DNA from: Promethearchaeota archaeon
GTDB taxonomy: Archaea; Asgardarchaeota; Lokiarchaeia; Sigyniarchaeales; SOKP01
Length of the DNA: 64,000 nucleotides
NCBI GenBank assembly: GCA_019058245.1
Contig: JAHPZJ010000006.1
Location: forward strand, 96,457 to 160,456
Direction: 5' to 3'
Shown here: in pieces, positions 1-64,000 of the stretch
Numbering within the stretch: the stretch's first letter is position 1
Layout of the letters: the number at the start of each line of letters is the position of its first letter
The notes under the pieces: generated by a model
Seen by the model: the letters and a program-made list of their open reading frames with translations, nothing else
What the model was told of the DNA's origin: nothing
Database searches by the model: none
Made by a program: the position numbers and the translations under genes

Positions 1-1784
1 TGTATTCGACACCATATTGGTCAAATCTTTCATATCAGGATTTATGCACAGAACTTCATTTCAAGAAAGAACTTGATCAATACGATGATCCTGACCATGT
101 TCCTGAGAAAGCTATATGGGAAAGTCTTGAAGATAGGATCTCTGGTTTTCTTAGTGAGCAAGAGGCTCCTGATGACATAATAGAATCATGCTTAAAGAAA
201 ATAGTACCCTATATTGAAAAAGTATTACAGGAGATTGATTTAGCTAATAGTGCTAAAGATTTATTTGAAGGAAGAACGGTAACGCCTAGAGTATTATTAA
301 TTAATGACATAATAAATTGCCCAGATTCTGACGCTCTCAAGATGGTAACGCTTTTACCAGCCCCCATGAAAGCATTAGCTTTATTGTTGGCTGATCATCC
401 TGATGACCATCCAGGAGGGAGATTATATGAAATAAATGGTAATTGGCTTTCACATCAATTCCTTTCTATTGGTTTAACTAGATCAGGTGATATAAAAGAT
501 ATAGGTTCTATTTTACCAATTATTGCTAGGACTAATAGATGGGAAATTAATGATTTTAATAATCTCGGTATTGAGATTACTCAAAGCGAATTGAATTCTC
601 TTAAAAAACATGTTAGAGCTACCATATATCAGCATTTATATGATAGAAATACAATAAACCATCAAAATCTCATGTTTGGTTCTTTGACAGAGGTTATATA
701 TAAAACTATAGAATCCGTTCATGTTGCTATAGCTGTCCATGAGGACAATAACTTTATAGGTATTAAAGAGGCTTCTCAAAAAGTTGGAAAAAGACAGTAT
801 ACTGATTATTTAACTCAAGATACATTGTTAGGTTCAAAAACTATTATAGAATTCAGTGACATAATTAAATCATATCTATTGCATAATTTTTATACCGATG
901 GTGATCTATGGACAAGGTTCACAGAAGAAAACTATTATTATATAGACGCGTTAAATGCTCTTGATGAATTGAGCTCTGTTCAGGATATTGTGCGACCTGT
1001 AAGATTGATGCTAAGACAAGCAATAGGTATTGATACGCGAGGTTATTCATTGTTATTCACTAATCCATTGTATAAAGCATGGGACATAATAATGCTATTA
1101 GGAGATTTATTTGGTACTGATGCTCTTTCTTTTGAATCATTAGAAGATCAATTGTTTGATGGAGATGCCAATACTAGACTTTTTCAGCCTAATCATATGG
1201 ATAAGACTAAGAAAGATTCATTGGCGCTTTATGACCAAGTATTGACAAACGACGATTATCATAACACTTACCATACCATGCTAGAAGCTGACCAAAGAGT
1301 ATTAAAAGAAGGATTACGAAAGCTGATCTACTTAGGATGCAAAGGAAGTGGATCTGGACCAAATGGAGAAATCACAGAAGTAGATATTAGAAAAGTTTTT
1401 AGGGGTAAGACATTTTCTGTACTTTCAAGATTAACTGGGGTTCAAGAGACAGATATACCAATTCTAAGACAAGGCAATACTCTTGGTCTTTGGGATGACC
1501 ATTTTGGTAGTCAATCACTTACAGATAAATTAAATATCTTTAATGAAAAATTCCAGGACTTTCGTAGTGAGTATTCAAGGAGTGGAGATCTTAAGCTTGC
1601 ATATATGACTTTATATGATAAGTACCCGATTGCTAAAGTGGCTTTCATGAATAAAGCCGAACTATTTAATAATAAGCTAGGTGCAGCAGCATTACTAGGT
1701 AGAAATATTAGAGGCATCTATCCATTAAATAATTTCATGAGACTATATGAAGCACTCCTCTCAGATATTGTTTTCGCCCCTTAA
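1..1784 (+). CDS. C-terminal part of a large hypothetical protein, truncated by the window edge
   Basis: The frame of ORF 342..1784 is open back to position 3 (YSTPYWSNLSYQDL...), so the real start lies outside the window. No recognisable motif. Confidence 0.75.
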   Translation, partial: YSTPYWSNLSYQDLCTELHFKKELDQYDDPDHVPEKAIWESLEDRISGFLSEQEAPDDIIESCLKKIVPYIEKVLQEIDLANSAKDLFEGRTVTPRVLLINDIINCPDSDALKMVTLLPAPMKALALLLADHPDDHPGGRLYEINGNWLSHQFLSIGLTRSGDIKDIGSILPIIARTNRWEINDFNNLGIEITQSELNSLKKHVRATIYQHLYDRNTINHQNLMFGSLTEVIYKTIESVHVAIAVHEDNNFIGIKEASQKVGKRQYTDYLTQDTLLGSKTIIEFSDIIKSYLLHNFYTDGDLWTRFTEENYYYIDALNALDELSSVQDIVRPVRLMLRQAIGIDTRGYSLLFTNPLYKAWDIIMLLGDLFGTDALSFESLEDQLFDGDANTRLFQPNHMDKTKKDSLALYDQVLTNDDYHNTYHTMLEADQRVLKEGLRKLIYLGCKGSGSGPNGEITEVDIRKVFRGKTFSVLSRLTGVQETDIPILRQGNTLGLWDDHFGSQSLTDKLNIFNEKFQDFRSEYSRSGDLKLAYMTLYDKYPIAKVAFMNKAELFNNKLGAAALLGRNIRGIYPLNNFMRLYEALLSDIVFAP

Positions 1785-1819
1785 TTTTATTTAAACATTA
1801 AATTATCCATTATTTTATT

Positions 1820-2176
1820 ATGAAAAGAAAAGAGAAAAGATTAATAGCACTTAAAGACCCTAAATTACGCAAAATAAGAACGGAATTAAGGAATTTATTA
1901 CGACAAGCCTATGAGGATCATTATAATCGGTTCTTTGAGAAAAGAAAGACGATTCGCAATGATAAGACCATAAGTGAGGAGGAGAAAAAAATAAGACTTC
2001 AACAACTTTACCAAGAGAGTGAGAAATTGAAATTTGCTTATACTCACTCTGTGATAGGTTGCCGTCTATGTGGTAGAAGAGATCTTGACCTAATATATAA
2101 TCCTATTTTAAATAAGTGGTATTGTGAGAGTTGTTATGAATTTAATCGGAAAGGGCACGAAGAGTTATATCCTTAA
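1820..2176 (+). CDS. Small basic protein with C-terminal zinc finger
   Basis: CRLC...WYCESC CxxC pairs after a helical K/R/E-rich N-terminus. Confidence 0.7.
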   Translation: MKRKEKRLIALKDPKLRKIRTELRNLLRQAYEDHYNRFFEKRKTIRNDKTISEEEKKIRLQQLYQESEKLKFAYTHSVIGCRLCGRRDLDLIYNPILNKWYCESCYEFNRKGHEELYP

Positions 2177-2189
2177 TTTGTAAGAGAAG

Positions 2190-2453
2190 TTATGTAATTT
2201 GGCTGGCATCAGGTTTTATGAATAAGAGGTTATTCCCACGTATAAATATCTCATTGTATTTAGCCACAGGCGTACCCTCAAGCAATTCAGTAGCCGATTC
2301 AAGAATCATGTTCATGTAAGCGTCGATCTCCTTTAATAATCCCCTATATTCAGTTCCGTCTTTTAATCTAAGTAAGATTATTGAGTTTTGGGCAGCCTGA
2401 AGGATGGATAGAGGATTTTTTGATTTTTGTTGTTGATCGTTTCGGTTTGACAT
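2190..2453 (-). CDS. Sm/LSm-like RNA-binding protein (SmAP)
   Basis: Sm1 motif LKDGTEYRGLLKEIDAYMNMIL and Sm2 motif IFIRGNNLLFI. Confidence 0.95.
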   Translation of the reverse strand: MSNRNDQQQKSKNPLSILQAAQNSIILLRLKDGTEYRGLLKEIDAYMNMILESATELLEGTPVAKYNEIFIRGNNLLFIKPDASQIT

Positions 2454-2564
2454 TTTTAATTCTTAAATTACTAAAATAATTATAATATTTATAGAAAAGA
2501 TAATTTAAAGATAGCATTTTTTGAATTAAAACCTTACGACATTATAAATACAAGATAAAATGCT

Positions 2565-3188
2565 TTGGTTATCATATTGGAAAAATCCCTTAAAAATCAT
2601 GATAAAAAGAAAAGGATTATAGATAAATACAATTCAACGTCATTTTTTTATGATAAAAGATACAGAGCAATACAAACAGAAAAATTTGAAATTGTCTTCA
2701 GTAATTACAAAATAAATGATAAACGTATTTTAGATATGGGGTGCGGTACCGGGTTACTTTTTGAACATATTTTAAAGTTGATATCAGATAAGGGAACAAT
2801 AAGATATAATTATGTGGCATTAGATATTTCTTGGAATATGTTATTGGAATTTAAAGCAAAAGTTAATATGAGGAAGGGGAAAAAGAAACCATTGAACTTA
2901 ATTCTTTCCGATATAGAATTTTTACCTTTTAGGAGAAATATCTTTGATTCAATTTTTTCACTTACAGCATTCCAAAATTTACCGAATTTTAAAAACGGAA
3001 TTGAAGAATTATATATGGTAAGTAGATATAATGCTGATTTCAAATTTTCAATACTAAAGAAAAATATAGAGATAAAAAAATTAATAGGTATATTAAAATC
3101 TAAAATTGAAGATTTGAAGCTTATAGATAGAGACAAATTGGAAGATATAGTGATTCAGGGAAAAATCTTAAAAGATAAACAATTTTGA
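2565..3188 (+). CDS. Class I SAM-dependent methyltransferase
   Basis: ILDMGCGTG motif I; ALDISWNML; DIEFLPF...FDSIF. Confidence 0.9.
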   Translation: MVIILEKSLKNHDKKKRIIDKYNSTSFFYDKRYRAIQTEKFEIVFSNYKINDKRILDMGCGTGLLFEHILKLISDKGTIRYNYVALDISWNMLLEFKAKVNMRKGKKKPLNLILSDIEFLPFRRNIFDSIFSLTAFQNLPNFKNGIEELYMVSRYNADFKFSILKKNIEIKKLIGILKSKIEDLKLIDRDKLEDIVIQGKILKDKQF

Positions 3189-3190
3189 TT

Positions 3191-4069
3191 TCAACTTTTA
3201 TAAAATGAATTAAGAATCTCATCTACATTACTTTCAATTTTATACTTCTTTCTAAAATAAGAGCAGATATTTTGAATATCTCTTTCTAATAAAGAAGCAG
3301 CATTAGGGTGATCTACTGGAACCCACTGCAACCAATCAATTAGTAATATATTACCCTTTTCATCTATAACAATGTTAAATTCACCCAAATCACCATGTAT
3401 CATTTCAGCTTTTTTATAGATTATTTTTAATTGTTTGATAATTTTATTAAAAATCTTAATAGGATTTTTAATACTTTTATAGTAAACTAATTCTTTTCCT
3501 CTCAAATATGACATAATAATTATATGTCTATTATAAGCAATTGGTTTTGGTGTATTTAGCTTAAGTGTAGAGATTTTTTTAAGAGCTTCATATTCTTTTT
3601 TTGCTGCAAGTCTGTTAATATAAAGCCATGATAAATGCCCTCGTTCTCCTATAAGATCTCTTAATTGTTTAATATTTTTAAAACTGGTCCTTCCCATTCG
3701 GTAAATTTTAGCAGCATAAATATCTCCATCATCATTCATACAGCTATAGACATCTGACTCTTTACCTTTACCTATTAATGGCCCCAACTGACTTATAATG
3801 TTCTGTTCGACTAATGTATGCAAAGCAAGGAGATCATATGCTTTGGAGTTGAGTGTGTAAGCGATTTCATGCTTAGAAGCGTCTCTAATTATTAATCCAA
3901 GTTTATGGACTTTTTTCAGACGAAAGAGTGTTTCTTCCATCTTGTATCTTGAATAAAATTTGATATTATTTACTGTAACATACTCAGATCTTTTCATTCC
4001 AATTTCAATTGCCATTAGTATCCTGAGATCTTCCTTTTCCAATTTAGTAAGAAGGTTTGCTACTTTCAC
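3191..4069 (-). CDS. rio2: RIO2-type Ser/Thr kinase
   Basis: N-terminal wHTH (EDLRILMAIEIGM...YDLLAL), GKGKESDVY, IHGDLGEFNI, LIDWLQ. Confidence 0.93.
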   Translation of the reverse strand: MKVANLLTKLEKEDLRILMAIEIGMKRSEYVTVNNIKFYSRYKMEETLFRLKKVHKLGLIIRDASKHEIAYTLNSKAYDLLALHTLVEQNIISQLGPLIGKGKESDVYSCMNDDGDIYAAKIYRMGRTSFKNIKQLRDLIGERGHLSWLYINRLAAKKEYEALKKISTLKLNTPKPIAYNRHIIIMSYLRGKELVYYKSIKNPIKIFNKIIKQLKIIYKKAEMIHGDLGEFNIVIDEKGNILLIDWLQWVPVDHPNAASLLERDIQNICSYFRKKYKIESNVDEILNSFYKS

Positions 4070-4080
4070 ACCTTTTTCAG

Positions 4081-4863
4081 CTAAAAAATGAATTTTCGAT
4101 AAGTCTTGAAAAAAGTTATTAATTTATATATATTTGGGATTTCATAAATCAGTATGGTTATTAAGATTATCAGTAAAAAGATGAAAATATCCTGTTGTAA
4201 TATATAGTAAATGGTTAGAGTTGAACCTTCTTGAAATAGAAATAAAAAAATCCCTTGATTTAAGTATATTAATAACCCAATTGAGATGATGAGCCCGTTT
4301 AAAGAAAAAATTATAACTTGATTTTCATATTCAATAATTCCAATTATTAAATTTAAAGAAAAAAAGAATAATATGATCAAATTAATTAACCATGAAGTAT
4401 CAATCCAAAAATCATAGACAGAACTTTGTACTTCATAAGTTCCATTAGATATATTCCAAGTTAACGCCGAGCTTAAAAATATGAACAATAGTATTGGTAA
4501 AAATATAGAAATTATGATTGAAATACTATAAATTCTAATAGTCGTGAACCTGCTGAATCTCAATATGCTTTCATCTCCCGCTTTGACAGATTCTAGCAAT
4601 AAATTAACCTTATTTTGAATATCAAGAGGAAAATTACTCTTAGTCATAATAAGTTGGAGGTTTAAAGTAGAAAAATTAGAGATCAATTCTTTAATCTGTT
4701 TATATCCCCTTCTAATTTTTTCTTTATTGCTTTTTGGACCACTCCAAAAATAGATAATTTCGTTTTCTTCATCTAAAATTGTACAAATATCATGAGCTAG
4801 TAAAGTATTTTCTTCTTCTAACCACTGAGATTTATCCTCATTAAATATAAAGGTTCTAATCAT
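4081..4863 (-). CDS. Membrane protein with N-terminal gelsolin-like domain and about four TM helices
   Basis: LLAHDICTILDEENEIIYFWSGPKSNKEK resembles the gelsolin repeat core (D-x-f-ILD-x4-5-IY-x-W-x-G-x-x-S). The C-terminal half has about four hydrophobic segments. Confidence 0.6.
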   Translation of the reverse strand: MIRTFIFNEDKSQWLEEENTLLAHDICTILDEENEIIYFWSGPKSNKEKIRRGYKQIKELISNFSTLNLQLIMTKSNFPLDIQNKVNLLLESVKAGDESILRFSRFTTIRIYSISIIISIFLPILLFIFLSSALTWNISNGTYEVQSSVYDFWIDTSWLINLIILFFFSLNLIIGIIEYENQVIIFSLNGLIISIGLLIYLNQGIFLFLFQEGSTLTIYYILQQDIFIFLLIILITILIYEIPNIYKLITFFKTYRKFIF

Positions 4864-4965
4864 TAAACCACTAGTTAATTTAAAAGGAATTAACTTTTAA
4901 TTTTTTCTAAAAACAATTAGAAAATACTTAATAATTGAAAAAAAAAAAGAAAATGAGATATATAT

Positions 4966-5856
4966 TTAGTTTTGGCATTCTATTCTTCTTTTTATATCTT
5001 TCCACATGTTATCTATATAAACTTTATATACTTTAATTTGTTGTTGAGTCATCTCACTAAATCTTTTTTGAGCTTTGAGATATTCTTCTATAGGTTTACG
5101 CTTTAAAGGATCTAAATATCTGCTGCTTGGTTTTGATAGTTTAAATATACCATTTTCAATTTCATATAAGATCCAAAAACCTGTTTGTACTGCTAACCGT
5201 CCAATTGATATTGTATCTTTAGGATCATAACCCCATCCAGGTGGACAAGGAGATAATATATGAAAATACTTTGAGCCATGAATAGTTCGTGCTTTTTTAA
5301 ATTTTTCAAATAAATCTAAAGGATAAGATGCAATGCCAGTTGCAATATATGGGATTCCATGAGCTTCTAATATTTTTGGCATATCTTTTTTATGACTTAA
5401 TTTGCCTTCAGGTGTAGTGGTCGTTTTAACTCCATATGGAGTTGATCCACTCCGCTGAACACCCGTATTCATATAGGCTTCATTATCATAACAAGCATAT
5501 ATAAAGTTTGTCCCTCTTTCAACAGCTCCACTCAGAGCTTGTATTCCTATATCGGTTGTACCTCCATCTCCAGCAAAAGCGAGAACTGTAATTTCATTTT
5601 CTAAGCCTTTATCTTCTAAGGAAGCTACTATTCCTGATGCTGAAGCCCCTGTGGTTGCAAAAGGTGTATGATACACACTAACTTTCGTGGAACAGAATCC
5701 CTGCATACCATGTAAAACTGTTAAACAAGATGCTGGTACAGTTACAAGTGTTTTTGCACCTAATGCTTTTAATGCAATTCTATATATTAATGCCATACCA
5801 CATCCTGCACATGCACGAGTACCAGGATAAATAAATTCCTCTTCAGGAAGATCCAT
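4966..5856 (-). CDS. porB: Pyruvate/2-oxoacid:ferredoxin oxidoreductase beta subunit
   Basis: ACAGCG, TPP-binding GDGG...DNEAYMNTGVQRS, LSPCPPGW. Confidence 0.93.
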   Translation of the reverse strand: MDLPEEEFIYPGTRACAGCGMALIYRIALKALGAKTLVTVPASCLTVLHGMQGFCSTKVSVYHTPFATTGASASGIVASLEDKGLENEITVLAFAGDGGTTDIGIQALSGAVERGTNFIYACYDNEAYMNTGVQRSGSTPYGVKTTTTPEGKLSHKKDMPKILEAHGIPYIATGIASYPLDLFEKFKKARTIHGSKYFHILSPCPPGWGYDPKDTISIGRLAVQTGFWILYEIENGIFKLSKPSSRYLDPLKRKPIEEYLKAQKRFSEMTQQQIKVYKVYIDNMWKDIKRRIECQN

Positions 5857-5874
5857 AACATTTACTATTATTTT

Positions 5875-7167
5875 TCACCTACTATCAAAATAATTAGATT
5901 CATCATAATCATTCAGTTCATCTAGGCTTAAACCCAAAAAATCTGTTTTATTTGTAAATATGCCTTGCTTGAATTGATTTAAAGCTTTATGAACTCCAGA
6001 AATAATATGTTCTGTTTTTACATCTCTACCCCCTAAACCGACAATAAACCCCTTAATATTTGGTTTCTTTTTTAAACTATAAAGTGCCGCTTTTAATTCA
6101 TAAGATAAAACACCTTCATATCCATATCCAATATCTCTATCAAACACAATAATATTTTCTTTATCCTTAAAGAAATCCCTTAAATCTTCATATGGATATG
6201 GTCTAAATAATTTAAGACTTACTATTCCAATTTTTAGTCCTTCTGCTCTTAGTTTTTTAATTGCAACTCTAGCTTGAGAAGCAACTGAACCCATAGCATA
6301 GATGATTGTATCAGCATCCTCCGTTTGAATAATTTTATATATTCCATTTCCATATGATCTCCCAAATTTTTTAGTAAACTCATCATGGACTTCTTTAATG
6401 ATATCAATTGAATTTTCCAAGGACCTTTGAAGGGCATATCTAAATTCATAATAACCTGGGGCTGTTCCTTCTATTCGTTTAATAATATTAGGAGTAGTAA
6501 CTGGATCTATACCTTTTATTGTTGAAATATTAGATAAATTAATATGATGATTTATAGGGGGTAAAAATTCATCAACTTCTTCTTGATTTTCAAGTTTAAC
6601 TGGCATCATTGTATGACTAAGTATATATCCATCATAAGCAACAATAGAAGGAAGAAAAACGCGAGAATTTTCAGCAATTTTGAATGCTTGAAGATTAGTA
6701 TCATAGATTTCTTGGTTATTTTCACACATATACTGAATCCAACCAACATCTCTTATTGTAATAAAATCAGAGTGATCTGTCCAAACGGACCAAGGTGCAC
6801 CTAAGGATCTTGTCGCTAAATTAATTATAATAGGCAATCTATTCCCAGCAGCCCATGGTAACATTTCATACATTAATTCCAAACCGTGAGCAGAAGTTGC
6901 TGTGCCAACTCGTGAACCTGTTGCAGAAGCTGCACAGCATACTGCTAAGGCTGAATGTTCAGATTCTACTTTAACAAACCTAGCATTTAACTTCCCATTT
7001 GCTATAAATTCAGCAATTTTTTCAACTACGGGACTCTGAGGTGTAATTGGATAAGCAGAGACAACACCAACTCTAGCCTGTCTAAAAGCATGTGCAGCTG
7101 CATGATTTCCTGTTATTATTTTTATGTCATTATCTATATTAGTCTTTTGGTTTTCAATTAGACTCAT
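5875..7167 (-). CDS. porA: Pyruvate/2-oxoacid:ferredoxin oxidoreductase alpha subunit
   Basis: GNHAAA, AYPITPQ, VESEHSA, GLGGRD. The likely start is the ATG at 7167, overlapping the porD stop (TAATG), rather than 7230. Confidence 0.93.
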   Translation of the reverse strand: MSLIENQKTNIDNDIKIITGNHAAAHAFRQARVGVVSAYPITPQSPVVEKIAEFIANGKLNARFVKVESEHSALAVCCAASATGSRVGTATSAHGLELMYEMLPWAAGNRLPIIINLATRSLGAPWSVWTDHSDFITIRDVGWIQYMCENNQEIYDTNLQAFKIAENSRVFLPSIVAYDGYILSHTMMPVKLENQEEVDEFLPPINHHINLSNISTIKGIDPVTTPNIIKRIEGTAPGYYEFRYALQRSLENSIDIIKEVHDEFTKKFGRSYGNGIYKIIQTEDADTIIYAMGSVASQARVAIKKLRAEGLKIGIVSLKLFRPYPYEDLRDFFKDKENIIVFDRDIGYGYEGVLSYELKAALYSLKKKPNIKGFIVGLGGRDVKTEHIISGVHKALNQFKQGIFTNKTDFLGLSLDELNDYDESNYFDSR

Positions 7168-7463
7168 TAATATTTCACCTCCTCCATAGTAATCGCGTTT
7201 ACGGGACATTCTTCCATACATATACCACATCCTTTACAATGAATTAAATCTATTTGAGGAGGGATAGTTCTCGTTACAACCGCTTCAGGGCAATAAAGCC
7301 AGCAATTAAAACAACTAGATTTTCCAGATTTTGCAGGGATGCATGTATTTAAATCAATATGTGGCTTTTTTGAGCTCCAAGTTCCAGTCTTACCTGCTTC
7401 TCCTAATACAGGTTTTTGAACAGAACCTAAAATCTTTTGGTAATCTTTTTTTGAGTTTTTCAT
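7167..7463 (-). CDS. porD: 2-oxoacid:ferredoxin oxidoreductase delta subunit (2x[4Fe-4S])
   Basis: KTGTW...P, CFNCWLYCP, CKGCGICMEECP. Confidence 0.92.
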   Translation of the reverse strand: MKNSKKDYQKILGSVQKPVLGEAGKTGTWSSKKPHIDLNTCIPAKSGKSSCFNCWLYCPEAVVTRTIPPQIDLIHCKGCGICMEECPVNAITMEEVKY

Positions 7464-7776
7464 TATTTCACTAAAAAAAGCTATATATCTATATCTGTAT
7501 GAAATACAACATACTTAAGTTTTTAATTCTTATCATTTCTAAAAATAAAAGAAAAAGTATTATTTCACTAATTCTATTAAGAATTATATTAGATATTTTA
7601 TTCAAATAAAGTCATATTAGAAAGAAAAACTTTTTTTCTGAATTGTAAAAATTAAATACTAAATTTTTCATTAGGTTTATAGAAAAAATTAAAGCTCTAG
7701 AGATTCCAATGAAATAAATTGGAATAATATGTTTTTTATCGAAACAGCTTAGAAAACTTATAAGGTATGTAAAAAA

Positions 7777-9681
7777 GTGGATTTACATCAAAAAAAATTT
7801 TCATGGATAATTGAAAACATTAAAGAAGGCTATTTTGACGTTGATTTAAGAGGAAATTACCTTAATTGCAATAAAGCACTATGCGAGTTGACAGGTTATT
7901 CAAGAGAAGAATTATTGAAACTAACATATAAACAAATCACTGATAACGAAAATCAAAAAACAGTATTTGAAGGATTTAGTTCTGTTTATAAAACAGAGAA
8001 ACCTATGACTGATTTATTATATCAATTTATAACTAAATCTAATGAGAAAATCACAGCAGAAACTTCTGTATATTTGAAATATGATTCCCAAGGTAATAAA
8101 ATTGGGTTTTATGGTTTAGTTCGAGATATTACTAAAAGAAAAAAAGAAGAAGAAAAATTTAAAAAAGAATTAGAAAAATTAGTAGATTTAAAGACAAAAG
8201 AGTTGAAAGAATCTGAAGAAAAATATAGCAATCTCTTCCATTATTCGAATGATGGAATTTTACTTCATGATATAGAAGGCAATATTATAGATGTCAATCA
8301 AAGAGCATTAGAACAATTTGGTTATACAAGATCAGAAATATTAAAATTAAAAATAATGGATCTTCATCCAATGGATGCGCTTGAAGCATCTAAAAAAGCA
8401 TTTGAAGAGATTCAAAAAAAAGGTGTTATAAATTTTGAAATTAATTTTATAAAAAAGAATGGCGAAATTTTCGTTGCTGAAGTATCATCAAGCATGTTTT
8501 ATATGGGAGGGGAAAAATTAATTAAAGGTAATGTTCGTGACATTACAATGAGAAAACTCGCAGAGCAAAAATTAAAACAATCTGAGGAAAGATATCGGAA
8601 TCTAATCGAATCAGGCCCATTTGCAATAGTACTAGTTAATAAACAAGGAAAAATAAGTTATTGTAATCCTGCAGTTGCAAAATTATCTGGATATCCACAA
8701 GAAGAATTAATTGGATATGAATTTAAAGATCTTGCAGCAATTTATCCCGAAGATGTACCTATAATGCTTAATCGATTTCAAAAAACTTTCAAAGGTGAAT
8801 TTTTACCTCCTTTAGAGATTAAACTATATAAAAAGGATGGTGATATAGCCTGGATAAGCTATCAAAGTAAATTAGTTAAAGTGGGTGATGAATCTTTATT
8901 ACAAATCGTAATTGAGGATGTAACAGAGAAAAGAAAAGCAGATGTTCTTATTAACGAAGAAATTGTAAAGTTAAAAGAATTAGACCAAATTAGGAAAGAC
9001 TTAATTTCAAGAGTCTCACATGAATTAAAAACTCCTTTAGTTTCTGTTTGTGGTGCTTCTGAATTACTTTTAGATTTATATTTAGACCAATTAAATGATG
9101 AACCAAAAGAATTAATTGAAATGATTGAAAAAGGTGGTAAGAGATTAAAGTACTTAGTAGATAATTTGGTTGATATTACTCGAATAGAATATGGAAAATT
9201 CAAATTAAAGAAAGAAAAAACGGATATCAACCAGTTAATTAAAGATTGTATTAAGGAAATGAAGTATCTCATTGAACAGCGTGAATTAAATCTAGAATAT
9301 AATCTTATGGATAATTTATTTTTAGAAATCGATAAAGTAAGAATTGAACAGGTAATATTAAATTTGCTGTCGAATGCTATAAAAAACACGCCCCCTAATG
9401 GAATAATTTCAATAAATTCTTCGAAAATAGATGATAAAGTCAAAGTAATAATAAAAGACACCGGAATTGGATTAACCAAGGAAGAAATGGACAGACTTTT
9501 TATTAGATTTGGAAAAATAGAGAGATTTGGGAGGGGCCTAGAATATATTGATATTCAAGGGACTGGCCTTGGATTGTTTATTTCAAAAGAAATAATTGAT
9601 TTGCATGAAGGTCAAATATGGGTAGAGTCAGAAGGCAGGGATAAAGGATGTACCTTTATTTTTAAATTACCAATTAATTAG
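7777..9681 (+). CDS. Cytoplasmic sensor histidine kinase with three PAS domains
   Basis: Three PAS/PAC repeats; H-box SHELKTPL; N-box NLLSNAIK; G1 DTGIG; G2 GTGLGL. No TM segment. Confidence 0.95.
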   Translation: MDLHQKKFSWIIENIKEGYFDVDLRGNYLNCNKALCELTGYSREELLKLTYKQITDNENQKTVFEGFSSVYKTEKPMTDLLYQFITKSNEKITAETSVYLKYDSQGNKIGFYGLVRDITKRKKEEEKFKKELEKLVDLKTKELKESEEKYSNLFHYSNDGILLHDIEGNIIDVNQRALEQFGYTRSEILKLKIMDLHPMDALEASKKAFEEIQKKGVINFEINFIKKNGEIFVAEVSSSMFYMGGEKLIKGNVRDITMRKLAEQKLKQSEERYRNLIESGPFAIVLVNKQGKISYCNPAVAKLSGYPQEELIGYEFKDLAAIYPEDVPIMLNRFQKTFKGEFLPPLEIKLYKKDGDIAWISYQSKLVKVGDESLLQIVIEDVTEKRKADVLINEEIVKLKELDQIRKDLISRVSHELKTPLVSVCGASELLLDLYLDQLNDEPKELIEMIEKGGKRLKYLVDNLVDITRIEYGKFKLKKEKTDINQLIKDCIKEMKYLIEQRELNLEYNLMDNLFLEIDKVRIEQVILNLLSNAIKNTPPNGIISINSSKIDDKVKVIIKDTGIGLTKEEMDRLFIRFGKIERFGRGLEYIDIQGTGLGLFISKEIIDLHEGQIWVESEGRDKGCTFIFKLPIN

Positions 9682-9739
9682 TTATAATTTAATTTTTGCA
9701 GTATAATATAAATTGAATTTTTTAAGAATTGGAAATGAA

Positions 9740-10153
9740 TTAATCTAAATAATGAAGTAAATGCTCCAATGATTCGAATTCAAAAGGTTTGTTAATACAG
9801 CCATCTGCTTTTGTTTCTTCTATTTTTTCTATCACCATAGATGTAGGAAATGATGTTAAGTAAATAAGGGGAATGTGCTTAAAACGTTTATTTGATTTTA
9901 TTTTTTCACATAGTTTAAACGCAGAAATATCCGCTACCATGAGATCTATCAATATGAGTTTTGGAATAAATTCACTTAATTTTTCTAAGCTTTTAATTCC
10001 TCTTCTTGTACAATAACTTGAGTATCCTTGCGATTTAAAAAACAATTTTAAAAGTAGTAAAGTTGGTTCATCATTATCTACTATTAATATCTTATATGGT
10101 AAATCATTAGATTCAATTTCATCATTTAGATCGAAATCCTTATTCTTAATCAT
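9740..10153 (-). CDS. Single-domain response regulator (REC)
   Basis: ILIVDND, LILID phospho-acceptor, LTS, KPF. Convergent with the histidine kinase. Confidence 0.88.
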   Translation of the reverse strand: MIKNKDFDLNDEIESNDLPYKILIVDNDEPTLLLLKLFFKSQGYSSYCTRRGIKSLEKLSEFIPKLILIDLMVADISAFKLCEKIKSNKRFKHIPLIYLTSFPTSMVIEKIEETKADGCINKPFEFESLEHLLHYLD

Positions 10154-10229
10154 TTTTATTTACCATTTCTCAACGTTAAAATTTAAAATCCCAATTCTAC
10201 TTTTTTTGCCACTCTTAAATTCGCCCTAT

Positions 10230-10251
10230 ATTAAACTCGCTTGAGTTTAAT
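10230..10251. promoter_or_regulatory. Perfect inverted repeat in a divergent intergenic region
   Basis: ATTAAACTC-gctt-GAGTTTAAT with 9-bp arms. Function is inferred only. Confidence 0.35.
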
Positions 10252-10588
10252 TCTCCCCCTAACTTTAAATTTCCTATTTTGCATCTGTTTAATTATCCTT
10301 TATTTTTAATTTCAGAAATTTAATTAATATCATAATTAAATGGGTGTCAATAAAAACATCGAATATTCATATTTAAAATATTTTATATTTTTTTTTTTCC
10401 TATTAAATTTCAATTCAGAAGCGAATTCTGATACTGAATTAAGATAAATAACTAATTCTCTTAAAGCTAAAAAACATACTTTAAAAAAATTGAAAAATAA
10501 AGAGGATTTAAATGTATTTAATTTTATAATTAATATAAGGCATAAATTTTTTTTATATTTTTTTAATAATATGAAATATAAAAATTAT

Positions 10589-11614
10589 ATGGGGAATAAA
10601 AAAACAACATTCTCAATTTCAATTTCTCAATCCATAAAAAATTATCTCGAGAGATATCAGCGTTCAATATTTAACAAATCAAAAGATAAAAGATTTAAAA
10701 ATATTTCAGTGTTTATTAACAAAATTTTAGAAATATGCGTAATTTTTTTTAGCCAAGGAAATGGATTAGACGATCTTGAAGAAATTACAAAAACTCCCAG
10801 AAAAGAAGTCTCTGATTTTTTTGAGGATTTATTGGTTGGTGTAAATCCTTATCAATTTGAAGAGTCTATTAAGTTTGATAAATATCGCCCCTTAGGGAAA
10901 CTATATTTCAATACATTTGCGATTTATAGGAATTTTATATCCAATACTTTTAAGGGAGAAAGTGCCTCTGATGAACGTATTGTTAAAATTATGAACTTCA
11001 TTGGATCGTTTTTATTAAAGAATAAATTAACCGAGAGATTTGATGCATATTTACAACATGATAATATTATTATCGAGTATAGAGGTTATTTTAGCAATAT
11101 ACATTATAATTATAGTAAGGGAATAGCGGGATTATGTGGTTATTTTGGTTTTAGGATAATTGATTTCTATTATGAAGACAAATTTACTAGGCTTGTCTTT
11201 AAAAAAACTCCATTAGTTAAAGATTTGAAATTCTCTCTAAAAGAAAGGAAGGCTTTAAGTTTTTACAATTCAAATAGATTTATCTCACTGGATCATATAC
11301 TTAATAATGAGAAAATATATTTATGGATGGATGTCTCAGAAAATAATAACAGTATAGTAGGCGTTAAAGATTATATTTCTGGGAAGGAAATTATATCCGA
11401 ATATCTCTCTAAGTTGGAAAATATTGATATTCAAGAAAATTTGGATAAGAATGTATTTTTGAATGAAAATATTTTAAAAATGCTATCCTCCTTTAATTGG
11501 ATCATTCTTAAAGATATAAAAAATAGTGATTTTATTTTTAATATTAAAGAGAAAGATCATCCTATTGAATTTCGGATTCTAAAAGAAATTCTTGATAAAT
11601 ATCATCTGTTATAA
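10589..11614 (+). CDS. Hypothetical protein with possible N-terminal ribbon-helix-helix
   Basis: KKTTFSISISQSIKNYLERY has an RHH-like beta/helix pattern. ATG at 10589 or 10571 is more plausible than the TTG at 10490. Confidence 0.55.
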   Translation: MGNKKTTFSISISQSIKNYLERYQRSIFNKSKDKRFKNISVFINKILEICVIFFSQGNGLDDLEEITKTPRKEVSDFFEDLLVGVNPYQFEESIKFDKYRPLGKLYFNTFAIYRNFISNTFKGESASDERIVKIMNFIGSFLLKNKLTERFDAYLQHDNIIIEYRGYFSNIHYNYSKGIAGLCGYFGFRIIDFYYEDKFTRLVFKKTPLVKDLKFSLKERKALSFYNSNRFISLDHILNNEKIYLWMDVSENNNSIVGVKDYISGKEIISEYLSKLENIDIQENLDKNVFLNENILKMLSSFNWIILKDIKNSDFIFNIKEKDHPIEFRILKEILDKYHLL

Positions 11615-11658
11615 TTTAAGAGCTTGCGTTTTACTCTAATTTTGGATTTTTCGAAAAA

Positions 11659-12261
11659 TTATAAAATTTTAGCTAAATTATACCCCTGTTCAATTAACTC
11701 ATAATTTAACTTTCCCAATTTTTCACCCATTCTCTTATACACTACCATTTTTAAAATTTCTAATTTTAAATCTGGTAGTGCTTTTGATAACAACCCCAGT
11801 ATTGGAGTATTAATTACAGGATTTCCATCTATTGTTAAATTCTTCTCTAATGCTAATTTGCTTATATCCGCAACTATTACTTTAGTATCCTTATTTAAAT
11901 TATACTCATTAACAAAAAACTCCGGGTTCTTTTCAGAGTTGATAATAAAAATACCGTCTTGCTCAAGGGAAGAGGCAATTTCATGATTTAAAACGGATTC
12001 ATCAAAGATAATTAGAATATTTGGAAATTCTATTTGAGCTCTATCCCATATGATTTCTGTTCGAGAGAGTTTAGCATATGCTTGTATAGGAGCTCCTCTC
12101 CTTTCTGCCCCAAATGAGGGATATGCATGAACATCAACATAATTTCCACTCAAATATGCAGCTTCTGCAATAATTTCACATGCAGTAACAGCACCCATTC
12201 CTCCTCTACCATGTATAGTTATATTTATAATTTCAGAATTGTTACTTTTTTCTTTAGGCAT
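11659..12261 (-). CDS. porG: 2-oxoacid:ferredoxin oxidoreductase gamma subunit
   Basis: IHGRGGMGAVTA, PSFGAERRGAP, PVINTPILG. Confidence 0.93.
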   Translation of the reverse strand: MPKEKSNNSEIINITIHGRGGMGAVTACEIIAEAAYLSGNYVDVHAYPSFGAERRGAPIQAYAKLSRTEIIWDRAQIEFPNILIIFDESVLNHEIASSLEQDGIFIINSEKNPEFFVNEYNLNKDTKVIVADISKLALEKNLTIDGNPVINTPILGLLSKALPDLKLEILKMVVYKRMGEKLGKLNYELIEQGYNLAKIL

Positions 12262-12599
12262 GTAAAGAACCTACAAATTAGTTAAAATGGCAATGAATAG
12301 ATCAATTTAGTATGAAATAAACTTTTTTTTTTTAACTTAGTTAAATTGAATAAACAAATAATTTTCTTTAAATTTTCTTTGAAAAAAATATTTTGAACTA
12401 AATTTAATGAGTAATTTACATTGTCTTTTTATACCCTAGAATTACATTCCAGAATTTTTCATTTTGATTTGACTTATTTTCTTAAAAATGTGTAATTAAG
12501 TGAGATTGATTAGAAAAAGAATAAATATAATTCGAGTTTTCTAAATCTATATAAATGCTAAGTTATAAGATTAATTAAAAGAAAATTGTGTGAGAAAAA

Positions 12600-13274
12600 A
12601 TGGATTTTGTATCACTTATTTTTCAATCTACTGCTTTTATCGCTGCTTTTTATGTTGCTATAATAATTATTAGGAAAGATATACAATATATTGGAAATAA
12701 ATTATTCGTTATATCTTTTATATTATTTGGATTATATGCTCTTGTTTTGTTCTTGTATGAATTTCCGATTTCGATTATAGTCAATGAATTCCTTATAGGG
12801 TCCTCATTAATAATAATAGTAATAGGTATAGTTTTCTTTGTACTATCGATGCAGGTTTTTGCTCAGAGCTCGATATTTTTAAAAAACACAATCACCAAAG
12901 TGATTACTGTAATTTCTGTAGCAGTGTGTGTTCTAACTTTCTTTTTCCCATATAGAGTTTTGCAGATTCAACCAGAAATAGAAGCAGATAAAAATCTCGT
13001 TTCCCTTTTAACCACGGGAATTTGGGTTTTTATTTTAATGATTTATAATTCAATTCAGCTATATAAGACATTACAAAATATGGAAGATCCAGATAAAACC
13101 TTAAAGAACAAGATAAAACTTTTATTGACTGCTCAGCTTATTGGAATATTAAGTCCTACGATGAGTGTAATTGGCAATATAACAAAAAACTCATTGTTAC
13201 ACTCGACTATGTTTATATTTTTGGCAATCCCAATGGTTATTATTGGTTTTATAATTTCAAAAGAGAGAGATTAA
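12600..13274 (+). CDS. Stand-alone 7TM-like integral membrane protein
   Basis: About seven hydrophobic segments; resembles the N-terminal 7TM sensor region of histidine kinases. Confidence 0.65.
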   Translation: MDFVSLIFQSTAFIAAFYVAIIIIRKDIQYIGNKLFVISFILFGLYALVLFLYEFPISIIVNEFLIGSSLIIIVIGIVFFVLSMQVFAQSSIFLKNTITKVITVISVAVCVLTFFFPYRVLQIQPEIEADKNLVSLLTTGIWVFILMIYNSIQLYKTLQNMEDPDKTLKNKIKLLLTAQLIGILSPTMSVIGNITKNSLLHSTMFIFLAIPMVIIGFIISKERD

Positions 13275-13416
13275 AAGAATCTATAATTTTTATTTTTAAA
13301 AGCATTCTCTAAAAAAATAAAAAAGAAATCAAAGAAAATAATATTAAGCAGATAAAAATATTATAAATTATCATTATTCTTATAACTAGCAATTTTAATA
13401 TCTAAGTGAATTAAAC

Positions 13417-14262
13417 ATGAAAAATGAAACAGGATTTTTTGAAGGAAGAGAATTGAAAAAATTATTTTATCAATATTGGTTACCAGATTCGGGAGATATA
13501 AAAGCATATGTTGTAGCATTTCATGGATGGGGTACTCATTCTGATAGATTGAAAGATGTGGCTAATTATCTTACAGAAAATGGATATGCTGTTTATGCGT
13601 TTGATTTAAGAGGGCATTGGAGAAATGCTGGTGATATTCCAGGCCATATAGATAGTATGGATCATATCCAAAAGGATACGCTTCTCTTTATGGATATGCT
13701 CCGTGATATTGCGGGAAATAAAAAAATTTTTCTGATGGGACATTCTTTTGGAGGTTTAATATGTTTAATTTTTGCTATTAATCACCCAAACTTAGCAGGA
13801 GTGTTGGTATCATCTCCATTATTAGGAATGTTTTTAAAATTATCAATGGGTAAAAAAGTTATAAAATCAATATCTAAAACTCTTGATAAATTATCACCAA
13901 ATAAGATATTAGATAATATTATCGATCAAAATCAATTAACAAGTGATTTAAAAATATTAAGAGAACATATTGCGGATAAACATAAAACAGAAGTAATATC
14001 TGCCAAGTCTGCGACTGAAATTGATAAATTTTCAAAATGGGCAATGGATAATGCCTCAAAATTACTTTGTCCAATATTTATTATGCAATCTGGAGATGAC
14101 AAAATAGTAGATAAGGATATGGCTAATCAATTCTTTAAACTTATTAGCTTCAAAGATAAAACTTATCGTGAATATGATGGCTTTCTACATGAATTATGGA
14201 ATGAAAAAGGAAGAGTACAAGTTTATCAAGATATGTATGTGTGGTTAGAAAAACATTTGTAA
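13417..14262 (+). CDS. Alpha/beta hydrolase (lysophospholipase/monoacylglycerol lipase family)
   Basis: FHGWG, FDLRGH, nucleophile elbow GHSFGG, D.IV, HELWNE. Confidence 0.92.
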   Translation: MKNETGFFEGRELKKLFYQYWLPDSGDIKAYVVAFHGWGTHSDRLKDVANYLTENGYAVYAFDLRGHWRNAGDIPGHIDSMDHIQKDTLLFMDMLRDIAGNKKIFLMGHSFGGLICLIFAINHPNLAGVLVSSPLLGMFLKLSMGKKVIKSISKTLDKLSPNKILDNIIDQNQLTSDLKILREHIADKHKTEVISAKSATEIDKFSKWAMDNASKLLCPIFIMQSGDDKIVDKDMANQFFKLISFKDKTYREYDGFLHELWNEKGRVQVYQDMYVWLEKHL

Positions 14263-14342
14263 AAGAACATTATAGAGATTTTTTTTATCTAAATTAATCC
14301 TTTCCTCTTGTCAATTTTTGGTTTTCTTATATTAATCTTCAT

Positions 14343-15500
14343 CTATTTCACACCTCCATATACAGCAAAATAATAGCATTTCCAAATTACGTCAACATAT
14401 TTAAAACCAATATTATCAAGCCACTTTAGCTGGTTGAAAAGTACGGCAGGACAGTCTTCTTGACGATGATCTATGAGAATTCTCTCAATATCATCCATTG
14501 AATAATTACTTCTTAAAAAATCAGTCCATTGCTTTACATACATATCTTGTAAATAATTATTTGAACCCAGAATATTATCCAAATTATAAAATACTCCTCC
14601 TTGATTAAGAGCGTCATAAATTTTTGTATAAAACTTAACTTTATCTTCATCAGACCTAAGATGATGTAAGGCTAATGATGATAATATTACATCACACTGA
14701 GCTGTAAAAGATAGCATATTAAAATCATCTATAAGAAATTCAACATTGTTAAAGTTTGAAAGCTTTTTTTTAGCTAACTCGACCATATTCTCTGATACAT
14801 CAATCATAGTTAATTTAGAATTCGGAAAGTGCATTTTTATCAATTTTGAGAGATTTCCTGTCCCAGAGCCTAAATCAACTATTTTTATTTGTTGATGTAT
14901 ATCAAATGGTATAGAATTTATCAATGCTATCAGCATTTCATTATAATAGGGAACTACTTTGGGGATAAAATCATCATATGCAAATGATATTTCTTCAAAT
15001 CGAACTCTAATTTTTTCATTTATACTTTTTGTATTATACTTCTCTAAATACAAAAGTTTAACATTTTCATTCAATTCCTCGGTTTTAAATATATTATATC
15101 CCAGTTTCTGATAAAGATATAGATTTTTTTCGCTCTTAAATCCAGTAAATAATTCAAATCTGTCAGCATAGCTAAAGTTGTTTTCAATCTTTCTAAGAAT
15201 TAAAGTACCTAACCCTTGATTTTGATATTCTGGATGGACTATTAATTTTCCTATGAAGCATGATTCTTTATCTCGATATGCTCTTACCGATCCAATTATT
15301 TTATCATTTTTTAAAGCTTTTAGAAATATACTTTTTCTAAACTCCTCTTTAAGTTCTTCAATTGTCTGATGTAAAGGAGGGATATTGAAATCATTGTAGA
15401 TTTCTGCTTCGCTTTGATATGCTATTTTTTGAAGTTGAAGAATTTCATCTAAATCATTTTCTTTAACTGATTTAATTTCAACAGATTTAATTTCACTCAT
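14343..15500 (-). CDS. GNAT acetyltransferase fused to a CmoA-like class I SAM methyltransferase
   Basis: N-terminal LIVHPEYQNQGLG and NLYLYQKLGY (GNAT); C-terminal VDLGSGTG, SSLALHHL, LNQGG. Confidence 0.85.
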   Translation of the reverse strand: MSEIKSVEIKSVKENDLDEILQLQKIAYQSEAEIYNDFNIPPLHQTIEELKEEFRKSIFLKALKNDKIIGSVRAYRDKESCFIGKLIVHPEYQNQGLGTLILRKIENNFSYADRFELFTGFKSEKNLYLYQKLGYNIFKTEELNENVKLLYLEKYNTKSINEKIRVRFEEISFAYDDFIPKVVPYYNEMLIALINSIPFDIHQQIKIVDLGSGTGNLSKLIKMHFPNSKLTMIDVSENMVELAKKKLSNFNNVEFLIDDFNMLSFTAQCDVILSSLALHHLRSDEDKVKFYTKIYDALNQGGVFYNLDNILGSNNYLQDMYVKQWTDFLRSNYSMDDIERILIDHRQEDCPAVLFNQLKWLDNIGFKYVDVIWKCYYFAVYGGVK

Positions 15501-15699
15501 TATTTTTTCTCCTCAAAAATTTTTTCCGATATATCATTTCGATTATTTTTTTTTATTTTTTTCTGATATTTTTTTTTTTCACTCATATTCAATATATTTT
15601 ATGAATTGGATTAGAATTTCTTAAAGAAGTGAAAGATAGTTGGAATGATATAAGAATATCTTTAATTTTTAAAAAAAACAGAAATTCTAATAATTAAAC

Positions 15700-15727
15700 C
15701 ATTGCGCACGTTCTACGCGTGCCAATG
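15700..15727 (-). promoter_or_regulatory. Leader hairpin over the last Trp codon and the stop
   Basis: CATTG-GCACG [CGTAGAA] CGTGC-g-CAATG: 10-bp stem with one bulge. Confidence 0.65.
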
Positions 15728-15790
15728 TAATACCCAAAACCAACTAATGAAAAATTTTCTTAAGCTTAAGTTTTTTTTAATTGTTGTCAT
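15713..15790 (-). CDS. Putative Trp-rich leader peptide (25 aa) MTTIKKNLSLRKFFISWFWVLHWHA
   Basis: Read directly on the minus strand: three TGG codons in the last nine codons, TAG stop inside a hairpin loop, same architecture as the leader before trpD. Confidence 0.7.
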   Translation of the reverse strand: MTTIKKNLSLRKFFISWFWVLHWHA

Positions 15791-15839
15791 TTTTCATTCA
15801 AAAGGTTTTGTTAATTATACAAATGTAATAATTAATTGA

Positions 15840-15854
15840 TATTTATATTTTTTT
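15840..15854 (-). promoter_or_regulatory. BRE/TATA-like promoter of leader 2
   Basis: AAAAAAATATAAATA about 50 nt upstream of the leader ATG; identical to 24597..24611. Confidence 0.6.
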
Positions 15855-15929
15855 AAATTCCTTAAATAATGATAAATTAGATTATTTTTTCTAATTTCTA
15901 TTGTCTATTTAAGATTTAGAAAATCTTAA

Positions 15930-16148
15930 ATGGATATATATGCATGGAATACGAAAGTGAGCAGTTTGTTTGATTTCAATAAAGATCCCAGATTGAATAA
16001 TAATATCATATCAGAAAATCCAGATAAAGTGAAAGAACTACTTGAACTGTGTTGGAAAGATGCCCGAGAACCAATTGACTTTGATTTCATGCGCCATTTT
16101 AAAGATCGACTGGGTTGTACACCAGTAACTCGAAAATTAACCAAATAA
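15930..16148 (+). CDS. Small hypothetical protein or gene fragment (72 aa)
   Basis: ATG-started ORF with protein-like composition in otherwise very AT-rich DNA. Confidence 0.45.
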   Translation: MDIYAWNTKVSSLFDFNKDPRLNNNIISENPDKVKELLELCWKDAREPIDFDFMRHFKDRLGCTPVTRKLTK

Positions 16149-16217
16149 TCCAAAGGGATTTTTTTTACTAAATAATTTCACCTAAAATAAATTAATAATA
16201 GTATAGTGAAAAAAGAT

Positions 16218-16324
16218 AGTTAGTAATATTTAACAAAATGTGATAAAAACCTAACATTTATATATGTTAATTATTTCTAATAATATGTTAATTATTTCTA
16301 ACAAATTATGAAAAAAATATAACA
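16218..16324 (+). promoter_or_regulatory. Array of TGTTA-N8-TAACA-like operators around a TATA box
   Basis: 18-bp sites at 16218, 16239, 16265, 16286 and (degenerate) 16307, with 21-bp phasing; TTTATATA at 16257-16264. Confidence 0.7.
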
Positions 16325-16336
16325 AGTGGTGATAAA

Positions 16337-16654
16337 ATGGATATAGGAATAATAATTCTGTTGATTCTAGGAATATTTCTGGCACAAATTTTGATTTTTC
16401 TATTTGTGTTCAGATATACAAAGAAAAAAGGGATACTTCTAAGAGATGAAATGACCCGCGGGATGATGCGTAAATCTAGCGAAATTTCGTTTTGGGGATC
16501 TTGGGTTTTCTGGATCATTATCTTAATATTAGAATCAATTTCAGAGTTCACCTTCAATTGGTATATCTATTGCGGACTAATAGGAATGGGAGTTATTTAC
16601 GTAATTTCTAATGCAATCATAAAATTCCAATTAAAAAACAAAGGTCAGGATTAA
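16337..16654 (+). CDS. Small membrane protein, DUF2178-like
   Basis: Three hydrophobic segments with [15 protein letters not shown] after TM1; translationally coupled to the XRE gene. Confidence 0.7.
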
Positions 16655-16896
16655 TGGCGAAGAAAACTAAAGAAGAGGAGTTTACTACCAGAATCAAGGA
16701 ATTACGGGCTAGATATAATCTGACTCAGAGTGATTTAGCTAAAATGGTTAATGTCCGGCGCGAGACGATCCTTTATATTGAAAAAGGAAAATATAATCCT
16801 TCTCTTGTTCTAGCTCATAAAATCTCAAAAGCATTGAACTCTAAAATCGATGAGATATTTCTCTTTGCAGATGATCAAGACACTAATCCTATTTAA
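16654..16896 (+). CDS. XRE-family HTH transcriptional regulator
   Basis: [44 protein letters not shown]. Confidence 0.95.
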
Positions 16897-16920
16897 TCAT
16901 TTTTTTTTTTAAGATTAAAA

Positions 16921-17514
16921 TTAAAGCTCTAAGAAATTTTTTAAGATTTGAATGCCGTGTGGCTTCATTTTGATGGATTCGGGGTGGAATTGAAGACCTT
17001 CTACGGGATATTGCTTATGTCGAACTCCCATAATCGTACCATCATCCGCTGTTGCAGAGATTTTAAGGTTTTGAGGGAGGATATCCCCCTTTGCTGCTAG
17101 TGAATGATATCGAATAACCTGTAAAGGATTGGAAACATCTTTTAATACTGTTTTTTGGTCGTGAAACACTTTAGATTCTTTACCATGCATAGGGCCTACT
17201 TTAGCTCTTCCTACATATTCCACATTTTCATCTTCTCCAAAAGCTTCGACAATCGCTTGATGACCTAAACAGATCCCCAATATTGGTATTTTGGAGTAGA
17301 ACTCTTTAATGATTGGAATTACTGTACCCGTATCATATTTAGGATGCCCAGGACCAGGTGAGATAATTATCTTATCAGCATTCATTTCTTTTACTTTATC
17401 TACTGCAATATGGTTATCCTCAACAATTATTTCAGCGTCTGGTTGTAATTGACATATATAATTGACCAGATTATACACAAAACTATCATAATTATTAATA
17501 AATAGAATTTTCAT
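16921..17514 (-). CDS. trpG: Anthranilate synthase component II
   Basis: NYDSFVYNL, ISPGPGHP, GICLGHQ, RYHSL, QFHPES. Confidence 0.96.
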   Translation of the reverse strand: MKILFINNYDSFVYNLVNYICQLQPDAEIIVEDNHIAVDKVKEMNADKIIISPGPGHPKYDTGTVIPIIKEFYSKIPILGICLGHQAIVEAFGEDENVEYVGRAKVGPMHGKESKVFHDQKTVLKDVSNPLQVIRYHSLAAKGDILPQNLKISATADDGTIMGVRHKQYPVEGLQFHPESIKMKPHGIQILKNFLEL

Positions 17515-19007
17515 TTTTGTCTCGCCTCTGCGATTTTTATTGATTTCAATACACTATAGAGTTTATTATAAGTCTCCATATATTCTTCATGAGGTTGACT
17601 ATCAGCAACAATACCTCCTCCAGCTTGTGCAAAATATGAGCCATTTCTTCCAAATAGAGTTCTTATTGCAATAGCAAATGTCATATCGCCATTGAAGCTA
17701 AAATACCCGACTCCACCACCATAGGGACCCCTTGACTCTGTTTCTAATTCTTGAATTAACTCCATAGCACGTTTCTTTGGAGCTCCCGAAAGTGTTCCAG
17801 CGGGGAATACACTCTTTAAGACTTGATATCCGTCTAATGGCGTTTTACTTCTAACTTTACTAACAATATGTTGGACTTTTTGATATTTCTGGACTGCCAT
17901 TAGTTCAAATGTATCAACAGAACCCGGATATGAGACCTTAGCTAAGTCGTTCCTTGCTAAATCCACCAGCATTATGTGTTCAGCCTGCTCTTTTGGATCA
18001 TTAAGCAATTCTTTTTCTAACTTTAAATCTTCCTCGGGTGTCTTACCTCTCCTAATCGTACCTGCGATTGGCACTGTGTTAAGAACATTTTTATTCTTGG
18101 AAATAAGTGCTTCGGGGCTACTTCCAATGATCTTAATCTTTCCAAAATTTATATTGTACATATATTGGGAAGGATTAAGCACTCTGAGAACCTCGTAGAT
18201 CTTCATAGCATCGATTTTACTATCCGTGTATAGCCTTCGGGAAATAACTGCTTGTATTATGTCACCCGCGTAAATATGTTCTTTTGTTTTTTCAATCATT
18301 CTTGCATGAGCACTTTCACTCGTATTTGAACGGAACGTGGATTCATCCACTTCATCTATATCTATTGGAATTTCCTTTTTTACGTCCGATTTATTATTTC
18401 TATTAAACAGACTAAGTTGATAACGAATGTCCTTATCTTTAGAATAGTCATCGATGCTATTATCAATCATAAATAGGGCGTTTGATGCATGGGAGTAAAC
18501 CAAAACTTTTGTATAGAGTGCCATCATAATATCTGGAAACTCACTCGTGGATTTATATCCTACATATGGAGCCACCACATCATAACCGATGTATCCTAAC
18601 ATCCCACCATAAAAGATATTCCTTGGGAATAATTCCGTAAAAGGAAGGTTAGAATAAGGAGTGAGACGACTAAGTGTATTAAGAGCTAACATATTATAAT
18701 CCACATTATCCTTGAAAGGGAGGGGATTATGCGGTCTTTCCTCAACTGGATCTTTCGATTCCATATACTCTTTGATAGTCTCACCTCTAGCGCTCGTGAT
18801 ATCGTACATTTTAAATTGATCTTCTTTAATTTCCAGTATAAAATCCGGATCTAGAGCAATAAAACTATATAACGTTTCTTTTGTATTCTCTGAAGCAGAC
18901 TCCAAGAGCGCATGCTTTTTCAAGTCATATTTCTTTACTAAATATTTATAAAATTCAAAGATGTTTTCCAATTCTCCAATTTTTTCAATATGAATATCAA
19001 ATTCCAT
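17511..19007 (-). CDS. trpE: Anthranilate synthase component I
   Basis: LLESA, NPSQYM, GSSPE, PIAGT, AEHIMLVDLARNDL, FPAGTLSGAPK. Confidence 0.96.
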   Translation of the reverse strand: MEFDIHIEKIGELENIFEFYKYLVKKYDLKKHALLESASENTKETLYSFIALDPDFILEIKEDQFKMYDITSARGETIKEYMESKDPVEERPHNPLPFKDNVDYNMLALNTLSRLTPYSNLPFTELFPRNIFYGGMLGYIGYDVVAPYVGYKSTSEFPDIMMALYTKVLVYSHASNALFMIDNSIDDYSKDKDIRYQLSLFNRNNKSDVKKEIPIDIDEVDESTFRSNTSESAHARMIEKTKEHIYAGDIIQAVISRRLYTDSKIDAMKIYEVLRVLNPSQYMYNINFGKIKIIGSSPEALISKNKNVLNTVPIAGTIRRGKTPEEDLKLEKELLNDPKEQAEHIMLVDLARNDLAKVSYPGSVDTFELMAVQKYQKVQHIVSKVRSKTPLDGYQVLKSVFPAGTLSGAPKKRAMELIQELETESRGPYGGGVGYFSFNGDMTFAIAIRTLFGRNGSYFAQAGGGIVADSQPHEEYMETYNKLYSVLKSIKIAEARQK

Positions 19008-19042
19008 TTTTTTATCTGTCCTTTTTATTTTTTTGTTTATAT

Positions 19043-19759
19043 TTATTTATTTTTAATTCCAAAAGCTCTTGGACATTTAACTCTGCATAGATTACATTTT
19101 TGGAGTGTATATCCTTTCTGATGTTTAAAATTCGATATTGGCCTACAAAGTGCTTGATTTACCGTTTCTCCATTTAATGCTTGTTGAGGACAAAATTCAA
19201 TACATATATTACATGAATCCAAACATCCTTCATAAGTGGCAATTGCATCTGCTTCTAGCTCAATATCTACCAGAACGGCTCCAAGTTGGATCATATTACC
19301 ATAAATATTATTAATTAAAAGAGTATTTTTTCCAATAACTCCAAGACCACTAAGATAACCTGCATGTCTTAATGACAAAATTGCTCTTCCATAAGACCTA
19401 TCTGGTTCCCAATACTCGTATGGGTCATCTGATGGTATGGGGACACATCTTATTCCCAATTCCTCTAAGCTATATAAAATATCAATAGTTAATTTATCAA
19501 TAATCCTCATAATCATGCTATTTACAAAAGTATATGGAACACAATTAACAGCATAATTTGAACTGTTAGGAGTTCTTTTTAAGAATACAACTATTGATTT
19601 ACATTCTGGAAAAATATCAGTAGGATGAAATCCTTTAGGCGCATCTTTAAATCTATCAACTGATGCAATTCCACATAGATCAGCTCCTAAATTATTTATT
19701 CTATTCTTAATATAGTTAGAATTAATATTATTGAGTAACTCATTTTCAGTATTTCTCAC
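19043..19759 (-). CDS. QueG-like (epoxyqueuosine reductase-like) Fe-S protein
   Basis: GADLCGIA...P.DI.PECKSIVV, LSLRHAGYLSGLGVIGKNTLL, CLDSCNICIEFCP, CNLCRVKCP. Confidence 0.82.
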   Translation of the reverse strand: MRNTENELLNNINSNYIKNRINNLGADLCGIASVDRFKDAPKGFHPTDIFPECKSIVVFLKRTPNSSNYAVNCVPYTFVNSMIMRIIDKLTIDILYSLEELGIRCVPIPSDDPYEYWEPDRSYGRAILSLRHAGYLSGLGVIGKNTLLINNIYGNMIQLGAVLVDIELEADAIATYEGCLDSCNICIEFCPQQALNGETVNQALCRPISNFKHQKGYTLQKCNLCRVKCPRAFGIKNK

Positions 19760-19762
19760 TAT

Positions 19763-20593
19763 TCAATTCACCCTCCTTATTGCATTCATAATACTTGAAA
19801 CAAAATCCTTCATTTCTAATTCCATCTTCTTATGATCATTAAGATTTTTTTTAACTATATTTACAATAGCAGAACCTATAATGATTCCATTGGCACCAGC
19901 ATCAATAATTGCATTAGCATGTTCTGGTTTAGAAATACCAAATCCAACAAATACGGGGAGAACTTTTTCAGTCTTAAGCTTGATCCGTTTGATAGTATCT
20001 TTAGTAATTTGCGCAACAGTATCCCTAATCCCTGTAACACCCATAATTGCAATTAAATAAATAAAACCTTTTCCTACTTTCAAGATTTTATCTAATCTCT
20101 CCTCTGTTGTGGAAGGAGCAACTAGAAAAATCAAGCAGATATTATATTTTTCACATGCCTTCAAAGTCAAATCTGCTTCTTCTATAGGTAAATCTCCAAT
20201 CACAATTCCATCTACACCGTTCTCTTTAAGATTTTTAAATGTTATATCAAGAGATGCTTCTATGGTGTCAGCACCTTGAATTAGAATGTTATAATAAGTT
20301 AATACAACTATTGGTTTCTCTGTTTCAGATCTTATAGTCTTTATAGCCTTTAAAGCTGTTTTTGTATTTACTCCTGCATTGAAAGCCCTAACATTTGCCT
20401 CTTGAATAGTAGGGCCGTCTGCAATTGGATCAGAAAAGGGAATTCCAATTTCAAGAATATCAGCATATGGTTCTATGATTTTGGCAAGCTTTATAAATTG
20501 ATCCATATTGGGATCTCCAGCCACTAAGAATGGCATAAATCTTCTTTCATTATTATTTTTGAACAATTCTAATATTCTATTTGAATCTGTCAT
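19763..20593 (-). CDS. trpA: Tryptophan synthase alpha
   Basis: [35 protein letters not shown]. Confidence 0.97.
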
Positions 20594-21807
20594 TTTATGC
20601 TGAACTCCATATGTTTTTTAATAATATCAAGATCTTTTGAACCAGATCCTGAAAGATTAATAATTACGATATCATCTTTTTTGAACATATCTTTATTTTT
20701 TTCTAAATAAGCTAAAGCATGAGAGCTTTCCAAAGCTGGGATTATTCCTTCAAGTTTAGATAGGTTTTTGAAAGCTTCTAATGTTTCATTATCGGTCGCT
20801 TCTCCAACAACTAATCGATTAAGTTGGTGTAAATAACAATGTTCAGGACCTACCCCTGGATAATCTAATCCCGCACTTATTGAGTGTGTTTCTATTATAT
20901 TTCCATACTCATTTTGTAAAAGGTATTGCATAGCACCATGCAAAACTCCTCTACGTCCTAATCCTAAGGCAATAGAATGTTTATTTGTGTCCCTACCTTC
21001 TCCAGCTGCTTCAACTCCAATTAATTGTACATTTGAATTATCAATAAAATCATAAAACGCCCCTATGGCATTACTCCCTCCACCTATACAAGCAATTATA
21101 GCATCAGGGGGTTTTCCTTCAAGTTCTAAAATCTGTACTTTCATTTCTTTCCCTATAATCCTTTGAAATTCTCGAACAATTAATGGATAGGGATGGGGAC
21201 CTACTACACTCCCCATTAAATAATGATATTCTTTCAAATTGGCAATCCAAAATCTAAGACCTTCATTAACAGCATCTTTTAAAGTTCTTGAACCAGACTT
21301 AACTGGAATCACTTCGGCACCTAGAATTTGCATTCTATAGACATTATAGGCTTGTCTTTCAATATCAATTTCACCCATAAATACTTTAGTTGGCATACCA
21401 AAATATGCACCAGCTATAGCAGTTGCAAATCCATGTTGTCCTGCTCCTGTTTCAGCTACTAATTTCTTTTTTCCCATTTTTTTAGCGAGAAGAGCTTGCC
21501 CCATAACATTATTTATTTTATGAGCACCTCCATGGTTAAGATCTTCTCTTTTTAAATAAACTTTGCAACCAATAAAATCGCTATATCTCTCAGCATAATA
21601 TAATGGTGTCGGTCTGCCACTATAAAATCTTAATATCCGTTCAAATTCCTCAATGAAATTTTCATCATGAATGTATCGGTTAAATGCTTCAGTAAGTTCA
21701 TTGAGGGCAGGCATTAATATTTCAGGTGCAAACATGCCACCAAATTCTCCGAATTTTCCTAATTCGTCTGGATATTTGTCAATATAATCCATTTTTTTCA
21801 TACTCAT
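20590..21807 (-). CDS. trpB: Tryptophan synthase beta (TrpB1 type)
   Basis: [46 protein letters not shown]. Confidence 0.97.
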
Positions 21808-22451
21808 ATATTTTTCTTAATTTCTTTTATTTTATCTAAAAATTTTTTAATTTTTAAAGGACTTTTAACACCTTTTTTTGATTCCAAAGAACTACTTACA
21901 TCAATTCCATATGGTTTTATCTTTTTGATTATATCTTCTATATTATCGATACTAATTCCTCCTGCCAGAATGATTTTGGTTTCAGAAATATTTTCCATTA
22001 ATTCCTTAATTATACTAATCTCTAACTTATTTCCATGCCCTTCGCTGTTATCAATTAGAATTGCAAAGAAGCTACCTTGTGACTCATTGATTTTAGTGAT
22101 AATCTCTTGTAGATTTGAATGATTTAACTTTAGTGCTAATATTATTTTCTCCTTTAATTCTTTTGAAATACTTCCTAATTCCTCTATACTCATATTACTA
22201 TGAATTTGATAATAGTTTACCTTAATATTGTTTACAATTTTCTTTAATTCATCAACGGTTCGGGGTTTACTAACCACAACTGTTAGGATATCATTAGATA
22301 TATTATCAAGAAGATTATTTATTTCTGTTTTCTTCAAGTTCCTTGGAGAAGAGGGGACATTATAAATAAAACCAACCGCATTAGCCCCATTTTCTGCACA
22401 AAGAGAAATTTCTTCTGGTTTTTTTAATCCACAGATCTTTATATACTCCAT
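21804..22451 (-). CDS. trpF: Phosphoribosylanthranilate isomerase
   Basis: [27 protein letters not shown]. Confidence 0.94.
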
Positions 22452-23245
22452 TAAGAACTTCCTCTTAACTCTTGAATTTTTTCTTTAATATTTTCGGATT
22501 GCATTATAGAAGAACCAACTAAGAAAGCATCTACCTTATATGGAACAAGAAAGTTGATATCATCTTTAGTAGAAATTCCACTTTCGCTAATCACACAAGT
22601 TTTATTCCCAACAATTTCTTTGATTTTTGGTATTAACTCCTTCGAAGTATTAAGATCTATTAGCATATTATTTAAATTACGATTATTTACACCAATCAAC
22701 TTGGGAATATGCCCAATTTCGAGTAAAGATTCAATATCTTTTAATTCTGATTTATCATGAATTTCTATTAATGGTTCTAGATCATATTGAATTGCCAATT
22801 CATATAAATTATTCAAGTTACCAAGTTGATTAATTAACAAGATATTAGTGGCTCCAATTTTTTTTGCTAATCGAAGCTGTAATTCATCGAAAACAAAATC
22901 CTTCATTAAACAAGGAATTTTAGTAGCATTTACAGCTTCCATTAGATTTTCAAATGAACCATTAAAATATTTTGGTTCTGTAAGTATGCTAAGTCCAATT
23001 ACTCCTGCGTTTTCCATTTCTTCTGCAACTTTAGAAACATTTATGTTAGATCTTATACTTCCCAGAGAAGGAGAGGAAGGTTTTATTTCCGAGATTATCG
23101 AAATTTTTCCTTGTTTACCAATATTCTCACTTAAAGGGATCCTTGAAGAAGCTTGAAAAGTCTTTGCTAAACTTTCAAACAAATCTATTTGTTTTACCAG
23201 TGATTTTTTTCTGCTTGCTAATATTTGATGTAGAATATTGGTCAT
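22451..23245 (-). CDS. trpC: Indole-3-glycerol phosphate synthase
   Basis: ISEIKPSSPS, SILTE..YF.GS, LMKDF, GVNNRNL, ISESGI. Confidence 0.95.
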   Translation of the reverse strand: MTNILHQILASRKKSLVKQIDLFESLAKTFQASSRIPLSENIGKQGKISIISEIKPSSPSLGSIRSNINVSKVAEEMENAGVIGLSILTEPKYFNGSFENLMEAVNATKIPCLMKDFVFDELQLRLAKKIGATNILLINQLGNLNNLYELAIQYDLEPLIEIHDKSELKDIESLLEIGHIPKLIGVNNRNLNNMLIDLNTSKELIPKIKEIVGNKTCVISESGISTKDDINFLVPYKVDAFLVGSSIMQSENIKEKIQELRGSS

Positions 23246-23252
23246 TATTTCT

Positions 23253-24308
23253 TCATAATATATTATTTAATTTTTGTTTATCTCCACCAGAAACCTCAAT
23301 AAAATTCTCGAGTTTTTGAAAAGCTTTGCCTTCTTCTATAGAATTTTTTGCCATAGAAATCCCCTCGTCAATGTCTTTTACAATATTAGCGCTAGTAAGA
23401 GCTAAGGCAGCATTCATCAAGACAGTATTATACTTAGCTCCTTTTAATTGATTTTTGAGGATACCTAACGCAATTTTCAGATTCTCATCAAGATTTCCAG
23501 CTAATATTTCTTCCACGGTACAATCTGGAAGGTTGAAATCTTTATTCGTTAAAGCATAAGATTCAATATTCCCATTTTTAACCTCAGTTATATAATTAAT
23601 TCCTATAGGTGCTAACTCATCAATTCCATATGAATTATGTACTGTGAATACATGTTTTCCTCCAAGATTTCCAAGGACTTTTGCCATAACTGGTGCTAAA
23701 TCTTTTTGGAAAACGCCTAGAGTGTGATAAGGAGCATTTGCAGGATTTGTTAAAGGTCCTAATATGTTAAAAACAGTTCTAATTTTTAGTTCCCTCCTTG
23801 TTGGCATTGCATGTTTCATTGCAGGATGAAATAAAGGTGCAAACATAAAACCAATACCTACTTGTTCTATACATTTTTTAACCTCTTCTGGGGATAAATC
23901 AATTTTTACACCTAACCCTTCTAATAAATCTGCACTCCCACATTTACTCGTAACTGCTCTATTTCCGTGTTTTGCAACAGGAACGCCAGCACCCGCTACA
24001 ACTAATGCTGAGATCGTACTTATATTAAAGGTTTTTACTTTATCTCCTCCAGTACCACATGTATCCAATAATTCTCTATTTATTTGCGGTTCAATTCGAT
24101 TTGCGAATTCACGCATAATTCGCGCAAAACCTGTGATCTCTTCTATAGATTCACCTTTCATATTTAAAGCTGTTAAAAATGCTCCCAATTGGGAAGCAGA
24201 AACATTTCCACTCATTATTTCTCTCATAATATTTTCTGCTTCGCTTGTTGATAAATCAACTTTTCTGATAATTTTATGTAATCCGTTAATTATTTTTTCT
24301 TCAAACAT
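23253..24308 (-). CDS. trpD: Anthranilate phosphoribosyltransferase
   Basis: DTCGTGGD, FNIST, VAKHGNR..TS..GSAD, RTVFNILGPLTNPA. Confidence 0.97.
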   Translation of the reverse strand: MFEEKIINGLHKIIRKVDLSTSEAENIMREIMSGNVSASQLGAFLTALNMKGESIEEITGFARIMREFANRIEPQINRELLDTCGTGGDKVKTFNISTISALVVAGAGVPVAKHGNRAVTSKCGSADLLEGLGVKIDLSPEEVKKCIEQVGIGFMFAPLFHPAMKHAMPTRRELKIRTVFNILGPLTNPANAPYHTLGVFQKDLAPVMAKVLGNLGGKHVFTVHNSYGIDELAPIGINYITEVKNGNIESYALTNKDFNLPDCTVEEILAGNLDENLKIALGILKNQLKGAKYNTVLMNAALALTSANIVKDIDEGISMAKNSIEEGKAFQKLENFIEVSGGDKQKLNNIL

Positions 24309-24486
24309 TTTTCTGCTTGTTTTTAATTTTTTATTTAGTTTTATCTACACATTATTAATGTGTGACTTTACTATATTGGAATTCAATTTAATAAAGCACA
24401 TATAGAAAATAAGTAAGATGTTTTCAGAAAGGAGGATTAAAGAATAGTATAATGTGAACAATAAAATATAATTTAACCTATGTGAA

Positions 24487-24504
24487 GCGCGTTCTTATGC
24501 GCGC
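24487..24504 (-). promoter_or_regulatory. Leader hairpin over the stop codon
   Basis: GCGCG [CATAAGAA] CGCGC: an all-GC stem in very AT-rich DNA. Confidence 0.65.
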
Positions 24505-24548
24505 CAAGACCAATGCCAACGAAAAGGAATTATTTTTTCATTAGCCAT
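24495..24548 (-). CDS. trpL: trp operon leader peptide (17 aa) MANEKIIPFRWHWSWRA
   Basis: ATG GCT AAT GAA AAA ATA ATT CCT TTT CGT TGG CAT TGG TCT TGG CGC GCA TAA, ending 186 nt upstream of trpD on the same strand; three Trp codons in five. Confidence 0.85.
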   Translation of the reverse strand: MANEKIIPFRWHWSWRA

Positions 24549-24596
24549 TTTTTTAAACCATATTTCATATATCTTGAAAGAATTAAGGATTCTCAC

Positions 24597-24611
24597 TATT
24601 TATATTTTTTT
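24597..24611 (-). promoter_or_regulatory. BRE/TATA-like promoter of the trp leader
   Basis: AAAAAAATATAAATA about 49 nt upstream of the leader ATG; identical to 15840..15854. Confidence 0.6.
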
Positions 24612-24770
24612 ATATCTTAGAATTTTAGTAGACTCTTAAAGATAATAAAAACCCTCTCTGTTCTCTACATATTAATTATTAAAAAATTAACAAATAGAGT
24701 TAATATTAAATTACTGTTATAATTGATTATATTGAAATTGAATTTTTCTTATATCTCAAATGAGTAGATT

Positions 24771-27629
24771 ATGGAGGAAATTGACCCTAAGAAGTTAACT
24801 CCTATGTTAAAACATTGGTATTCAATTCGTAAAAGATTTCCTTCAGATTATCTCATTGCATATCGCATGGGCGATTTTTATGAATTTTTTTATGATAATG
24901 CTGAAAGAATTTCAAAGCTTTTAGGAATAACTCTAACAAAAAGAGGAGATATTCCCTTAGCAGGGATTCCTCATCATTCTGGTCATAATTATTTTAATAA
25001 TTTAATGAACCTCGGTGAAACATTAGTCATAGTTGAACAATTAGAAGATCCTGCTACAGTAAAGGGAAGAATTGTAAAGCGTGGAGTTACTCGAGTGCTC
25101 TCACCAGGAACAATTATAGAACCAAACCTGCTAAAATCAAATCAAAATAATTATATTGCCTCCATGATTAAAGAAAAAAATGGATTTGGTGTTGCTTTTA
25201 TGGATATATCTACTGGAGAGTTTGTAGCTACTGAAATATCAAATAAGAATCAAGATTCACAAGAACAATTATTGAGTTTACTTTCTCAGTATGACCCTGT
25301 AGAATTAATTATACCTCTTGATCTAAAAAATGATGAGCGACTCTTTATTTTATTGACAGATTTAACTAAAGCGATCATTAAATCATATGATGAGCATGTT
25401 TTTTTATACGAGGAGGCCTATACATTAATTTCCCGTCATTTTAAAGTTACGAATTTAGAAAGTTTTGCCTTAGAAGATAAACCCATAGCCATTCAAGCCG
25501 CGGGAGGCCTATTAGCATTTTTAAAAGATACCCAACGAGATGTGATTCCAAATATCTTTAAAGTCAATGTTATTAAAGAAGAAAACGTACTCCACTTAGA
25601 CTATATTACACAGAGGAATTTAGAGTTAATTAATTCACTTTGGGAAAGAGGTAAGGATACCACGCTATATTCTATTTTTAACCACACTTGTACTCCAATG
25701 GGTGCTCGTTTAATAAAGAAATTCATCCTCCAACCTCTTACAGATATTAAAGAAATTAATCAACGATTAAAAATCGTCCAAAAGTTTAAAGACGATATTT
25801 TTCTAAGATCTGATCTAAGGGAGGAATTAGGTGTTATTGGTGATTTAGAAAGATTTATTAATAGAATTACTTATGCGGGTCGTACTAATGCTCGAGATCT
25901 AATAAATATTAGAAATTCTTTAGAGAAAATTCCAATAATCAAGCAATTATTAGAGAAGGCTGATATCCCGGAAATTTCAAATTTTCTTGAAAAGATTAAT
26001 ACTTTCAATGAAATCAAAGAATTAATAAATATTTCAATTAAGGATAATCCCCCTACTACTATAAAAGAGGGCAATATCATTAAAAATGGTTTCAATAATG
26101 AATTAGATGAGCTCAGAGATATAGTACAGAATGGAAAGAAATATATTCTGGACTATGAAGGAGAACAGAAGAAAAAGTGGAATTTAACGACAGGTTTAAA
26201 AGTTGGATATAATAATATACTAGGTTATTATATCGAAATAACATTAAAAACTCTAAATATTATAAAAACCGTTCCTGAAGAGTATAATGAAAGAGCAACC
26301 CTTAAGAATGCAAAAAGATATACTACAAAACGATTAAAAGAACTTGAAGAGAAAATTTTGAGTGCAGAAGAAAAAATCAACGATTTAGAATATGAGATAT
26401 TTAATACTATTCGTGAAAAAGTTGAAATAGAAACAAAAAATATTCTTGAGACTGCCAAAAGTATTGCTGCTATTGATGTACTTACTTGTTTTGCTGAAAT
26501 TGCAGAAATATATAACTATTCAAGACCAATTATCAATCATGAAAATAAAATAATTATAAAAGATGGTAGACATCCCGTTATTGAACAAATAAACTTAGAT
26601 GAGCAATTTATCCCTAATGATTGTTATTTAGATAATGATAATGACCAACTATTAATTATTACTGGCCCAAATATGGCTGGCAAAAGTACATTTTTAAGAC
26701 AAGTAGCTTTAATCTGTATAATTGCACAAATGGGATGTTTTGTTCCAGCAAAATCTGCTACAATCGGAATAATTGACCAAATTTTTACCCGAATAGGAGC
26801 CTCTGATGATCTTGCCAGAAAATTAAGTACTTTTATGATTGAAATGACTGAAACTGCTAAAATTCTAAATTATGCTACACCAAAAAGTATAGTCATCATA
26901 GATGAATTAGGGAGGGGAACAAGTACTAGTGATGGGCAAAGTATAGCAATGGCAACTCTTGAGAAATTACATGAGCTAAAAGTAAAGACTCTATTCAGTA
27001 CCCATTATCATCAATTAACAGAACTTAATTTACCAGGAGTAAAAAATTATCATTTAGACATTATCGAAAATGATGATGGGAGTATCAATTTTGTAAGGAC
27101 ATTAAAGCAAGGAAGTACAGATAAATCTTATGGTATTCATGTTGCAAAACTAGCAGGAATTCCTGATGATGTGATAATAAGAGCTTTTGAAATTCTTGAA
27201 CAAATTGAAGAAAAAGATCCTTTTAGGACAGCAATTAGACAAAATGGAGAATTGGCTTCATCAAGTAAATACTATGATAAAATTATTGATGAAAAAAAAG
27301 TTGAGTTAGAAAATCTTAATCAAGAACTTAAAGCAATAAGGGCTTCATTAAACGAATGTATTGAAGATCTAAACCAAAATCAAAAAGAATTATCAAAAAA
27401 ACAGAATGAAATCAAAGAGATTGAACTGAAAAAAGCAAAAATTTCTGAAAGTAAAACTCCAAAAAAGAAAAAATATGTACAGACAAGTTTATTCGAACCA
27501 TTAAAGAATACAGAACAAGTAAACGATCTAGTTCATTTTATTAAGGAAATTATTATAAATTCTGAAAATCCAAGTAAAATAAAAGAACAATTAGATGAAT
27601 TAATAAAAAAATTAAAAAAACTCAGCTAA
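24771..27629 (+). CDS. mutS: DNA mismatch repair protein MutS (MutS1)
   Basis: YRMGDFYEFF, Walker A GPNMAGKST, STFMIEM, DELGRGTST, STHYH, SYGIHVAKLAG. Confidence 0.97.
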   Translation: MEEIDPKKLTPMLKHWYSIRKRFPSDYLIAYRMGDFYEFFYDNAERISKLLGITLTKRGDIPLAGIPHHSGHNYFNNLMNLGETLVIVEQLEDPATVKGRIVKRGVTRVLSPGTIIEPNLLKSNQNNYIASMIKEKNGFGVAFMDISTGEFVATEISNKNQDSQEQLLSLLSQYDPVELIIPLDLKNDERLFILLTDLTKAIIKSYDEHVFLYEEAYTLISRHFKVTNLESFALEDKPIAIQAAGGLLAFLKDTQRDVIPNIFKVNVIKEENVLHLDYITQRNLELINSLWERGKDTTLYSIFNHTCTPMGARLIKKFILQPLTDIKEINQRLKIVQKFKDDIFLRSDLREELGVIGDLERFINRITYAGRTNARDLINIRNSLEKIPIIKQLLEKADIPEISNFLEKINTFNEIKELINISIKDNPPTTIKEGNIIKNGFNNELDELRDIVQNGKKYILDYEGEQKKKWNLTTGLKVGYNNILGYYIEITLKTLNIIKTVPEEYNERATLKNAKRYTTKRLKELEEKILSAEEKINDLEYEIFNTIREKVEIETKNILETAKSIAAIDVLTCFAEIAEIYNYSRPIINHENKIIIKDGRHPVIEQINLDEQFIPNDCYLDNDNDQLLIITGPNMAGKSTFLRQVALICIIAQMGCFVPAKSATIGIIDQIFTRIGASDDLARKLSTFMIEMTETAKILNYATPKSIVIIDELGRGTSTSDGQSIAMATLEKLHELKVKTLFSTHYHQLTELNLPGVKNYHLDIIENDDGSINFVRTLKQGSTDKSYGIHVAKLAGIPDDVIIRAFEILEQIEEKDPFRTAIRQNGELASSSKYYDKIIDEKKVELENLNQELKAIRASLNECIEDLNQNQKELSKKQNEIKEIELKKAKISESKTPKKKKYVQTSLFEPLKNTEQVNDLVHFIKEIIINSENPSKIKEQLDELIKKLKKLS

Positions 27630-28561
27630 GGAATTACAACGGGAATTATAAAAACTATTATAGTTAAATAAATTTCATAAATACTTATCGCTGACCACAA
27701 TAATATCCGAATATAATTTTTTCTTTTCTCAATTTTTATATTTTCTATAATTATTATGGCTAATAATCCTATAAACATTAAATGAGAAGGTTGAACTGCT
27801 TTCCACATAAATGAATCAAAAAAGAAAATACCATTTATTTCTTCATCTCTATGTCCCCAATTCTCAATCATTTGAAAGAAATAATCTGGAAAAATTAGAT
27901 ATGGAATACAGAGAATTATAAGAGGGATTAAAAAATAGAAAATCTCCTTCCACTTTATTTTTTTTATTATTAATATAACTGGAAGAAATAAAACGGCCGT
28001 TATTTTAAATGTTGCAAGTGCAAAAAAAATTCCTGATAACCATTTTTTATCCTCTTCTAGAAAACGATAAGAATTGAATAAGAGAAAGACAATAATAAAG
28101 TTAACATTATTATAATAAGCATCTATAGTATAAGCGATAGTAGCAAAGATATAAAAAATTAGTAAATCTTTTTTATTTTTAAAAAATTTAGGGGCTTCCT
28201 TTATAACATAGATACATAAAATTAAACGTAGTATATCCCAAATATAAATCATTATTATTAGATTACTTGGATTTAAATAAATTGGAAGGTAAATTGGAGA
28301 GAAGAGAAAATACCAGAAATAAAGATAATAAGGTGGCCAATCAGATATAGAAACATCATTATAAAAATTAATCAAACCATTATCCATACCTTCTATAAAT
28401 ATCTTAAAATCAATATCTTTTGTTTCACTAACCCATTCTGATATATCGAGAAAAAAGATTCTTATTATTATTTGAATTATCGTAATAATTATAAAAAAGC
28501 TGATAAAATATAAAGGAATTGAAGATTTTTCTTTAAATATCTCTGTAGTTTGATTACTCAT
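27626..28561 (-). CDS. GT-C membrane glycosyltransferase (GT87/DUF2029-like)
   Basis: Polytopic membrane protein with DIDF, PPYY, N.N, SGIFFALATFKIT. Confidence 0.65.
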   Translation of the reverse strand: MSNQTTEIFKEKSSIPLYFISFFIIITIIQIIIRIFFLDISEWVSETKDIDFKIFIEGMDNGLINFYNDVSISDWPPYYLYFWYFLFSPIYLPIYLNPSNLIIMIYIWDILRLILCIYVIKEAPKFFKNKKDLLIFYIFATIAYTIDAYYNNVNFIIVFLLFNSYRFLEEDKKWLSGIFFALATFKITAVLFLPVILIIKKIKWKEIFYFLIPLIILCIPYLIFPDYFFQMIENWGHRDEEINGIFFFDSFMWKAVQPSHLMFIGLLAIIIIENIKIEKRKNYIRILLWSAISIYEIYLTIIVFIIPVVIP

Positions 28562-28731
28562 AATAGAATTTTAGTATATTTATTATAGAGTATTAAACGA
28601 GATATAAAAGACTTACTTCCCACCATAATTTATTTAAACTTTAATAGTGTATTATTTTAAATTTGATTGTCATGAGAAATTTATTAGCTAATAAAATTAT
28701 CTTAACATTGGAAAAAATTTTTAGATGAATA

Positions 28732-30585
28732 GTGAAAGTAAGAAAAATTAAAAAAATTCTTGAAGCGGATAAAATAGCTGCTGGAGAAGTAGTTGACAGA
28801 CCGGCCAATGTTGTAAAAGAACTTGTTGAAAATAGCATCGATGCAAATGCTTCGGAAATAAGAATTATTGTTAGGAACGCTGGAAAGTCTTTAATTCATG
28901 TAATTGATGATGGAATTGGTATCCCCTCTGAGGATATAAAAATTGCTTTTGAAAGACATACTAGTAGTAAAATCAGAAGTATTCAAGATTTAGAAAATCT
29001 TTCTACATTAGGATTTAGAGGAGAAGCCCTCGCTAGTATAGCCGCAGTAAGTAAAGTTGAAATTATATCTCGAGTTGAAGACGAAGAGAAAGGAGTGCAA
29101 CTAATTATCGAGGGGGGAAAAATTGTAGATAAAAAGAGAATTTCCTGCCCTGTTGGAACTAACATTCAAGTTAAAAATTTATTTTATAATTTACCAGCAA
29201 GGCAAAAGTTTCTTAAAACTGATGCTACAGAATTAGGGCACATTACGGATATAGTGCAAAGATATTCCTTAGCATATCCCAATCTTCATTTTATATATCA
29301 TCATAATGAGCTAGATATCCTCAATTGTCCAGCTTCGAATGATTTGAAAACAATCGTGTTCCATGTCTATGGAAAACAAATTGCTAAATTTTCTGAACAA
29401 ATTGATTTTGAAGAAAAAAATCCTTATTTTAAAGTAAATGGATTATTGGGGCACCCAGAAATATCTAAGAAAACCCGAACTTATTCAAGTCTATTCATTA
29501 ATCATCGCTATGTGATAAGTGATTTGTTATCAAGAGCAATCCAAGAATCCTATAAGGGAACACTCATGGTGGGTAAATATCCATTTTATATACTCAATAT
29601 TAATTTGGATCCTTCCGTAATTGATTTCAATGTTCATCCAAAAAAACTTCATGTTAGATTCGAAAGAGAAGAATATGTCTATAATAAAGTATATAATATA
29701 ATTAGAAATTTTGTTGAAGATAAATTTATAGTAAAGGAAGCAAAATATATCTCAACAGAATTACATGATTTCGTACCAAAGGAAGAAAAATTATTAGAAG
29801 CAAAAAAAGAAATATCAGAGGTTAAATTTAAGCAGGAAAAAATAAATCAGGAAAAAGTCTTAAAAACTGAAGAAAAAATACAATTAAGCTTAGAGGATCA
29901 GATAGTTTCAGATAAACCAATCGAAAAACTTCCACTTGAAACTCTACTAAGGGAAAAATACATAATTTCCGAGAATTTTCCCAAATTACGATTAATTTCT
30001 CACACAGGTCAATTAAGCAATAAAACTTATGTAGTTTTAGAAGGAATTAATGAAAATAATGAAGAAGGACTATTTATCTTAGATCAACACGCTGCCTCTG
30101 AGAGGATAATGAAAGAAAAATTCATAGATGCTTTTAAAACCTCAAAAATGAATAGACAAAAATTAATTTCTCCTTTAAAAATTGAGGTATCTCCAAGTGA
30201 AAAAATATTTTTAGAGTCTAATTTATTGGAAATTAGGAAACTAGGATTTGATTTCCAGCGATTCGGAGGGACTACCTTTATTTTAAGAGAAATTCCAACC
30301 GTTATGGGAAAAGTCCCCAAATTAAATATTATAAAAGAAATTATTAGTGATATAACTGAAATTGGTAAAGATAAGAGTTTTTCAGAAGTAACAGAAGAGA
30401 TTATTAACTATTTATCCTGTCATAAAAGCATTAGAGGTGGTGATAATTTATCTCTAAAAGACATAAGAAATTTATTAATTGACTTAGGAAAATGTAAAGA
30501 TTCATATCATTGTGCTCATGGAAGACCCACGATAAGATTCTTCTCTTATAAAGAATTAGATAAATTATTTAAAAGAATAGTATAA
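28732..30585 (+). CDS. mutL: DNA mismatch repair endonuclease MutL
   Basis: IAAGEVV.RP..VVKELVENSIDA, GFRGEALASI, DFNVHP.K, DQHAASERIMKE, CAHGRP. Confidence 0.97.
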   Translation: MKVRKIKKILEADKIAAGEVVDRPANVVKELVENSIDANASEIRIIVRNAGKSLIHVIDDGIGIPSEDIKIAFERHTSSKIRSIQDLENLSTLGFRGEALASIAAVSKVEIISRVEDEEKGVQLIIEGGKIVDKKRISCPVGTNIQVKNLFYNLPARQKFLKTDATELGHITDIVQRYSLAYPNLHFIYHHNELDILNCPASNDLKTIVFHVYGKQIAKFSEQIDFEEKNPYFKVNGLLGHPEISKKTRTYSSLFINHRYVISDLLSRAIQESYKGTLMVGKYPFYILNINLDPSVIDFNVHPKKLHVRFEREEYVYNKVYNIIRNFVEDKFIVKEAKYISTELHDFVPKEEKLLEAKKEISEVKFKQEKINQEKVLKTEEKIQLSLEDQIVSDKPIEKLPLETLLREKYIISENFPKLRLISHTGQLSNKTYVVLEGINENNEEGLFILDQHAASERIMKEKFIDAFKTSKMNRQKLISPLKIEVSPSEKIFLESNLLEIRKLGFDFQRFGGTTFILREIPTVMGKVPKLNIIKEIISDITEIGKDKSFSEVTEEIINYLSCHKSIRGGDNLSLKDIRNLLIDLGKCKDSYHCAHGRPTIRFFSYKELDKLFKRIV

Positions 30586-30606
30586 TGAAAATTAAATAAT
30601 TTCTTT

Positions 30607-30873
30607 TTAGGCTTTTGAAAAAGCAATACCTTCAATTCCTTGGATACCATTGACTTTGTGAAAAAATTCTTCAACTCTGTCTGTTCCTCCCCATTCCTCT
30701 GGATATCTTACTCTAACTCTTGCTTTTTTCAAACCAAAAGCCACAGGCATTACTTCATAAGTTTCTATAACACAAGTATCAGGTAGAACATTTTTTAATT
30801 TATCAACAAATTCCTCGAAGTTCACTTCCGTGTCTTCTGGAATTACATCAATTAGGGCAACAAATTCTCCCAT
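30607..30873 (-). CDS. ef1b: Archaeal elongation factor 1-beta
   Basis: MGEFVALIDVIPED, PVAFGLKK, GGTD.VEE; adjacent to a DUF1610 gene as is usual in archaea. Confidence 0.92.
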   Translation of the reverse strand: MGEFVALIDVIPEDTEVNFEEFVDKLKNVLPDTCVIETYEVMPVAFGLKKARVRVRYPEEWGGTDRVEEFFHKVNGIQGIEGIAFSKA

Positions 30874-30898
30874 ATTAATCTCTCTATTTATTTTTATT

Positions 30899-31075
30899 TT
30901 AAGGCCCCTTAAATGAGCATTTCAAGCATAAATATTCTTTACCCATTTCCCTACACCGCTCACAACGCCAAATTGTTACATCTCCACAAGAAGGGCATGG
31001 AAAATGAACTGCGGCTTCATAGGGTGCAATCGGACGTCCACAACCGAAACACACATTACTCTTGTAAGTACTCAT
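30899..31075 (-). CDS. Zinc-ribbon protein DUF1610 (HVO_2753-like), 58 aa, missing from the ORF track
   Basis: Translated by hand: MSTYKSNVCFGCGRPIAPYEAAVHFPCPSCGDVTIWRCERCREMGKEYLCLKCSFKGP. Four CxxC motifs and the F.GP terminus; lies upstream of aEF-1beta. Confidence 0.93.
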   Translation of the reverse strand: MSTYKSNVCFGCGRPIAPYEAAVHFPCPSCGDVTIWRCERCREMGKEYLCLKCSFKGP

Positions 31076-31389
31076 TGATATATTATCACAGCATTATCAA
31101 AATTTTTACTTAGATATTAAAATACATAATAACTTTAATTATTTTCTAATTTTAACATCTTAAAAAAACCTGTAATTTAAATTTGATTTATTTTTATCCA
31201 TAAAAAAATAGTGTGTAAATTTGATTGAAACAGAAATAATTTACTTTTATCTATGTATTTAACTGTTCTATTTAAATTGATATATTCATTAACGAAAAAA
31301 CATAGAAATGAAATTTTAAATTGATAAACAACATAAATTACTTATAGAGAATTTAATGAAATATAAATTAATCTTTAAAAGGAACAATA

Positions 31390-31920
31390 ATGCCAGAAAA
31401 TAAAGTTAAAAAATATTTCAAACTTATTGAAGCCTGGGCTTGGTGTCCGATATGTGAAGATATGGTCGCTTTAATAATTGATAAAGACGAAATTATTGAT
31501 GGGTTAAAGACTAGTATATATACCAAGGAATTCACTCACAAAAATCCACATCCTGATCTTGATGATACAGATGATTTATCTGGTAATGAGCATACAATTT
31601 ATATTTACATAAATGAAAATTATGATATAACTGGAGTGAAAGCTTTTTTCGGAGAATCACCTACTACTACAGAAATTGGGGCTCAAGCAGCAGAAGAAGG
31701 TGGAGAAGTTAGAATACCAATACTGGTCAAAGAAGTTCCACCTATGGCGGTAAAATTTGGAATGCTTAATAAAGAACAATTTAGAGTTTTAAAAGTTTGC
31801 GATGGAATGAATACCATTGAGCAAGTTGCTCAAATAGCTCAAAAGAGTGTAAGAGATATTGAAGAAATGATGGAACAGCTCCGAAGAAAAGGATTGGTTA
31901 AAATTATTATAAGAACATGA
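31390..31920 (+). CDS. Hypothetical protein with N-terminal CxxC/His site and C-terminal winged HTH
   Basis: WCPIC...H...H; VLKVCDGMNTIEQVAQ...MEQLRRKGLV. Confidence 0.7.
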   Translation: MPENKVKKYFKLIEAWAWCPICEDMVALIIDKDEIIDGLKTSIYTKEFTHKNPHPDLDDTDDLSGNEHTIYIYINENYDITGVKAFFGESPTTTEIGAQAAEEGGEVRIPILVKEVPPMAVKFGMLNKEQFRVLKVCDGMNTIEQVAQIAQKSVRDIEEMMEQLRRKGLVKIIIRT

Positions 31921-31957
31921 GATTTATTTTACTTTTTCCTCATTTTAATGAGCGCTT

Positions 31958-32497
31958 TTACTTAGGTTTTTCTATCATTTCTTTTGTAATTGTTTCAAAA
32001 ATTTGTTCTACATTCTCACCAGTTTTGGAAGAGCATTCAATATAACCACTTAATTTATATTTATTCGCTAATTCGATTGCTTCTTCGGATTGCACTGATC
32101 TTTTATCCTCGAGATCTGATTTTCCTCCAACCATTATGATGGGTATATTCATCTCTTTTTCGGATACAAAATACTCAAAAATCGATAACCAATCATCAAT
32201 ATCTTTTATAGTTGAATATCTTGTTATATCAAACATGAAAATACCACCATCTGCTCCTTTAGCAAAACTGGGTAAAAGTACCCTAAAACGTTCTTCTCCT
32301 GCAAAATCCCAAATTCGAAGTGTTACTGGTTTACCATCAACGGTTACATTTCTAATACTAAAATCTGCGCCAATTGTCATTTTAATGTCCTCTTCGAAAA
32401 TCTTAGTTACGTATCTTTTTATCAATGTTGTTTTACCGACTCCCCCTGATCCAAAAATACACAGTTTATAAGCTAATTTTGACGCTATGTTTAACAC
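31958..32497 (-). CDS. Rab-like small GTPase
   Basis: G1 GSGGVGKT, G2 TIGADF, G3 WDFAGEERF, G4 GKSD, G5 ECSSK. No C-terminal Cys motif. Confidence 0.95.
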   Translation of the reverse strand: MLNIASKLAYKLCIFGSGGVGKTTLIKRYVTKIFEEDIKMTIGADFSIRNVTVDGKPVTLRIWDFAGEERFRVLLPSFAKGADGGIFMFDITRYSTIKDIDDWLSIFEYFVSEKEMNIPIIMVGGKSDLEDKRSVQSEEAIELANKYKLSGYIECSSKTGENVEQIFETITKEMIEKPK

Positions 32498-33118
32498 CTT
32501 ATTTTAGATAGAAAAATTTCTCTTCTTCTAAATTATCGTTATAACCTTTAAAAATCTTTTTAATTATAAAATAATTTATTTTTTATTATTTATTTTATTT
32601 AGTTTTTTTGTTCTTTAAGGATATTATGTGGGTTTTTATTTAATCTTACCAAAGACTTATAGAGATTAGTTATATTAAAAAGCTATGACCTCTATTTTAA
32701 CTAATTTAAGTTATATCTTAATAATTAAATTATTAATAGTACAGAATTAATAAAATAAGCCTTGTTATATAATCTCGGTTATAAAACTCGTTTCAATTAT
32801 CTTAATTCCCAATATTTGGGATAATTTATTCTCAACTATTGGATTAAACTTTACTATTGAATCAATATATTCTTAACAAAAAGAGATCACAATTACCTGA
32901 TAAACGCTATATATTTGTAGTATCTTTAATGTCAATTAGATCTTTTAATATTTGACAAATTAATGATCGAAATTAGTATTTATATGATCTAATTTTAAAA
33001 AAAGATTAATAGTTCGAATATTTTAGTTACTTAGTATAATTTTAATTAAAATTACTGAGAAATTTTATATTACTGGATTTAATTTTAAAATTAGAGGAAA
33101 ATAATTATTGATGATAAA

Positions 33119-34600
33119 ATGAGTGTTAATCAATACGATTTAGCTATTATTGGAGGAGGACCAGGAGGTTATCATGCAGCTATTAGAGCGGCTCAATATG
33201 GAGCAAAAGTCGCATTAATTGAAAAAGCTAAGTTGGGTGGTACCTGTCTTAATTGGGGGTGTATCCCTACAAAGGCTTTATACGCTTCTGCTCATTTAAT
33301 AGAAAAAGTAAAAGAAGCCCATGAATTTGGAGTAGAAATTTCTAATTATAATTTAAACTTTGCCAAAGCTGTTGATAGAAAAAATCAAGTAGTCAAAGAA
33401 TTGGTTGGCGGAATTGAACAATTAGAGAATGCGTGGAAAAATGATGTCTATAAAGGGCATGGTAAAATTATAGGTGGAAATAGTAATGATGGATTTGATG
33501 TGTCGGTTGAAGGTGAAAATAATGAAGTAATTAAAGCAAAAAGGGTAATTATCGCAACAGGTTCCTCACCTGCTCTAATTCCAGCATTTAATATTGATCA
33601 TGAAAGGATTTTAACGAGTGATGATATTTTACATCCCGAATTTAAAACTGTACCTAAAAGACTTTTGATCATAGGTGCAGGTGTTATTGGTTGCGAATTT
33701 GCGAATATTTTTACACGATTTGGCAGTAAAGTAATTATGCTTGAATATCTTCCTTCTGCTATTGCTACAGAAGAACCTATGATTGTAAAAGTGTTAATGA
33801 AAAAATTTGAGGAATTAGGAATTGAACTCCATACTTCGCAAAATGTATTATCTGTAGAAAATACTGGTTCTGGAGTAAAAACTACTACCTGTGATTCCTC
33901 TATTCCACGAGATCAAACGGATTCTGCTGAAAAACATATCTTTGAAGCCGATTTATGTTTAGTATCTATTGGTCGTGCAAAAATATCAAAAGATCTTGGT
34001 TTAGAAAATCTTGGCATAGAAACCGATCGTGGTGCTATAAAAGTCAATAAAGATACGTTAGAGACTTCTATGAAAGGAATCTATGCAATCGGAGATGTTA
34101 CAGGAGGGCTTATGCTTGCTCATGTAGCCAGCTATGAGGGTGATATCGCAGTTGCAAATGCTTTAACCAGTATTGGAGGGTTTCCTGTTAGCGAAATGAA
34201 ACCTGATTATAGAGTAGTTCCCGCAACAATTTTCACCTCTCCAAATATAGGTTCTGTAGGCTATAGAAGAAAAGTTGCAAAAGATATGGGAATGGATGTT
34301 TTAATGGGTCAATTTCCTTATCAATCACTCGGTAAAGCTAAATGTATGGGCGAAGAAACAGGCTTCCTTGCAGTCTTATGTGAAAAGGAGTCACATAAAA
34401 TTATTGGTGCATCTTGTATTGGTACTGGAGCCCCAGAATTAATAGCTGAAATAGCATTGGGAATGCAACATGGTTTAACAGTTCATGATATCGCAGAAAC
34501 TATCCATAGTCATCCAACAATATCTGAAATGGTATTAGAGGGATGTGAAGCAACAGTTGGTATGGCTATTCATAAAAAAGGGAGACCTATTCAACATTAA
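33119..34600 (+). CDS. lpdA: Dihydrolipoamide dehydrogenase
   Basis: GGGPGGY, GGTCLNWGCIPTK, GAGVIGCE, AIGDV...LAHVA, HPTISE. Confidence 0.96.
   Translation: MSVNQYDLAIIGGGPGGYHAAIRAAQYGAKVALIEKAKLGGTCLNWGCIPTKALYASAHLIEKVKEAHEFGVEISNYNLNFAKAVDRKNQVVKELVGGIEQLENAWKNDVYKGHGKIIGGNSNDGFDVSVEGENNEVIKAKRVIIATGSSPALIPAFNIDHERILTSDDILHPEFKTVPKRLLIIGAGVIGCEFANIFTRFGSKVIMLEYLPSAIATEEPMIVKVLMKKFEELGIELHTSQNVLSVENTGSGVKTTTCDSSIPRDQTDSAEKHIFEADLCLVSIGRAKISKDLGLENLGIETDRGAIKVNKDTLETSMKGIYAIGDVTGGLMLAHVASYEGDIAVANALTSIGGFPVSEMKPDYRVVPATIFTSPNIGSVGYRRKVAKDMGMDVLMGQFPYQSLGKAKCMGEETGFLAVLCEKESHKIIGASCIGTGAPELIAEIALGMQHGLTVHDIAETIHSHPTISEMVLEGCEATVGMAIHKKGRPIQH
34430..34600 (+). repeat. lpdA 3' end, left copy of a 171-bp diverged direct repeat
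   Basis: Aligns codon for codon with 39154..39324; 65-bp identical core at 34472..34536. Confidence 0.95.
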
Positions 34601-34623
34601 ACATTAGAATATCTCTTTATTTC

Positions 34624-37600
34624 TTATTTTTTATTATTTGTGGATTTATTAGAAGATACAATCAAAAATTTAGCTTGTTCCAACCCTAAATTATTTATCC
34701 TATAAATTCGTGAAGTAGCGCCATTTATTAGCTTACCTATTCTGGTTTTTTCTGATTCTTTATATAATTCTATAAGACCTTTTTTGATTAATTTATGAAG
34801 ATATTTATTAACAGCACTAACAGATAAATCTAGATATGAAACTAATTCATTTGATGTGAATTGATTGCTATTTTTTAGTTTAGTTATTTCATAAATTGCT
34901 TTAATATACTTTTTCCATCCTTCTCCATAACTAATTTGTTTTTTAAGAGGATTTCCTATTATTTCATCTTTAAATTTAAAATTTTTAATATTATCAATTA
35001 TGTTTTTATAACCTGATTTTACTTTTTTTTTATAATTTTCATATTTCTTTTCAAAAATTTCATCAATATGTTTAATGAATCTGAAATGAGTGATTATTTT
35101 GTGACAATTAGAACAAAGAGCAATACAATCCTCTTCTCTTAACATTTTCCTTATTTTTTGTATATCATATTTTTTAATATCTGTCCATTTAGATTTTTGT
35201 TCATCTGTATTTTCATTTCTATGATGGAAATCGAAGCTAGGCAAGTTGTTTCTAACGGTAATTTCACCACACCCTATGCATTTTCCATTATACATTTCCT
35301 CAATAATATATCTTTTTTTAAGCCATCTCTTAATCTGTGTCTTAAAACTGCTAATCTTTGATGATGATTTCTTTTTTAAATCTGGAAAAGTCTTCAAATA
35401 ATTATTTATAATCTTATCAATTTCGATAGGTGTGTTCTTAAAAATATCATTTTTTAGAATAAGATTCTCAAATTTTTTAAATACTAATGCTTGTTTTTTT
35501 GAATGACAATTAGCACATAATAATGTAAGGTTTTCCCTTTTTATTATTTCAACAATATGATTTAAATTCATGTTAAATATATCTCCCAGATTTACTTTTT
35601 TAGTAGTTTTATCTTTATGATGAAATTCTAAAGCACTAAGTCTTGAGATATCTGTCATACATTCTTCACATTTAATTTTGGATTTTAAACCTAATAATCT
35701 TAGTATAATTTTAATCTTTTTTTTATAATATCTGATTGCTCCCTCTTCTAATCTACATTTTTTACATCTACTTTCTAGAAGATTGTTCTCTTTTATATTA
35801 AATTCTATATAGTCTTTAATTTTATGACATTGACCACATTCTTTTTTCTTTCCATCATCATATAAAGATTGAAAACTTAATTTATTCATATTAAATTCAT
35901 CACTATGTTCATTCAAATAATCTATTAATTCAGAAATGAAACTTAAGAGAGTTCTTTGAGAAAGCCCTAGAGTGTTATTGTTTTTACTCAATTTGGATAC
36001 AAAATATTTAATATTGAATATATTACCAGCTTTCTTTTGCCTTAGTTTTTCACTATTTAAGTCATAAATTAGCTTTATCAGATCTATTAAATAGAGTTTC
36101 AGTGCTAAAATTTGATTTTTATCAAACAATAATTTATTTAAATAATTTAATTCGTGATTGGGAATTTTTTTTACCCAATTAAGCTTATTTTGTTTACTCT
36201 TTAGACTACTAATCAGAAATTTAACAAAATTTTGGAGTTGTAAAACTCTAAATTCATCCATTTTATTATAGATAGCTAAACTAATTATTAACCTTGATTT
36301 TTTTGGAAATTTCTTTATTTTTTTAATATTTCTAAGTCGTAGAGCCTCAGATATTTCTTTCTTATAATGATTACTTGTAGAGAGAAAATTTTTTAACATA
36401 ACTCTTTTAACTCCTTGGTTATAATCCCAACCCCATTTGATATAATTTTTGGTTGGTTGTTTGAATTCAGCTCCTAATAATAAGACTAAATCTTCAGTAG
36501 GAAGTTTAATTAATAGAGAAATTAATTCCTTCTTGTCATCTTCAGTAAATTCTTCTTTTTGGAGAATTTTATTAATTAGAGGTTTTTCCTTTAATATCAA
36601 TGTTGTATTTTTATATAGATTCTCCTTTAAAAGCTCCTTCCAATTTTGCTTAATATTTTTCTGAGGATTTTTAACTTCTTTAAGATAATTTAGTTTTTGA
36701 GAAAGATGTTTAAGAAATTTATGTTTCTCGGCAATTATTTTATGTTTATACCATCTAATGTTTTCATTATAGAAAGCTCGAAAAGCTCTTAAATTTTTAA
36801 AAATTTTTTTCTGTATACTTGTGGTTTCTTCTAATTTCTCTATCAATATCTTTATTTCTTCAATTTTCTTTCTGGTTAATTCTTTTTTTTCTGATAGATG
36901 AAGAAGTCTCCAATATATCTCTCGACTCTGATGGTATTTTCTGATTATATTAAGTAATTCTTCTTTTATTTCTTTTGAAACTTCAGTTTCATTTGCTTCA
37001 TTAATCCATTGTTTCAAAAAGAGTTCCCATTCTTCTCTAATTTCACTTTTTCTATTGCTATCTGTTTTTATAAGAGTATATTCCTTTTGACTCTCTAACC
37101 ATTCTTTAAATCCCTTAGTTTTTTCTTTATTATAAATGGGTCTTTTCCCTGTTTCCTGACGATATCTTTCTTGTAATTCTAACAGTTCTTTTGAAGCAAA
37201 TTCCCTTTTCTGTTTGTCCTTCAGTTTCTCTTGTTTTTGTACTTCCAATATTTCAGAAGTTTCTAACTCCTCATATTTCTCAGGTCTATTTTTGGAGATA
37301 TGCTGAATTTGTTCAGAAGAATAATCTACTTCAATTTTATGTCTTTTTTCTTTTTTTTCAGCCAGAGTTGAATTATTTTTTAAATTTATTTCTTTAGATT
37401 CTTCAGCTCTACTTTTCTTTTTTGTTTTTTGAGAGATTTCTGTTATTTTATCAGATTTTTTAGATTTCTTTTGAGATTTTCTAAGTTCTATTTGAGAAAA
37501 AATGGGCTCATACTTAGTTTTTATTAAATCTTGGTACTCATGATGTTTGGATTCCTTCAATTCTTTTGGATCAGTAATCGAATCTTTTTCTTTTAAATGA

Positions 37601-38631
37601 TCTGTTTTATATGTTTCTCCCTGATTATGTTTTAATATCTTTTCCGATTCTGGTTCTTGTATAAGCTCTGATTTTTGATCAAATGACTTTTCTGATTTCT
37701 TATCTGATATATTCTCTAAATAATGTTCTGATATAAGCTCGGATTCTTGATCTGGTATTTTTTCTAATTCTTGTTCTGGTTCAATCTCTTGTACTTTATC
37801 TCGATTTTCCTGTTGTTCGTTTAATTGCTCAAGATAATCCTGAAGAGGTATAAATTCCCAGTCTGGTTGACGAGGCACCGGTTCTCCCGTTTCTGGATTA
37901 ATAAGCTCCAATTCTTTTTCTAACTCTTCTTTGGGTTTATCTTCAGATTCATTCAGAAATTCCTGCTCCGGATGATCTAAATGTTCACTCATAGGTTCAA
38001 TATCTGGCGAAAATTCGGGTTCTTGTTCAGAGGCATAATCAGAATTATAGCTCCCTTCCTCCATTAATTCTATAATTTCTGGTGGCTCGGCAGGTTTTTC
38101 TGCTTTCCCTTCTGGAGTAATTAATTCAAACTCATCAATCTCCTCAGGCTTTCCTTGTAGGTTTTGCTCAGAAATATTCTGAGATTCAGAATCTATCACT
38201 CGTTCTAGCTGTTCTTCGGGATTTTCTGAAGGAGATAAGATTGTTTCTGTCCCTTCTCTACTCAAATTAGATTCATAATCATTTTCATTATCAGGGGGAT
38301 CTTTTACTGGTTCAAATTTATCATCTCCCCAATCATAGTCTTCATCAGGATTGTACTCATCTCCCCAATCATAGTCTTCATCAGGATTGTACTCATCTCC
38401 CCAATCATAGTCTTCATCAGGATTGTACTCATCTCCCCAATCATAGTCTTCATCTGGATTATACTCATCTTCCCATTCGTAATCCTCATCAGGATTAAAT
38501 TCCCTTTCCTGAAATTCTTTCTCAGGATCAGTTTCAGGATTAATGTCTGGTTCCCCTTCTTCGTATTCTTCACCAGATTCACTAATAGATAATCTCCTCA
38601 GATTAAAGCTGTAACCATAATTTTTATTCAA
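34624..38631 (-). CDS. 1335-aa protein: acidic disordered N-terminus with tandem repeats, two HNH-type zinc-binding nuclease modules, C-terminal winged HTH
   Basis: CEEC...LEFHH...LLCANCH and CIGC...FDFHH...ALCSNCH; extra CGQC...CKKC finger; FTSNELVSYLDLSVSAVNKYLHKLIKKGLI. Confidence 0.8.
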   Translation of the reverse strand: MNKNYGYSFNLRRLSISESGEEYEEGEPDINPETDPEKEFQEREFNPDEDYEWEDEYNPDEDYDWGDEYNPDEDYDWGDEYNPDEDYDWGDEYNPDEDYDWGDDKFEPVKDPPDNENDYESNLSREGTETILSPSENPEEQLERVIDSESQNISEQNLQGKPEEIDEFELITPEGKAEKPAEPPEIIELMEEGSYNSDYASEQEPEFSPDIEPMSEHLDHPEQEFLNESEDKPKEELEKELELINPETGEPVPRQPDWEFIPLQDYLEQLNEQQENRDKVQEIEPEQELEKIPDQESELISEHYLENISDKKSEKSFDQKSELIQEPESEKILKHNQGETYKTDHLKEKDSITDPKELKESKHHEYQDLIKTKYEPIFSQIELRKSQKKSKKSDKITEISQKTKKKSRAEESKEINLKNNSTLAEKKEKRHKIEVDYSSEQIQHISKNRPEKYEELETSEILEVQKQEKLKDKQKREFASKELLELQERYRQETGKRPIYNKEKTKGFKEWLESQKEYTLIKTDSNRKSEIREEWELFLKQWINEANETEVSKEIKEELLNIIRKYHQSREIYWRLLHLSEKKELTRKKIEEIKILIEKLEETTSIQKKIFKNLRAFRAFYNENIRWYKHKIIAEKHKFLKHLSQKLNYLKEVKNPQKNIKQNWKELLKENLYKNTTLILKEKPLINKILQKEEFTEDDKKELISLLIKLPTEDLVLLLGAEFKQPTKNYIKWGWDYNQGVKRVMLKNFLSTSNHYKKEISEALRLRNIKKIKKFPKKSRLIISLAIYNKMDEFRVLQLQNFVKFLISSLKSKQNKLNWVKKIPNHELNYLNKLLFDKNQILALKLYLIDLIKLIYDLNSEKLRQKKAGNIFNIKYFVSKLSKNNNTLGLSQRTLLSFISELIDYLNEHSDEFNMNKLSFQSLYDDGKKKECGQCHKIKDYIEFNIKENNLLESRCKKCRLEEGAIRYYKKKIKIILRLLGLKSKIKCEECMTDISRLSALEFHHKDKTTKKVNLGDIFNMNLNHIVEIIKRENLTLLCANCHSKKQALVFKKFENLILKNDIFKNTPIEIDKIINNYLKTFPDLKKKSSSKISSFKTQIKRWLKKRYIIEEMYNGKCIGCGEITVRNNLPSFDFHHRNENTDEQKSKWTDIKKYDIQKIRKMLREEDCIALCSNCHKIITHFRFIKHIDEIFEKKYENYKKKVKSGYKNIIDNIKNFKFKDEIIGNPLKKQISYGEGWKKYIKAIYEITKLKNSNQFTSNELVSYLDLSVSAVNKYLHKLIKKGLIELYKESEKTRIGKLINGATSRIYRINNLGLEQAKFLIVSSNKSTNNKK
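38321..38500. repeat. 36-bp coding tandem repeat, five units (EYNPDEDYDWGD)
   Basis: Unit tcatctccccaatcatagtcttcatcaggattgtac: three perfect copies, one with two changes, one degenerate. Confidence 0.95.
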
Positions 38632-38825
38632 TCCTTTTCTTTAAGTTTTGATGTTTCCTTGTCTGACTTATCCACTAATAAATTAGTGTCGGAGTTTAAT
38701 GAATTCCCACAAGAACTACTAAAATTATTATAAGTTTTTATAGAATTTTTGCATAAGGGACATACATTCTCAATTCGATTAATAGTGTGATTTGTCAATT
38801 TTTCATATTTGAAATCTAATATCAT
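38628..38825 (-). CDS. Small degenerate zinc-ribbon protein
   Basis: CPLCK...FSSSCGNSL; its stop overlaps the start of the HNH gene (ATGA). Confidence 0.55.
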   Translation of the reverse strand: MILDFKYEKLTNHTINRIENVCPLCKNSIKTYNNFSSSCGNSLNSDTNLLVDKSDKETSKLKEKD

Positions 38826-38981
38826 TCTTTCAAGAATATTTAAATAAAAATTCCTAGATCAATATCGAAGTTTTTCTTTTAAATATAAAAAATTAATTCA
38901 AAAGATGAGAAAAGTTTAAATCTTGATTTACTGGAGTTAATACATTTTTATTATAATAATATCTATATATGGTATCTTCTA

Positions 38982-39095
38982 CAGTGGAAAGCCTTTGATT
39001 ATGAAGAAATAAATAGACAACCCACTTCGAACGAAATGCGCGAAGTAAAGAGTTATGCTAAAGAGTTAAGTATAATTTTTAAGCCTGTATCATAA
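38982..39095 (+). pseudogene. Orphan 3' gene fragment resembling the C-terminus of PflX-type radical SAM proteins
   Basis: QWKAFDYEEINRQPTSNEMREVKSYAKELSIIFKPVS*; resembles the KA.eYpEINR..t..E..Ev..yA.ELG tail as recalled from memory. Confidence 0.5.
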
Positions 39096-39153
39096 TATAT
39101 AATTAATCAAAATTAAATTATGAATCTTTTAATCCAATTTTTCAGATGCTGAA

Positions 39154-39324
39154 GCACCCGAATTAATCTCTGAAATTGCTTTAGGAATGCAACACGGTTT
39201 AACAGTTCATGATATCGCAGAAACTATCCATAGTCATCCAACAATATCTGAAATGGTATTGGAAGGTTCTGAATCTGTCGTAGGTAAAGCAATCCATAAG
39301 AAAGGACGTCCTATTCACCATTAA
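39154..39324 (+). pseudogene. lpdA: Duplicated lpdA 3' fragment (right copy)
   Basis: APELISEIALGMQHGLTVHDIAETIHSHPTISEMVLEGSESVVGKAIHKKGRPIHH*, with no 5' part of the gene. Confidence 0.95.
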
Positions 39325-39703
39325 TTTAATATGAATATTTTTTCTTTCATATATTATTTTTTTTTCTATAAAGCGGTTTTAATGAAATAAAATGAACCAT
39401 AAGTAGGGGGTTCCTATTCATCATCTCCCCTATTTTTTGAATACTCTTTTTGATCAATGATTAATATTAAATGACTGATTTCGATATATTTGATCGATAT
39501 TCGTTATTAATATTATGGTAACTTAACATAGATTCCCTTCGATTTTTGATATGTGACTCCTTTCAAGAATTGATTATTACTAATTTATGCTTGAGGCGAT
39601 CATTCTCGCAAAGCTGTTTTATGTTATGCGACGGAGAAAATATCGGAAATGATCACGTTTATATATGATCATTTCTATACAATACTTGAGGTGAGTAAGT
39701 AAA

Positions 39704-39970
39704 ATGGATAGTATAAGATCGAAGAAAAAGGCACTCAAGAATTTTGAGAATATAAAGGACGCCGTAAAAGGTTTATATGAGATTTTAGAGCTTTCCCTGA
39801 ATGAACATGATTTTTATTATAAAGCAGGTAAAGATAACATTACAGCAATTTATAAGAATCTCATAGAGTTATTGTTAAATGAATATGGGCTTCGTCAACT
39901 TTTAAAGAAGATCCAGAACTCAGAAGTAGATTTGAACATCGTGCTTAATGAGTATTTAGCAAATGCCTAA
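39704..39970 (+). CDS. Small helical hypothetical protein
   Basis: 88-aa ORF with a strong SD (GAGGTGA) and TTTATATA upstream. Confidence 0.8.
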   Translation: MDSIRSKKKALKNFENIKDAVKGLYEILELSLNEHDFYYKAGKDNITAIYKNLIELLLNEYGLRQLLKKIQNSEVDLNIVLNEYLANA

Positions 39971-40035
39971 TAAATTTTTTTTACTGATTTCTTTCTTACT
40001 AAATTTTTGAAAATATCCTAGTTGTATTACTTATA

Positions 40036-40122
40036 TTACTATAATACCAGTTCCCTGACCTCGTCCGTTGAATACTCACCTCACTCATTGTCCTATATAT
40101 TCATGGAGATATCAGGGAACTG
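40036..40122. repeat. Structured 87-bp intergenic element, copy 1 (candidate ncRNA)
   Basis: Identical to 42582..42668; closing stem CAGTTCCCTGA/TCAGGGAACTG. Confidence 0.9.
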
Positions 40123-40284
40123 ACCCTTTTACTTTTTTTCGGAATAATTAACCTTTAATGAAAAATAATATTAATTTATTTCATAATCCGCTTAATAGAG
40201 GTGTGACATTACATTAAAAAATAAAGAGTCATTACAAAAGATTATCATAAATTTCTTAATCTATAAAAATTGAAATGGCAAAAA

Positions 40285-40923
40285 ATGGGATATAAAATGG
40301 TATTAAATAGAAACTTTAAAAATGTCAAGAAATGGGAAAAATCCTTTAAGAAATTTTTGAAGGAAATGCCAACTAATGCTATATTGTGTTCCTTAATTAC
40401 ATCAGGTTTTGCCTCGATTTCTATAAAAGAACGAGTTGGACAGGAGGTTTTGAAGCGAAATCCAGATAAAAATGACTTGAGTATTATCATCAAATATGTG
40501 GAGTCTTTAAGAGATCAAGCTTGGCAGGAATTCTTGAATCAAAACCCAAATGAAATCGAACTTGGGTGGGTTGTTAAAAACGTGGAATCTCTAAGAGAGC
40601 AAGCTTGGCAGATACTCTTAATGCAAAACCCAACTATTACAAACCTGTGTTTAATTATCCAAAAAGTGGAGCCTTTGAGAAAACAAGCCTGGCAGGTACT
40701 CTTGAAACTAAATCCAAATAATGACGAACTTGGGTGGGTTATTGAAAACATAGAATCTTTGAAAGATCAGGCTGGGCAGAAACTCTTGGAGAAAAATGAG
40801 CAAGATCCAAATCTTCTTGATCTAGCTCTAATCATTCACTATGTGCCAACTTTAAGATATAAAACTTTAAAATTGGCTGATGATCGTGGATTGTTAAATG
40901 AGCTGGAAAATATAATAGGATAG
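40285..40923 (+). CDS. Alpha-helical repeat protein (about 28-aa repeats)
   Basis: Repeated VESLRDQAWQ.LL.QNP...EL.WV unit, four to five times. Confidence 0.75.
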   Translation: MGYKMVLNRNFKNVKKWEKSFKKFLKEMPTNAILCSLITSGFASISIKERVGQEVLKRNPDKNDLSIIIKYVESLRDQAWQEFLNQNPNEIELGWVVKNVESLREQAWQILLMQNPTITNLCLIIQKVEPLRKQAWQVLLKLNPNNDELGWVIENIESLKDQAGQKLLEKNEQDPNLLDLALIIHYVPTLRYKTLKLADDRGLLNELENIIG

Positions 40924-40997
40924 AGGGAGTATATTTTGTTAAATAAATTTAAATAATATTAGAAACTACATAAAAGAAAAAAATTATTAGAAATCAG

Positions 40998-41228
40998 GTG
41001 AACGCTATCACTAAATGTTTTATTTGTAAACAAGAAGTATTTGAAGAAAGTCTTGAAAGAACTTTAATTTGTTTTTGTAACCATACTTTAGGTATAGTAT
41101 GTGATAATTGTCTTGATTTATATGATTGGAAATATTTACCAGAAAATATGAGATGTCCAAAATGCGGGAGGACATTATTTGCATTAAGAGATATAATGTA
41201 CATACACCGTAAGAAGTATGGATTGTGA
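40998..41228 (+). CDS. Small Cys-rich zinc-finger protein
   Basis: CFIC, CFCNH, CDNC, CPKC. Confidence 0.7.
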   Translation: MNAITKCFICKQEVFEESLERTLICFCNHTLGIVCDNCLDLYDWKYLPENMRCPKCGRTLFALRDIMYIHRKKYGL

Positions 41229-41325
41229 ATCTACTTAGTTTCTTGCGTAGTTTCTTTCAAAGTTTAAAAGTTTTCTGAGTCAACAAATATAAATATGATA
41301 AGCTGATATTGATAAGTTAGAGAAA

Positions 41326-42369
41326 ATGGCTCAAAATTTAAATAAAAAAAGAAATGTTAATATAAGAGAAAGATTTTTGAAAGGTGTGGGGTATAACATC
41401 GATTCAACAGTTAGGAGTCTTAGTAATTTCAAGTGGTCCAAAAATGTCAAGTGGTTAGCTTATTCTGGTCCATCCATAAACAAAATCGAGAATCTTGAAA
41501 CTTTAAAAGATTTGGAATATTTGAGATTAAATGGGGGAAGAATCTCAAAAATAGAGAATCTTGATGGTCTTAAAAGTTTGAAGTTTTTGGATTTAAGTGT
41601 AAATAATATCTCTGAGATTGAAGGATTAGAAAATCTCAAGAATTTAGAAATTTTACGATTTGGAAATTCATTTGAGACGAGTGGTGGAAATCCTATAAAA
41701 AAAATTAAAGGGCTTGATAATTTAAGAAATCTAAAAGAATTAAGTTTTATTCAGAATGAAATAACCGATATGAGTGGATTAGAAAATCTAAAAAATTTAG
41801 AGATTTTAGATCTCAGAGCAAATAAAATTACTGAAATTAAAGGGTTCGACAGTCTTAATAATTTAAAAGAGCTTTATCTCGGTACAAATCAGATTATAGA
41901 AATTAGAGGTCTTAATGATCTTAAAAAGTTAGAGATCTTGTGGTTAGGAGGCAATAAAATAACAAAAATAAATGGTCTTGCTAATTTAAGTAATTTGAGG
42001 GAATTATACTTGGATTTTAATAAGATCACAGAAATAACAAATCTTAATTCACTTGAAAAGTTAGAGAGATTGTATTTACATTGCAATAACATTTCAAAAA
42101 TAGAAGGTTTAGAAAATTTAATTAATCTAGAGATTCTGAGTTTAGATGGTAATGAAATTTCAGAGATACAAGGCTTAGACACCATTAAAAATCTAAGACA
42201 ATTGGATTTAAGTCGCAATAAAATTTCCGAAATTAAGGGAATAGAGAATTTAGTGAATTTAGATCAATTAGGACTTCATGATAATCCTATTAAGAGGATT
42301 TCTGGGATTGAATCACTGAAAAGGTTGAAGATCTTTGGAATAAAGAACCTTATGCTAGAACAACAATAA
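41326..42369 (+). CDS. SDS22-like leucine-rich repeat protein
   Basis: About 12-13 22-aa repeats of L..L..L..L.L..N.I..I.GL. Confidence 0.93.
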   Translation: MAQNLNKKRNVNIRERFLKGVGYNIDSTVRSLSNFKWSKNVKWLAYSGPSINKIENLETLKDLEYLRLNGGRISKIENLDGLKSLKFLDLSVNNISEIEGLENLKNLEILRFGNSFETSGGNPIKKIKGLDNLRNLKELSFIQNEITDMSGLENLKNLEILDLRANKITEIKGFDSLNNLKELYLGTNQIIEIRGLNDLKKLEILWLGGNKITKINGLANLSNLRELYLDFNKITEITNLNSLEKLERLYLHCNNISKIEGLENLINLEILSLDGNEISEIQGLDTIKNLRQLDLSRNKISEIKGIENLVNLDQLGLHDNPIKRISGIESLKRLKIFGIKNLMLEQQ

Positions 42370-42581
42370 AAAGCATTCGATAAAGGAAATTTTAAATAAA
42401 GTATAATAAAGGCTCAATAATTGATTAAAATCGTATTAATTGAAGAGAAGTTAGCAAAATTTTATCACTAAGTTATCCGATTCAATATTGAAGATATTAA
42501 ATAAGCGATCATTCAGTTTAGTATTTGAATCTATTTTTGTAATATTTATTAATTGCATGGTTAGAGAAGATTTGTGTTCTG

Positions 42582-42668
42582 TTACTATAATACCAGTTCC
42601 CTGACCTCGTCCGTTGAATACTCACCTCACTCATTGTCCTATATATTCATGGAGATATCAGGGAACTG
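42582..42668. repeat. Structured 87-bp intergenic element, copy 2
   Basis: Exact direct repeat of 40036..40122; both copies are followed by a T-rich run on the + strand. Confidence 0.9.
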
Positions 42669-42866
42669 CCCTTTTTACTTTTTCTGAAATATTCTGAGTA
42701 TATTAAAAAATAAAACGTAGGCTTTAATTATAAAATATCAGATTCTATTATTTGAATACTAAATAAGATTATGAAAAAAAGATTTTGCATCTTGTATGAT
42801 TTAATATGAAAATTATTTAAATTTCATATTATTTTAAACTTCATTATAAGCTAAAATGGTGATATT

Positions 42867-43379
42867 ATGAATAAAATTGTAGTTATAGTTGGAGGAGTAA
42901 TTGGAGTATTGGCATCTATTCTATGGTTATTTGAACCTTCACTTGGTTGGTGGGAAGTTACTGTTAAGTTAATTGGAACTGAAGGGGGTTATATTAATCC
43001 TTTTGGATATGGAAGTAATACGATTAATTCAGATATTGAGTTTCATGGACCTTTACTTCTAATAGGAGGAATTGTGTTTTTAGCGGCCTCTATATTAGCA
43101 ATTGTTTCTGCGATTAAAGAGAAAAAAGAACTTTCAATCTTATTTGCGTTTGTCATGGTTGGTGGTTTAGGACTCTTTTGCTATGGGTTAGCTATGATTG
43201 AGAATTTACAGGATATATTATCTGGTTTAAGTTGGTGGACTGGGGAAGATTATATTGTGTTTTGGGGAAGCAAAGATTTAGGAATATTAGGGGATTGGGC
43301 GTGGAGATTGGGAAATGGTTTTTTTATTGCTATTGGAGCGTTTATTGTCACTTTAATTGGTACACTTGTAAAAGATTAA
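42867..43379 (+). CDS. Four-TM membrane protein
   Basis: Four hydrophobic segments with loops between TM1-2 and TM3-4. Confidence 0.75.
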   Translation: MNKIVVIVGGVIGVLASILWLFEPSLGWWEVTVKLIGTEGGYINPFGYGSNTINSDIEFHGPLLLIGGIVFLAASILAIVSAIKEKKELSILFAFVMVGGLGLFCYGLAMIENLQDILSGLSWWTGEDYIVFWGSKDLGILGDWAWRLGNGFFIAIGAFIVTLIGTLVKD

Positions 43380-43423
43380 ACCCTTTCTTTTTTTTTTAAT
43401 TTTAAAATCGCATTAAAAGCTTT

Positions 43424-44614
43424 TTATATAAATAGAAATACACCCCAATACACCCCAATCAATATTATAAAGGATAGAAACGTTGGCTTACCTAAGATTT
43501 TTACTACTTCTTTAAAATTCGTTTTAAAATATTCTGTACTATATGCCACACATGGATGAATTGGAGTAATCAGATATCCGAGAAAAATTGAGGTATAGAT
43601 AAAAACAAAATCTAAGATTGACATGGTGAGAACAGTATATTGTACAAGGTATATAGGGACTAATATTGAAATGGGTAATTGAATGCGTCCAGTTGCGAAT
43701 CCAAGAAAAAATCCAATTAAGATAAAAAGGAAAACGGACAAGTTTATACTAGCAATTTCTTCAGGAGCCCCAGAAAGAATAAAAACTTCTAAAAACAAGA
43801 ACATAGAAAAAATAATAAAGGGAAAGCGCCATATTTTCATCCTTTTTGATATATCCTTCACACTTAAAAGGCTCATATTTCCAAATCGCGATGCTAACCA
43901 TATACTAAAAATAAGACCAACAAGAAGAAATAATTCTGGAACAGCGAAGTTAAAAAAAGTCCTTCCGATGAAATCAATAATAGGTGCAATAATAATTGGA
44001 AGCAGATTATGGAAGGCTCTCTTAAGATCTCTTTCGCCTTGTTCTGAAAAAGGAGTAACCTTTTGAACCATTATATAATATCCTATAAACCACATTACAA
44101 TAAGGCTTGGTAATAATGCAATTACTAATATATAGAGATTAATAGTGGTAAGTACACTTGCAACTATTAATGATGAAGATAATGGATAAATCAGGATTAG
44201 CATATGCCGAAACCATACATTAATAGAGACCTTTTTGTTTATATCCTCCTCAGAACCAATATGATCTACAATAGGTGCTGACATTAAAGCACCTCCAGGA
44301 ACAGGTAATAATCCGAATAGTGCTGGCATCATCATAAGAGAAGTCTTTTTCGAAACTCGCATTTTCTGAATCATTTCCATCATTAATCCAGATTCTTCCA
44401 TTAAACCCCCTAAAATGGGAATAAGTGCAACAATAACCATTAACACTAAAATAGAGGGATCTGTTAGTACATTGATTAATGATTGTAGGATATTAGTTCC
44501 AGCTAAAATAGCAAAACCTATTGCACCTAGGGATAATATAATACCTAATTCATACTTAGAAAGAACCATTACTATAGCGATAACAATGATAAAACTTAAC
44601 CATGCGGGGAGCAT
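43424..44614 (-). CDS. DUF401-family membrane protein (putative transporter)
   Basis: PALFGLLPVPGGALMSAP, INVWFRH...YPL, GYLITPIHPC....EYF. Confidence 0.85.
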   Translation of the reverse strand: MLPAWLSFIIVIAIVMVLSKYELGIILSLGAIGFAILAGTNILQSLINVLTDPSILVLMVIVALIPILGGLMEESGLMMEMIQKMRVSKKTSLMMMPALFGLLPVPGGALMSAPIVDHIGSEEDINKKVSINVWFRHMLILIYPLSSSLIVASVLTTINLYILVIALLPSLIVMWFIGYYIMVQKVTPFSEQGERDLKRAFHNLLPIIIAPIIDFIGRTFFNFAVPELFLLVGLIFSIWLASRFGNMSLLSVKDISKRMKIWRFPFIIFSMFLFLEVFILSGAPEEIASINLSVFLFILIGFFLGFATGRIQLPISILVPIYLVQYTVLTMSILDFVFIYTSIFLGYLITPIHPCVAYSTEYFKTNFKEVVKILGKPTFLSFIILIGVYWGVFLFI

Positions 44615-44709
44615 AATTTTAAGTAAAAATTAAAGTTGATATTTTAAAGAATTAATTCTAAAAATTATAGTTTTTTACAGAACTGAGTGTTAATCTCAAA
44701 AAAAGAAAA

Positions 44710-44771
44710 AGCCCCCTCAATACCCACCTCACTCATTGTCCCTTTTTTTTGTAAGGAGATATGAGGAACCT
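44710..44771. repeat. Diverged third copy of the structured element
   Basis: Shares AATACYCACCTCACTCATTGTCC...GGAGATAT with copies 1 and 2 but has a different closing stem. Confidence 0.8.
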
Positions 44772-44873
44772 GATCAGTCTGTTCATTTGTTCGTTCTTCG
44801 TTCTATTTTGTGCTTTGCTTTTTCTGCACAGCTATCAAACAAAAATATAAAGTTGAGAAAAAAAAATTCTCTA

Positions 44874-45131
44874 TTACTCAGACCCTAACTGTTTGTCTAA
44901 ATCGATTATTAATGGAACCTCTTTCTCGTCCTTTTTCACCACAACTTTCAAGACCCCACCTTCTATCTTCGCACTTACCGCCTCTATCTTTGAAACTCCA
45001 CACTTTACACTCGATTTCAAGCATGTTTGTGCCTCATCATATAACACGCACTTCGTACAACAGAACCCAACTGGCATGTAACCAACTATCGAACATTGAT
45101 CATATGCTTCACAATTACAATTATTACACAT
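44874..45131 (-). CDS. Small Cys-rich metal-binding protein
   Basis: Nine Cys in the first 44 aa (CNNCNC...C...CCTKC...C...C). Confidence 0.75.
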   Translation of the reverse strand: MCNNCNCEAYDQCSIVGYMPVGFCCTKCVLYDEAQTCLKSSVKCGVSKIEAVSAKIEGGVLKVVVKKDEKEVPLIIDLDKQLGSE

Positions 45132-45710
45132 TTTTTTTCATACCTTTTTATAAAGTATTTATTAATTTTTTATAAAATTTTTTGTTTCAATATTTATTTT
45201 TTATTACTAAGATAATATTAGCACTTTTCATATTTAAGTATTACCGTTTTCCGACATATTGTGTTTTGAAAACAATCATTTATGAAAGAATCGATCATGT
45301 GATGCCGTTTTTAATACGCGATTGCCAGATACGGATCATTCATAAGTCAAAAAGATATTTTTATAGAAATATGTACGTAAAAATTATCGGGATTGATCAA
45401 ACTCATTTTCATGATCGATCGTCAAAATTATTTCTGAAGAAATCTAACATAATAGATATATTTTGATCACTTTTGATCATCAAATACGATTTGAATGAAG
45501 TTTTCCAATGAAATATAAATTAAAAAGTTATTAAGAATAAAAGAAATACACGAGGAGGGAAATTTCTTGCTCAAAATAGAACGCAAAAAGTGAGAAATTG
45601 ATAATTCAAAACAAATATAAACGATTTGGTTATTAGAATTTTCTAAAAAATTTATTAAATCCCTATTATTTTTCTAACCATCTAGTAGATGGATAAAAAA
45701 ACTTTTAGAC

Positions 45711-46202
45711 ATGTCTGTAATAAATTTTGAATTTCGAAATGAAGTATTAAAACATAATGCTTCTTTAAGTTACTGCTATCAGTGTAGTACTTGTAGTGGT
45801 GGTTGCCCTGTTGCTCTGCTAACTGAAGGAGGATATAATCCTAGGAAAATTATAGAAGAAGCGATTTTAGGGTTGCAAGATAAATTGGTACAGAAGCAAG
45901 ATCCAAATCCTTGGCTTTGCTCGACATGTCAGACATGTGTTGAGCTGTGTCCTCAAAAGGTTGAGATAACAGAAATTTTAACATTAATCAAAAATGAATG
46001 CTTCAATATTGGGAATGTTCCTGAAGCTTTTATTTCACAAGGAAAGGCTGTTTTAGAAAACGGAGTTGCGCTTCCCTATTCAAAAGCGATTCTTACCAGA
46101 AGGGAGAAACTGGGACTTCCTTCTATAAAAACAGCGCCTATTGATGAAGTAAAGAAAATATTACAAGAAACAAAATTTGAAAATCATATTCCAAAGGAGT
46201 GA
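45711..46202 (+). CDS. hdrC: Heterodisulfide reductase subunit C
   Basis: CYQCSTCSGGCP and WLCSTCQTCVELCPQ. Confidence 0.93.
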   Translation: MSVINFEFRNEVLKHNASLSYCYQCSTCSGGCPVALLTEGGYNPRKIIEEAILGLQDKLVQKQDPNPWLCSTCQTCVELCPQKVEITEILTLIKNECFNIGNVPEAFISQGKAVLENGVALPYSKAILTRREKLGLPSIKTAPIDEVKKILQETKFENHIPKE

Positions 46203-46211
46203 GCAAAAAGT

Positions 46212-47075
46212 ATGTCATACGATTTATTTTTAGGGTGTGTAATACCTGCAAGACTTCCATTCTTAGAAGCATCTTCGAGAAAAGTATTCGAAAAGCTTGG
46301 AATTAAATTGAACGATGTTGATGGGTTTAGTTGTTGTCCTGATCCTACGGGAATAGAACTAATAGATCATAAAACTTGGTTGGCATTAGGAGCGAGAAAT
46401 TTAAGTTTATCGAATAATAATGGAGGAATCATTTCTTTTTGTTCGGGTTGTGTTGAGACTCTTAAAGGAGTTAATTATTACATAAACAAAGATCCTGAAG
46501 CAAAAAATGAAGTAAATAAAGTTTTAAAGAAAGTTGGCAAAAAGTATGAGGGTAAGACTAAAGTAAAGCATTTTGCTGAAGTTCTTTATGAAAATCTTGA
46601 TAAGGTAAGGGAGAATGTAGTGCATCCTTTAACTGGATTTAGAGTGGCAGTTCATTATGGATGCCACTATCTAAGACCTTCAGAGATTATTAATTGGGAT
46701 GATCCTTTTGAACCGACTACAATAGATGAGATTGTGAAGGCATTAGGAGCAGATTCTATAGATTATGAATTGAAAATGGACTGTTGTGGAAATCCACTTG
46801 AAAAATCAGATAAAGAATTATCTTTACAGATGATAAATAATAAATTCGAATCAATTCAAGAAGCGGGAGCTAATTGCGTGACTTTAGTCTGTCCTGCATG
46901 CTTTCAGCAATTTGATTTTAATCAAAAGGAATTGAGTAAAGAAAGAGAGACTGCATATAATTTTCCTGTTTTTTATCTTTCAGAATTAGTAGCGCTCGCA
47001 TTTGGGTTTAAGCCCGAAGAATTAGGGTTTAATTTTCATCGAATTCGACCTAGCGAGTTATTAGAAGGATTTTAA
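46212..47075 (+). CDS. hdrB: Heterodisulfide reductase subunit B
   Basis: Two CCG-type domains: FLGC, SCCP, CSGC, HYGCH..RP, CCG, CPACFQQFD. Confidence 0.95.
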   Translation: MSYDLFLGCVIPARLPFLEASSRKVFEKLGIKLNDVDGFSCCPDPTGIELIDHKTWLALGARNLSLSNNNGGIISFCSGCVETLKGVNYYINKDPEAKNEVNKVLKKVGKKYEGKTKVKHFAEVLYENLDKVRENVVHPLTGFRVAVHYGCHYLRPSEIINWDDPFEPTTIDEIVKALGADSIDYELKMDCCGNPLEKSDKELSLQMINNKFESIQEAGANCVTLVCPACFQQFDFNQKELSKERETAYNFPVFYLSELVALAFGFKPEELGFNFHRIRPSELLEGF

Positions 47076-47133
47076 TCTTTAAAAAAAGTATAAATTAAGT
47101 TTACAAAAATAAATTAAAAGAATTGATAGAACC

Positions 47134-48228
47134 ATGGGATTAACAGAAGTAAAGACATTCGAAAATTTGCAGAATGATGTGATCTCAGTTAATAGATGTT
47201 GTGCTTGTGGTGCGTGCGTAGCATATTGTGAGAATCAAGCATTTAATGTTATTGAAATGGATAATTATACTCCAAAGTTCAAGACTGATAAAAGTGTTGA
47301 AAATTGTAAAGAATGTGGGTATTGTTATTATATTTGTCCGCAAACGGAACCTTTATTAGACAGATTAAAAGAAAAACACTTAGTTAAAGATGAACTGGGT
47401 AATATTATTGATATTTTTGCGGCTAAAACCACTAATGAGCAGATTGGAAAAATTGGACAAGATGGTGGAATTGTATCAACCATTTTAACCTATTTATTTG
47501 ACACAAATAATATTGATGCTGCGGTTGTATCAGAATATGATGAGAATTTTAAACCCATACCCAAAATAATATACCGTAAGGATGATTTAGTGAAATCAGC
47601 GGGTACGAGATATTCAATCTCATCTAACATTTTACCTTTAAAAGATTTAAATCAAGTCGCAGAAGATATTATTTCTCAAAAGAAACGAATTTATGATAGC
47701 GATCAATTACGACTTGCATTTATTGGAACACCATGTCAGTGTAGAGCTATTAGTAAGATGAAGCTTTTGAATATTAAGCCCGCACATGTTATAAGTATAG
47801 TAATTAATCTTTTTTGTTTTGAAAATTTTGATTATGATAAATTGATGAATACATTAAAGTCAAAATCTGAAATTAATCCTTCAGACATTAAAAAAACAAA
47901 TATTAAGAAGAACTTTTTTGTCACCTCGAAAGATGATTCTGTTAAGGAAATAAATATTAAGGATCTTGATGGTGCTGTAAGAAATCATTGTCATGAATGC
48001 GATGAATTTGTAGGACGATATTCAGATCTTAGTATTGGGTCCTCTGGGGCTCCTGCAGGTTATTCAATGATTCTTACCCGAACTGAAAAGGGACGAAGTT
48101 TAATAGATTCATTACTTGCCACGGGATATATTGAACGATATATTATTCCAGCAGATCAGATTTCAGAATGGCAACCTAAAAAAATCAATTGGTTAAAGAA
48201 AATGACTTCACTTAAGGTGAAAAAATAA
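47134..48228 (+). CDS. FrhB/FdhB-family F420-interacting flavoprotein with N-terminal ferredoxin
   Basis: CCACGACVAYC, CKECGYCYYICP, GQDGGIV, SAGTRY, IGTPCQ, LFCFENF, CHEC, DLSIG. Confidence 0.9.
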   Translation: MGLTEVKTFENLQNDVISVNRCCACGACVAYCENQAFNVIEMDNYTPKFKTDKSVENCKECGYCYYICPQTEPLLDRLKEKHLVKDELGNIIDIFAAKTTNEQIGKIGQDGGIVSTILTYLFDTNNIDAAVVSEYDENFKPIPKIIYRKDDLVKSAGTRYSISSNILPLKDLNQVAEDIISQKKRIYDSDQLRLAFIGTPCQCRAISKMKLLNIKPAHVISIVINLFCFENFDYDKLMNTLKSKSEINPSDIKKTNIKKNFFVTSKDDSVKEINIKDLDGAVRNHCHECDEFVGRYSDLSIGSSGAPAGYSMILTRTEKGRSLIDSLLATGYIERYIIPADQISEWQPKKINWLKKMTSLKVKK

Positions 48229-48243
48229 TAAAAGGTGAAATAA

Positions 48244-49548
48244 GTGGCTAAAAATTCTAAAAGTGTTATAATCATAGGAGCTGGTATCGCAGGTATTCAA
48301 GCTGCTTTAGATTTAGGAGATATGGGAATAAAAGTGTATTTAATTGAAAAAAATCCTGTGATTGGAGGTAAAATGGCACAATTGGACAAAACATTTCCAA
48401 CTTTAGACTGTTCAATTTGTATTTTAGCACCGAAATTATCAGAATGCTATAGGCACCCAAATATTACTTTACATACACTTTCAGAAGTAAGTAATGTTGA
48501 GGGCACCAGTGGAAATTTTACTGTAGATATTTTTAAACGCGCACGTTATGTAAAGGAAGAGGTGTGTACTAATTGTGGCGATTGTGCTTCAATTTGCCCT
48601 GTAAGGGGTGTACCAAATTATTTTGATGCTAATTTGAAAAATATGGCAGCAGCATATATTCCATTTCCTTCAGCGGTTCCCCCAGTGCATATAATTGATA
48701 AAAATTCGTGTGTTTATTTAAATTATGGAATTTGCGGACTTTGCGCTAAAAATTGTGGAGCTGAAGCAATAGATTTCTCACAGAAAGATGAAACAATAAA
48801 GATTGATAATGTTGGTTCTATAATTGTTGCCCCCGGATATGGTTTATTAGAAGATGTCAGTCCGCTTACGAGATATGGCTATGGAAAATATAAAAACGTT
48901 GTGACCGCTTTAGAATTCGAGCGATTAATTTGTGCTTCTGGTCCATTGGAAGGGCATTTAAAAAGGCTTTCTGATGGGAACGAACCTAAGAAGCTTGCTT
49001 TTCTGCAATGTATAGGATCCCGTTCAGATAGAGATCAGAAATATTGTTCTTCTATATGTTGTATGTATACAACAAAAGCGGCAATGATTGCATATGAACA
49101 CAATAATGAGTTAGAATCATATGTGTTTTATATTGATATGAGAGCAGGAGGAAAAGGATTTCAAAATTTTCTACGTAGAGGAGCAAATGAATATGAGATC
49201 AAATATATCAAAAGTAAAATATCTCATATTGAGGTTGACGAGGAAGAAAGTCCTATTATAACATATGAAGATTATGATACATCTGTAATTAAGCAGATGA
49301 AAGTAGACTTAGTAATTTTAGCGACCTGTATTATTCCATCCCCTGGGATTGAAAAGTTAGCAGATGTATTAGGAATTGAATTAAATGATTATAAATTTAT
49401 AAAAACACATCCATTTTTACCGGTAGAAACGAGTGTGGAAGGTATCTTCACATGTGGTTGTGCTCGTGAACCGATGGATATCCCTCGCTCTGTTGCTGAA
49501 GCTAGTGGGGCAGCAGCACGAGCAGCGGAAGTAATTAAAGGAGGTTAA
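48244..49548 (+). CDS. hdrA: HdrA-like flavoprotein, N-terminal module of a split pair
   Basis: GAGIAG, LDKTFPTLDCSIC, EFERL, QCIGSR, YCSSICC, PMDIP. Confidence 0.9.
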   Translation: MAKNSKSVIIIGAGIAGIQAALDLGDMGIKVYLIEKNPVIGGKMAQLDKTFPTLDCSICILAPKLSECYRHPNITLHTLSEVSNVEGTSGNFTVDIFKRARYVKEEVCTNCGDCASICPVRGVPNYFDANLKNMAAAYIPFPSAVPPVHIIDKNSCVYLNYGICGLCAKNCGAEAIDFSQKDETIKIDNVGSIIVAPGYGLLEDVSPLTRYGYGKYKNVVTALEFERLICASGPLEGHLKRLSDGNEPKKLAFLQCIGSRSDRDQKYCSSICCMYTTKAAMIAYEHNNELESYVFYIDMRAGGKGFQNFLRRGANEYEIKYIKSKISHIEVDEEESPIITYEDYDTSVIKQMKVDLVILATCIIPSPGIEKLADVLGIELNDYKFIKTHPFLPVETSVEGIFTCGCAREPMDIPRSVAEASGAAARAAEVIKGG

Positions 49549-49555
49549 AACGAAT

Positions 49556-51238
49556 ATGAGTGAAAAAAAGGATAAAGATGTTCGAGTTGGGGTTTTCGTT
49601 TGTAGTTGTGGTTCGAATATAGGAGGTTTAATAGATGTTAAAGAAGTGGCAGAATATGCGAAATCTTTACCCAATGTTGTATTTACCCAAGATAATTTAT
49701 ATACTTGTTCAGAGACAGGATTAGCCCAAATTAAAAAGGGAGTAACTGAACATAACTTAAATCGGGTAGTTGTTGCTTCATGCACTCCAAGAACTCATGA
49801 ACCTCTTTTTCGTGAAACTATCAAAGATGTGGGGCTTAACGAGTATCTATTTCAATTTGTAAATATTCGCGATCAATGTACCTGGGTTCATATGAAATAT
49901 CCTCATGAAGCTCTTGAAAAAGCTAAAGAAGTTATTCGAATGGGGGTAGCAAAAGTATCTAAATTGGAAGCTCTTGAAAATATTGTGGTTGATGCAACTC
50001 CTACTGCTATGGTCATTGGAGGGGGTGTTTCAGGAATAACTTCTGCTCTTAGCCTAGCCAATCAAGGATTTGAGACTCACTTAGTAGAAAAAGATGCTCA
50101 ATTAGGAGGAAAATTGAATGTTCTGAATAAATTATTTCCTACAGGGCAAGATGCCAGTGAGCTTTTAGAAAGCTTAAAAGAAAGGGTTAAAAATAACTCG
50201 AATTTAACTGTTTATACTTCGGCAAAAGTAACTAATATTGAAGGATTTGTAGGAAATTATGAAGTAGAAGTCCAGCAAAATGGTAAAACTACTAATTTAA
50301 AGATAGGAGTCATCGTTGTTGCTGTTGGAGCGTCTTTACTAACACCTACTGGAAAATTTGGTTATGATGGAAAGAAAAGGATCACCCAGTACGAATTAGA
50401 AGAGAAACTTAAGAATAATGACGTTAAAGCTAATAACATTGTAATGATACAATGTGTAGGCGCTCGTAATGATGAAAGAAAATACTGCTCTAATGTTTGT
50501 TGTATGAGCGCTTTGAAAAATGCTTTATTAATTAAAGAAAAAAATCCTGATGCTAATATCACAATTTTATTTAGAGATTTGTATACTCCTGGAACTCTTT
50601 ATGAAGAGTATTATAGAAGAGCAAGGGAAGCGGGAGTTATATTTCTGAGTTATAAACTCGAAAAGGAACCTATTGTAGAGGAAAATACCATAAAAGTTTA
50701 TAATGAATATATTGGAGAAGAAATAAGTGTACCCTACGATTTGTTAGTATTATCAACACCTTTAATCGCAAATGATGGTAATAAAGAGCTTGCTCAAATG
50801 CTTAAGGTACCTTTAGAAGAAAATAAATTCTTTTTGGAAGCTCATGTAAAATTGAGACCTATGGACTTTGCAACTGATGGTGTTTTTATATGTGGTGCCG
50901 CAAAATGGCCAGTTGATATTACAGAATCAATAACTCAAGGGTATGCTGCAGCAGGAAGAGCGAGTACAATTATATCCCATGATACTATCGAAGTAGAGGG
51001 AGCAACATCATTCCTTCCTGATTATAATAGAGATTTATGTACTGGATGTGAAGTTTGTATTAATGTATGTCCCTATAAAGCAATAAGTAAGAATGAAGAT
51101 GATGAGATTGTAATTACTCAAGTCCTTTGTAAAGGATGCGGAGTTTGCGGAGCTACTTGTACTAATCATGCTATAATAATAAGGCATTTTACGGATGAGC
51201 AAATTTTATCTGAAATATATGCATTTGGAGGAAGTTAA
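49556..51238 (+). CDS. hdrA: HdrA-like flavoprotein, C-terminal module of a split pair
   Basis: VGVFVCSCGSNI, VASCTPRTHE, NIRDQC.WVH, GGGVSG, EAHVKLRP.D, C-terminal ferredoxin. Confidence 0.9.
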   Translation: MSEKKDKDVRVGVFVCSCGSNIGGLIDVKEVAEYAKSLPNVVFTQDNLYTCSETGLAQIKKGVTEHNLNRVVVASCTPRTHEPLFRETIKDVGLNEYLFQFVNIRDQCTWVHMKYPHEALEKAKEVIRMGVAKVSKLEALENIVVDATPTAMVIGGGVSGITSALSLANQGFETHLVEKDAQLGGKLNVLNKLFPTGQDASELLESLKERVKNNSNLTVYTSAKVTNIEGFVGNYEVEVQQNGKTTNLKIGVIVVAVGASLLTPTGKFGYDGKKRITQYELEEKLKNNDVKANNIVMIQCVGARNDERKYCSNVCCMSALKNALLIKEKNPDANITILFRDLYTPGTLYEEYYRRAREAGVIFLSYKLEKEPIVEENTIKVYNEYIGEEISVPYDLLVLSTPLIANDGNKELAQMLKVPLEENKFFLEAHVKLRPMDFATDGVFICGAAKWPVDITESITQGYAAAGRASTIISHDTIEVEGATSFLPDYNRDLCTGCEVCINVCPYKAISKNEDDEIVITQVLCKGCGVCGATCTNHAIIIRHFTDEQILSEIYAFGGS

Positions 51239-51242
51239 GATT

Positions 51243-52004
51243 ATGGATTTCGAACCGAAAATATTAGGATTTTTATGTAATTGGTGTTCCTATGCAGGAG
51301 CAGATTTAGCGGGAGTTAGTAGAATGCAATATCCCCCTAATATACGAGTAATAAGGGTTATGTGTAGTGGTCGAATAGATCCCCAATTTATTTTTGAAGC
51401 ACTTCGAGTTGGTGCTGATGGTGTTATTGTTTTAGGATGCCATTTAGGCGATTGCCATTATCTAGAAGGAAATTATGAAGCTGAGAAAAAATTTGATATG
51501 GTGAAACGATTCCTAAAACTAATTAATTTTGATAATAGGGTTAGATTGGATTGGGTTTCTGCTTCTGAAGGTGCCAGATATGCTCAGGTTATTACAGAAT
51601 TTACAGATCATATTAAAGCACTAGGACCATCTCCAATTGGAGGAGATAATCCTGACAAAAAAATACTTAATAATTTAAAAGCTATTGAAGATGCTGCTTC
51701 AGGTGATCGAATGAGAGCACTTGTAGGAAGAGAAAGAAAGATTACAGAACAAGAAAATGTATATGGAGAACAAGTCGACTTGGAGAAATTTAATAAAGTT
51801 TTTGATTCAGCTATTGTGGAAGAATATCAACGACATAGAATTTTAGTTTCATTAGAAGAAGATACAAAATCTATTAAAAGTCTGGCTGCTGAATTAGAAA
51901 TTGATCCTAGTGTTGTATTAGAACATATTGTATGTTTAAAGAGTCGAGGTCAAATTGACTTCGGAGAATTTATGGGAATTACTCCAATGTTTTTTAAAAT
52001 GTGA
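51243..52004 (+). CDS. mvhD: MvhD-like [2Fe-2S] subunit with C-terminal wHTH-like extension
   Basis: FLCNWCSYAGADLAG, MCSGR, GCHLGDCHY. Likely start ATG 51243 (MDFEPKI). Confidence 0.9.
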   Translation: MDFEPKILGFLCNWCSYAGADLAGVSRMQYPPNIRVIRVMCSGRIDPQFIFEALRVGADGVIVLGCHLGDCHYLEGNYEAEKKFDMVKRFLKLINFDNRVRLDWVSASEGARYAQVITEFTDHIKALGPSPIGGDNPDKKILNNLKAIEDAASGDRMRALVGRERKITEQENVYGEQVDLEKFNKVFDSAIVEEYQRHRILVSLEEDTKSIKSLAAELEIDPSVVLEHIVCLKSRGQIDFGEFMGITPMFFKM

Positions 52005-52015
52005 GGAGAGGAAAA

Positions 52016-55000
52016 ATGGAAAAAGTAGGAGCTGTAATGGTTGTTGGCGCTGGAATAGGGGGATCCCAATCAGCGCTTGATTTAGGTGATTCAGGCTATA
52101 AAGTTTACTTAATTGAATCTACCACTAGTATTGGTGGTGTAATGGCCCAATTGGATAAAACTTTTCCCACAAATGACTGTGCAATGTGTATAGTCAGCCC
52201 TAAGTTGGTAGAAACAGGTAGACATCAGAACATTGATTTGAGCATTAACTGCGAAATTCTTAATGTTTCGGGAGAAGCTGGTAATTTTACTGTCAAAGTA
52301 AAGAAAAATTCCCTCTATATTAATCCCGATATATGTACAGGTTGTGGAGTTTGTGGCCGTAATTGTCCAGTTGAGGCAATTGATTTATTCAATGAGGGAT
52401 TAGCAAGATATCACGCAACTTCTGTGAAATATCCTCAAGCAGTACCACTAGTATATGCAATTAATAAGGAATATTGTATTGGATGTGGAGTATGTGCTGG
52501 GGTGTGTAAAGCTAAAGCAGTTGAGTATGATCGAGATGATGAGATTGTCGATATCAACGTGGGGGCTATAATTTTAGCACCTGGATTTGACGAATTTGTT
52601 CCTCAAGCAGCTAATAAGTATGGTTATGGGAAATTTAAAAATGTGGTCACCAGTATTGAGTTTGAACGTATTTTATCTGCTTCAGGACCTTATGCTGGAA
52701 AAGTGCTTAGACCTTCTGATGGTGATATACCTGAAAAAGTTGCTTTTCTTCAGTGCATAGGGTCTCGAGATTATACAGGAGAAGGACAGCCTTATTGTTC
52801 TTCAGTATGTTGTATGTATACTGCAAAAGAAGCTGTAATCGCCCATGAACATCAACATGAAGTAAAACCTACCATTTTTAGTATGGATATTAGAGCTTAC
52901 GGAAAAGATTTTGATAAATATATTATTAAAGCTCAAGAAGAATATGGAGTTCGTTATATTAGAAGTAGAATATCTTCTGTAACTGAAATCCCTGAGACAA
53001 AAGATTTAAGACTTCGCTATGAGACGGAGGATGGAAAAGTTATAGAAGAAGATTTTAATATGGTAGTTCTAAGTGTTGGATTAAATCCTCCTAATGATGC
53101 CAAGTATCTTGCTGAGAAATTTGGAATTGAATTGAATGAATATAGTTTCGCAAAAACAGATATTTTTAATCCAGTTCAAACAACGAAAGCAGGAATTTTT
53201 GCATGTGGTGCTTTTTCCCAGCCTAAAGATATCCCTGAAACAGTCACTCAAGCAAGTGCGGCTGCGGGATGCGTAAACCAATTGCTATATGAAAAAAGAG
53301 GAACATTAATTACAGAAAAGAGTCTACCACCAGAAATTTTTGTTGCTGGACAACCACCACGTATAGGTGTATTTATTTGCCATTGCGGAATTAATATTGG
53401 TGGTTATGTAGATGTTCCAGAAGTAACGAGATATGCAAAAACACTCCCGAATGTGGTGATGTCAGATCGTAATTTATATACATGTTCTGCTGATACACAG
53501 GGAATAATAAAAGAAAAAATAGAAGAATTTCATCTTAATCGGGTTATAGTCGCATCATGTACTCCACGAACTCATGAACCGTTATTCCAAGAGACAATTA
53601 GGGAAGCGGGATTAAATAGATATTTATTTCAAATGGCAAATATCCGCGATCAATGTAGCTGGGTTCATATGAAACAACCAGAACAAGCTACTCAGAAAGC
53701 GAAAGACTTAGTGAGAATGGCAGTAAATAAAGCAAGGCAGATAGCTCCAATTGACAGAATAAAGCTTCCAGTAACTAAAAAAGCACTAGTAATTGGTGGA
53801 GGTATAACTGGTATGGTCGCTGCACTTAATTTTGCCAGTCAGCAAATTGATACTTATTTAGTGGAAAGGGAAGCTGAATTAGGAGGTTTTGCTAAATATA
53901 TATATCACACTCTTGAAGGAGGAGACGTTCAAGCATATTTAAAAGATCTTATTAATCAGGTTAAATCTAATAAATTTATTAATGTTTATACTAATGCTGA
54001 ATTAGAAGAGCTTAATGGATATATTGGAAACTTTAAATCAACAGTGATTTATGGTGAGAAGAATGAAAGAGCTGAATTTGATCATGGCGTTGTTGTTGTA
54101 GCTACCGGTGCGAATGAATATAAACCAAAGGAATATCTCTATGGTCAGAATGAAAATGTTATTTTACAATCCGAATTTGAAGAGATGTTAAACACTGATA
54201 GTATTATTAAGAATAAAAAATCAGTAGTTATGATTCAATGTGTTGGTTCACGAAATGAGGAACATCCTTATTGTAGTAAAATGTGTTGCGCAGAAGCTAT
54301 TAAGAACGCCTTATTAGTTAAAAAAATAAATCCATCAACTGAAGTGACTATTCTATTTCGAGATATTAGAACCTACGGTTTTAAGGAAAAATATTATAGA
54401 AAAGCAAGAGAAGAAGGCATAATTTTTATTCGATATGATGAAAATTCTCCTCCAGAAATAAGTACAGAAAATTCTTCATTAAATGTTAATGTTAATTCTG
54501 TAAAAGCGGGAAACTTATCAATACCCGCAGATTTATTAGTATTAAGTGCTGGGATAGTTGCATCTCATGAAGATAATGAAGAACTTGCTAAAATGTTAAA
54601 AGTACCTTTAAATGATGATAATTTTTATTTGGAAGCTCATGTTAAGCTTCGCCCAGTTGACTTCGCAACAGAAGGAGTTTTTGTTGCGGGATTAGCTCAC
54701 TGTCCAAAAACCATAGAAGATTCAATTTCACAGGCAAATGCTGCTGTTTCAAGAGCATGTACCATTCTCTCTAAAGATGAAATTGAAGCGGAAGGGAAAA
54801 CAGCTGTGATTGATGTTGCTCGTTGTATAGGGTGCGGTATGTGTGTAGAAAATTGCGCTTACAATGCAATAGAGTTAATTGAAGATAGACGATTTGGATT
54901 AGTAGCATCAATCAATCAGGCTTTATGTAAAGGATGTGGAGCTTGTAGTGGGAACTGTCGATGTAGTGCCATCGATATATTAGGCTTTACAGCCGAACAA

Positions 55001-55030
55001 ATATATGCTATGATAACAGGAAGGTTATAA
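52016..55030 (+). CDS. hdrA: Large two-module HdrA-like flavoprotein
   Basis: Both modules of the split pair fused in one ORF. Likely ATG at 52016 after GGAGAGG. Confidence 0.92.
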   Translation: MEKVGAVMVVGAGIGGSQSALDLGDSGYKVYLIESTTSIGGVMAQLDKTFPTNDCAMCIVSPKLVETGRHQNIDLSINCEILNVSGEAGNFTVKVKKNSLYINPDICTGCGVCGRNCPVEAIDLFNEGLARYHATSVKYPQAVPLVYAINKEYCIGCGVCAGVCKAKAVEYDRDDEIVDINVGAIILAPGFDEFVPQAANKYGYGKFKNVVTSIEFERILSASGPYAGKVLRPSDGDIPEKVAFLQCIGSRDYTGEGQPYCSSVCCMYTAKEAVIAHEHQHEVKPTIFSMDIRAYGKDFDKYIIKAQEEYGVRYIRSRISSVTEIPETKDLRLRYETEDGKVIEEDFNMVVLSVGLNPPNDAKYLAEKFGIELNEYSFAKTDIFNPVQTTKAGIFACGAFSQPKDIPETVTQASAAAGCVNQLLYEKRGTLITEKSLPPEIFVAGQPPRIGVFICHCGINIGGYVDVPEVTRYAKTLPNVVMSDRNLYTCSADTQGIIKEKIEEFHLNRVIVASCTPRTHEPLFQETIREAGLNRYLFQMANIRDQCSWVHMKQPEQATQKAKDLVRMAVNKARQIAPIDRIKLPVTKKALVIGGGITGMVAALNFASQQIDTYLVEREAELGGFAKYIYHTLEGGDVQAYLKDLINQVKSNKFINVYTNAELEELNGYIGNFKSTVIYGEKNERAEFDHGVVVVATGANEYKPKEYLYGQNENVILQSEFEEMLNTDSIIKNKKSVVMIQCVGSRNEEHPYCSKMCCAEAIKNALLVKKINPSTEVTILFRDIRTYGFKEKYYRKAREEGIIFIRYDENSPPEISTENSSLNVNVNSVKAGNLSIPADLLVLSAGIVASHEDNEELAKMLKVPLNDDNFYLEAHVKLRPVDFATEGVFVAGLAHCPKTIEDSISQANAAVSRACTILSKDEIEAEGKTAVIDVARCIGCGMCVENCAYNAIELIEDRRFGLVASINQALCKGCGACSGNCRCSAIDILGFTAEQIYAMITGRL

Positions 55031-55033
55031 AAA

Positions 55034-55489
55034 ATGACTGAAACAGTTTTAGAAGAAAAGAAAGTTGATAAGAATTGGGAACCAAAAATTGTTGCATTTT
55101 TATGTAATTGGTGTTCTTATGCAGGAGCAGATTTGGCAGGAGTAAGCAGGATCCAATATCCTCCAAATATAAGAATTGTAAGAGTTCCTTGTTCTGGACG
55201 GGTTAATCCCTATTTTATTATAAAAAGTTTAACAGATGGATGGGATGGGGTTGTCATAAGTGGATGCCATCCCGGAGATTGTCATTATATTAGTGGAAAT
55301 CTCGTAGCTAGGAGACGTTTTGCAATATTAAAGGAACTTCTTGAATTTTTTGGGATTGAACCAGGCAGGGTTAATTTTATGTGGGCTTCTGCCGCTGAAG
55401 GAGAGCGTTTTGCTGTACTTATTAGAAAAGCGACAAAAATAGTTAAAGAATTAGGTCCAAATACAAAATTCCAGAGGGAATGGTGTTAA
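55034..55489 (+). CDS. flxD: MvhD/FlxD-like [2Fe-2S] subunit
   Basis: FLCNWCSYAGADLAG, PCSGR, GCHPGDCHY; position in hdr-flx synteny. Confidence 0.88.
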   Translation: MTETVLEEKKVDKNWEPKIVAFLCNWCSYAGADLAGVSRIQYPPNIRIVRVPCSGRVNPYFIIKSLTDGWDGVVISGCHPGDCHYISGNLVARRRFAILKELLEFFGIEPGRVNFMWASAAEGERFAVLIRKATKIVKELGPNTKFQREWC

Positions 55490-55491
55490 GA

Positions 55492-56502
55492 ATGGGAATA
55501 GAACAAGATAATAAGGAAATTATAAGTTCAATAAGAGAAAATGCTAAGAATTTACTTAGCGAAAATCAAGTTGATGTAGTAATTGGCTATTCTGAAGGTA
55601 CTGTACCTTTAAGTTCTACTCCAATTATTATTAGAAGAGTTGAAGATATAGAAAAATTAACATGGAATAATTTATGCTATATGAATTTAGCTAGATATTT
55701 AGCTCCATTAATGCCCCAACTTTGTGATTCAGAAGGTAAATCACTGAGAATCGGAATAGTAGCTAAAGGGTGTGTAGGCCGAGCAATAAACCTTTTAGCT
55801 GTGGAGAAACAAGTTGATCTGGATAAAATAAAGATGATTGGATTTAATTGTAATGGGATTGTAAACAGAAGCAAAATCGCTTTGGAAATTGGAGAAAAGG
55901 AGATTCTTGAAGTAAATATATCTGGTAATGAAATTATTGTAAAAGGGAGAGATTGGGAAAAGAGATTTCCCTATGATCAATATATTAATGAACTATGTAA
56001 AGTGTGTCAAGTAAAATCTCCTTCAAGTACTGAGGCTAATTGTGTAGGTGAATGTCAAGAACTTGAAACCATAAATGATGAATTTTCAGATATTACTGAG
56101 TTTGAAACTAAATCTGCTGGGGAAAAATGGGAATATTTTAAAGAAATTTTGCAAGTATGTACTCTTTGTTATAGTTGTCGTCAAGCATGTCCTGTGTGCT
56201 ATTGTAATCTTTGTTTTGTTGATCAAAATAAGCCTGTATGGTTTGGGAAAACCACTGAGTACCAAGATATATTTACATTTCATTTAGTTCGAGCACAACA
56301 TTTAGCAGGTAGATGCGTAGCGTGTGGAGCATGCTCATCAGTATGTCCAGTTGGTATAGATTTGAATTTTATCACTAGGAAATTAGAAAAAATCGTTAAA
56401 GAACGATATAATTATACTTCTGGGCTAAATGCAGAAAAGGTTCCTCCAATGATGGATTTTAAAATGGAGGATGCACAAGAATTTATGTTAGAGGAGGATT
56501 AA
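55492..56502 (+). CDS. flxC: FlxC-like 4Fe-4S protein
   Basis: IVAKGC, CTLCYSCRQACPVCYCNLC, HLAGRCVACGACSSVCP. Confidence 0.82.
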   Translation: MGIEQDNKEIISSIRENAKNLLSENQVDVVIGYSEGTVPLSSTPIIIRRVEDIEKLTWNNLCYMNLARYLAPLMPQLCDSEGKSLRIGIVAKGCVGRAINLLAVEKQVDLDKIKMIGFNCNGIVNRSKIALEIGEKEILEVNISGNEIIVKGRDWEKRFPYDQYINELCKVCQVKSPSSTEANCVGECQELETINDEFSDITEFETKSAGEKWEYFKEILQVCTLCYSCRQACPVCYCNLCFVDQNKPVWFGKTTEYQDIFTFHLVRAQHLAGRCVACGACSSVCPVGIDLNFITRKLEKIVKERYNYTSGLNAEKVPPMMDFKMEDAQEFMLEED

Positions 56503-56518
56503 AAAGGTGAACTGAAAA

Positions 56519-57580
56519 ATGGATCAAAAAATATTGAAAAAAGATCAAATTGGAAAATTTTATAATGAATTCGCTGGAGAGTATGATTTTTATGCTCCTA
56601 TAAATAAAAAGGGTAGTATAGTATTCGAAAAGATTGAAAATCCAGAGGATATTGTATTAGATTACCTAAATTCAAAGGTTCCACCTAAATCAGTCTTATT
56701 TCCTCAAGAGGAAGTGTTATTTGAATATTCCTTGGATGAAAAAGACGTAGAAATAACTGATAGGCAGAATCTAGAACAAAAAATCTTAATTTTTGGAGTT
56801 CGACCATGCGATGCTTATAGTTTTGAATTGATGGCAAATTTCTTTTCATTTCATGGAAATTGGGAAGATGAAATTTATCTGAAGAAAAAAGAAAATTCAA
56901 CTATTATCGGAATGGGTTGTAACACTCCAAGGAGTACGTGTTTTTGTACCTCTGTGGGGGGAAATCCGTTTAAAAAAGAAGATATGGATATTTTCCTTAC
57001 TGATTTAGGAGATAAATATTTAGTTGAAGCTATTAGTGATAAAGGTAAAGAGATAGTTAAAAAGTTATCATGGCTTTCGGATGCATCCAAGGATGATTTG
57101 AAAAAAGCAGAAGATTTAGCAAAAAAGGCTGAAGAAATGATAGTAACAAAAATAGATGTTGATACGATTGTAAAGAACTTGGACACTTGCTTTGAACATC
57201 CCGTATGGGATGAAATCAGTGAATCGTGCATAGGATGTGGTTCATGTGCATATTTATGTCCCACCTGTACATGTTTTGATGTTATTGACGAGACAGATCA
57301 ATATAATAATCGAGGAAGAAGAATTAGAATCTGGGATACTTGTCAATCTTGTCTTTATACAATGGAAACAAGCGGTCATAATCCTCGAAATACGAAGATC
57401 CAACGCTGTCGAAACCGAATTATGCATAAGTTTAGTTATTATCCTACAAATTATGATTTACTGGGTTGTGTTGGATGTGGCAGATGTGTTTCTGTGTGCC
57501 CTGCTAATAATGACCTTCGAGTTATATTGAAAAAAATACAAAATATTGAAAAAATGGAGAGTGAGAAAATAAATGCCTAA
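56519..57580 (+). CDS. flxB: FlxB/AsrA-like 4Fe-4S protein
   Basis: GVRPCD, CFCTS, CIGCGSCAYLCPTCTCF, RIWDTC, HKF, GCVGCGRC...CP. Confidence 0.85.
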   Translation: MDQKILKKDQIGKFYNEFAGEYDFYAPINKKGSIVFEKIENPEDIVLDYLNSKVPPKSVLFPQEEVLFEYSLDEKDVEITDRQNLEQKILIFGVRPCDAYSFELMANFFSFHGNWEDEIYLKKKENSTIIGMGCNTPRSTCFCTSVGGNPFKKEDMDIFLTDLGDKYLVEAISDKGKEIVKKLSWLSDASKDDLKKAEDLAKKAEEMIVTKIDVDTIVKNLDTCFEHPVWDEISESCIGCGSCAYLCPTCTCFDVIDETDQYNNRGRRIRIWDTCQSCLYTMETSGHNPRNTKIQRCRNRIMHKFSYYPTNYDLLGCVGCGRCVSVCPANNDLRVILKKIQNIEKMESEKINA

Positions 57581-58412
57581 TCCTTATATACCTTATCTTA
57601 CAAGAGTAAAATCGATAGTATCAGAAAATAAGGCTAATGATATTAAAACTATCGAATTAGAATTTAAAAATGAAGAAAATTACAAAGAATTTGGCTATAT
57701 ACCAGGACAGTTTGCAGAAATTAGCTTAATTGGAAAAGGTGAATGTCCTATAGGGATAGCATCATCTCCAACTGAAGAAGGAACTATTAAATTCACAATT
57801 AAGAAAATGGGTACTGTTACTTCAGGATTTCATAATTGTGAAGTAGGTGACATAGTTGGAGTAAGAGGTCCTTGTGGAAACGGCTGGCCTGTGGAAGAAA
57901 TGAAAGGTAAAAATATAGTTGTAATTGGCGGAGGATTTGCATTTTCAACACTTCGATCACTTGTGATTTATTTACTTGATGAGAAACATCGAAAAGACTA
58001 TGGTAAAATAACTGTTATTTATGGAAATCGTGACCCTGGAGAAGTATTATATACAGATATACTAGATGAATGGAAAAAACGAGATGATATTAAAGTAGTT
58101 TTAACTATTGATCGTGAAGCAGAAGGATGGACAGAAGAAGTTGGATTTGTTGCACCAATCGTTAAAAAAGTTGCTCCAAGTTCTGACAATGCTGTAGCAG
58201 TTATCTGTGGACCACCAATAATGATTAAAACTTCAATTGCTGTTATGGAAGAGTTAAATTGGAAAGATGAGCAAATCCTAAACAGTTTAGAGATGCGGAT
58301 GAAATGTGGTATTGGTAAATGTGGAAGGTGTAATATTGGTAATAGATTTGTATGCGTCGATGGACCAGTCTTTTCTCTTGCTGAGCTTAAAAAAATGCCA
58401 AACGAATATTAA
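57573..58412 (+). CDS. flxA: FlxA/AsrB-like FAD/NAD-binding [2Fe-2S] subunit
   Basis: PGQF, RGPCGNGW, GGG, CGPPIM, MKCGIGKCGRC...C.DGPVF. Confidence 0.88.
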   Translation: MPNPYIPYLTRVKSIVSENKANDIKTIELEFKNEENYKEFGYIPGQFAEISLIGKGECPIGIASSPTEEGTIKFTIKKMGTVTSGFHNCEVGDIVGVRGPCGNGWPVEEMKGKNIVVIGGGFAFSTLRSLVIYLLDEKHRKDYGKITVIYGNRDPGEVLYTDILDEWKKRDDIKVVLTIDREAEGWTEEVGFVAPIVKKVAPSSDNAVAVICGPPIMIKTSIAVMEELNWKDEQILNSLEMRMKCGIGKCGRCNIGNRFVCVDGPVFSLAELKKMPNEY

Positions 58413-58459
58413 ATTAATATTTTAAATTACAAAATTAATTAAAAAATAGGTGAAAAAAA

Positions 58460-59569
58460 ATGACTGCTAATGCAGTTATAAAAACGTTTGAAGATTTAAT
58501 AATTGAAGTTCATGAAAAAGGATTATGTGGAGAGTGTGGTGGTTGTGTCAGTTTTTGTTCTGCTGGTGAAATTAAAGCAATTGAAATGTCAGAGTCAGGT
58601 CCTCCAAAATACATAAATAAAGACAAATGTCTTAAATGTGGTATATGTTATTTTGTATGTCCTCAAACTCATGTATTAAACGATCAGTTAAATAAAAAGT
58701 TTGATTATGATCCACCAATAGGAAATCAGTTAAAAATAGCTTCATGTTATGCTTCTTCTGAAGATATTAGAAAAAAAGCAACTGATGGTGGTTCGGTTAC
58801 AGCAATTTTAAATTATTTATTAGATAATAAGTTAATTGATGGAGCAGTTGTATGTAAAAGGAAAGGTCCATTCAACCGAAGTTCATTTTTAGCCACAAGT
58901 AAAGATGATCTTATTGAAGCAGCAGGTTCTCATTTTGACTTTACTAGCCAAGTAATTGGGTTAGAAAAATATAATACTTTCATAGCTGCTAATATAGTAC
59001 TGAAAAAAGTCACAAGTTCCGATATGTTAAATATAGCTGTTGTAGGTACTCCATGTCAAATTAATTCAATTAGAAAAATGCAGGAATTAAGTATTTTACC
59101 CGCACATATTGTCAAGTATACATTAGGATTATTTTGTTATTTAAACTTCTCATTCGATGATGAAGATAGGAAAAAATTAGAAGAAAAATTCAATTTTTCA
59201 TTTGAAGATGTTGAAAGTATGAACGTGCGAGAAGAATTGATATTATACTTTAAAAATGGAAATAGTCTAAAAATCCCATTTCCGGATTTGCATGATATCG
59301 GACGCCCTGCTTGTTATGCATGTTCAGATTTTTCTAATATTTATGCTGATATCTCTTTTGGTGGTCTAGGTTCACCAGAAAAATTAACAACTGCAATAAT
59401 TAGAACAAAAATTGGTGAAAAAGTCTATAATAATGCTCTAAATAAAGGATACATTAAAGAACCAATTGAATTTAATAGGCCAAATAATAAAATGGAATTA
59501 TTGGCTAAAATAGAGGAATGGAGCAATAAAAAAATCGAAAGAGCAGAAGAAACTTTAAAAGATAAATAA
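58460..59569 (+). CDS. Second FrhB/FdhB-family flavoprotein
   Basis: CGECGGCVSFC, CLKCGICYFVCP, TDGG, VGTPCQ, GLFC, CYACSDF, ADISFG. Confidence 0.9.
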   Translation: MTANAVIKTFEDLIIEVHEKGLCGECGGCVSFCSAGEIKAIEMSESGPPKYINKDKCLKCGICYFVCPQTHVLNDQLNKKFDYDPPIGNQLKIASCYASSEDIRKKATDGGSVTAILNYLLDNKLIDGAVVCKRKGPFNRSSFLATSKDDLIEAAGSHFDFTSQVIGLEKYNTFIAANIVLKKVTSSDMLNIAVVGTPCQINSIRKMQELSILPAHIVKYTLGLFCYLNFSFDDEDRKKLEEKFNFSFEDVESMNVREELILYFKNGNSLKIPFPDLHDIGRPACYACSDFSNIYADISFGGLGSPEKLTTAIIRTKIGEKVYNNALNKGYIKEPIEFNRPNNKMELLAKIEEWSNKKIERAEETLKDK

Positions 59570-59705
59570 AAACTTAAGAAGTAGTTTTATTCACTTTTCT
59601 TTTTCTCCTTTTTTCTCATAAGTCTCTACTAAAAAAGGTAATAATAAATAAATTACCACTAGATATAATGGAATTTACAATTTGATAGGAACTGATTTAT
59701 AGCAA

Positions 59706-59861
59706 TTATTCATTAAAAAAGATTTTTCTATAAAATTTCGTTGGTTGGTTGATTTCTTGTTCTGCTAATTTTTCCAAGTATCTTTTTTTTATTGGAGCTT
59801 GCCTATAAAGTCTGAAATATTCCCAAACTTCACGTTTCATTTCTAATTTTTCATTTTTCAT
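59706..59861 (-). CDS. Putative small protein (51 aa), not in the ORF track
   Basis: MKNEKLEMKREVWEYFRLYRQAPIKKRYLEKLAEQEINQPTKFYRKIFFNE*, translated by hand. Confidence 0.45.
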   Translation of the reverse strand: MKNEKLEMKREVWEYFRLYRQAPIKKRYLEKLAEQEINQPTKFYRKIFFNE

Positions 59862-59957
59862 TTTAAACGCTTTTGTGTTATTTTCTTCTTAAATAAAAGA
59901 AAAATAAAAAATTATATATTATTTAATAAGACCAATTTTTAAGTACGATATTTATAC

Positions 59958-60932
59958 TCAAATCTCAAAAATATTACCTGTATTATAGATGGTACTATCC
60001 AAGTCTAAAATAATCTGTCCCCCTGAAGCTATTTCTACTGCATTATTTATTCCTTCTAAAGCTCTATGCATCATGAATTCATAAGCTCTAAAACAATCTT
60101 CCAACTGAGCTATCCTACTTTCGGCATAATATTGTGAAATAGCAGGAATGAGTTCAGGAATAAAATCTTGACTTATCATCATCTCTTCCGCATCTACATC
60201 TATTTCTTTTGCTACAGTAAAAGGTTTATATACATCCATTTGGGCAAACATAACCCTACATACAAATAAAGAAGCTTTAATTTCTTTCATTATAAATTTA
60301 ATTCTATTTTTATCATCTAGAAATTTTTTAAAAGTAATGGCATTAATGATGTCCTCATTTGTAATAGTTTTAGAAGTGTCCATTAATTCACTAACCCTCT
60401 CTGACATCCGTTTTGATGATAACATTAATTTAAGATTCATTTTATTCTTCTTATAATAATCCTGGTAAAAATTAGAAAGAAAAGAATGAGCTCCTAAATA
60501 TTCCTGATCTTCAAAATTAGTTAATTTATAATTATTTTCTTTAAATCTATCCATAAAATTCTTAATTACTAAAAATTTCACTTTTAATCTATGTAAAGCA
60601 AAAAATAAACACAACCTTGTTTTTGCATATGCTTCTACATTTCCCATCCTAAACCTATCATGATGATCTCTAGAATACATAACAATTGGCTTTAATTTTC
60701 TCACAATTACTTCAATGAAATAATCAATAATATGCTCAAGTGGTTCGCAATCTATTACATGGAACTTTTCTACTAATTTTTTACTAGATGGTTGACTTTG
60801 CGGTAAATCTTTAATTTCATCATAATTATAATATTCGAGAAAAAGTGAAGTCAATGCTTCCATCTCTAAAACGGTTCGGCATGGTATAAAGACCTTGTTT
60901 AAATCATATAAGATTGGATTACTTTCTGGCAT
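59958..60932 (-). CDS. Hypothetical protein divergent from Lokiactin
   Basis: 324-aa ORF with a GGAG SD; mostly helical, no motif recognised. Confidence 0.8.
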   Translation of the reverse strand: MPESNPILYDLNKVFIPCRTVLEMEALTSLFLEYYNYDEIKDLPQSQPSSKKLVEKFHVIDCEPLEHIIDYFIEVIVRKLKPIVMYSRDHHDRFRMGNVEAYAKTRLCLFFALHRLKVKFLVIKNFMDRFKENNYKLTNFEDQEYLGAHSFLSNFYQDYYKKNKMNLKLMLSSKRMSERVSELMDTSKTITNEDIINAITFKKFLDDKNRIKFIMKEIKASLFVCRVMFAQMDVYKPFTVAKEIDVDAEEMMISQDFIPELIPAISQYYAESRIAQLEDCFRAYEFMMHRALEGINNAVEIASGGQIILDLDSTIYNTGNIFEI

Positions 60933-61392
60933 ATATTATTCTCCTTTTGATATAATTTAATAAAATATAGGTAAGATCCCTCTTCTTATCAAGTAATATT
61001 TAATTCATCGTTTATAATAAGTTTTTTATCAGATTTTCTTTTGAAGTATTTTCCTTTTTTTTTTTATAATCAATATTATGAAGTTAAAATAACTTATTTG
61101 AAATAGAATGTTAAATTTGTTATCCTAAAACACTGTATTAAATTGATATCTGTACATATAGTTAAATAGGATTTTACATACATTTATAATGATTTATTGT
61201 TTTGTATTCAAAAAATTTATAAATGCGTGCATTATTATTATTTTAATTTTGATCTTACAATTTATCAAGTTAAAGGATAAATAATAAGAAAAAATTAACA
61301 ATAAGATTTTTTCAAAAAAATAAATTAAAAAATATAATCGAAGAAATTAACCAATTAAAAAAATAATTAAAATTAAGAGCTGAATTAGAAAT

Positions 61393-62538
61393 ATGGCAGA
61401 GGAAGAAAGCTTTTTGAACGCAAAAGCCTTGGTTGTTGATAATGGAACCGGTATTTCCAAAAATGGATTTGCTGGCGAGGATCAACCAAGGTCAGTTTTC
61501 CCAACACTAATTGGTTATCCCAAGTATGAAAGTATCATGACTGATGTTGAACATTATACGCGGGAATATTATATTGGTGAGGAAGCTATGCAATTAAAAG
61601 GCGTTTTAAAGTTAATGTTCCCTGTTGAACATGGTATCATTGAAGACTGGACAGCAATGGAGAAAATCTGGCATTATACATTTTATACTGATTTGCGTAT
61701 CGATCCAAGTGAACATCCTGTTCTTTTGACTGAAGCACCATTGAATCCACGACCAAATCGTGAAAAGATGGCTGAAATTATGTTTGAAACCTTTAATACG
61801 CCTGCTCTTTATGTAGCAATGCAAGCAGTATTAAGTCTTTATGCTTCGGGTCGTACTACTGGATGTGTTATAGATATTGGTGATGGTGTTTCCCACGTTG
61901 TACCTATTTTTGAAGGATTCGCCTTAAGCCATGCTATCCAAAGAATTGATCTCGCAGGTCGGGATATTACAACCTACTTACAGAGACTTCTTCGACAAAA
62001 GGGATATTCTTTCACAACATCAGCAGAAAAAGAAATTGTTCGAGATATTAAGGAAAAATTATGCTATGTAGCAATCGATCCTGAAAAAGAAATGATGCTT
62101 TCAAAGAAAGTAGCTGGGATGGAAAAGAGTTACATGCTTCCTGATGGAGAAACTATTAATGTTGGTGTAGAAAGATTCCTTGCTCCTGAGTGTTTCTTTA
62201 ATCCGAGCGTAATCGGAAAAGAATTAGAGCCTCTTGATGATGTAATTGTTGGTGCCATTTCAGAATGTGACGTAGATCTTCGAAGAGATTTATATAGCAA
62301 CATTGTACTTTCTGGTGGTTCCACTATGTTCCCTGGTATTAAAGAAAGACTAACCAAGGAAATTAAGGAGCAAATTCCTGAAAGTGTTGATGTAAAGATT
62401 ATCGCACCTCCAGAGCGTATGTACTCAGTATGGATTGGTGGAAGTATTCTCAGTTCACTGAAAACGTTTCATCGCATGTGGGTAACTAGGAGAGAATATA
62501 AGGAGATGGGACCACAGGTAATTCACCGATGCTTCTAA
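61393..62538 (+). CDS. Lokiactin (eukaryote-like actin)
   Basis: [75 protein letters not shown]-terminal HRCF. Confidence 0.97.
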
Positions 62539-62655
62539 TCCAGGAAGCATATTTATGAATATCGAATGGGAATAAATTTCATAAGTTTTTTTATTTTTCT
62601 TTTTTTTATAGTGTCTATTTTAAGAAATATTTCGTTCTTACTTTGAATTGTTCTT

Positions 62656-62913
62656 ATGACTAAAAGAACGGAATCAAGAGAGACGTTAAAAAAAGTAGTT
62701 CATTTTGTGAAGTGATAATTTAAAGAAAAGCTTTCTAAATCTGTAAAAGTTTTACGGGTAAAGAGTGAAAAAACAGCGACTTTAGGTATGCCTCGCGAAT
62801 TTCAGATACGAAGTATAGGACCAACTCTCTATCTAGTGTTATCCGGTCAAGGAGATGAGAATACAGGTGGTGGTTTTCTTATATAAGAATATCTTCTTGA
62901 GTTGATAACTTGA
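62656..62913 (+). pseudogene. Possible degraded ORF with in-frame stops
   Basis: One frame reads MTKRTESRETLKKVVHFVK**FKEKLSKSVKVLRVKSEKTATLGMPREFQIRSIGPTLYLVLSGQGDENTGGGFLI*EYLLELIT*; GC content is more coding-like than the flanks. Confidence 0.35.
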
Positions 62914-63088
62914 TTTTAGGTGAAGGGTATAAAGAATGATATAATTAGACTTGAACCTCTCTCAATTATCAATTAATACTAATAAATTATAATGAACATA
63001 TATTTATTTTCAATTAATATAGAGTGATTCATCTAAATTAATCATAATCAATCAGTACTAAAACAAATAATTAGAGGATGAAATTTTA

Positions 63089-63520
63089 ATGAGGCGAATA
63101 TTACAATCTGTAAAAGAAGAACCTAGATTTATAGAAGTGGCTAAAGTTGGCGATATTGAAAAAGGAAAAATGAAAAATGTTCAAGTCGAAGGGATGGATA
63201 TTTTAATTGCTAATGTTGATGGAAAGTTTTATGCTATTGATGATAGATGCGGTCATATGAATGCCCTACTTTCAATGGGAAAATTGGTAGGTAATATTGT
63301 TACTTGTCCCTTTCATTTTGCTCAATTTGATGTTACTTCAGGAAAAAAAGTTAAAGAACCTGAATCTGAAGAAATCAAAGATGCAGATAAACTTCCTGAA
63401 GATATGCAAAATTACTTAAGTTACGTAGAAACATTAATTGAACCAGTAAAAACTTATGATATACAATCCTACAAATTAAAAATAGAAGGAAACAAAATTT
63501 TTCTTATGATAAACGCCTAA
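63089..63520 (+). CDS. Rieske [2Fe-2S] ferredoxin
   Basis: CGH...CPFH ligand motifs, FDVTSG. Confidence 0.93.
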   Translation: MRRILQSVKEEPRFIEVAKVGDIEKGKMKNVQVEGMDILIANVDGKFYAIDDRCGHMNALLSMGKLVGNIVTCPFHFAQFDVTSGKKVKEPESEEIKDADKLPEDMQNYLSYVETLIEPVKTYDIQSYKLKIEGNKIFLMINA

Positions 63521-64000
63521 AAATCAATTTTTAATGCTTTTCAACTTTTTTTTTAATTTTTGTAAATATATTTTCCATTTACTTAAACTTAACTTTTACT
63601 TCTCTTAATAAAGCAGTTATATTTCTATGTTAAAATTAAAAGCGGGATGGATAGTTGAGCTTATCTTCTTTTTTTAGATAATTTAATGTGAAATCTTAAT
63701 AAAAATCATAAACTATTTGACCAGAAATGAATGTTCTATAAAGTTTCTATTCATTATATATAAATTTAATTGTAAAAAAAGGTTTATACCCTATAGTTTT
63801 TATATAAATTTTGAAGATATAATGATCTAAAATTTAAAAATCGAAAAGATATACTATTAGGATTTGCATTTTCCAAGAGAACAACTAGTTATTTTACCCA
63901 ATCTCTAAATGAGATAATGTTTTAATCTAAAACACTAGATTAACAAGATGATAAAAAAAGGTTATAGTTCAGTTATAAAATCAAAATTTTTTAATCAAAT

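Follow-up and report, generated by a model that had tools for sequence, protein, structure and literature searches.

The window, i.e., the whole 64,000-nucleotide stretch of Lokiarchaeial DNA that was analyzed, carries on its minus strand a trp operon and, behind it, a gene for a GNAT-methyltransferase fusion protein (GNAT-MT). Both are preceded by a short upstream open reading frame (uORF) with Trp codons near its end. Named homologues assign the organism to Promethearchaeota. The features of the locus are as follows:

14343..15500, minus strand: fusion of a GNAT acetyltransferase with a class I SAM methyltransferase, MM_2633/CysG/BelI type (from Pfam and PDB sequence matches)
15500..15592, minus strand: 30-codon stub, putative remnant of an ORF90 gene (see below), including the Shine–Dalgarno sequence (SD) of the next gene (15509–15514)
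15610..15691, minus strand: predicted long-range stem H2, with arms 15680–15691 and 15610–15621 enclosing a U-rich loop
15671..15678, minus strand: U8 tract, candidate signal for aCPSF1/FttA or intrinsic termination
15700..15727, minus strand: predicted 10-bp hairpin H1, with its 5′ arm over the last Trp codon and the stop codon in its loop
15713..15790, minus strand: Trp leader uORF of 25 codons, with Trp at positions 17, 19, and 23
15840..15854, minus strand: putative archaeal promoter, an A-rich BRE region plus TATA box (15840–15847)
16337..16896, plus strand: gene pair for a membrane protein and an XRE-HTH protein, a convergent insertion separating trpG from the leader
16921..24308, minus strand: trp operon in the order D-C-F-B-A-(QueG-like)-E-G
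24495..24548, minus strand: trpD leader uORF of the trp operon, 17 codons, paralogous and of another subfamily

The Trp codons of the 25-codon uORF lie at 15742–15740, 15736–15734, and 15724–15722, and its peptide ends W-H-A-stop, versus W-R-A-stop in the trpD leader; the three Trp codons near the end and both endings agree with a preliminary description of this DNA. Short intergenic ORFs with an ATG and three Trp codons among the last 12 codons amount to 3 out of 3806 in the 3.09-Mb genome, and two of these three are the GNAT-MT leader and the trpD leader. A genome-wide search for TGG-CRC-GCR-TAR-(G)AAC-GYGC, which the preliminary description had suggested, was run and gave exactly two occurrences in the 3.09 Mb. 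The 212-nt spacer with a T8 run before the next gene was found as well (T8 at 15671–15678); its description as pyrimidine-rich holds for the first ~110 nt, which are U-rich, but not for the remainder, which is A-rich and contains the gene remnant.

The same description had taken a shared 15-mer about 50 nt before both ATGs as a common promoter and as evidence for a regulon. Its position was correct, i.e., 49 nt before the ATG of the GNAT-MT leader and 48 nt before that of the trpD leader (15840–15854 and 24597–24611, respectively). However, the 15-mer is an A-run plus a TATA box, and among homologous leaders its flanks vary. In most of 38 such leaders, the TATA octamer stands ~120 nt upstream of the final Trp codon. 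Because the 15-mer has seven copies in the genome, versus 1.8 expected, and only the TATA octamer is constant across the leaders of this subfamily (type-2), it is weak evidence for a shared regulon. As a Trp operator it was rejected, being generic TATA context.

In the order, the leader pattern had matches in 15 of 154 genomes, two of them by chance and the remainder leaders; about half of the 34 matches in metagenomes were chance matches in unrelated DNA. In an unbiased look upstream of trp genes, a Trp-rich uORF preceded every trpD unit of the family for which upstream DNA was available (15 of 15), the separate trpA or trpE units, and, in several genomes from two further families, trpD. The GNAT-MT leader thereby belongs to a group of Trp leaders that stand in front of almost all trp transcription units in its family. 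Genes for trpB2 are likewise preceded by Trp leaders, which belong to other subfamilies. From type-2, the subfamily of the GNAT-MT leader, we collected 38 leaders. Twenty-eight precede trpD, trpA, trpE, trpG, or a QueG-like gene heading trpEG; of the remaining ten, eight precede the GNAT-methyltransferase and two are cut off. Across the 38 leaders, ATGs are found 41 times in frame versus 17 times out of frame and stop triplets 0 versus 115 times, a bias that we read as a signature of translation. Peptide endings of the form W-x-W-(R/H) recur across leader subfamilies. A W-x-W uORF with its stop codon in a hairpin loop, a TATA box 50–60 nt before the ATG, and a U-rich spacer are all found at the GNAT-MT locus. 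Covariance-model searches of 14000–25200 with Rfam (Trp_leader, T-box) gave no match at E up to 5; a T-box was discarded for this reason and since the frame signature favors translation. In the literature searched, we found no report of such Trp leaders in archaea.

Of 38 leaders compared with the GNAT-MT leader, the trpD leader of its own genome was the least similar, with a score of 44 versus 74–119 for the others, which had been collected with the pattern of the GNAT-MT leader's own subfamily. From these sequences the two are distant paralogues of different subfamilies, which corrects the preliminary description.

Several related loci deserve mention. In genome G130 the trp operon is broken by a gene (L121:6017–7096, with 5759–5839), and the trpEG unit beyond it has a leader of its own; in the split trp operons of G025, G024, and L062, too, each unit has one leader. 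In the closed 6.04-Mb genome G143, trpD is preceded by a Trp uORF. Locus L232 (G132:C12:154360) has a leader with an eroded hairpin before a short trpE remnant, and trpA, C, and D were not found in the G132 genome. On the minus strand of G000:C13, ~181105 bases from the contig end, an ORF of 12 codons, five of them for His, stands 341 nt upstream of a gene that could not be recognized as belonging to his biosynthesis; this ORF is possibly due to chance.

The GNAT-MT fusion of the window belongs to a clade of eight members (support 100/99), 68–96% identical and found in two genera plus three further assemblies. Although its members were collected by gene homology, not by motif, all eight carry the leader upstream. 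Conservation in close relatives, whose lack would have refuted the reading of the preliminary description, was examined at these loci: the uORF is present in 8/8, its ATG and length are conserved, and its frame is open in seven complete orthologues and one cut by a contig end. The neutral tree length, estimated from four-fold sites of the eight orthologues, is 1.98 substitutions per site. In 5000 neutral simulations the frame never stayed open in all eight, and 5.8 of 24 Trp codons were expected to be kept, compared with 20 observed. The middle Trp is kept in 8/8 (P 0.0004), and ATG, middle Trp, and H1 core are unchanged across the tree. Relative to neutral, rates are 0.13 for the last Trp, 0.14 for the H2 5′ arm, and 1.1 for the linker. 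The uORF as a whole also evolves more slowly than neutral (0.53), so part of the Trp-codon conservation may lie at the RNA level.

One Trp was lost in the ancestor of the fusion-clade leaders. Of the Trp codons left, the first has been lost three times and changes as fast as the uORF background (0.53). Fusion-clade leaders have two to three Trp codons, whereas 27 of the 30 other leaders have four; this suggests a sensor less sensitive than the trp-gene leaders, and selection on the GNAT-MT leader is partly relaxed. By their sequences the eight leader-fusion cases are of one origin. A natural control is provided by G031 (L237, G031:C147:3815), where a dead duplicate leader with a trpA fragment stands beside the live copy: the ATG is lost and two Trp codons have become stops, while most positions are still identical to the live sister. 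Locus L164 has a degenerate leader copy. We conclude with high confidence that the GNAT-MT leader is under selection and is probably Trp-sensing, and consider it likely that through this leader the GNAT-MT gene responds to Trp. The small Trp regulon of the preliminary description, which included this gene, is backed by conservation and purifying selection, but hardly by its same-promoter argument.

A structure model of the fusion (pLDDT 91.9) was searched with Foldseek. The N-terminal GNAT domain is generic and of a kind found mostly in bacteria. The closest folds of the C-terminal domain are MM_2633 (3DTN) and CysG/BelI (9FCD), with TM 0.9 on the target and 25–29% identity. CysG and BelI are metal-dependent carboxyl O-methyltransferases, and CysG binds its alkylmalate with Arg22, His167, and Arg187 (PMC11408123). 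The methyltransferase domain of the fusion shares with these enzymes the fold, the His-His-Asp metal triad (H279, H280, D349, invariant in 57 homologues), and the gatekeeper Tyr. It differs in being fused to a GNAT and in that, by pairwise alignment, the three substrate-binding residues are replaced by Ile, Trp, and His, respectively. Because these residues are not kept, its substrate probably differs from that of CysG. Against NCBIfam the fusion stays below all cut-offs shown (CmoA carboxy-SAM synthase, 70.5 versus 193.3 bits). Other and distant homologues of both domains are not linked to trp genes. The QueG-like Fe-S protein encoded inside the trp operon (19043–19759, minus strand) has most of its homologues elsewhere, too. 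A melatonin-like pathway of N-acetylation and O-methylation found no support: the methyltransferase belongs to another type, and control would have the wrong sign. When Trp is short, acetylation and methylation of a Trp analogue or of an acid derived from indole or anthranilate appears plausible, but a real link of the enzyme to Trp metabolism is doubtful.

How the leader came to stand before this gene can be read from related loci. In L165, leader and fusion are separated by an intact 88-codon gene with homology to the trpD-proximal ORF90 family (31–40% identity, E 1e-9 to 6e-5). ORF90 encodes ~90 amino acids and, in 9 of the 10 genomes that have it, precedes trpD as the first cistron. In our window, the 30-codon stub is colinear with the 5′ end of the L165 gene, with a score of 106 versus a shuffled maximum of 87, part of this score coming from the H2 arm. 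ORF90 (e.g., L120:1640–1912, L218:1717–2016, and L165:966–1232) is predicted to be a three-helix protein with 31 homologues, Lokiarchaeial only where named. Pfam and PDB had no match for it, and a fold search gave no clear one (the best, among helical proteins, had Z 6.4); it is a candidate accessory factor of trp control.

At the other end of the operon, the order in G011 is leader, ORF90, trpD to trpG, second methyltransferase, and this methyltransferase directly follows trpG in G013 as well; in L080 a GNAT follows trpG, and G013, G012, and L080 have related operon 3′ ends. The second methyltransferase lies 3′ of the fusion in most relatives and is absent here and in L166. In L170 the leader is followed by the QueG-like gene, trpE, trpG, and finally the fusion, which lacks a leader of its own; the QueG-like gene, 72% identical to the one in our window, is there the first gene under the Trp leader. 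Just after the SD, trpG of L080 (~4700, minus strand) and the fusion of L170 (~7810, plus strand) have ACG in the place expected for ATG. Because the L253 operon, which L080 continues, has trpE but no trpG, the L080 trpG may be a working copy with a non-canonical start. In L007:492–1564 (G009) a frameshift and a stop break up the fusion, and a leader is absent upstream.

In G062, G054, and L165 the leader-GNAT-MT unit stands directly behind trpG. G062 and G054 are the closest relatives, and the membrane-protein/XRE-HTH insertion is absent from both. Here, the insertion parts trpG from the leader, which therefore needs a promoter of its own. DNA contigs from a second study join trpG, insertion, and promoter at 100% identity; among the pieces listed, none spanned leader and gene, and the linkage of these two is given by synteny in seven other assemblies.

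We propose that an ancestral operon had the order leader-ORF90-trpD...trpG-GNAT-MT-MT2, with the GNAT and methyltransferase genes at its 3′ end. In one ancestral lineage the trp core would have been lost from one copy, leaving promoter-leader-ORF90-GNAT-MT, and ORF90 would later have eroded to the stub. That the GNAT-MT leader was inherited from the front of a trpD operon is well supported by the sequences; it is no copy of the trpD leader of its own genome, its most distant relative in the set. The suggestion that the fusion replaced an originally regulated gene gains support from the ORF90 homologue in L165, and the proposed synteny comparison, which we carried out, showed ORF90 as the gene that normally stands between leader and trpD. 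The replaced gene was proposed to be a transporter or trpB2; instead, the lost genes were the trpD–trpG core. No type-2 leader was found before any transporter among the collected leaders. As to trpB2, its leaders are of other subfamilies, and the gene itself was not found in this 76% complete genome. G078 (95% complete) gave no match for trpA, B1, C, D, and E but has kept trpB2 with a Trp leader and the GNAT-MT unit; in G031 (91% complete), trpC, D, and E were not found. If these absences are real, the leader-GNAT-MT unit is independent of de novo Trp synthesis.

Such a history leaves room for a reading somewhat short of even odds, i.e., that the leader works on a gene unrelated to Trp, to which the promoter passed with the deletion of the trp core. 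Hairpins, reading frame, and Trp codons would be kept only because their breakage would lower expression, an explanation that addresses the purpose of the leader and is compatible with the sensing mechanism. It agrees with the single origin, with the reduced Trp count, with the loss of the second methyltransferase behind the fusion here and in L166, and with a patchy accessory pool of GNAT, both methyltransferases, and QueG-like gene in non-trp contexts. Yet deletion of the leader would give constitutive expression, and the whole architecture has been kept in 8/8 lineages; moreover, related genes stand under Trp leaders in three further arrangements.

The RNA of the leader was analyzed for a switch. 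H1 has a folding energy of −12.5 kcal/mol; 97.9% of its alignment cells are paired in 39 leaders, and two pairs have two-sided changes. H2 is a 12-bp stem in the consensus of the eight orthologues, with variants in trp-gene leaders. In masked folding, a ribosome modeled on the middle or last Trp removed H1 (pairing from 0.86 to 0.22 and 0, respectively), whereas a ribosome on the first Trp did not. In this model, the outcome matches the selection pattern on the Trp codons in the fusion clade. For H2 and for the accessibility of the U-tract we found no change with modeled ribosome position. A search for a mutually exclusive antiterminator gave no consistent partner for the freed H1 arm, whose duplexes mostly reached −1 to −9 kcal/mol versus −14.1 for H1, with one outlier; a short stem just after H1 was rejected, having five pairs here, two of them G-U, and not being general. 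No intrinsic terminator, i.e., a GC hairpin with an immediate U run, was found, H1 ending 21 nt before the U8 tract. A spacer tract of U6–U8 is present in 8/8 orthologues. U-richness has a broad maximum 55–80 nt after the last Trp codon, given without a control in this AT-rich DNA. The downstream SD (15509–15514) lies ~95 nt past H2 in unstructured, A-rich RNA and is unpaired in the consensus. The genome encodes aCPSF1 (879 bits versus a cut-off of 580). Lokiarchaeal aCPSF1 terminates at U4 tracts (PMC8716108), and the geometry of U-rich RNA at aCPSF1/FttA-dependent terminators has been described (PMC11616081).

We propose that a working, ribosome-read Trp sensor controls the GNAT-MT gene, together with the second methyltransferase in most relatives, and put the probability of this reading, drawn from comparative sequence evidence, at about 0.6. 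The transcript would start from the TATA promoter and its uORF would be translated co-transcriptionally. With plentiful charged tRNA-Trp, the ribosome would finish and leave, H1 would form, and transcription would end in the U-rich spacer, most likely via aCPSF1/FttA. With scarce tRNA-Trp, the ribosome would dwell on the Trp codons and hold H1 open, and polymerase would enter the gene. Conservation, selection, and gene order are what the sequences show; translation in vivo, the direction of control, and the termination step are what we infer. Simple polarity would give the wrong sign of control. Termination in the spacer, permitted by refolding of H1 after ribosome release, is favored because the SD is far from both stems, U6–U8 tracts are kept, aCPSF1 is encoded, and the Lokiarchaeal enzyme acts at U4; we give this step even odds.

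The leader might instead sense Trp but act post-transcriptionally, a stalled ribosome stabilizing the mRNA or promoting downstream initiation. This would fit the lack of a classical terminator and a U-tract accessibility without a switch, but we consider it rather improbable: the SD is unstructured and remote from H2, the 140–215 nt gap is long for termination-reinitiation, and the spacer U tracts are conserved. Still much less probable is a TnaC-like arrest peptide, in which arrest of the ribosome at the stop codon by free Trp would induce a gene that consumes or modifies excess Trp or indoles. An acetyl- plus methyltransferase, which adds groups, would suit such disposal, and the invariant middle Trp and the recurrent W-x-W-(R/H) endings would agree with it. 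However, the same leader type stands on biosynthetic genes, which are needed at low Trp, and, unlike in arrest peptides, both the N-terminal half and the positions separating the Trp codons are free to vary. A decaying relic without present function, for which the loss of one to two Trp codons and the degenerate L164 copy might speak, is barely credible given that purifying selection strongly preserves the open frame, its ATG, the middle Trp, and the two stems, in contrast to the dead G031 copy.

Amino-acid sensing by a leader peptide is a textbook mechanism in bacteria. The GNAT-MT leader resembles bacterial trpL (E. coli; Rfam Trp_leader) in having a short uORF with Trp clustered near its end and an overlapping, conserved hairpin and, as a family, in its place before trp genes. 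It differs in its archaeal host, TATA promoter, alternating W-x-W codons, and the non-trp gene downstream; moreover, a GC hairpin with an adjacent U run and a 2:3 antiterminator were not found here, and there is no Rfam match. Of the features of a classical attenuator, we found a conserved uORF with cognate codons and, over the control codons, a hairpin opened by a stalled ribosome in the model. From its sequence, the leader is attenuator-like as trpL is in its input, but fails to be so in its RNA switch. An attenuator before trpRS1 of Streptomyces is reportedly read through Trp codons. As proposed for the leader described here, it is ribosome-mediated, and it too precedes a gene that is not biosynthetic, there an antibiotic-resistant one (Vecchione and Sello 2010); the target is an auxiliary TrpRS in Streptomyces and a modifying enzyme here. 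With tnaC and the Salmonella corA leader our model shares that ribosome or RNA structure gates a termination factor in an untranslated spacer (PMC13675443). In contrast, the candidate factor here is the nuclease aCPSF1/FttA, not Rho, and control must be on at low Trp. As with TrpY and Tar, trp genes in archaea would be controlled by Trp availability; those regulators, however, are DNA-binding proteins acting at initiation, and the account mentions neither attenuation nor leaders (PMC6737238). In the literature searched, archaeal trp control was by protein regulators only.

New here are the leader on eight orthologous GNAT-MT genes, the selection on it, its origin from a trpD operon, its reduced Trp count, and its persistence in G078 despite the five trp genes that were not found there. 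A full scheme for Lokiarchaeia would combine ribosome-gated aCPSF1 attenuation without an antiterminator with a Trp regulon extended, even without Trp synthesis, to an acetyl/methyl-transferase module that, as tRNA-Trp charging falls, modifies indole or anthranilate compounds or inactivates Trp analogues; we consider this combination unlikely. Regulatory use of transcription-translation coupling and aCPSF1/FttA is a hypothesis in PMC11616081, and a conserved Asgard version of the leader without the bacterial RNA switch would provide a natural test of both in regulation. The GNAT-MT leader would be a portable module that selection has continued to maintain since it parted from the trp genes, with its Trp count retuned, and it points to Trp shortage as the physiological condition for an uncharacterized enzyme fusion.

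Follow-up and report, generated by a model that had tools for sequence, protein, structure and literature searches.

Our study reports on a folded RNA leader with a short, tryptophan-rich open reading frame that, judging from sequence comparison, is found before the tryptophan genes of about 100 Lokiarchaeia. Two copies lie in the window, by which we mean the whole 64,000-nucleotide stretch of a Promethearchaeota archaeon contig that was analysed. Comparison across the family indicates that the stop-codon hairpin of the leader, P3, is a real, evolutionarily conserved helix within the folded RNA, which is about 230 nt long and in which the alignments show covariation of the helices P3, P1 and P4. 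We propose that the leader probably lets the ribosome report a shortage of Trp, a type of control known in bacteria.

Two tryptophan leaders in the window

Leader 1 is located 186 nt upstream of trpD and leader 2, which is conserved upstream of the same gene in relatives, 212 nt upstream of a gene for a GNAT-methyltransferase fusion (Table 1). Both leader ORFs have the same A-rich, TATA-like sequence of 15 nt about 50 nt upstream of their starts, and the TATA column is conserved in the leader alignments. A Trp-rich mini-ORF was seen upstream of five of the 2242 genes of this genome, and leaders 1 and 2 account for two of these.

Table 1. Features of the two leaders and their downstream genes in the window.
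Feature	Coordinates	Strand	Remarks
Leader ORF 1	24495..24548	minus	17 codons, three Trp; W-x-W-x-W-R-A-stop
Stop-codon hairpin, P3 upper stem, leader 1	24486..24505	minus	subtype A
BRE/TATA-like promoter element, leader 1	24597..24611	minus	putative function
Conserved CAWWGG motif	24477..24482	minus	
Long-range helix P1	24462..24569	minus	24553-24569 (5' UTR) with 24462-24476; encloses the whole leader ORF
U-rich, G-poor spacer	24393..24468	minus	53% U, 5% G; candidate premature-termination tract
Downstream long hairpin P4	24359..24400	minus	near-invariant apical stem; conserved in subtype A
trp operon under leader 1	16921..24308	minus	trpD-trpC-trpF-trpB-trpA-(QueG-like Fe-S gene)-trpE-trpG
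Leader ORF 2	15713..15790	minus	25 codons, three Trp; ends W-H-A-stop
Stop-codon hairpin P3, leader 2	15700..15727	minus	subtype B; consensus helix of the subtype
Subtype-B 5' helix	15735..15810	minus	15788-15810 (5' UTR/start region) with 15735-15754
BRE/TATA-like promoter element, leader 2	15840..15854	minus	putative function
U-rich spacer, leader 2	15611..15690	minus	U8 run at 15671-15678
GNAT acetyltransferase and class I SAM methyltransferase fusion	14343..15500	minus	385 aa

A sequence-only reading of the window had picked out a hairpin shared by both leaders, and both strings are present on the minus strand, at 24487..24504 and 15706..15722. As it had described, the stop codons lie within the loops (TAA at 24495..24497, TAG at 15713..15715), the 5' arm of each hairpin begins inside the last TGG codon, and the third stem pair differs, being G-C at 24487..24504 and A-U at 15706..15722. 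The segment 15706..15722 proves to be the top half of an interrupted hairpin of 10 bp (-12.5 kcal/mol, z=-2.93), with a lower stem of 5 bp (15723-15727 with 15700-15704), a 1-nt bulge at 15705 and an upper stem of 5 bp (15718-15722 with 15706-15710) that holds the stop in its loop. The trpD hairpin of leader 1, taken alone, is not remarkable (z=-1.07). The exchange that had been taken for a compensatory change is thus real, but one copy is of subtype A and the other of subtype B, and their comparison therefore amounts to a single event; by themselves they are weak evidence for covariation, and better-than-chance support for the hairpin appears only at the level of the family.

Conservation and covariation of P3

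Our set comprises 100 distinct leaders, drawn from loci of trpD, trpB2 and the methyltransferase gene. Because MAFFT misplaces the 3' arm when it aligns the two subtypes together, each was handled on its own and the two were then joined by anchoring. All four core pairs of P3 are kept in 78 of the 100 leaders, against 22.7 expected and a maximum of 38 in 1000 shuffles, and most of the remaining 22 belong to one trpB2 clade in which a register-shifted stem still encloses the stop. The 5' and 3' halves of a leader's own hairpin fold at -8.2 kcal/mol, compared with -6.1 +/- 0.17 kcal/mol for swapped partners. In an alignment of 62 type-A leaders built on sequence alone, which includes only one of the two window copies, RNAalifold predicts the P3 helix and nothing else; here P3 has 91% paired cells and 14 double changes, a level reached in 0/500 shuffles, whereas slid partners give only 31-72% paired.

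The pair to which the sequence-only reading had drawn attention (columns 77:91) ranks third among all column pairs in an APC-corrected G-test, and the two pairs above it both lie in helix P1. Over the 100 leaders it occurs as G-C (60), A-U (14), C-G (4) and U-A (3), covering all four Watson-Crick types. On the tree, the 5-bp stem shows about seven independent double changes, a count from which the A-versus-B change is excluded. Against a phylogenetic null that is an approximate, R-scape-like imitation on a tree, the pair reaches p=3.6e-4, with E ~0.002 over five pre-proposed pairs but E 2.2 over all pairs, and no single pair attains E<0.05 over all column pairs. The covariation of P3 in these alignments is thus good, yet formally non-significant in the all-pairs sense. 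Arg after Trp is encoded by CGN in 114/114 leader codons, against 39% in genes genome-wide, a restriction that points to a constraint at the level of the RNA. G-U and A-C mismatches in P3 stand at 24:8, and this excess of G-U indicates that the coding strand is the folding strand.

The stop codon lies fully in the loop in 68 of the 100 leaders, but in 29 it is partly in the 3' arm, so its placement in the loop is dispensable; in six trpB2 leaders of one clade the stem is kept while the ORF reads through it and stops beyond. Loop length and sequence vary freely across leaders. Across the alignments, the constant feature is the coupling of the stem to a late Trp codon. We note separately a leader before a methyltransferase gene (L365:5740-5830, plus strand) in which the last Trp codon has become Leu and the upper stem is retained.

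Family-level pairing and covariation thus bear out the proposal of a conserved, covarying cis-regulatory RNA helix. Its description as a new motif holds insofar as an Rfam search in E-value mode gave chance-level matches only, but the element does not stand alone: it forms the upper stem of one of the helices of the leader. The suggestion that its folding depends on the position of the ribosome is upheld by the geometry, since P3 shares nucleotides with the last Trp codon and, in most leaders, with the stop. A protein that reads the P3 loop in a sequence-specific manner is unlikely because the length and sequence of the loop vary. The terms switch, in the sense of alternative pairing, and pause hairpin find no backing, as the search for an alternative partner with covariation came up empty; a consensus for an elemental pause, 11 nt past the stem, is likewise unsupported, its spacing differing by eye between the subtypes.

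Architecture of the two leader subtypes

Subtype A comprises leader 1 and most trpD and trpB2 loci, while subtype B, the type of leader 2, is found at some trpD loci and also at trpA, trpE and methyltransferase loci. P1 forms in type A between the 5' UTR and the stretch right after CAWWGG (80% paired, 59 double changes, 0/500 shuffles). In a model-fitted alignment P1 is held in 20 leaders outside model building, among them a clade with a wholly different yet complementary P1 sequence. A possible further helix, P2, would join the start-codon region to the complementary region of the first Trp codon, with little covariation. Positions +31 to +50 after the stop are rich in U (56-57%) and poor in G (4-7%) against a background of 40% and 11%, and this tract is followed by P4, whose pairs reach p ~2-3e-4 under the approximate tree null. 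A reading of P4 as a mimic of the tRNA-Trp anticodon was rejected on loop geometry.

A lower stem of P3 can form between the CA of CAWWGG and the UG in the last Trp codon; the two are 100% complementary, and because these columns are nearly invariant the pairing is unproven by covariation. Other partners for the motif were rejected: the W-Q-W codons are 87% paired without covariation, the start codon was rejected, the Pro-Trp codons gave a weak signal (7/500) and none was found in the P4 apex. Translation through the motif as His/Gln-Trp codons was also discarded, as the frame is not conserved. Two observations on this locus are set apart. The 5' strand of P1 has its own AUG (24556..24571, minus strand), which in type-A leaders often has a stop within the next 1-3 codons, although this may be chance in AT-rich sequence. 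The 238-aa gene between trpA and trpE (19043..19759, minus strand) has only a weak QueG-like Fe-S match, and a gene of similar size precedes trpE at another locus (L366).

In type B, a longer P3 leads directly into the U-rich tract, P4 is replaced by another helix, and the W-F-W codons are the direct pairing partner of the 5' UTR; in leader 2 the 15735-15754 strand of this helix covers the W-F-W stretch as well as the first Trp codon. The Trp codons sit in paired strands in both subtypes. The leader 2 spacer contains complementary segments at 15680-15690 and 15611-15621. Each of these (minus strand) is near-palindromic, and a pair of DNA operators is possible.

The type-B leader accompanies the GNAT-methyltransferase gene in five relatives, with identity down to 68%, and in another genome the gene sits directly after trpG; we therefore regard it as a real member of the regulon. 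Two distant homologues (43-44%) have no leader. The leader ties this uncharacterised enzyme, whose nearest relatives of solved structure are MM_2633 and PDB entries named in a paper on cystargolide/belactosin O-methyltransferases, to Trp metabolism. The opposite strand between trpG and leader 2 (about 16130..16654, plus) carries a 105-aa membrane-like ORF (16337..16654) and after it a short gene that by the look of its sequence encodes a helix-turn-helix protein.

Distribution and variants of the leader

Model R1 matches 109 of the 135 family genomes and R2 matches 23. By coordinates, most R1 matches precede trpB2 or trpD, while matches before trpA, trpE and the GNAT-methyltransferase gene are contributed by R2; trpB2 was not found in the genome of the window, which is 76% complete. 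Leader ORFs are 12-25 aa long and contain 2-6 Trp codons (100 leaders), compared with 0.97% Trp codons genome-wide; indels are in-frame, and the ORF, its start and the Trp cluster are conserved. Nearly all of the closest trpD relatives are labelled Promethearchaeota (Lokiarchaeia). Trp-rich mini-ORFs also precede trpD or trpB2 in many Asgard lineages outside the family; a loose criterion places them at 11 of the 20 trpB2 loci sampled. The hairpin and CAWWGG are recognisable in few of these (L382, L011), and R1 gives a best E of 0.028 outside the family, with the L382 and L011 leaders not significant.

Where an unrelated membrane gene (L332) or a truncated trpA fragment (L364) lies downstream, the leader is decayed and carries an in-frame stop. 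Several variants were seen besides. Two hybrid leaders (L166, L174) combine a type-A 5' domain with a type-B 3' helix, so that the domains look modular, and one locus (L006) has tandem Trp-containing mini-ORFs 641 and 206 nt upstream of trpD. A type-A variant with an ORF rich in Phe as well as Trp (L330; G207:C17:11052-11166, minus strand), possibly retuned to aromatic amino acids, precedes genes for a 347-aa CxxCxxCC protein and a Kce-family cleavage enzyme. At L122:1246-1488 (plus strand), and likewise in L003, L119, L121, L125, L127 and L171, leader and trpD are separated by a conserved ORF of about 80-95 aa that carries a G-P-E-K motif and matches nothing in Pfam; it is absent from the window.

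Comparison with known regulatory systems

In E. coli trpL, the 1:2 pause or protector hairpin has a Trp codon in its 5' arm and the stop in its loop. The Lokiarchaeia P3 has the same layout, with the stop usually in the loop, and as in E. coli and Salmonella a short ORF stands ahead of the trp operon with its Trp codons about 9-11 codons from the start. A Trp-codon-rich short ORF upstream of Trp biosynthetic genes and a conserved hairpin overlapping the control codons and stop are thus shared with trpL. Neither ribosome-masked folding nor cross-covariation revealed a 2:3 antiterminator or any mutually exclusive counterpart to it, P4 showing no cross-covariation with the P3 arms or CAWWGG. There is also no separate GC-rich 3:4 terminator hairpin with a U run, the U-rich tract being preceded by the AU-rich P1 in type A or by P3 itself in type B, and no match to Rfam Trp_leader RF00513. 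In further contrast to trpL, the Lokiarchaeia leader has 3-6 spaced Trp codons instead of a tandem pair, a long-range helix that encloses the ORF, a structured spacer of 130-210 nt, and an archaeal TATA promoter and polymerase. While the leader would work like a leader-peptide attenuator, it is not filed as a member of the trpL class, because antiterminator, terminator hairpin and Rfam match are all missing.

Leader-peptide attenuators that depend on Rho include E. coli tnaC, Salmonella mgtL and the actinobacterial cys leaders. Translation-gated access of Rho has been described (PMC13675443). The Lokiarchaeia leader resembles these in having a mini-ORF followed by a long pyrimidine-rich, G-poor spacer without an intrinsic terminator, on which a factor could load. 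It differs in that the candidate archaeal factor is the nuclease aCPSF1/FttA, the tract is rich in U and not in C, and a stalled ribosome would not directly cover it. Among archaea, Methanothermobacter TrpY is a DNA-binding repressor that acts at initiation, and a very short Trp-containing leader ORF has reportedly been noted in that system. TrpY exerts Trp-dependent control over an archaeal trp operon, as is proposed here for the leader, but in the Lokiarchaeia the evidence is a covarying RNA with a multi-Trp ORF of 12-25 codons. T-box and TRAP (Bacillus) systems also place a 5' leader RNA ahead of Trp genes; they are not known to have a translated Trp-rich ORF. No T-box match was found in Rfam, CAWWGG does not keep UGG invariant, and the TRAP gene mtrB (PF02081) was not found in this 76%-complete genome.

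Proposed model of ribosome-gated attenuation

We consider it very likely that the leader is a Trp sensor read by the ribosome, and fairly probable that its output is termination. By analogy, P3 may well correspond in structure to the 1:2 hairpin of E. coli trpL, as part of a Trp-sensing leader with premature termination; given this shared anatomy, we read it as a helix that would be opened by the ribosome and re-close once the ribosome is released. The mini-ORF would be translated co-transcriptionally. When Trp-tRNA is plentiful, the ribosome would reach the stop and depart, and the leader would close through P3 and P1/P2, which may also bury the start codon; RNA polymerase, now uncoupled, would then terminate in the adjacent U-rich tract, either intrinsically or via aCPSF1/FttA. 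Under Trp shortage, a ribosome that has stalled at the Trp codons would keep these strands open, and the downstream genes would be transcribed. An aCPSF1 gene is present in the genome. Archaeal termination takes place at U tracts with or without hairpins, which can enhance it, and aCPSF1, itself an endonuclease, acts and cleaves there, the Lokiarchaeota orthologue terminating transcription in M. maripaludis (PMC7515710, PMC13675443).

The sign and kinetics of the output step are the least certain part of this model. Masking of the ribosome footprint, in an equilibrium model that ignores kinetics and ribosome bulk, alters P2 and P3 but leaves P1 nearly unchanged (6.8 versus about 6 bp) and P4 hardly altered, with the U tract equally exposed in all states; a ribosome masked on the first Trp codon leaves the P3 upper stem intact. 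A stalled ribosome uncoupled from the polymerase could in principle favour factor-dependent termination and not block it. On balance, we lean slightly towards the view that Lokiarchaeia use a Trp-tRNA attenuator of new architecture, in which the position of the ribosome on the mini-ORF gates the closure of several helices and thereby U-tract/aCPSF1 termination, with no bacterial antiterminator.

The same ribosome and Trp-tRNA sensor might instead act post-transcriptionally, through cleavage of the spacer, mRNA stability or translation initiation of the first gene; for mRNA stability, P4, a hairpin about 45 nt upstream of the gene, might give protection or bind a factor. We hold this to be rather unlikely, though it would suit the lack of an antiterminator, the endonuclease activity of aCPSF1 and the high conservation of P4, with its near-invariant apical stem close to the downstream start. 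The folding model shows no ribosome-dependent sequestering of that start region, however, the same ORF and P3 occur in subtype B, where P4 is missing, and the spacer of about 130-210 nt seems too long for termination-reinitiation. It is improbable that the leader serves chiefly as a binding site for a Trp-responsive protein or uncharged tRNA, in the manner of TRAP or the T-box, or as DNA operators, with the mini-ORF secondary: the P3 loop is variable, the ORF, start and Trp cluster are conserved with in-frame indels, the double changes and G-U excess point to RNA, and neither a T-box match nor, in the 76%-complete genome, a TRAP gene was found. This has to be set against the sequence conservation of CAWWGG and the P4 apex and the two copies of a 13-bp near-palindrome in subtype B.

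The well-conserved W-x-W-x-W spacing and W-Q-W core of subtype A would be expected if the leader peptide were itself a functional product or an arrest peptide that responds to free Trp, as TnaC does, with the hairpin only stabilising a short RNA. We think this very improbable, as the residues between and after the Trps vary freely (R/H/C/S/L) together with the non-coding 3' arm, the length of 12-25 aa and the position of the stop are variable, and TnaC-type arrest induces catabolic genes, a sign opposite to the biosynthetic need. Chance complementarity from repeated TGG-C codons and shared ancestry, without function, could account for the z of -1.07 of the trpD hairpin alone and the all-pairs E of 2.2 of the pair 77:91, but it is already contradicted by the shuffle controls and by about seven independent double changes in a 5-bp stem whose partner strand is mostly non-coding, and is scarcely credible.

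Significance

No mechanism of transcription attenuation or antitermination was known in archaea as of 2021 (PMC8448881), and a literature search confined to papers outside subscription found no later report of archaeal attenuation. The compact leader, with its covariation-supported helices and natural compensatory variants, offers a ready substrate for testing ribosome-gated termination by aCPSF1 or at U tracts in the lineage closest to eukaryotes, and this can be done in a laboratory archaeon because aCPSF1 from Lokiarchaeota is already functional in M. maripaludis (PMC7515710). If the proposed attenuator is true, it would be the first attenuation mechanism in archaea, with a regulon that includes an uncharacterised GNAT-methyltransferase, and would provide direct regulatory evidence for the coupling of transcription and translation in Asgard archaea.

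Follow-up and report, generated by a model that had tools for sequence, protein, structure and literature searches.

The window analysed here, a stretch of 64,000 nucleotides, carries a trp operon on its minus strand, with mutS divergent from it (Table 1). The gene order trpDCFBA-EG, given in an initial annotation of this DNA, is borne out by Pfam, with the addition of a 238-aa ORF between trpA and trpE. This ORF (19043-19759, minus strand) contains one Trp residue and has only weak 4Fe-4S/QueG-like matches (TIGR00276, E = 1e-12 over 65 residues). Together, the eight operon proteins contain two Trp residues in 2,444 aa, compared with 0.97% in the long ORFs of the genome (binomial P = 1.4e-8); the operon enzymes avoid Trp, and this fits what is expected of starvation-sensing control.

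Between a TATA-like box and trpD, the initial annotation had placed a 17-codon minus-strand ORF with three TGG codons, and the coordinates agree: the ORF starts with an ATG at 24548-24546, ends with a TAA at 24497-24495, and has its TGG codons at 24518-16, 24512-10 and 24506-04. Exactly 186 nt separate the stop codon of this upstream ORF (uORF) from the ATG of trpD (24308), and this leader RNA is, as had been described, U/C-rich and poor in G (9.1% G, 36.6% T). Trp codons at this density are rare in the genome (29% G+C), with at least three W within seven codons being present in only 29 of 33,909 short ATG ORFs (8-45 codons). Because of this rarity, and because the feature is kept in orthologous leaders, a chance origin is unlikely; the uORF ahead of trpD is real, well beyond chance.

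Table 1 Positions of the trp operon, the two Trp-codon leaders and their RNA elements in the window.
Feature	Position	Strand	Basis or remark
Operon trpD-trpC-trpF-trpB-trpA-ORF238-trpE-trpG	16921..24308	-	Pfam, NCBIfam
TATA box ATATAAATA of first leader	24597..24605	-	~48 nt before uORF ATG; same distance in group-A leaders
P0 5' arm GAAAUAUGGUUUAA	24553..24566	-	5'UTR immediately before uORF start; in MFE fold
Leader ORF, 17 codons, MANEKIIPFRWHWSWRA-stop	24495..24548	-	Sequence, genome W-density count, orthologues, frame test
P1 hairpin of first leader	24486..24505	-	5' arm formed by last W-R-A codons, stop TAA in loop
P0 3' arm UUAAAUUAUAUUUU, contains first U-tract	24463..24476	-	Conserved block ~20 nt past stop
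U/C-rich, G-poor spacer, candidate termination zone	24400..24462	-	Base composition
P3 hairpin GUGCUUUAUUA-AAUUG-AAUUC-CAAU-AUAGUAAAG-U-CAC	24362..24399	-	RNAalifold, compensatory changes
P4 hairpin ACACAU-UAAUA-AUGUGU	24347..24363	-	Sequence and alignments, no covariation evidence
TATA box ATATAAATA of second leader	15840..15848	-	49 nt upstream of second-leader ATG
Second leader ORF, 25 codons, MTTIKKNLSLRKFFISWFWVLHWHA-stop (group-B type)	15713..15790	-	Scan of intergenic short ORFs
P1 hairpin of second leader, GCACG/CGUGC, stop TAG in loop	15704..15723	-	Sequence
P2 long-range stem of second leader	15611..15690	-	UUAGAAUUUCU (15690-15680) with AGAAAUUCUAA (15621-15611)
GNAT acetyltransferase and class I SAM methyltransferase fusion gene	14343..15500	-	212 nt 3' of second leader

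TrpD was detected in 34 of 154 genomes of the order and in 65 of 400 genomes of the phylum. All order-level loci with enough upstream DNA harbor a short ORF with a Trp-rich tail 130-505 nt 5' of trpD (for example MAPENNSFWRWQWPWRWQ-stop, MTTAKNFVWRWQWSWWRWQ-stop, ..LIWIWAWRWHA-stop and MAILPRTIAWSWRR-stop), and the only order-level trpD loci without a leader are on contigs cut within <=409 nt. The C-terminus of these order-level ORFs is W-x-W-R-x-stop. In one trpD-bearing genome (G042), the leader candidate is weaker, with two W, and is placed 316 nt 5' of trpD (L133/L169). Other Asgard families contribute six trpD-first operons in which the W-run ends 49-91 nt 5' of trpD; here, a hairpin over the stop codon is followed by T5-T7 runs, and some of the leaders have no clear ATG. 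The initial annotation had named the lack of a Trp-rich uORF in orthologous leaders as grounds for abandoning its proposal; with such a uORF present in every orthologous trpD leader with enough sequence, the proposal is not refuted. In several relatives, an 80-99-aa ORF of no known family, with the motif ..GPEKxKTAxFIAxNY..VY.., lies between leader and trpD (L113:1228-1500, L114:2558-2809, L115:1200-1499, L116:1248-1490, L119, L121 and L128). A Pfam search of this ORF gave no family; it is absent from the window, and a degraded remnant is seen in L003. It could be an accessory regulator.

A total of 71 distinct Trp-rich short ORFs (2-6 W) were collected from Lokiarchaeales and other Asgard lineages, and the genes 3' of them are trpD, trpE, trpA, trpB2 or the GNAT-methyltransferase gene. 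Since the same leader types precede all of these genes, the leader would appear to mark Trp-supply genes in general, as expected for a Trp-responsive cis-regulator. A 19-mer of the group-A type, to which the first leader of the window belongs, has matches in 104 of 154 order genomes, and trpD is missing from the majority of these. Among 30 group-A loci that were fetched, 15 precede a TrpB-like PLP enzyme, TrpB2 (NF009057, ~633 bits), and 8 precede trpD, either directly or via a small ORF; 2 are cut by contig ends, and 5 two-mismatch matches are spurious. Many Lokiarchaeales genomes without trpD carry a group-A leader ahead of TrpB2 (L196-L222), which suggests Trp-regulated indole salvage via TrpB2 in apparent Trp auxotrophs. 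In the source genome (G000), the assembly of which is 76% complete, trpB2 was not found.

The second leader in the window, of the group-B type, lies ahead of a gene for a GNAT-methyltransferase fusion; neither this leader nor the covarying long-range helix P0 and the P3 hairpin described below had featured in the initial annotation. A group-B 25-mer gave 22 matches in 18 of 135 family genomes, and its reversed control gave none. The adjacent gene is trpD, trpE, trpA or GNAT-methyltransferase, with some genomes having one copy at trpD and another at trpE, and the group-B architecture is found ahead of trpD in five relatives. The C-terminus of these leaders is TWFWxWRWHA-stop. The pairing of leader and GNAT-methyltransferase gene is conserved in four other genomes, including that of a member of the same genus (G100), in which trpD was not found; on the strength of this conserved pairing with a Trp leader, the fusion is probably part of the response to Trp starvation. 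When 2,313 intergenic short ORFs of the genome were scanned for single-residue runs of other amino acids, no leader of a his or cys gene was found. His- and Cys-rich short ORFs were rejected as leaders; downstream of them are an M50 peptidase/AN1 protein, an unknown protein and a RelA/SpoT-domain protein.

In 60 of 71 leaders, an ATG in frame with the W-run lies eight or more codons before it, with no intervening stop codon; among 142 control frames, which are the two remaining frames of each leader at that position, only 7 have one. Some leaders have GTG or TTG at the position of the ATG of their relatives. The W-run comprises 3-5 W in 61 of the 71, the stop codon follows the last W within one or two codons in 64, and the number of codons to the first W is clustered at 8-10 in group A and at 12-16 in group B. 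Only two indels fall inside the ORF in the alignment, both of 3 nt; the W codons are kept, but the N-terminal residues vary freely from leader to leader. These counts overstate independence, as the leaders are related to each other. The reading frame thus appears to be under constraint, although translation is supported by comparative evidence only, without ribosome profiling. The frame statistics and the free N-terminus fit a translated sensor in which the peptide sequence is of little importance, and the constraint on the frame speaks against a purely protein-bound UGG repeat.

In the absence of data on the transcription start site (TSS), a single transcript from the conserved TATA box is inferred from G-U pairs on the minus strand and from the helices between uORF and gene. 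The motif CCTTAA (24583-24588, minus strand) is conserved 8-9 nt past the TATA box in group-A leaders; it may be an operator or an initiator-proximal element, with control of initiation layered on the leader. In the trpD leader, the 80 nt from +20 contain 5% G and 50% T, and leader spacers in general are U-rich (46% versus 35%). The spacer in the window has U4 runs only; U5-U7 tracts are present in the spacers of most relatives, as judged by eye and without a count. Also by eye, the starts of structural genes and their SD-like motifs (trpD, trpB2) lie in A-rich stretches outside predicted helices. Such unstructured, A-rich gene starts argue against masking of the ribosome-binding site.

The 331-nt leader folds better than shuffled sequences (z = -3.4). 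Across 31 leaders, all 14 pairs of P0 are changed on both sides, in 59 cells compared with 17.4 +/- 4.3 after shuffling (0/500), and the covariation score of 0.273 exceeds the 0.055-0.137 obtained with slid partners. For the tested structure as a whole (P0 and P1), 85% of cells pair, compared with 34-44% with a slid partner. The initial annotation had suggested building a covariance model; such a model, built from 15 leaders, recovered 31, including leaders of trpB2. The P0 alignment was fitted to this model, which favors the P0 structure, but the complementarity is also visible in the raw sequences (AUAUGAUUUAA/UUAAAUCAUAU against AUGGUUUAG/CUAAACCAU).

The hairpin that had been noted around the uORF stop, P1, is present: its arms GGCGCG (24505-24500) and CGCGCT (24491-24486) form five G-C pairs and one G-U pair and enclose an 8-nt loop. 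Its energy is unexceptional against dinucleotide shuffles (z = -0.4 in the window, median -0.57 over 70 leaders) and there is hardly any covariation, but pairs from the last eight codons enclose the stop codon in 64 of 70 leaders, an arrangement for which there is no shuffle baseline. Support for P1 is therefore positional, not energetic. An outer P1 stem, CAGUG/CAUUG, was rejected: 83% of cells pair, but there is no covariation, and the stem is broken in the window. P3 spans 38 nt, ~55 nt 5' of trpD, and covaries (one pair is AU in 9, GC in 8, UA in 4 and UG in 2 of 24 sequences); P4 and the base of P3 share a CAC. Group-B leaders differ: here, the partner of the 5'UTR is the start of the W-run (20 of 21 leaders, z = -2 to -5), and the U-tract region pairs downstream to form P2, a stem that in the second leader shows wobble-compatible changes in relatives. 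A helix of the P0 type is not significant in group-B leaders (z about 0 to +1). No conserved antiterminator or alternative helix was found, either in leaders folded with the W-run masked or in a 24-sequence alignment lacking the W-run. Two pairings considered by eye were not retained, namely that of a CAUUGG box with the apical CCAAU of P3, for which there is one compensatory case only (L203), and that of the P1 3' arm with the P3 5' arm, for which support is inconsistent.

Demonstrated at this locus is a Trp-codon ORF that is under constraint and lies within conserved helices; the Trp-supply genes downstream of it themselves avoid Trp. It is likely that the element is a translated Trp-sensing leader that attenuates the downstream Trp genes through the speed of the ribosome at TGG codons. 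This interpretation rests on comparison, with no transcript, TSS, 3'-end or ribosome-profiling data, and the output step is inferred. The earlier proposal of ribosome-coupled Trp attenuation is supported, while the step from stalling to read-through, and the choice between intrinsic and aCPSF1/FttA-dependent termination, remain inferences only.

In this mechanism, transcription is inferred to start ~25 nt past the conserved TATA box, and a ribosome would load on the 17-codon ORF with RNA polymerase still inside the leader. Loading would have to be early, as a block ~20 nt past the stop codon pairs with the 5'UTR (P0), closing the start region. The P0 helix itself is shown by covariation; closure of the start region is an inferred consequence, and would follow once ~50-95 nt more RNA is made, with P0 closing the region in group-A leaders and the W-run doing so in group-B leaders. 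The ORF would then be translated chiefly by the first ribosome to load, one that follows close behind the polymerase. When charged tRNA-Trp is plentiful, the ribosome would reach the stop codon and leave, P1 and P0 would fold, and the polymerase would presumably be lost in the U-rich spacer, through intrinsic termination at U-tracts or with the help of aCPSF1/FttA, a homologue of which is encoded in the genome (879 bits). When Trp is scarce, a ribosome stalled on the W codons would be expected to hold P1 open and so alter the fold of the leader, allowing the polymerase to continue past P3 and P4 into trpD. The second leader would act in the same way on the GNAT-methyltransferase gene. Several observations weigh against this scheme, among them the U4-only runs in the spacer of the window and the unexceptional energy of P1. 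How stalling leads to read-through is not explained by structure, since no conserved antiterminator-type pairing was found, and P1 would also lie beneath a ribosome at the stop codon, so that the model needs either fast release or pausing of the polymerase. The evidence leans, if only slightly, towards a broader reading in which this is a modular Asgard Trp sensor: a cassette of TATA box, W-containing uORF and folded RNA placed before every unit of the Trp regulon (trpD, trpE, trpA, trpB2 and the GNAT-methyltransferase gene), with ribosome-coupled attenuation and an archaeal output through U-tracts or aCPSF1/FttA.

The same ribosomal sensor might instead act on mRNA stability, on processing or on translation of the first gene, with P3/P4 as the effector. 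We regard such an output as unlikely, although P3 is the best-conserved element beside the structural gene and covaries, P4 and the P3 base compete for the CAC triplet, no terminator/antiterminator pair was detected, and the spacer of the window has no long U-tract. Against it, the A-rich stretches in which trpD and trpB2 have their start codons and SD-like motifs are free of predicted helices, spacers are systematically U-rich, and U5-U7 runs are seen by eye in most relatives. A further possibility concerns the signal: a TnaC-like nascent-chain arrest peptide would sense free tryptophan and not the charging of tRNA-Trp. The residues between the W's are variable (H/Q/R, S/F/L/P/A), and the bases that are conserved coincide with helix arms, namely GGCG in P1 and ACUUGGUUUUG pairing with the 5'UTR. 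The conserved C-termini of both groups and the closeness of the stop codon to the last W do favor arrest, but multiple cognate codons and Trp-poor enzymes fit starvation sensing, and TnaC serves the opposite need, induction of catabolism at high Trp. Peptide arrest therefore seems quite improbable.

Regularly spaced triplet repeats in a trp leader are also a feature of the B. subtilis TRAP leader, and the UGG repeats (UGGCNN hexamers) could in principle be the site of a Trp-activated RNA-binding protein, with the ORF being incidental. The regular spacing of, for example, TGGCGT TGGCAG TGGCCT TGGCGT TGGCAG in L113 is in keeping with this, as is the presence in some relatives of the conserved 80-99-aa ORF between leader and trpD. 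However, TRAP binds untranslated (G/U)AG repeats, whereas the Asgard repeats are UGG codons in a strongly constrained ORF, and their spacing is irregular in group-B leaders. Moreover, the leader is kept in the window and in L003, where the small ORF is absent or degraded, and no match to TRAP (Pfam PF02081) was found in the 76%-complete source genome by a search that does detect B. subtilis TRAP in a control. A TRAP-like site is thus highly improbable. That the ORF is a functionless chance frame in an AT-rich intergenic region can be virtually discounted; its shortness and unexceptional hairpin energy would allow this, but conservation, the regulon-wide association, the frame statistics and the covarying helices contradict it.

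Attenuation by a translated Trp-sensing leader, the reading favored here, invites comparison with bacterial systems. Leader-peptide attenuation is a textbook bacterial mechanism that needs a ribosome closely trailing RNA polymerase, and related leader-peptide attenuators control his, leu, thr and phe genes. Like trpL, the Asgard leader is a short ORF before trp genes that has several Trp codons towards its C-terminal end and then Arg, with the stop codon close by; trpL of E. coli ends in WWRTS. Both have a hairpin in which the 5' arm consists of the Trp codons and the stop codon is in or near the loop (the 1:2 hairpin in trpL), both have a segment further downstream that closes the start region of the leader (by inference in the Asgard case), and in both the RNA continues into a U-rich tract. 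The enzymes under control are Trp-poor in either case. In contrast to trpL, the Asgard leader has an archaeal host and a TATA-box promoter, its W codons alternate (W-x-W-x-W) where those of trpL are in tandem, and neither 2:3 and 3:4 alternative hairpins nor a GC hairpin abutting a U-run were found. It also has additional conserved elements, namely P0 enclosing the whole ORF, P3/P4 and, in group B, P2. Archaeal termination relies on U-tracts and aCPSF1/FttA, with no bacterial-type terminator or Rho. The initial annotation had likewise seen no E. coli-type terminator, and none emerged here: neither a conserved alternative pairing nor an Rfam Trp_leader match was found. An Rfam cmscan of 23000-26000 at E <= 1 returned only two chance matches to unrelated families, with RF00513 (Trp_leader) not among them. 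With no match to that model, no 2:3/3:4 set and different elements, the Asgard leader is taken to work like bacterial trpL without being a member of RF00513. The same interval gave no Rfam match to the T-box (RF00230); a T-box leader has just one specifier codon, located in a loop, as well as a bulge that binds the tRNA acceptor, as opposed to the several TGG codons in the ORF here.

The Rho-dependent attenuators of bacteria (tnaC-tnaAB; mgtL-mgtA and corA) offer a further parallel, in that a ribosome on the leader ORF gates the access of a termination factor to unstructured, G-poor RNA. In archaea, polarity is believed to result from aCPSF1/FttA (PMC12548453, citing Sanders 2020). The differences are that this factor has no relation to Rho, that the Asgard leader has no defined entry site for it, and that the signal is probably tRNA-Trp charging as opposed to free Trp or proline/Mg2+.

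The characterized mode of trp control in archaea is reportedly the TrpY repressor with its TGTACA (TRP box) operators, which Xie and Reeve are said to have described in 2005. It shares with the Asgard leader a Trp-responsive control of archaeal trp operons, but TrpY is a DNA-binding protein that acts at the promoter. TGTACA boxes are absent from 24309-24770 and from 15501-15940, and only 1 of 37 trpD-first leaders has a single box. By contrast, trpE-first operons of other Asgard lineages have no W-run leader but tandem TGTACA beside the TATA box; a TGTACA-N4-TGTACA arrangement directly 5' of the TATA box is found in trpE-first L142, L145, L147, L148, L152, L154 and L158. The tandem Asgard motif resembles the TRP boxes bound by TrpY in methanogens. 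With the leader in trpD-first and TGTACA in trpE-first operons, two modes of Trp control seem to coexist in the phylum. Several of these trpE-first loci, and others, also have a GGAGG followed by a mini-ORF, (V/M)(R/G)Y..W.., with a single Trp codon, and the trpD-first outgroup leaders L141 and L143 have a similar mini-ORF, MGYRVWI, ~200 nt upstream.

Open-access papers and preprints yielded no archaeal case of leader-peptide attenuation. If the mechanism proposed here is correct, a leader-peptide attenuator would be known for the first time from outside Bacteria, and there would be direct genetic evidence that transcription and translation are functionally coupled in the prokaryotes most closely related to eukaryotes. 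It would also mean that the logic of attenuation exists in Archaea, built on archaeal promoters and termination signals and with a different RNA architecture. The leader sequence can serve to mark genes under Trp control in the genomes of uncultured Asgard archaea, and as such points to TrpB2 and the GNAT-methyltransferase fusion as parts of the response to Trp starvation.

Between the trp operon and the second leader, and convergent on trpG, the window also contains three plus-strand ORFs (16337-16896 and 15937-16150), which by eye are likely to encode an XRE-type HTH protein, a small membrane protein and a ~70-aa ORF product. Further away, it carries a full-length actin-family gene (61420-62532, plus strand; G000:C6:157876-158988) that scores 441 bits to Pfam Actin; the genome has five such full-length matches, the best of them at 441 bits, consistent with Asgard lokiactin.

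Follow-up and report, generated by a model that had tools for sequence, protein, structure and literature searches.

Behind lpdA, in a stretch of 64,000 nucleotides from a Promethearchaeota archaeon (the window), lies an island that is best read as the decayed remnant of an integrase-free element. The constant part of this element is a double-HNH nuclease gene, arranged tail-to-tail with a recoded lpdA end. The recipient lpdA was joined to a donor lpdA at about codon 414, bringing in the donor tail, the nuclease gene and cargo. The native lpdA tail was moved to the far side of the island, where the junction has no shared arm. Later recombination with this tail or with relatives patched lpdA with a 65-bp tract, and a deletion removed most of an ATPase gene.

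Organization of the lpdA locus

The lpdA gene is intact and is accompanied by a displaced lpdA 3' end on the far side of the island:

33119-34600, plus strand: intact chimeric lpdA, dihydrolipoamide dehydrogenase family, 493 aa (Pfam Pyr_redox_2 and Pyr_redox_dim)
33119-34357, plus strand: native lpdA body, codons 1-413; 81-93% nucleotide identity to genomes G041, G018, G059 and G046 in most segments, clustering with them in the body tree
34358-34471, plus strand: foreign lpdA tract, codons 414-451 (codon painting against six relatives; allele table)
34472-34536, plus strand: 65-bp patch identical to the displaced tail, not in sister genome G024 (79% here)
34537-34600, plus strand: foreign lpdA end, codons 474-493 and stop; 97% to the intact gene of G024, 67-72% to G041, G018, G059, G046, G067 and G001
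39149-39324, plus strand: displaced native lpdA tail, codons 436-493; 91/86/93% to G041 and G018, 96/95/100% to the G024 tail
39704-39970, plus strand: conserved 88-aa host gene on the right flank of the island, next after lpdA in island-free relatives

The two copies of the lpdA end (34430-34600 and 39154-39324) agree at 144 of 171 nt over 57 codons without a gap, which confirms the duplication described in the first-pass annotation. The homology runs 5 nt further leftward, to 34425 and 39149. The longest identical run measures exactly 65 bp (34472-34536 and 39196-39260; codons 452-473) and includes the HPTISE motif. Outside it 22 codons differ, 16 of them synonymously and six non-synonymously, in line with the mostly synonymous flanking differences noted earlier. 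At the synonymous rate of the flanks, 21 unchanged codons in the core have P ~3e-6, and the core is therefore not due to chance.

Codon painting against the six relatives places a sharp onset of foreign sequence at codon 414, which precedes the repeat by 23 codons. Codons 414-417 read T-G-F-L in place of the naive E-G-F-I and form a candidate resistant site. A related empty-type allele parts from the window sequence after 34357. Comparison with relatives, suggested earlier as a way of telling which tail is ancestral, points to the right copy: judged from its sequence, it is native along its full length, including both sides of the core, and its 5' end is probably eroded. The tail of the intact gene is foreign from codon 414 and, as had been claimed, rebuilds a chimeric but complete lpdA. 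We name no donor for this tail, since the tail tree was built on 225 nt only and the sequence is a mosaic. The 65-bp patch is a later gene-conversion tract and not an integration core, because G024 lacks it and genome G012 has its identical tract at codons 421-450; the positions of identical tracts vary between genomes.

A double-HNH protein inside the island

Between the lpdA copies lie a 1335-aa minus-strand ORF, a 65-aa minus-strand ORF and a gene scrap:

34624-38631, minus strand: 1335-aa protein, its stop 23 nt from the lpdA stop, convergent
34642-34938, minus strand: winged-helix domain (model match to 2qvo_A, Z 12.3, rmsd 2.6, 84 aligned)
35101-35280, minus strand: HNH module 2, with CxxC, H1137, N1175 and H1177; profile match to the EcoKMcrA HNH domain (6ghc, E 0.0065)
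35503-35670, minus strand: HNH module 1, with CxxC, H1004/H1005, N1041 and H1043, invariant across 18 homologues
38321-38500, minus strand: 36-bp tandem repeat of five units (family D2), encoding the acidic N-terminal repeats
38628-38825, minus strand: remnant (63 3'-terminal codons, with a zinc ribbon) of a HerA-like ATPase gene of 718 aa; 48% identity to the G012 ATPase over its residues 656-718, 68-78% at the DNA level
38983-39095, plus strand: scrap with the last 36 codons of a radical-SAM gene of the host; 89% nucleotide identity over 113 bp to the full copy on contig C27

The 1335-aa protein consists, in order, of an acidic repeat N-terminus, a charged middle, a zinc finger, two HNH modules and a C-terminal winged helix. 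It matches the Pfam HNH model (25.3 bits against a cut-off of 21.4) and a PHROG HNH family (E 6e-22). The H, N and C residues are invariant in both modules, and omega for the gene lies between 0.12 and 0.36. Type IV restriction enzymes of the McrA kind cut modified DNA; the likeness of module 2 to McrA is confined to the HNH fold. With a model of the double-HNH part (pLDDT 92.8), Foldseek and VIA-align returned nothing significant, the best hit being helical with a Z of 6, and an ESM Atlas search with the middle domain gave no match.

Remnants of a larger element and the search for a recombinase

In complete elements, a HerA-like ATPase gene (718 aa) stands before the nuclease gene. What had been listed as a small zinc-ribbon ORF is the end of this ATPase gene, and the scrap beside it is the end of the radical-SAM gene. 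The window island is the wreck of a larger element, with most of the ATPase gene deleted. Complete islands carry two HerA/VirB4-like ATPases and membrane proteins and resemble a transfer module; the one in G012 spans 23.5 kb. A 1289-aa protein, HerA/DUF87-like by its features, occurs in 102 of 135 genomes, and the small genes adjoining it are called membrane proteins from sequence. Ced/Ted-like DNA transfer couples an ATPase of the VirB4/HerA type to a VirB6-like channel and to VirB2-like pilins; of these parts, the ATPase is the one with a candidate here, the 1289-aa protein. A CDC48-N piece in G012, considered as a remnant, proved to be an element gene with 44% to host CDC48. Rfam matched nothing within 32000-44000, the viral contigs searched held no carrier of the lpdA tail, and a sigma-70 scan, whose model is ill-suited to archaea, stayed at chance level.

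The absence of an integrase, noted in the first-pass annotation, holds for the island, in which no recombinase was found. The only PF00589 match in the genome (76% complete) is a XerA-like gene on contig C24, and PF00239 and PF07508 have no match there. Five complete islands, including the 23.5-kb one, are likewise free of tyrosine and serine recombinases, and the sole PF00589 gene of G012, like that of G056, lies on a contig other than that of the island. When the XerA-like protein of the host served as blast query, loci L157-L194 gave no match, and there was none among the matches listed for L278-L297.

Nuclease-linked alleles in related genomes

In all nine of the closest homologues (43-100% in the nuclease region), from at least four host lineages, the nuclease gene adjoins the lpdA stop. 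Its distribution is patchy, and most relatives are without it. The displaced-tail layout of the window recurs in G024, G012, G003 and G056, and the native tail is kept beyond the island in G000, G024, G012 and G056. In two host clades with lpdA genes that are ~73% alike, codon painting has the foreign sequence starting at codon 413-414. Among ten displaced tails with a visible start, four begin at codons 413-417 and none earlier, and the 5' sequences of the four full-length tails share no common arm. In G052, the island was removed by later recombination that left a scar.

The naive motif G-F-I-M is G-F-L in element alleles. Leu417 occurs in 8/8 scorable nuclease-linked alleles against 18/68 others (Fisher p 8e-5; 0.007 counting four lineages), with the reservation that related alleles are not independent. 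The linked genes form a decay series, with two stops in G012, a frameshift at locus L126, a truncation in G024, scraps in G001 and G003 and a 25-nt trace in G056. This decay series is of the homing type.

Other observations count against a homing reading. Leu417 is found in 26% of alleles without the nuclease gene, and codons 411-417 form a tolerant stretch. At this lpdA codon, G003 bears two small cassettes that contain no nuclease, and the first of its displaced tails is itself a Leu417 allele.

Several candidates were set aside. In G013, G023, G104 and G113, small HNH genes occur 3 kb downstream of lpdA and were not counted as linked to it; the one in G013 adjoins a tRNA-Arg gene. Partial lpdA matches on G041 contig C37 and G015 contig C24 were rejected as displaced tails. 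A joint from 34357 to 39148 (runs X4 and X9) was considered as a circle or empty site of the window population; it comes from a related lineage and not from excision.

Sister subfamilies at other genes

Survey of homologues upheld the proposed tie between the HNH gene and gene ends also beyond lpdA: distant ones adjoin duplicated ends of acyl-CoA synthetase, an iolM-type dehydrogenase, dapB and tRNA-His. Across 22 loci of other double-HNH subfamilies, six stand beside a tRNA gene and three at protein gene-end remnants. In G043, the remnant end point is the exact position of a bulge-helix-bulge-type insert in the rebuilt iolM-type gene, and a double-HNH gene lies upstream of the insert-bearing allele in two genera (G043 and G113). 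By analogy, the G043 arrangement can be taken as the layout of collaborative homing. Against this reading, an HNH gene is missing from the available flank of five of the seven alleles that bear the insert at this position.

Proposed origin and alternative explanations

We lean, with modest confidence, towards a free-standing homing nuclease that cuts near codon 415, with one side of the break repaired by homology and the other joined illegitimately. The nuclease would cut naive lpdA near codons 413-417, the left end of the break would be repaired by copying donor DNA, and the right end would be joined illegitimately, because the DNA past lpdA differs between lineages. The overall process would amount to intronless homing with one-sided repair, and the widespread operon of HerA/VirB4-like ATPase and membrane proteins is a candidate route for entry of the donor DNA. 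Any cut site is predicted near codons 413-417 and not at HPTISE, since native sequence flanks the core to the left and right in the displaced copy, foreign sequence begins at codon 414 in the intact gene, G024 lacks the core and the G012 tract lies elsewhere. The homing-type element first suggested is the best reading, with the putative cut site placed away from HPTISE and the island a deleted remnant of the whole element.

The nuclease and ATPase might instead be passengers near a donor lpdA, for example a defence pair, a question on which PADLOC gave HerA and CARF matches, weak ones only. Donor DNA would pair through lpdA, strand exchange would stall at the variable stretch of about codons 411-420, and the far end would join illegitimately. 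We regard such passive, homology-facilitated illegitimate recombination, the main rival, as possible, if somewhat unlikely. Among 19 candidate gene-end repeats in the window genome, several of them mere paralog arrays, only that of lpdA encloses an HNH motif, so the host makes gene-end scars without a nuclease in cis. Nuclease-free remnants belong to a GH57-type gene (contig C14), uvrA (C26) and a 497-aa gene (C28). As gene-end displacement without a nuclease is common in this genome, the lpdA layout alone is no proof of a selfish element. The nuclease-free cassettes at the lpdA site of G003 and the chromosomal-type cargo of G056 also suit passive transfer, and lpdA has the one homologous and one non-homologous join that it entails. 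An origin of this kind has been put forward for gene ends displaced at T6SS and rhs loci of Vibrio (PMC5361080). The junction would also be fixed if strand exchange stalled at a mismatch or intron, and any passenger anchored by lpdA would be found beside it. Enzyme-independent joins should vary in position; nuclease-free remnants are common, but the lpdA joints cluster at codons 413-417 (4/10). Passive transfer leaves unexplained why an intact, conserved nuclease stays at lpdA in at least four lineages while other cargo changes, why each linked allele differs at codon 417 from the native one of its host, where known, and why tRNA genes and an intron site are the partners of other subfamilies.

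Recombinase integration at an attB near codons 413-417, in the manner of phage 21 and e14 at icd, would produce the same anatomy of replacement 3' end and displaced native tail. The fixed left junction, the evident deletion in the window island, and the two HerA/VirB4-like ATPases and membrane proteins of complete copies agree with it. The integrase would have been lost from every copy seen, act in trans (host XerA) or be an unrecognised protein. We consider this improbable, given the five recombinase-free complete islands, the sole PF00589 genes of G012 and G056 on other contigs, the four full-length tails without a shared 5' arm, and the lack of XerA-like matches near related modules at other loci (among the matches listed). 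Far less probable is the event first envisaged, a circle with a foreign lpdA tail integrating by single crossover within the 65-bp HPTISE core. It was suggested by an identical core between differing flanks, but under such a crossover the left part of the displaced copy should be foreign and that of the intact gene native, the opposite of what is seen. G024 without the core, the G012 tract elsewhere and the codon painting also led us to reject the core as an att site. Unless all native reference relatives are recombinant, the painting refutes a core crossover. A strain-chimeric misassembly is hardly credible. The genome is metagenome-assembled, unitigs break at the 65-bp repeat and related strains share samples. 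Unitigs nevertheless span the codon-414 switch and both island junctions, although single reads and contigs fall short of the whole island; a second study also has the lpdA-stop/HNH junction, and four independent genomes share the layout.

The preferred reading of homing with one-sided repair could extend further, a generalization we offer tentatively and consider doubtful. Lokiarchaeia would carry chromosomal integrase-free homing elements, in which each double-HNH subfamily, together with a parallel GIY-YIG set behind a thermosome gene, targets one conserved gene. Such elements would spread by one-sided break repair with kilobases of cargo, protected by a recoded end or a short bulge-helix-bulge intron. 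Our literature search, whose coverage ended at subscription journals, found no paper on this element and none describing such spread in Asgard archaea.

Implications

If the nuclease drives the process, kilobases of DNA can be inserted at essential genes of Asgard chromosomes with no integrase involved, recombinase screens would miss them, and the active-site end of a central enzyme is rewritten between species. Codons 413-417 of lpdA provide a mapped, testable target for a new HNH protein with two modules. Through the sister locus, this nuclease family is tied to an insert of the tRNA type in mRNA, which makes intron arrival in Asgard archaea testable. How tRNA-type introns spread in Asgard tRNA and protein genes is a question left open in bioRxiv 10.64898/2026.10.13.758758; if the broader reading is true, these nucleases would be one route of their spread. 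Should passive transfer hold, additive homology-anchored gene transfer would be routine in these archaea.

Comparison with known systems

Phage 21 reportedly resides at icd of E. coli. Like the lpdA island, phage 21 and e14 enter the 3' region of a metabolic gene, supply a replacement end and displace the tail, with chimeric genes upon excision. Both encode an integrase and use attP, neither of which was found at lpdA. In E. coli, prophage e14 occupies icd/icdC (PMC13626634). Mobile elements already published for Asgard archaea (Atabeyarchaeia iMGEs, PMC11529989; Fylgjavirus, bioRxiv 10.64898/2026.02.13.705702) are also integrated accessory DNA, and some encode HNH-like proteins. The passages searched describe tyrosine recombinases for them, an 11-bp att motif for Yucahu-i and no case at lpdA; the lpdA island is without a recombinase. 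C-terminal displacement at rhs and T6SS loci (PMC5361080) shares one homologous anchor, one illegitimate joint and stacked displaced 3' ends, of which G003 carries two. It differs in that lpdA is a housekeeping target with a recurrent junction codon and a conserved linked nuclease.

Collaborative homing, known from F-CphI and the psbA intron of cyanophage S-PM2 (PMC6083498), resembles the sister subfamily upstream of the iolM-type gene, where a short insert sits at the remnant end point (G043, G113). At lpdA there is no intron, and recoding would give the protection; the sister insert is of the bulge-helix-bulge type and not group I. Intronless homing by mobE, segF and segG of phage T4 (PMC2988022) shares an optional HNH gene beside a conserved gene, a putative cut site that lies hundreds of bases away from the gene for the nuclease, a recoded linked allele, co-conversion and a decay series. 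The T4 cases concern phage genes, with repair homologous on both sides and no duplicate left, whereas the lpdA case concerns an archaeal chromosome, with repair that looks one-sided. Unlike in T4, the protein has 1335 aa and two HNH modules, the cargo reaches 23 kb, and cutting is a prediction. As a whole, the element would work like homing but as a variant of it, in which the native tail is retained, unlike in two-sided repair.

Structure of the duplicated lpdA end

In the window (G000:C6:96457-160456), a second copy of the final 57 lpdA codons lies 4724 bp downstream of the first, with 144 of 171 nucleotides matching, and the features concerned are as follows.

33119..34600, + strand, intact lpdA
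34624..38631, - strand, gene of the 1335-aa double-HNH protein (island nuclease), convergent with lpdA
39149..39324, + strand, displaced lpdA tail

As the first-pass annotation described, the copies share an identical 65-bp core (codons 452-473); elsewhere they differ in 16 synonymous and 6 non-synonymous codons. With P about 3e-6 under the synonymous rate of the flanks, the core is not a product of chance. Unitigs, probably of the source run, cross both the codon-414 region and the junction between the gene scrap and the tail, and the junction of lpdA stop and nuclease also occurs in a second study with 3-4 differences. The whole island is spanned by none of the contigs, because unitigs break at the repeat. 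A strain-chimeric misassembly as the origin of this layout is exceedingly improbable. Two assemblies (L220, G020:C80; L217, G061:C83) are interrupted within lpdA at codons 406-408, immediately ahead of the proposed target, which is what strain variation at that target would cause.

Comparison with the island-free relatives G041 and G018 settles which tail is ancestral. The displaced tail is native-like throughout (91, 86 and 93% identity), while identity falls to 62-80% over codons 416-451 of the intact lpdA and to 67-72% over its codons 474-493. Codon painting supports the proposed chimeric gene, with a native body followed by a foreign tract from codon 414 in the source genome (G000), G024 and G052, and from codon 413-414 in G012, a member of another host clade. 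Sequencing runs X4 and X9 contain a related lineage whose continuous lpdA allele diverges from the window after 34357 (codon 413). In G052, codons 414-478 are foreign, the end is native and the flank native-like (the contig ends 25 nt later), suggesting an excision scar.

Recurrence at a fixed site

A displaced tail and an intact lpdA share one contig in G024 (2.3 kb), G012 (23.5 kb) and G056 (11 kb), G003 carries two stacked displaced tails on the contig of its intact lpdA, and lone tails occur in G068, G059, G140, G127 and G132. All nine of the closest nuclease homologues lie tail-to-tail with the lpdA stop (G000, G024, G012, G137, L100, L101, L126, L299, L300); homologues at 32-40% identity are located elsewhere. 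Decayed nuclease copies form a graded series that ends in a trace of 25 nt in G056.

Four of ten visible tail starts fall at codons 413-417 (G012, G068, G003 twice), the others at about codons 425-446 and none earlier, although these are not ten independent events, G140 and G127 being near-identical. Comparison of the sequences 5' of the displaced tails found no common arm, as expected of illegitimate joints. Leu417 is present in 8/8 scorable nuclease-linked lpdA alleles versus 18/68 other alleles, and several linked Leu417 alleles also carry changes or two-codon insertions at 411-414.

In G140 and G127 (L214, L215 and L208, L209), which belong to another genus, lpdA is 88% identical to that of the window and is followed by the hairpin element of the genus of G000, with a frameshifted lpdA tail on another contig. 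Cross-genus replacement of the whole lpdA is likely here.

Island contents and the wider nuclease family

The nuclease begins with acidic repeats (D+E make up 35% of 330 residues), continues through a basic middle and a CxxC...CxxC finger into two HNH modules, and closes with a winged helix. A homologue 91% identical to it carries the source label Promethearchaeota, so that a Lokiarchaeia-type Asgard archaeon is the most likely host. Its HNH identity is supported by a Pfam match, above the cut-off in a scan of the isolated domain, by a PHROG match and by a profile match to EcoKMcrA; fold searches returned nothing informative on this identity. The catalytic residues are intact, and comparisons among the lpdA-linked copies give dN/dS values of 0.12-0.36. 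The 65-aa ORF, annotated earlier as a tiny zinc-ribbon ORF, is instead the 3' part of a gene for a 718-aa HerA-like ATPase, which precedes the nuclease in G012 and L101, and the gene scrap derives from the 3' end of a host radical-SAM gene. This makes the window island a deleted remnant. The 23.5-kb island of G012 additionally encodes a second HerA-like protein (1289 aa), membrane proteins, Cas6 and Csm6.

As anticipated, homologues accompany duplicated gene ends elsewhere: among 22 other nuclease loci, 6 adjoin a tRNA gene and 3 the duplicated end of a protein gene, namely acyl-CoA synthetase (435 bp, 79%), dapB and an iolM-type dehydrogenase. At the iolM-type locus, the end of the upstream remnant coincides with the position of a 29-nt insert of bulge-helix-bulge geometry in the rebuilt gene, and removal of this insert restores C-G-I-C-G. 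Seven genomes carry an insert at the same site, with covarying stems, and an eighth four codons away; a double-HNH gene lies upstream of the insert-bearing gene in G043 and G113, the same layout as in collaborative homing (PMC6083498). The inserts measure 29-30 nt (L185:9320-9350 in G043:C60; L258, L259, L260, L261, L262, L263, L264) and come from eight genomes in three or more genera; that of G090, at the second site, is fully canonical.

Behind the thermosome gene, related ATPase modules are paired with GIY-YIG nucleases; in four genomes (L164, L171, L173, L174) a GIY-YIG nuclease and a HerA-like ATPase stand immediately behind it. Another giant acidic protein is tail-to-tail with smc (L166), and on two contigs (L102:23-2473, L302:8001-9371) members of a sister double-HNH subfamily (36-40% identity) occupy the position immediately upstream of a thiolase-like gene. 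A conserved chromosomal operon (L283, L284, L290-L297), a candidate system for DNA uptake or exchange, encodes a helix-hairpin-helix protein, two small probable membrane proteins, a 1270-aa HerA-like ATPase and a 120-aa protein; 102 of the 135 family genomes have homologues of the ATPase.

Other islands in the window and elsewhere

A second island is bracketed by a direct repeat:

40031-40137 and 42577-42683, + strand, 107-nt direct repeat (96%)

It holds a 217-aa repeat protein, a 76-aa Cys-rich ORF and an LRR protein. The repeat holds a strong hairpin (z -5.8). In many relatives this hairpin is conserved behind the 88-aa gene, and partial 3' copies frequently follow. It has no Rfam match and may be an unnamed non-coding RNA, itself an insertion hotspot. 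The 88-aa gene by lpdA has duplicated 3' ends plus downstream flank, 96-97% alike, in G041 (L061:5600-5689) and G008 (L056:2510-2579). Nuclease-free islands with diverged gene ends also occur in G000, at a GH57-type gene (C14:117014-117142/129698-129826), at the uvrA 5' end around a glycyl-radical-type gene (C26:3457-3567/6242-6353) and at a 497-aa gene (C28:232700-233296/242443-243039).

Origin of the island

The anatomy of the locus shows one-sided homologous integration at lpdA. On balance we favor, by a modest lead over even chances, a course in which the nuclease would break naive lpdA near codon 415, the left end would be copied homologously and the right end joined illegitimately, with erosion, conversion and decay afterwards. 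The earlier proposal of a single crossover in the 65-bp core is rejected as highly improbable: the displaced tail is native throughout, the intact gene is foreign from codon 414, the core is missing in G024, and the identical tract of G012 lies at codons 421-450. The last two observations mark the core as a later conversion patch.

Integration by a recombinase that was lost or acts in trans, on the model of e14 at icd (PMC13626634), is unlikely, as none of the complete islands contains a tyrosine or serine recombinase. Passive homology-facilitated illegitimate recombination (PMC5361080) is a weaker but serious contender. G000 has 19 candidate gene-end repeats, several being paralog arrays only, and just the lpdA repeat encloses an HNH motif; in G003, two small cassettes entered the same lpdA codon with no nuclease inside; and the junction would likewise be fixed if strand exchange stalled at an intron or a variable stretch. 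Because of these three points, we treat the integration itself as established and the role of the nuclease as its trigger as inferred.

Relation to known systems

The island resembles icd/icdC in appearance but has neither the integrase nor the att features of that system. It would work like the free-standing, intronless homing of T-even phages (PMC2988022) but lacks the two-sided repair found there. The island may thus represent a variant of free-standing intronless homing in which repair is not two-sided.
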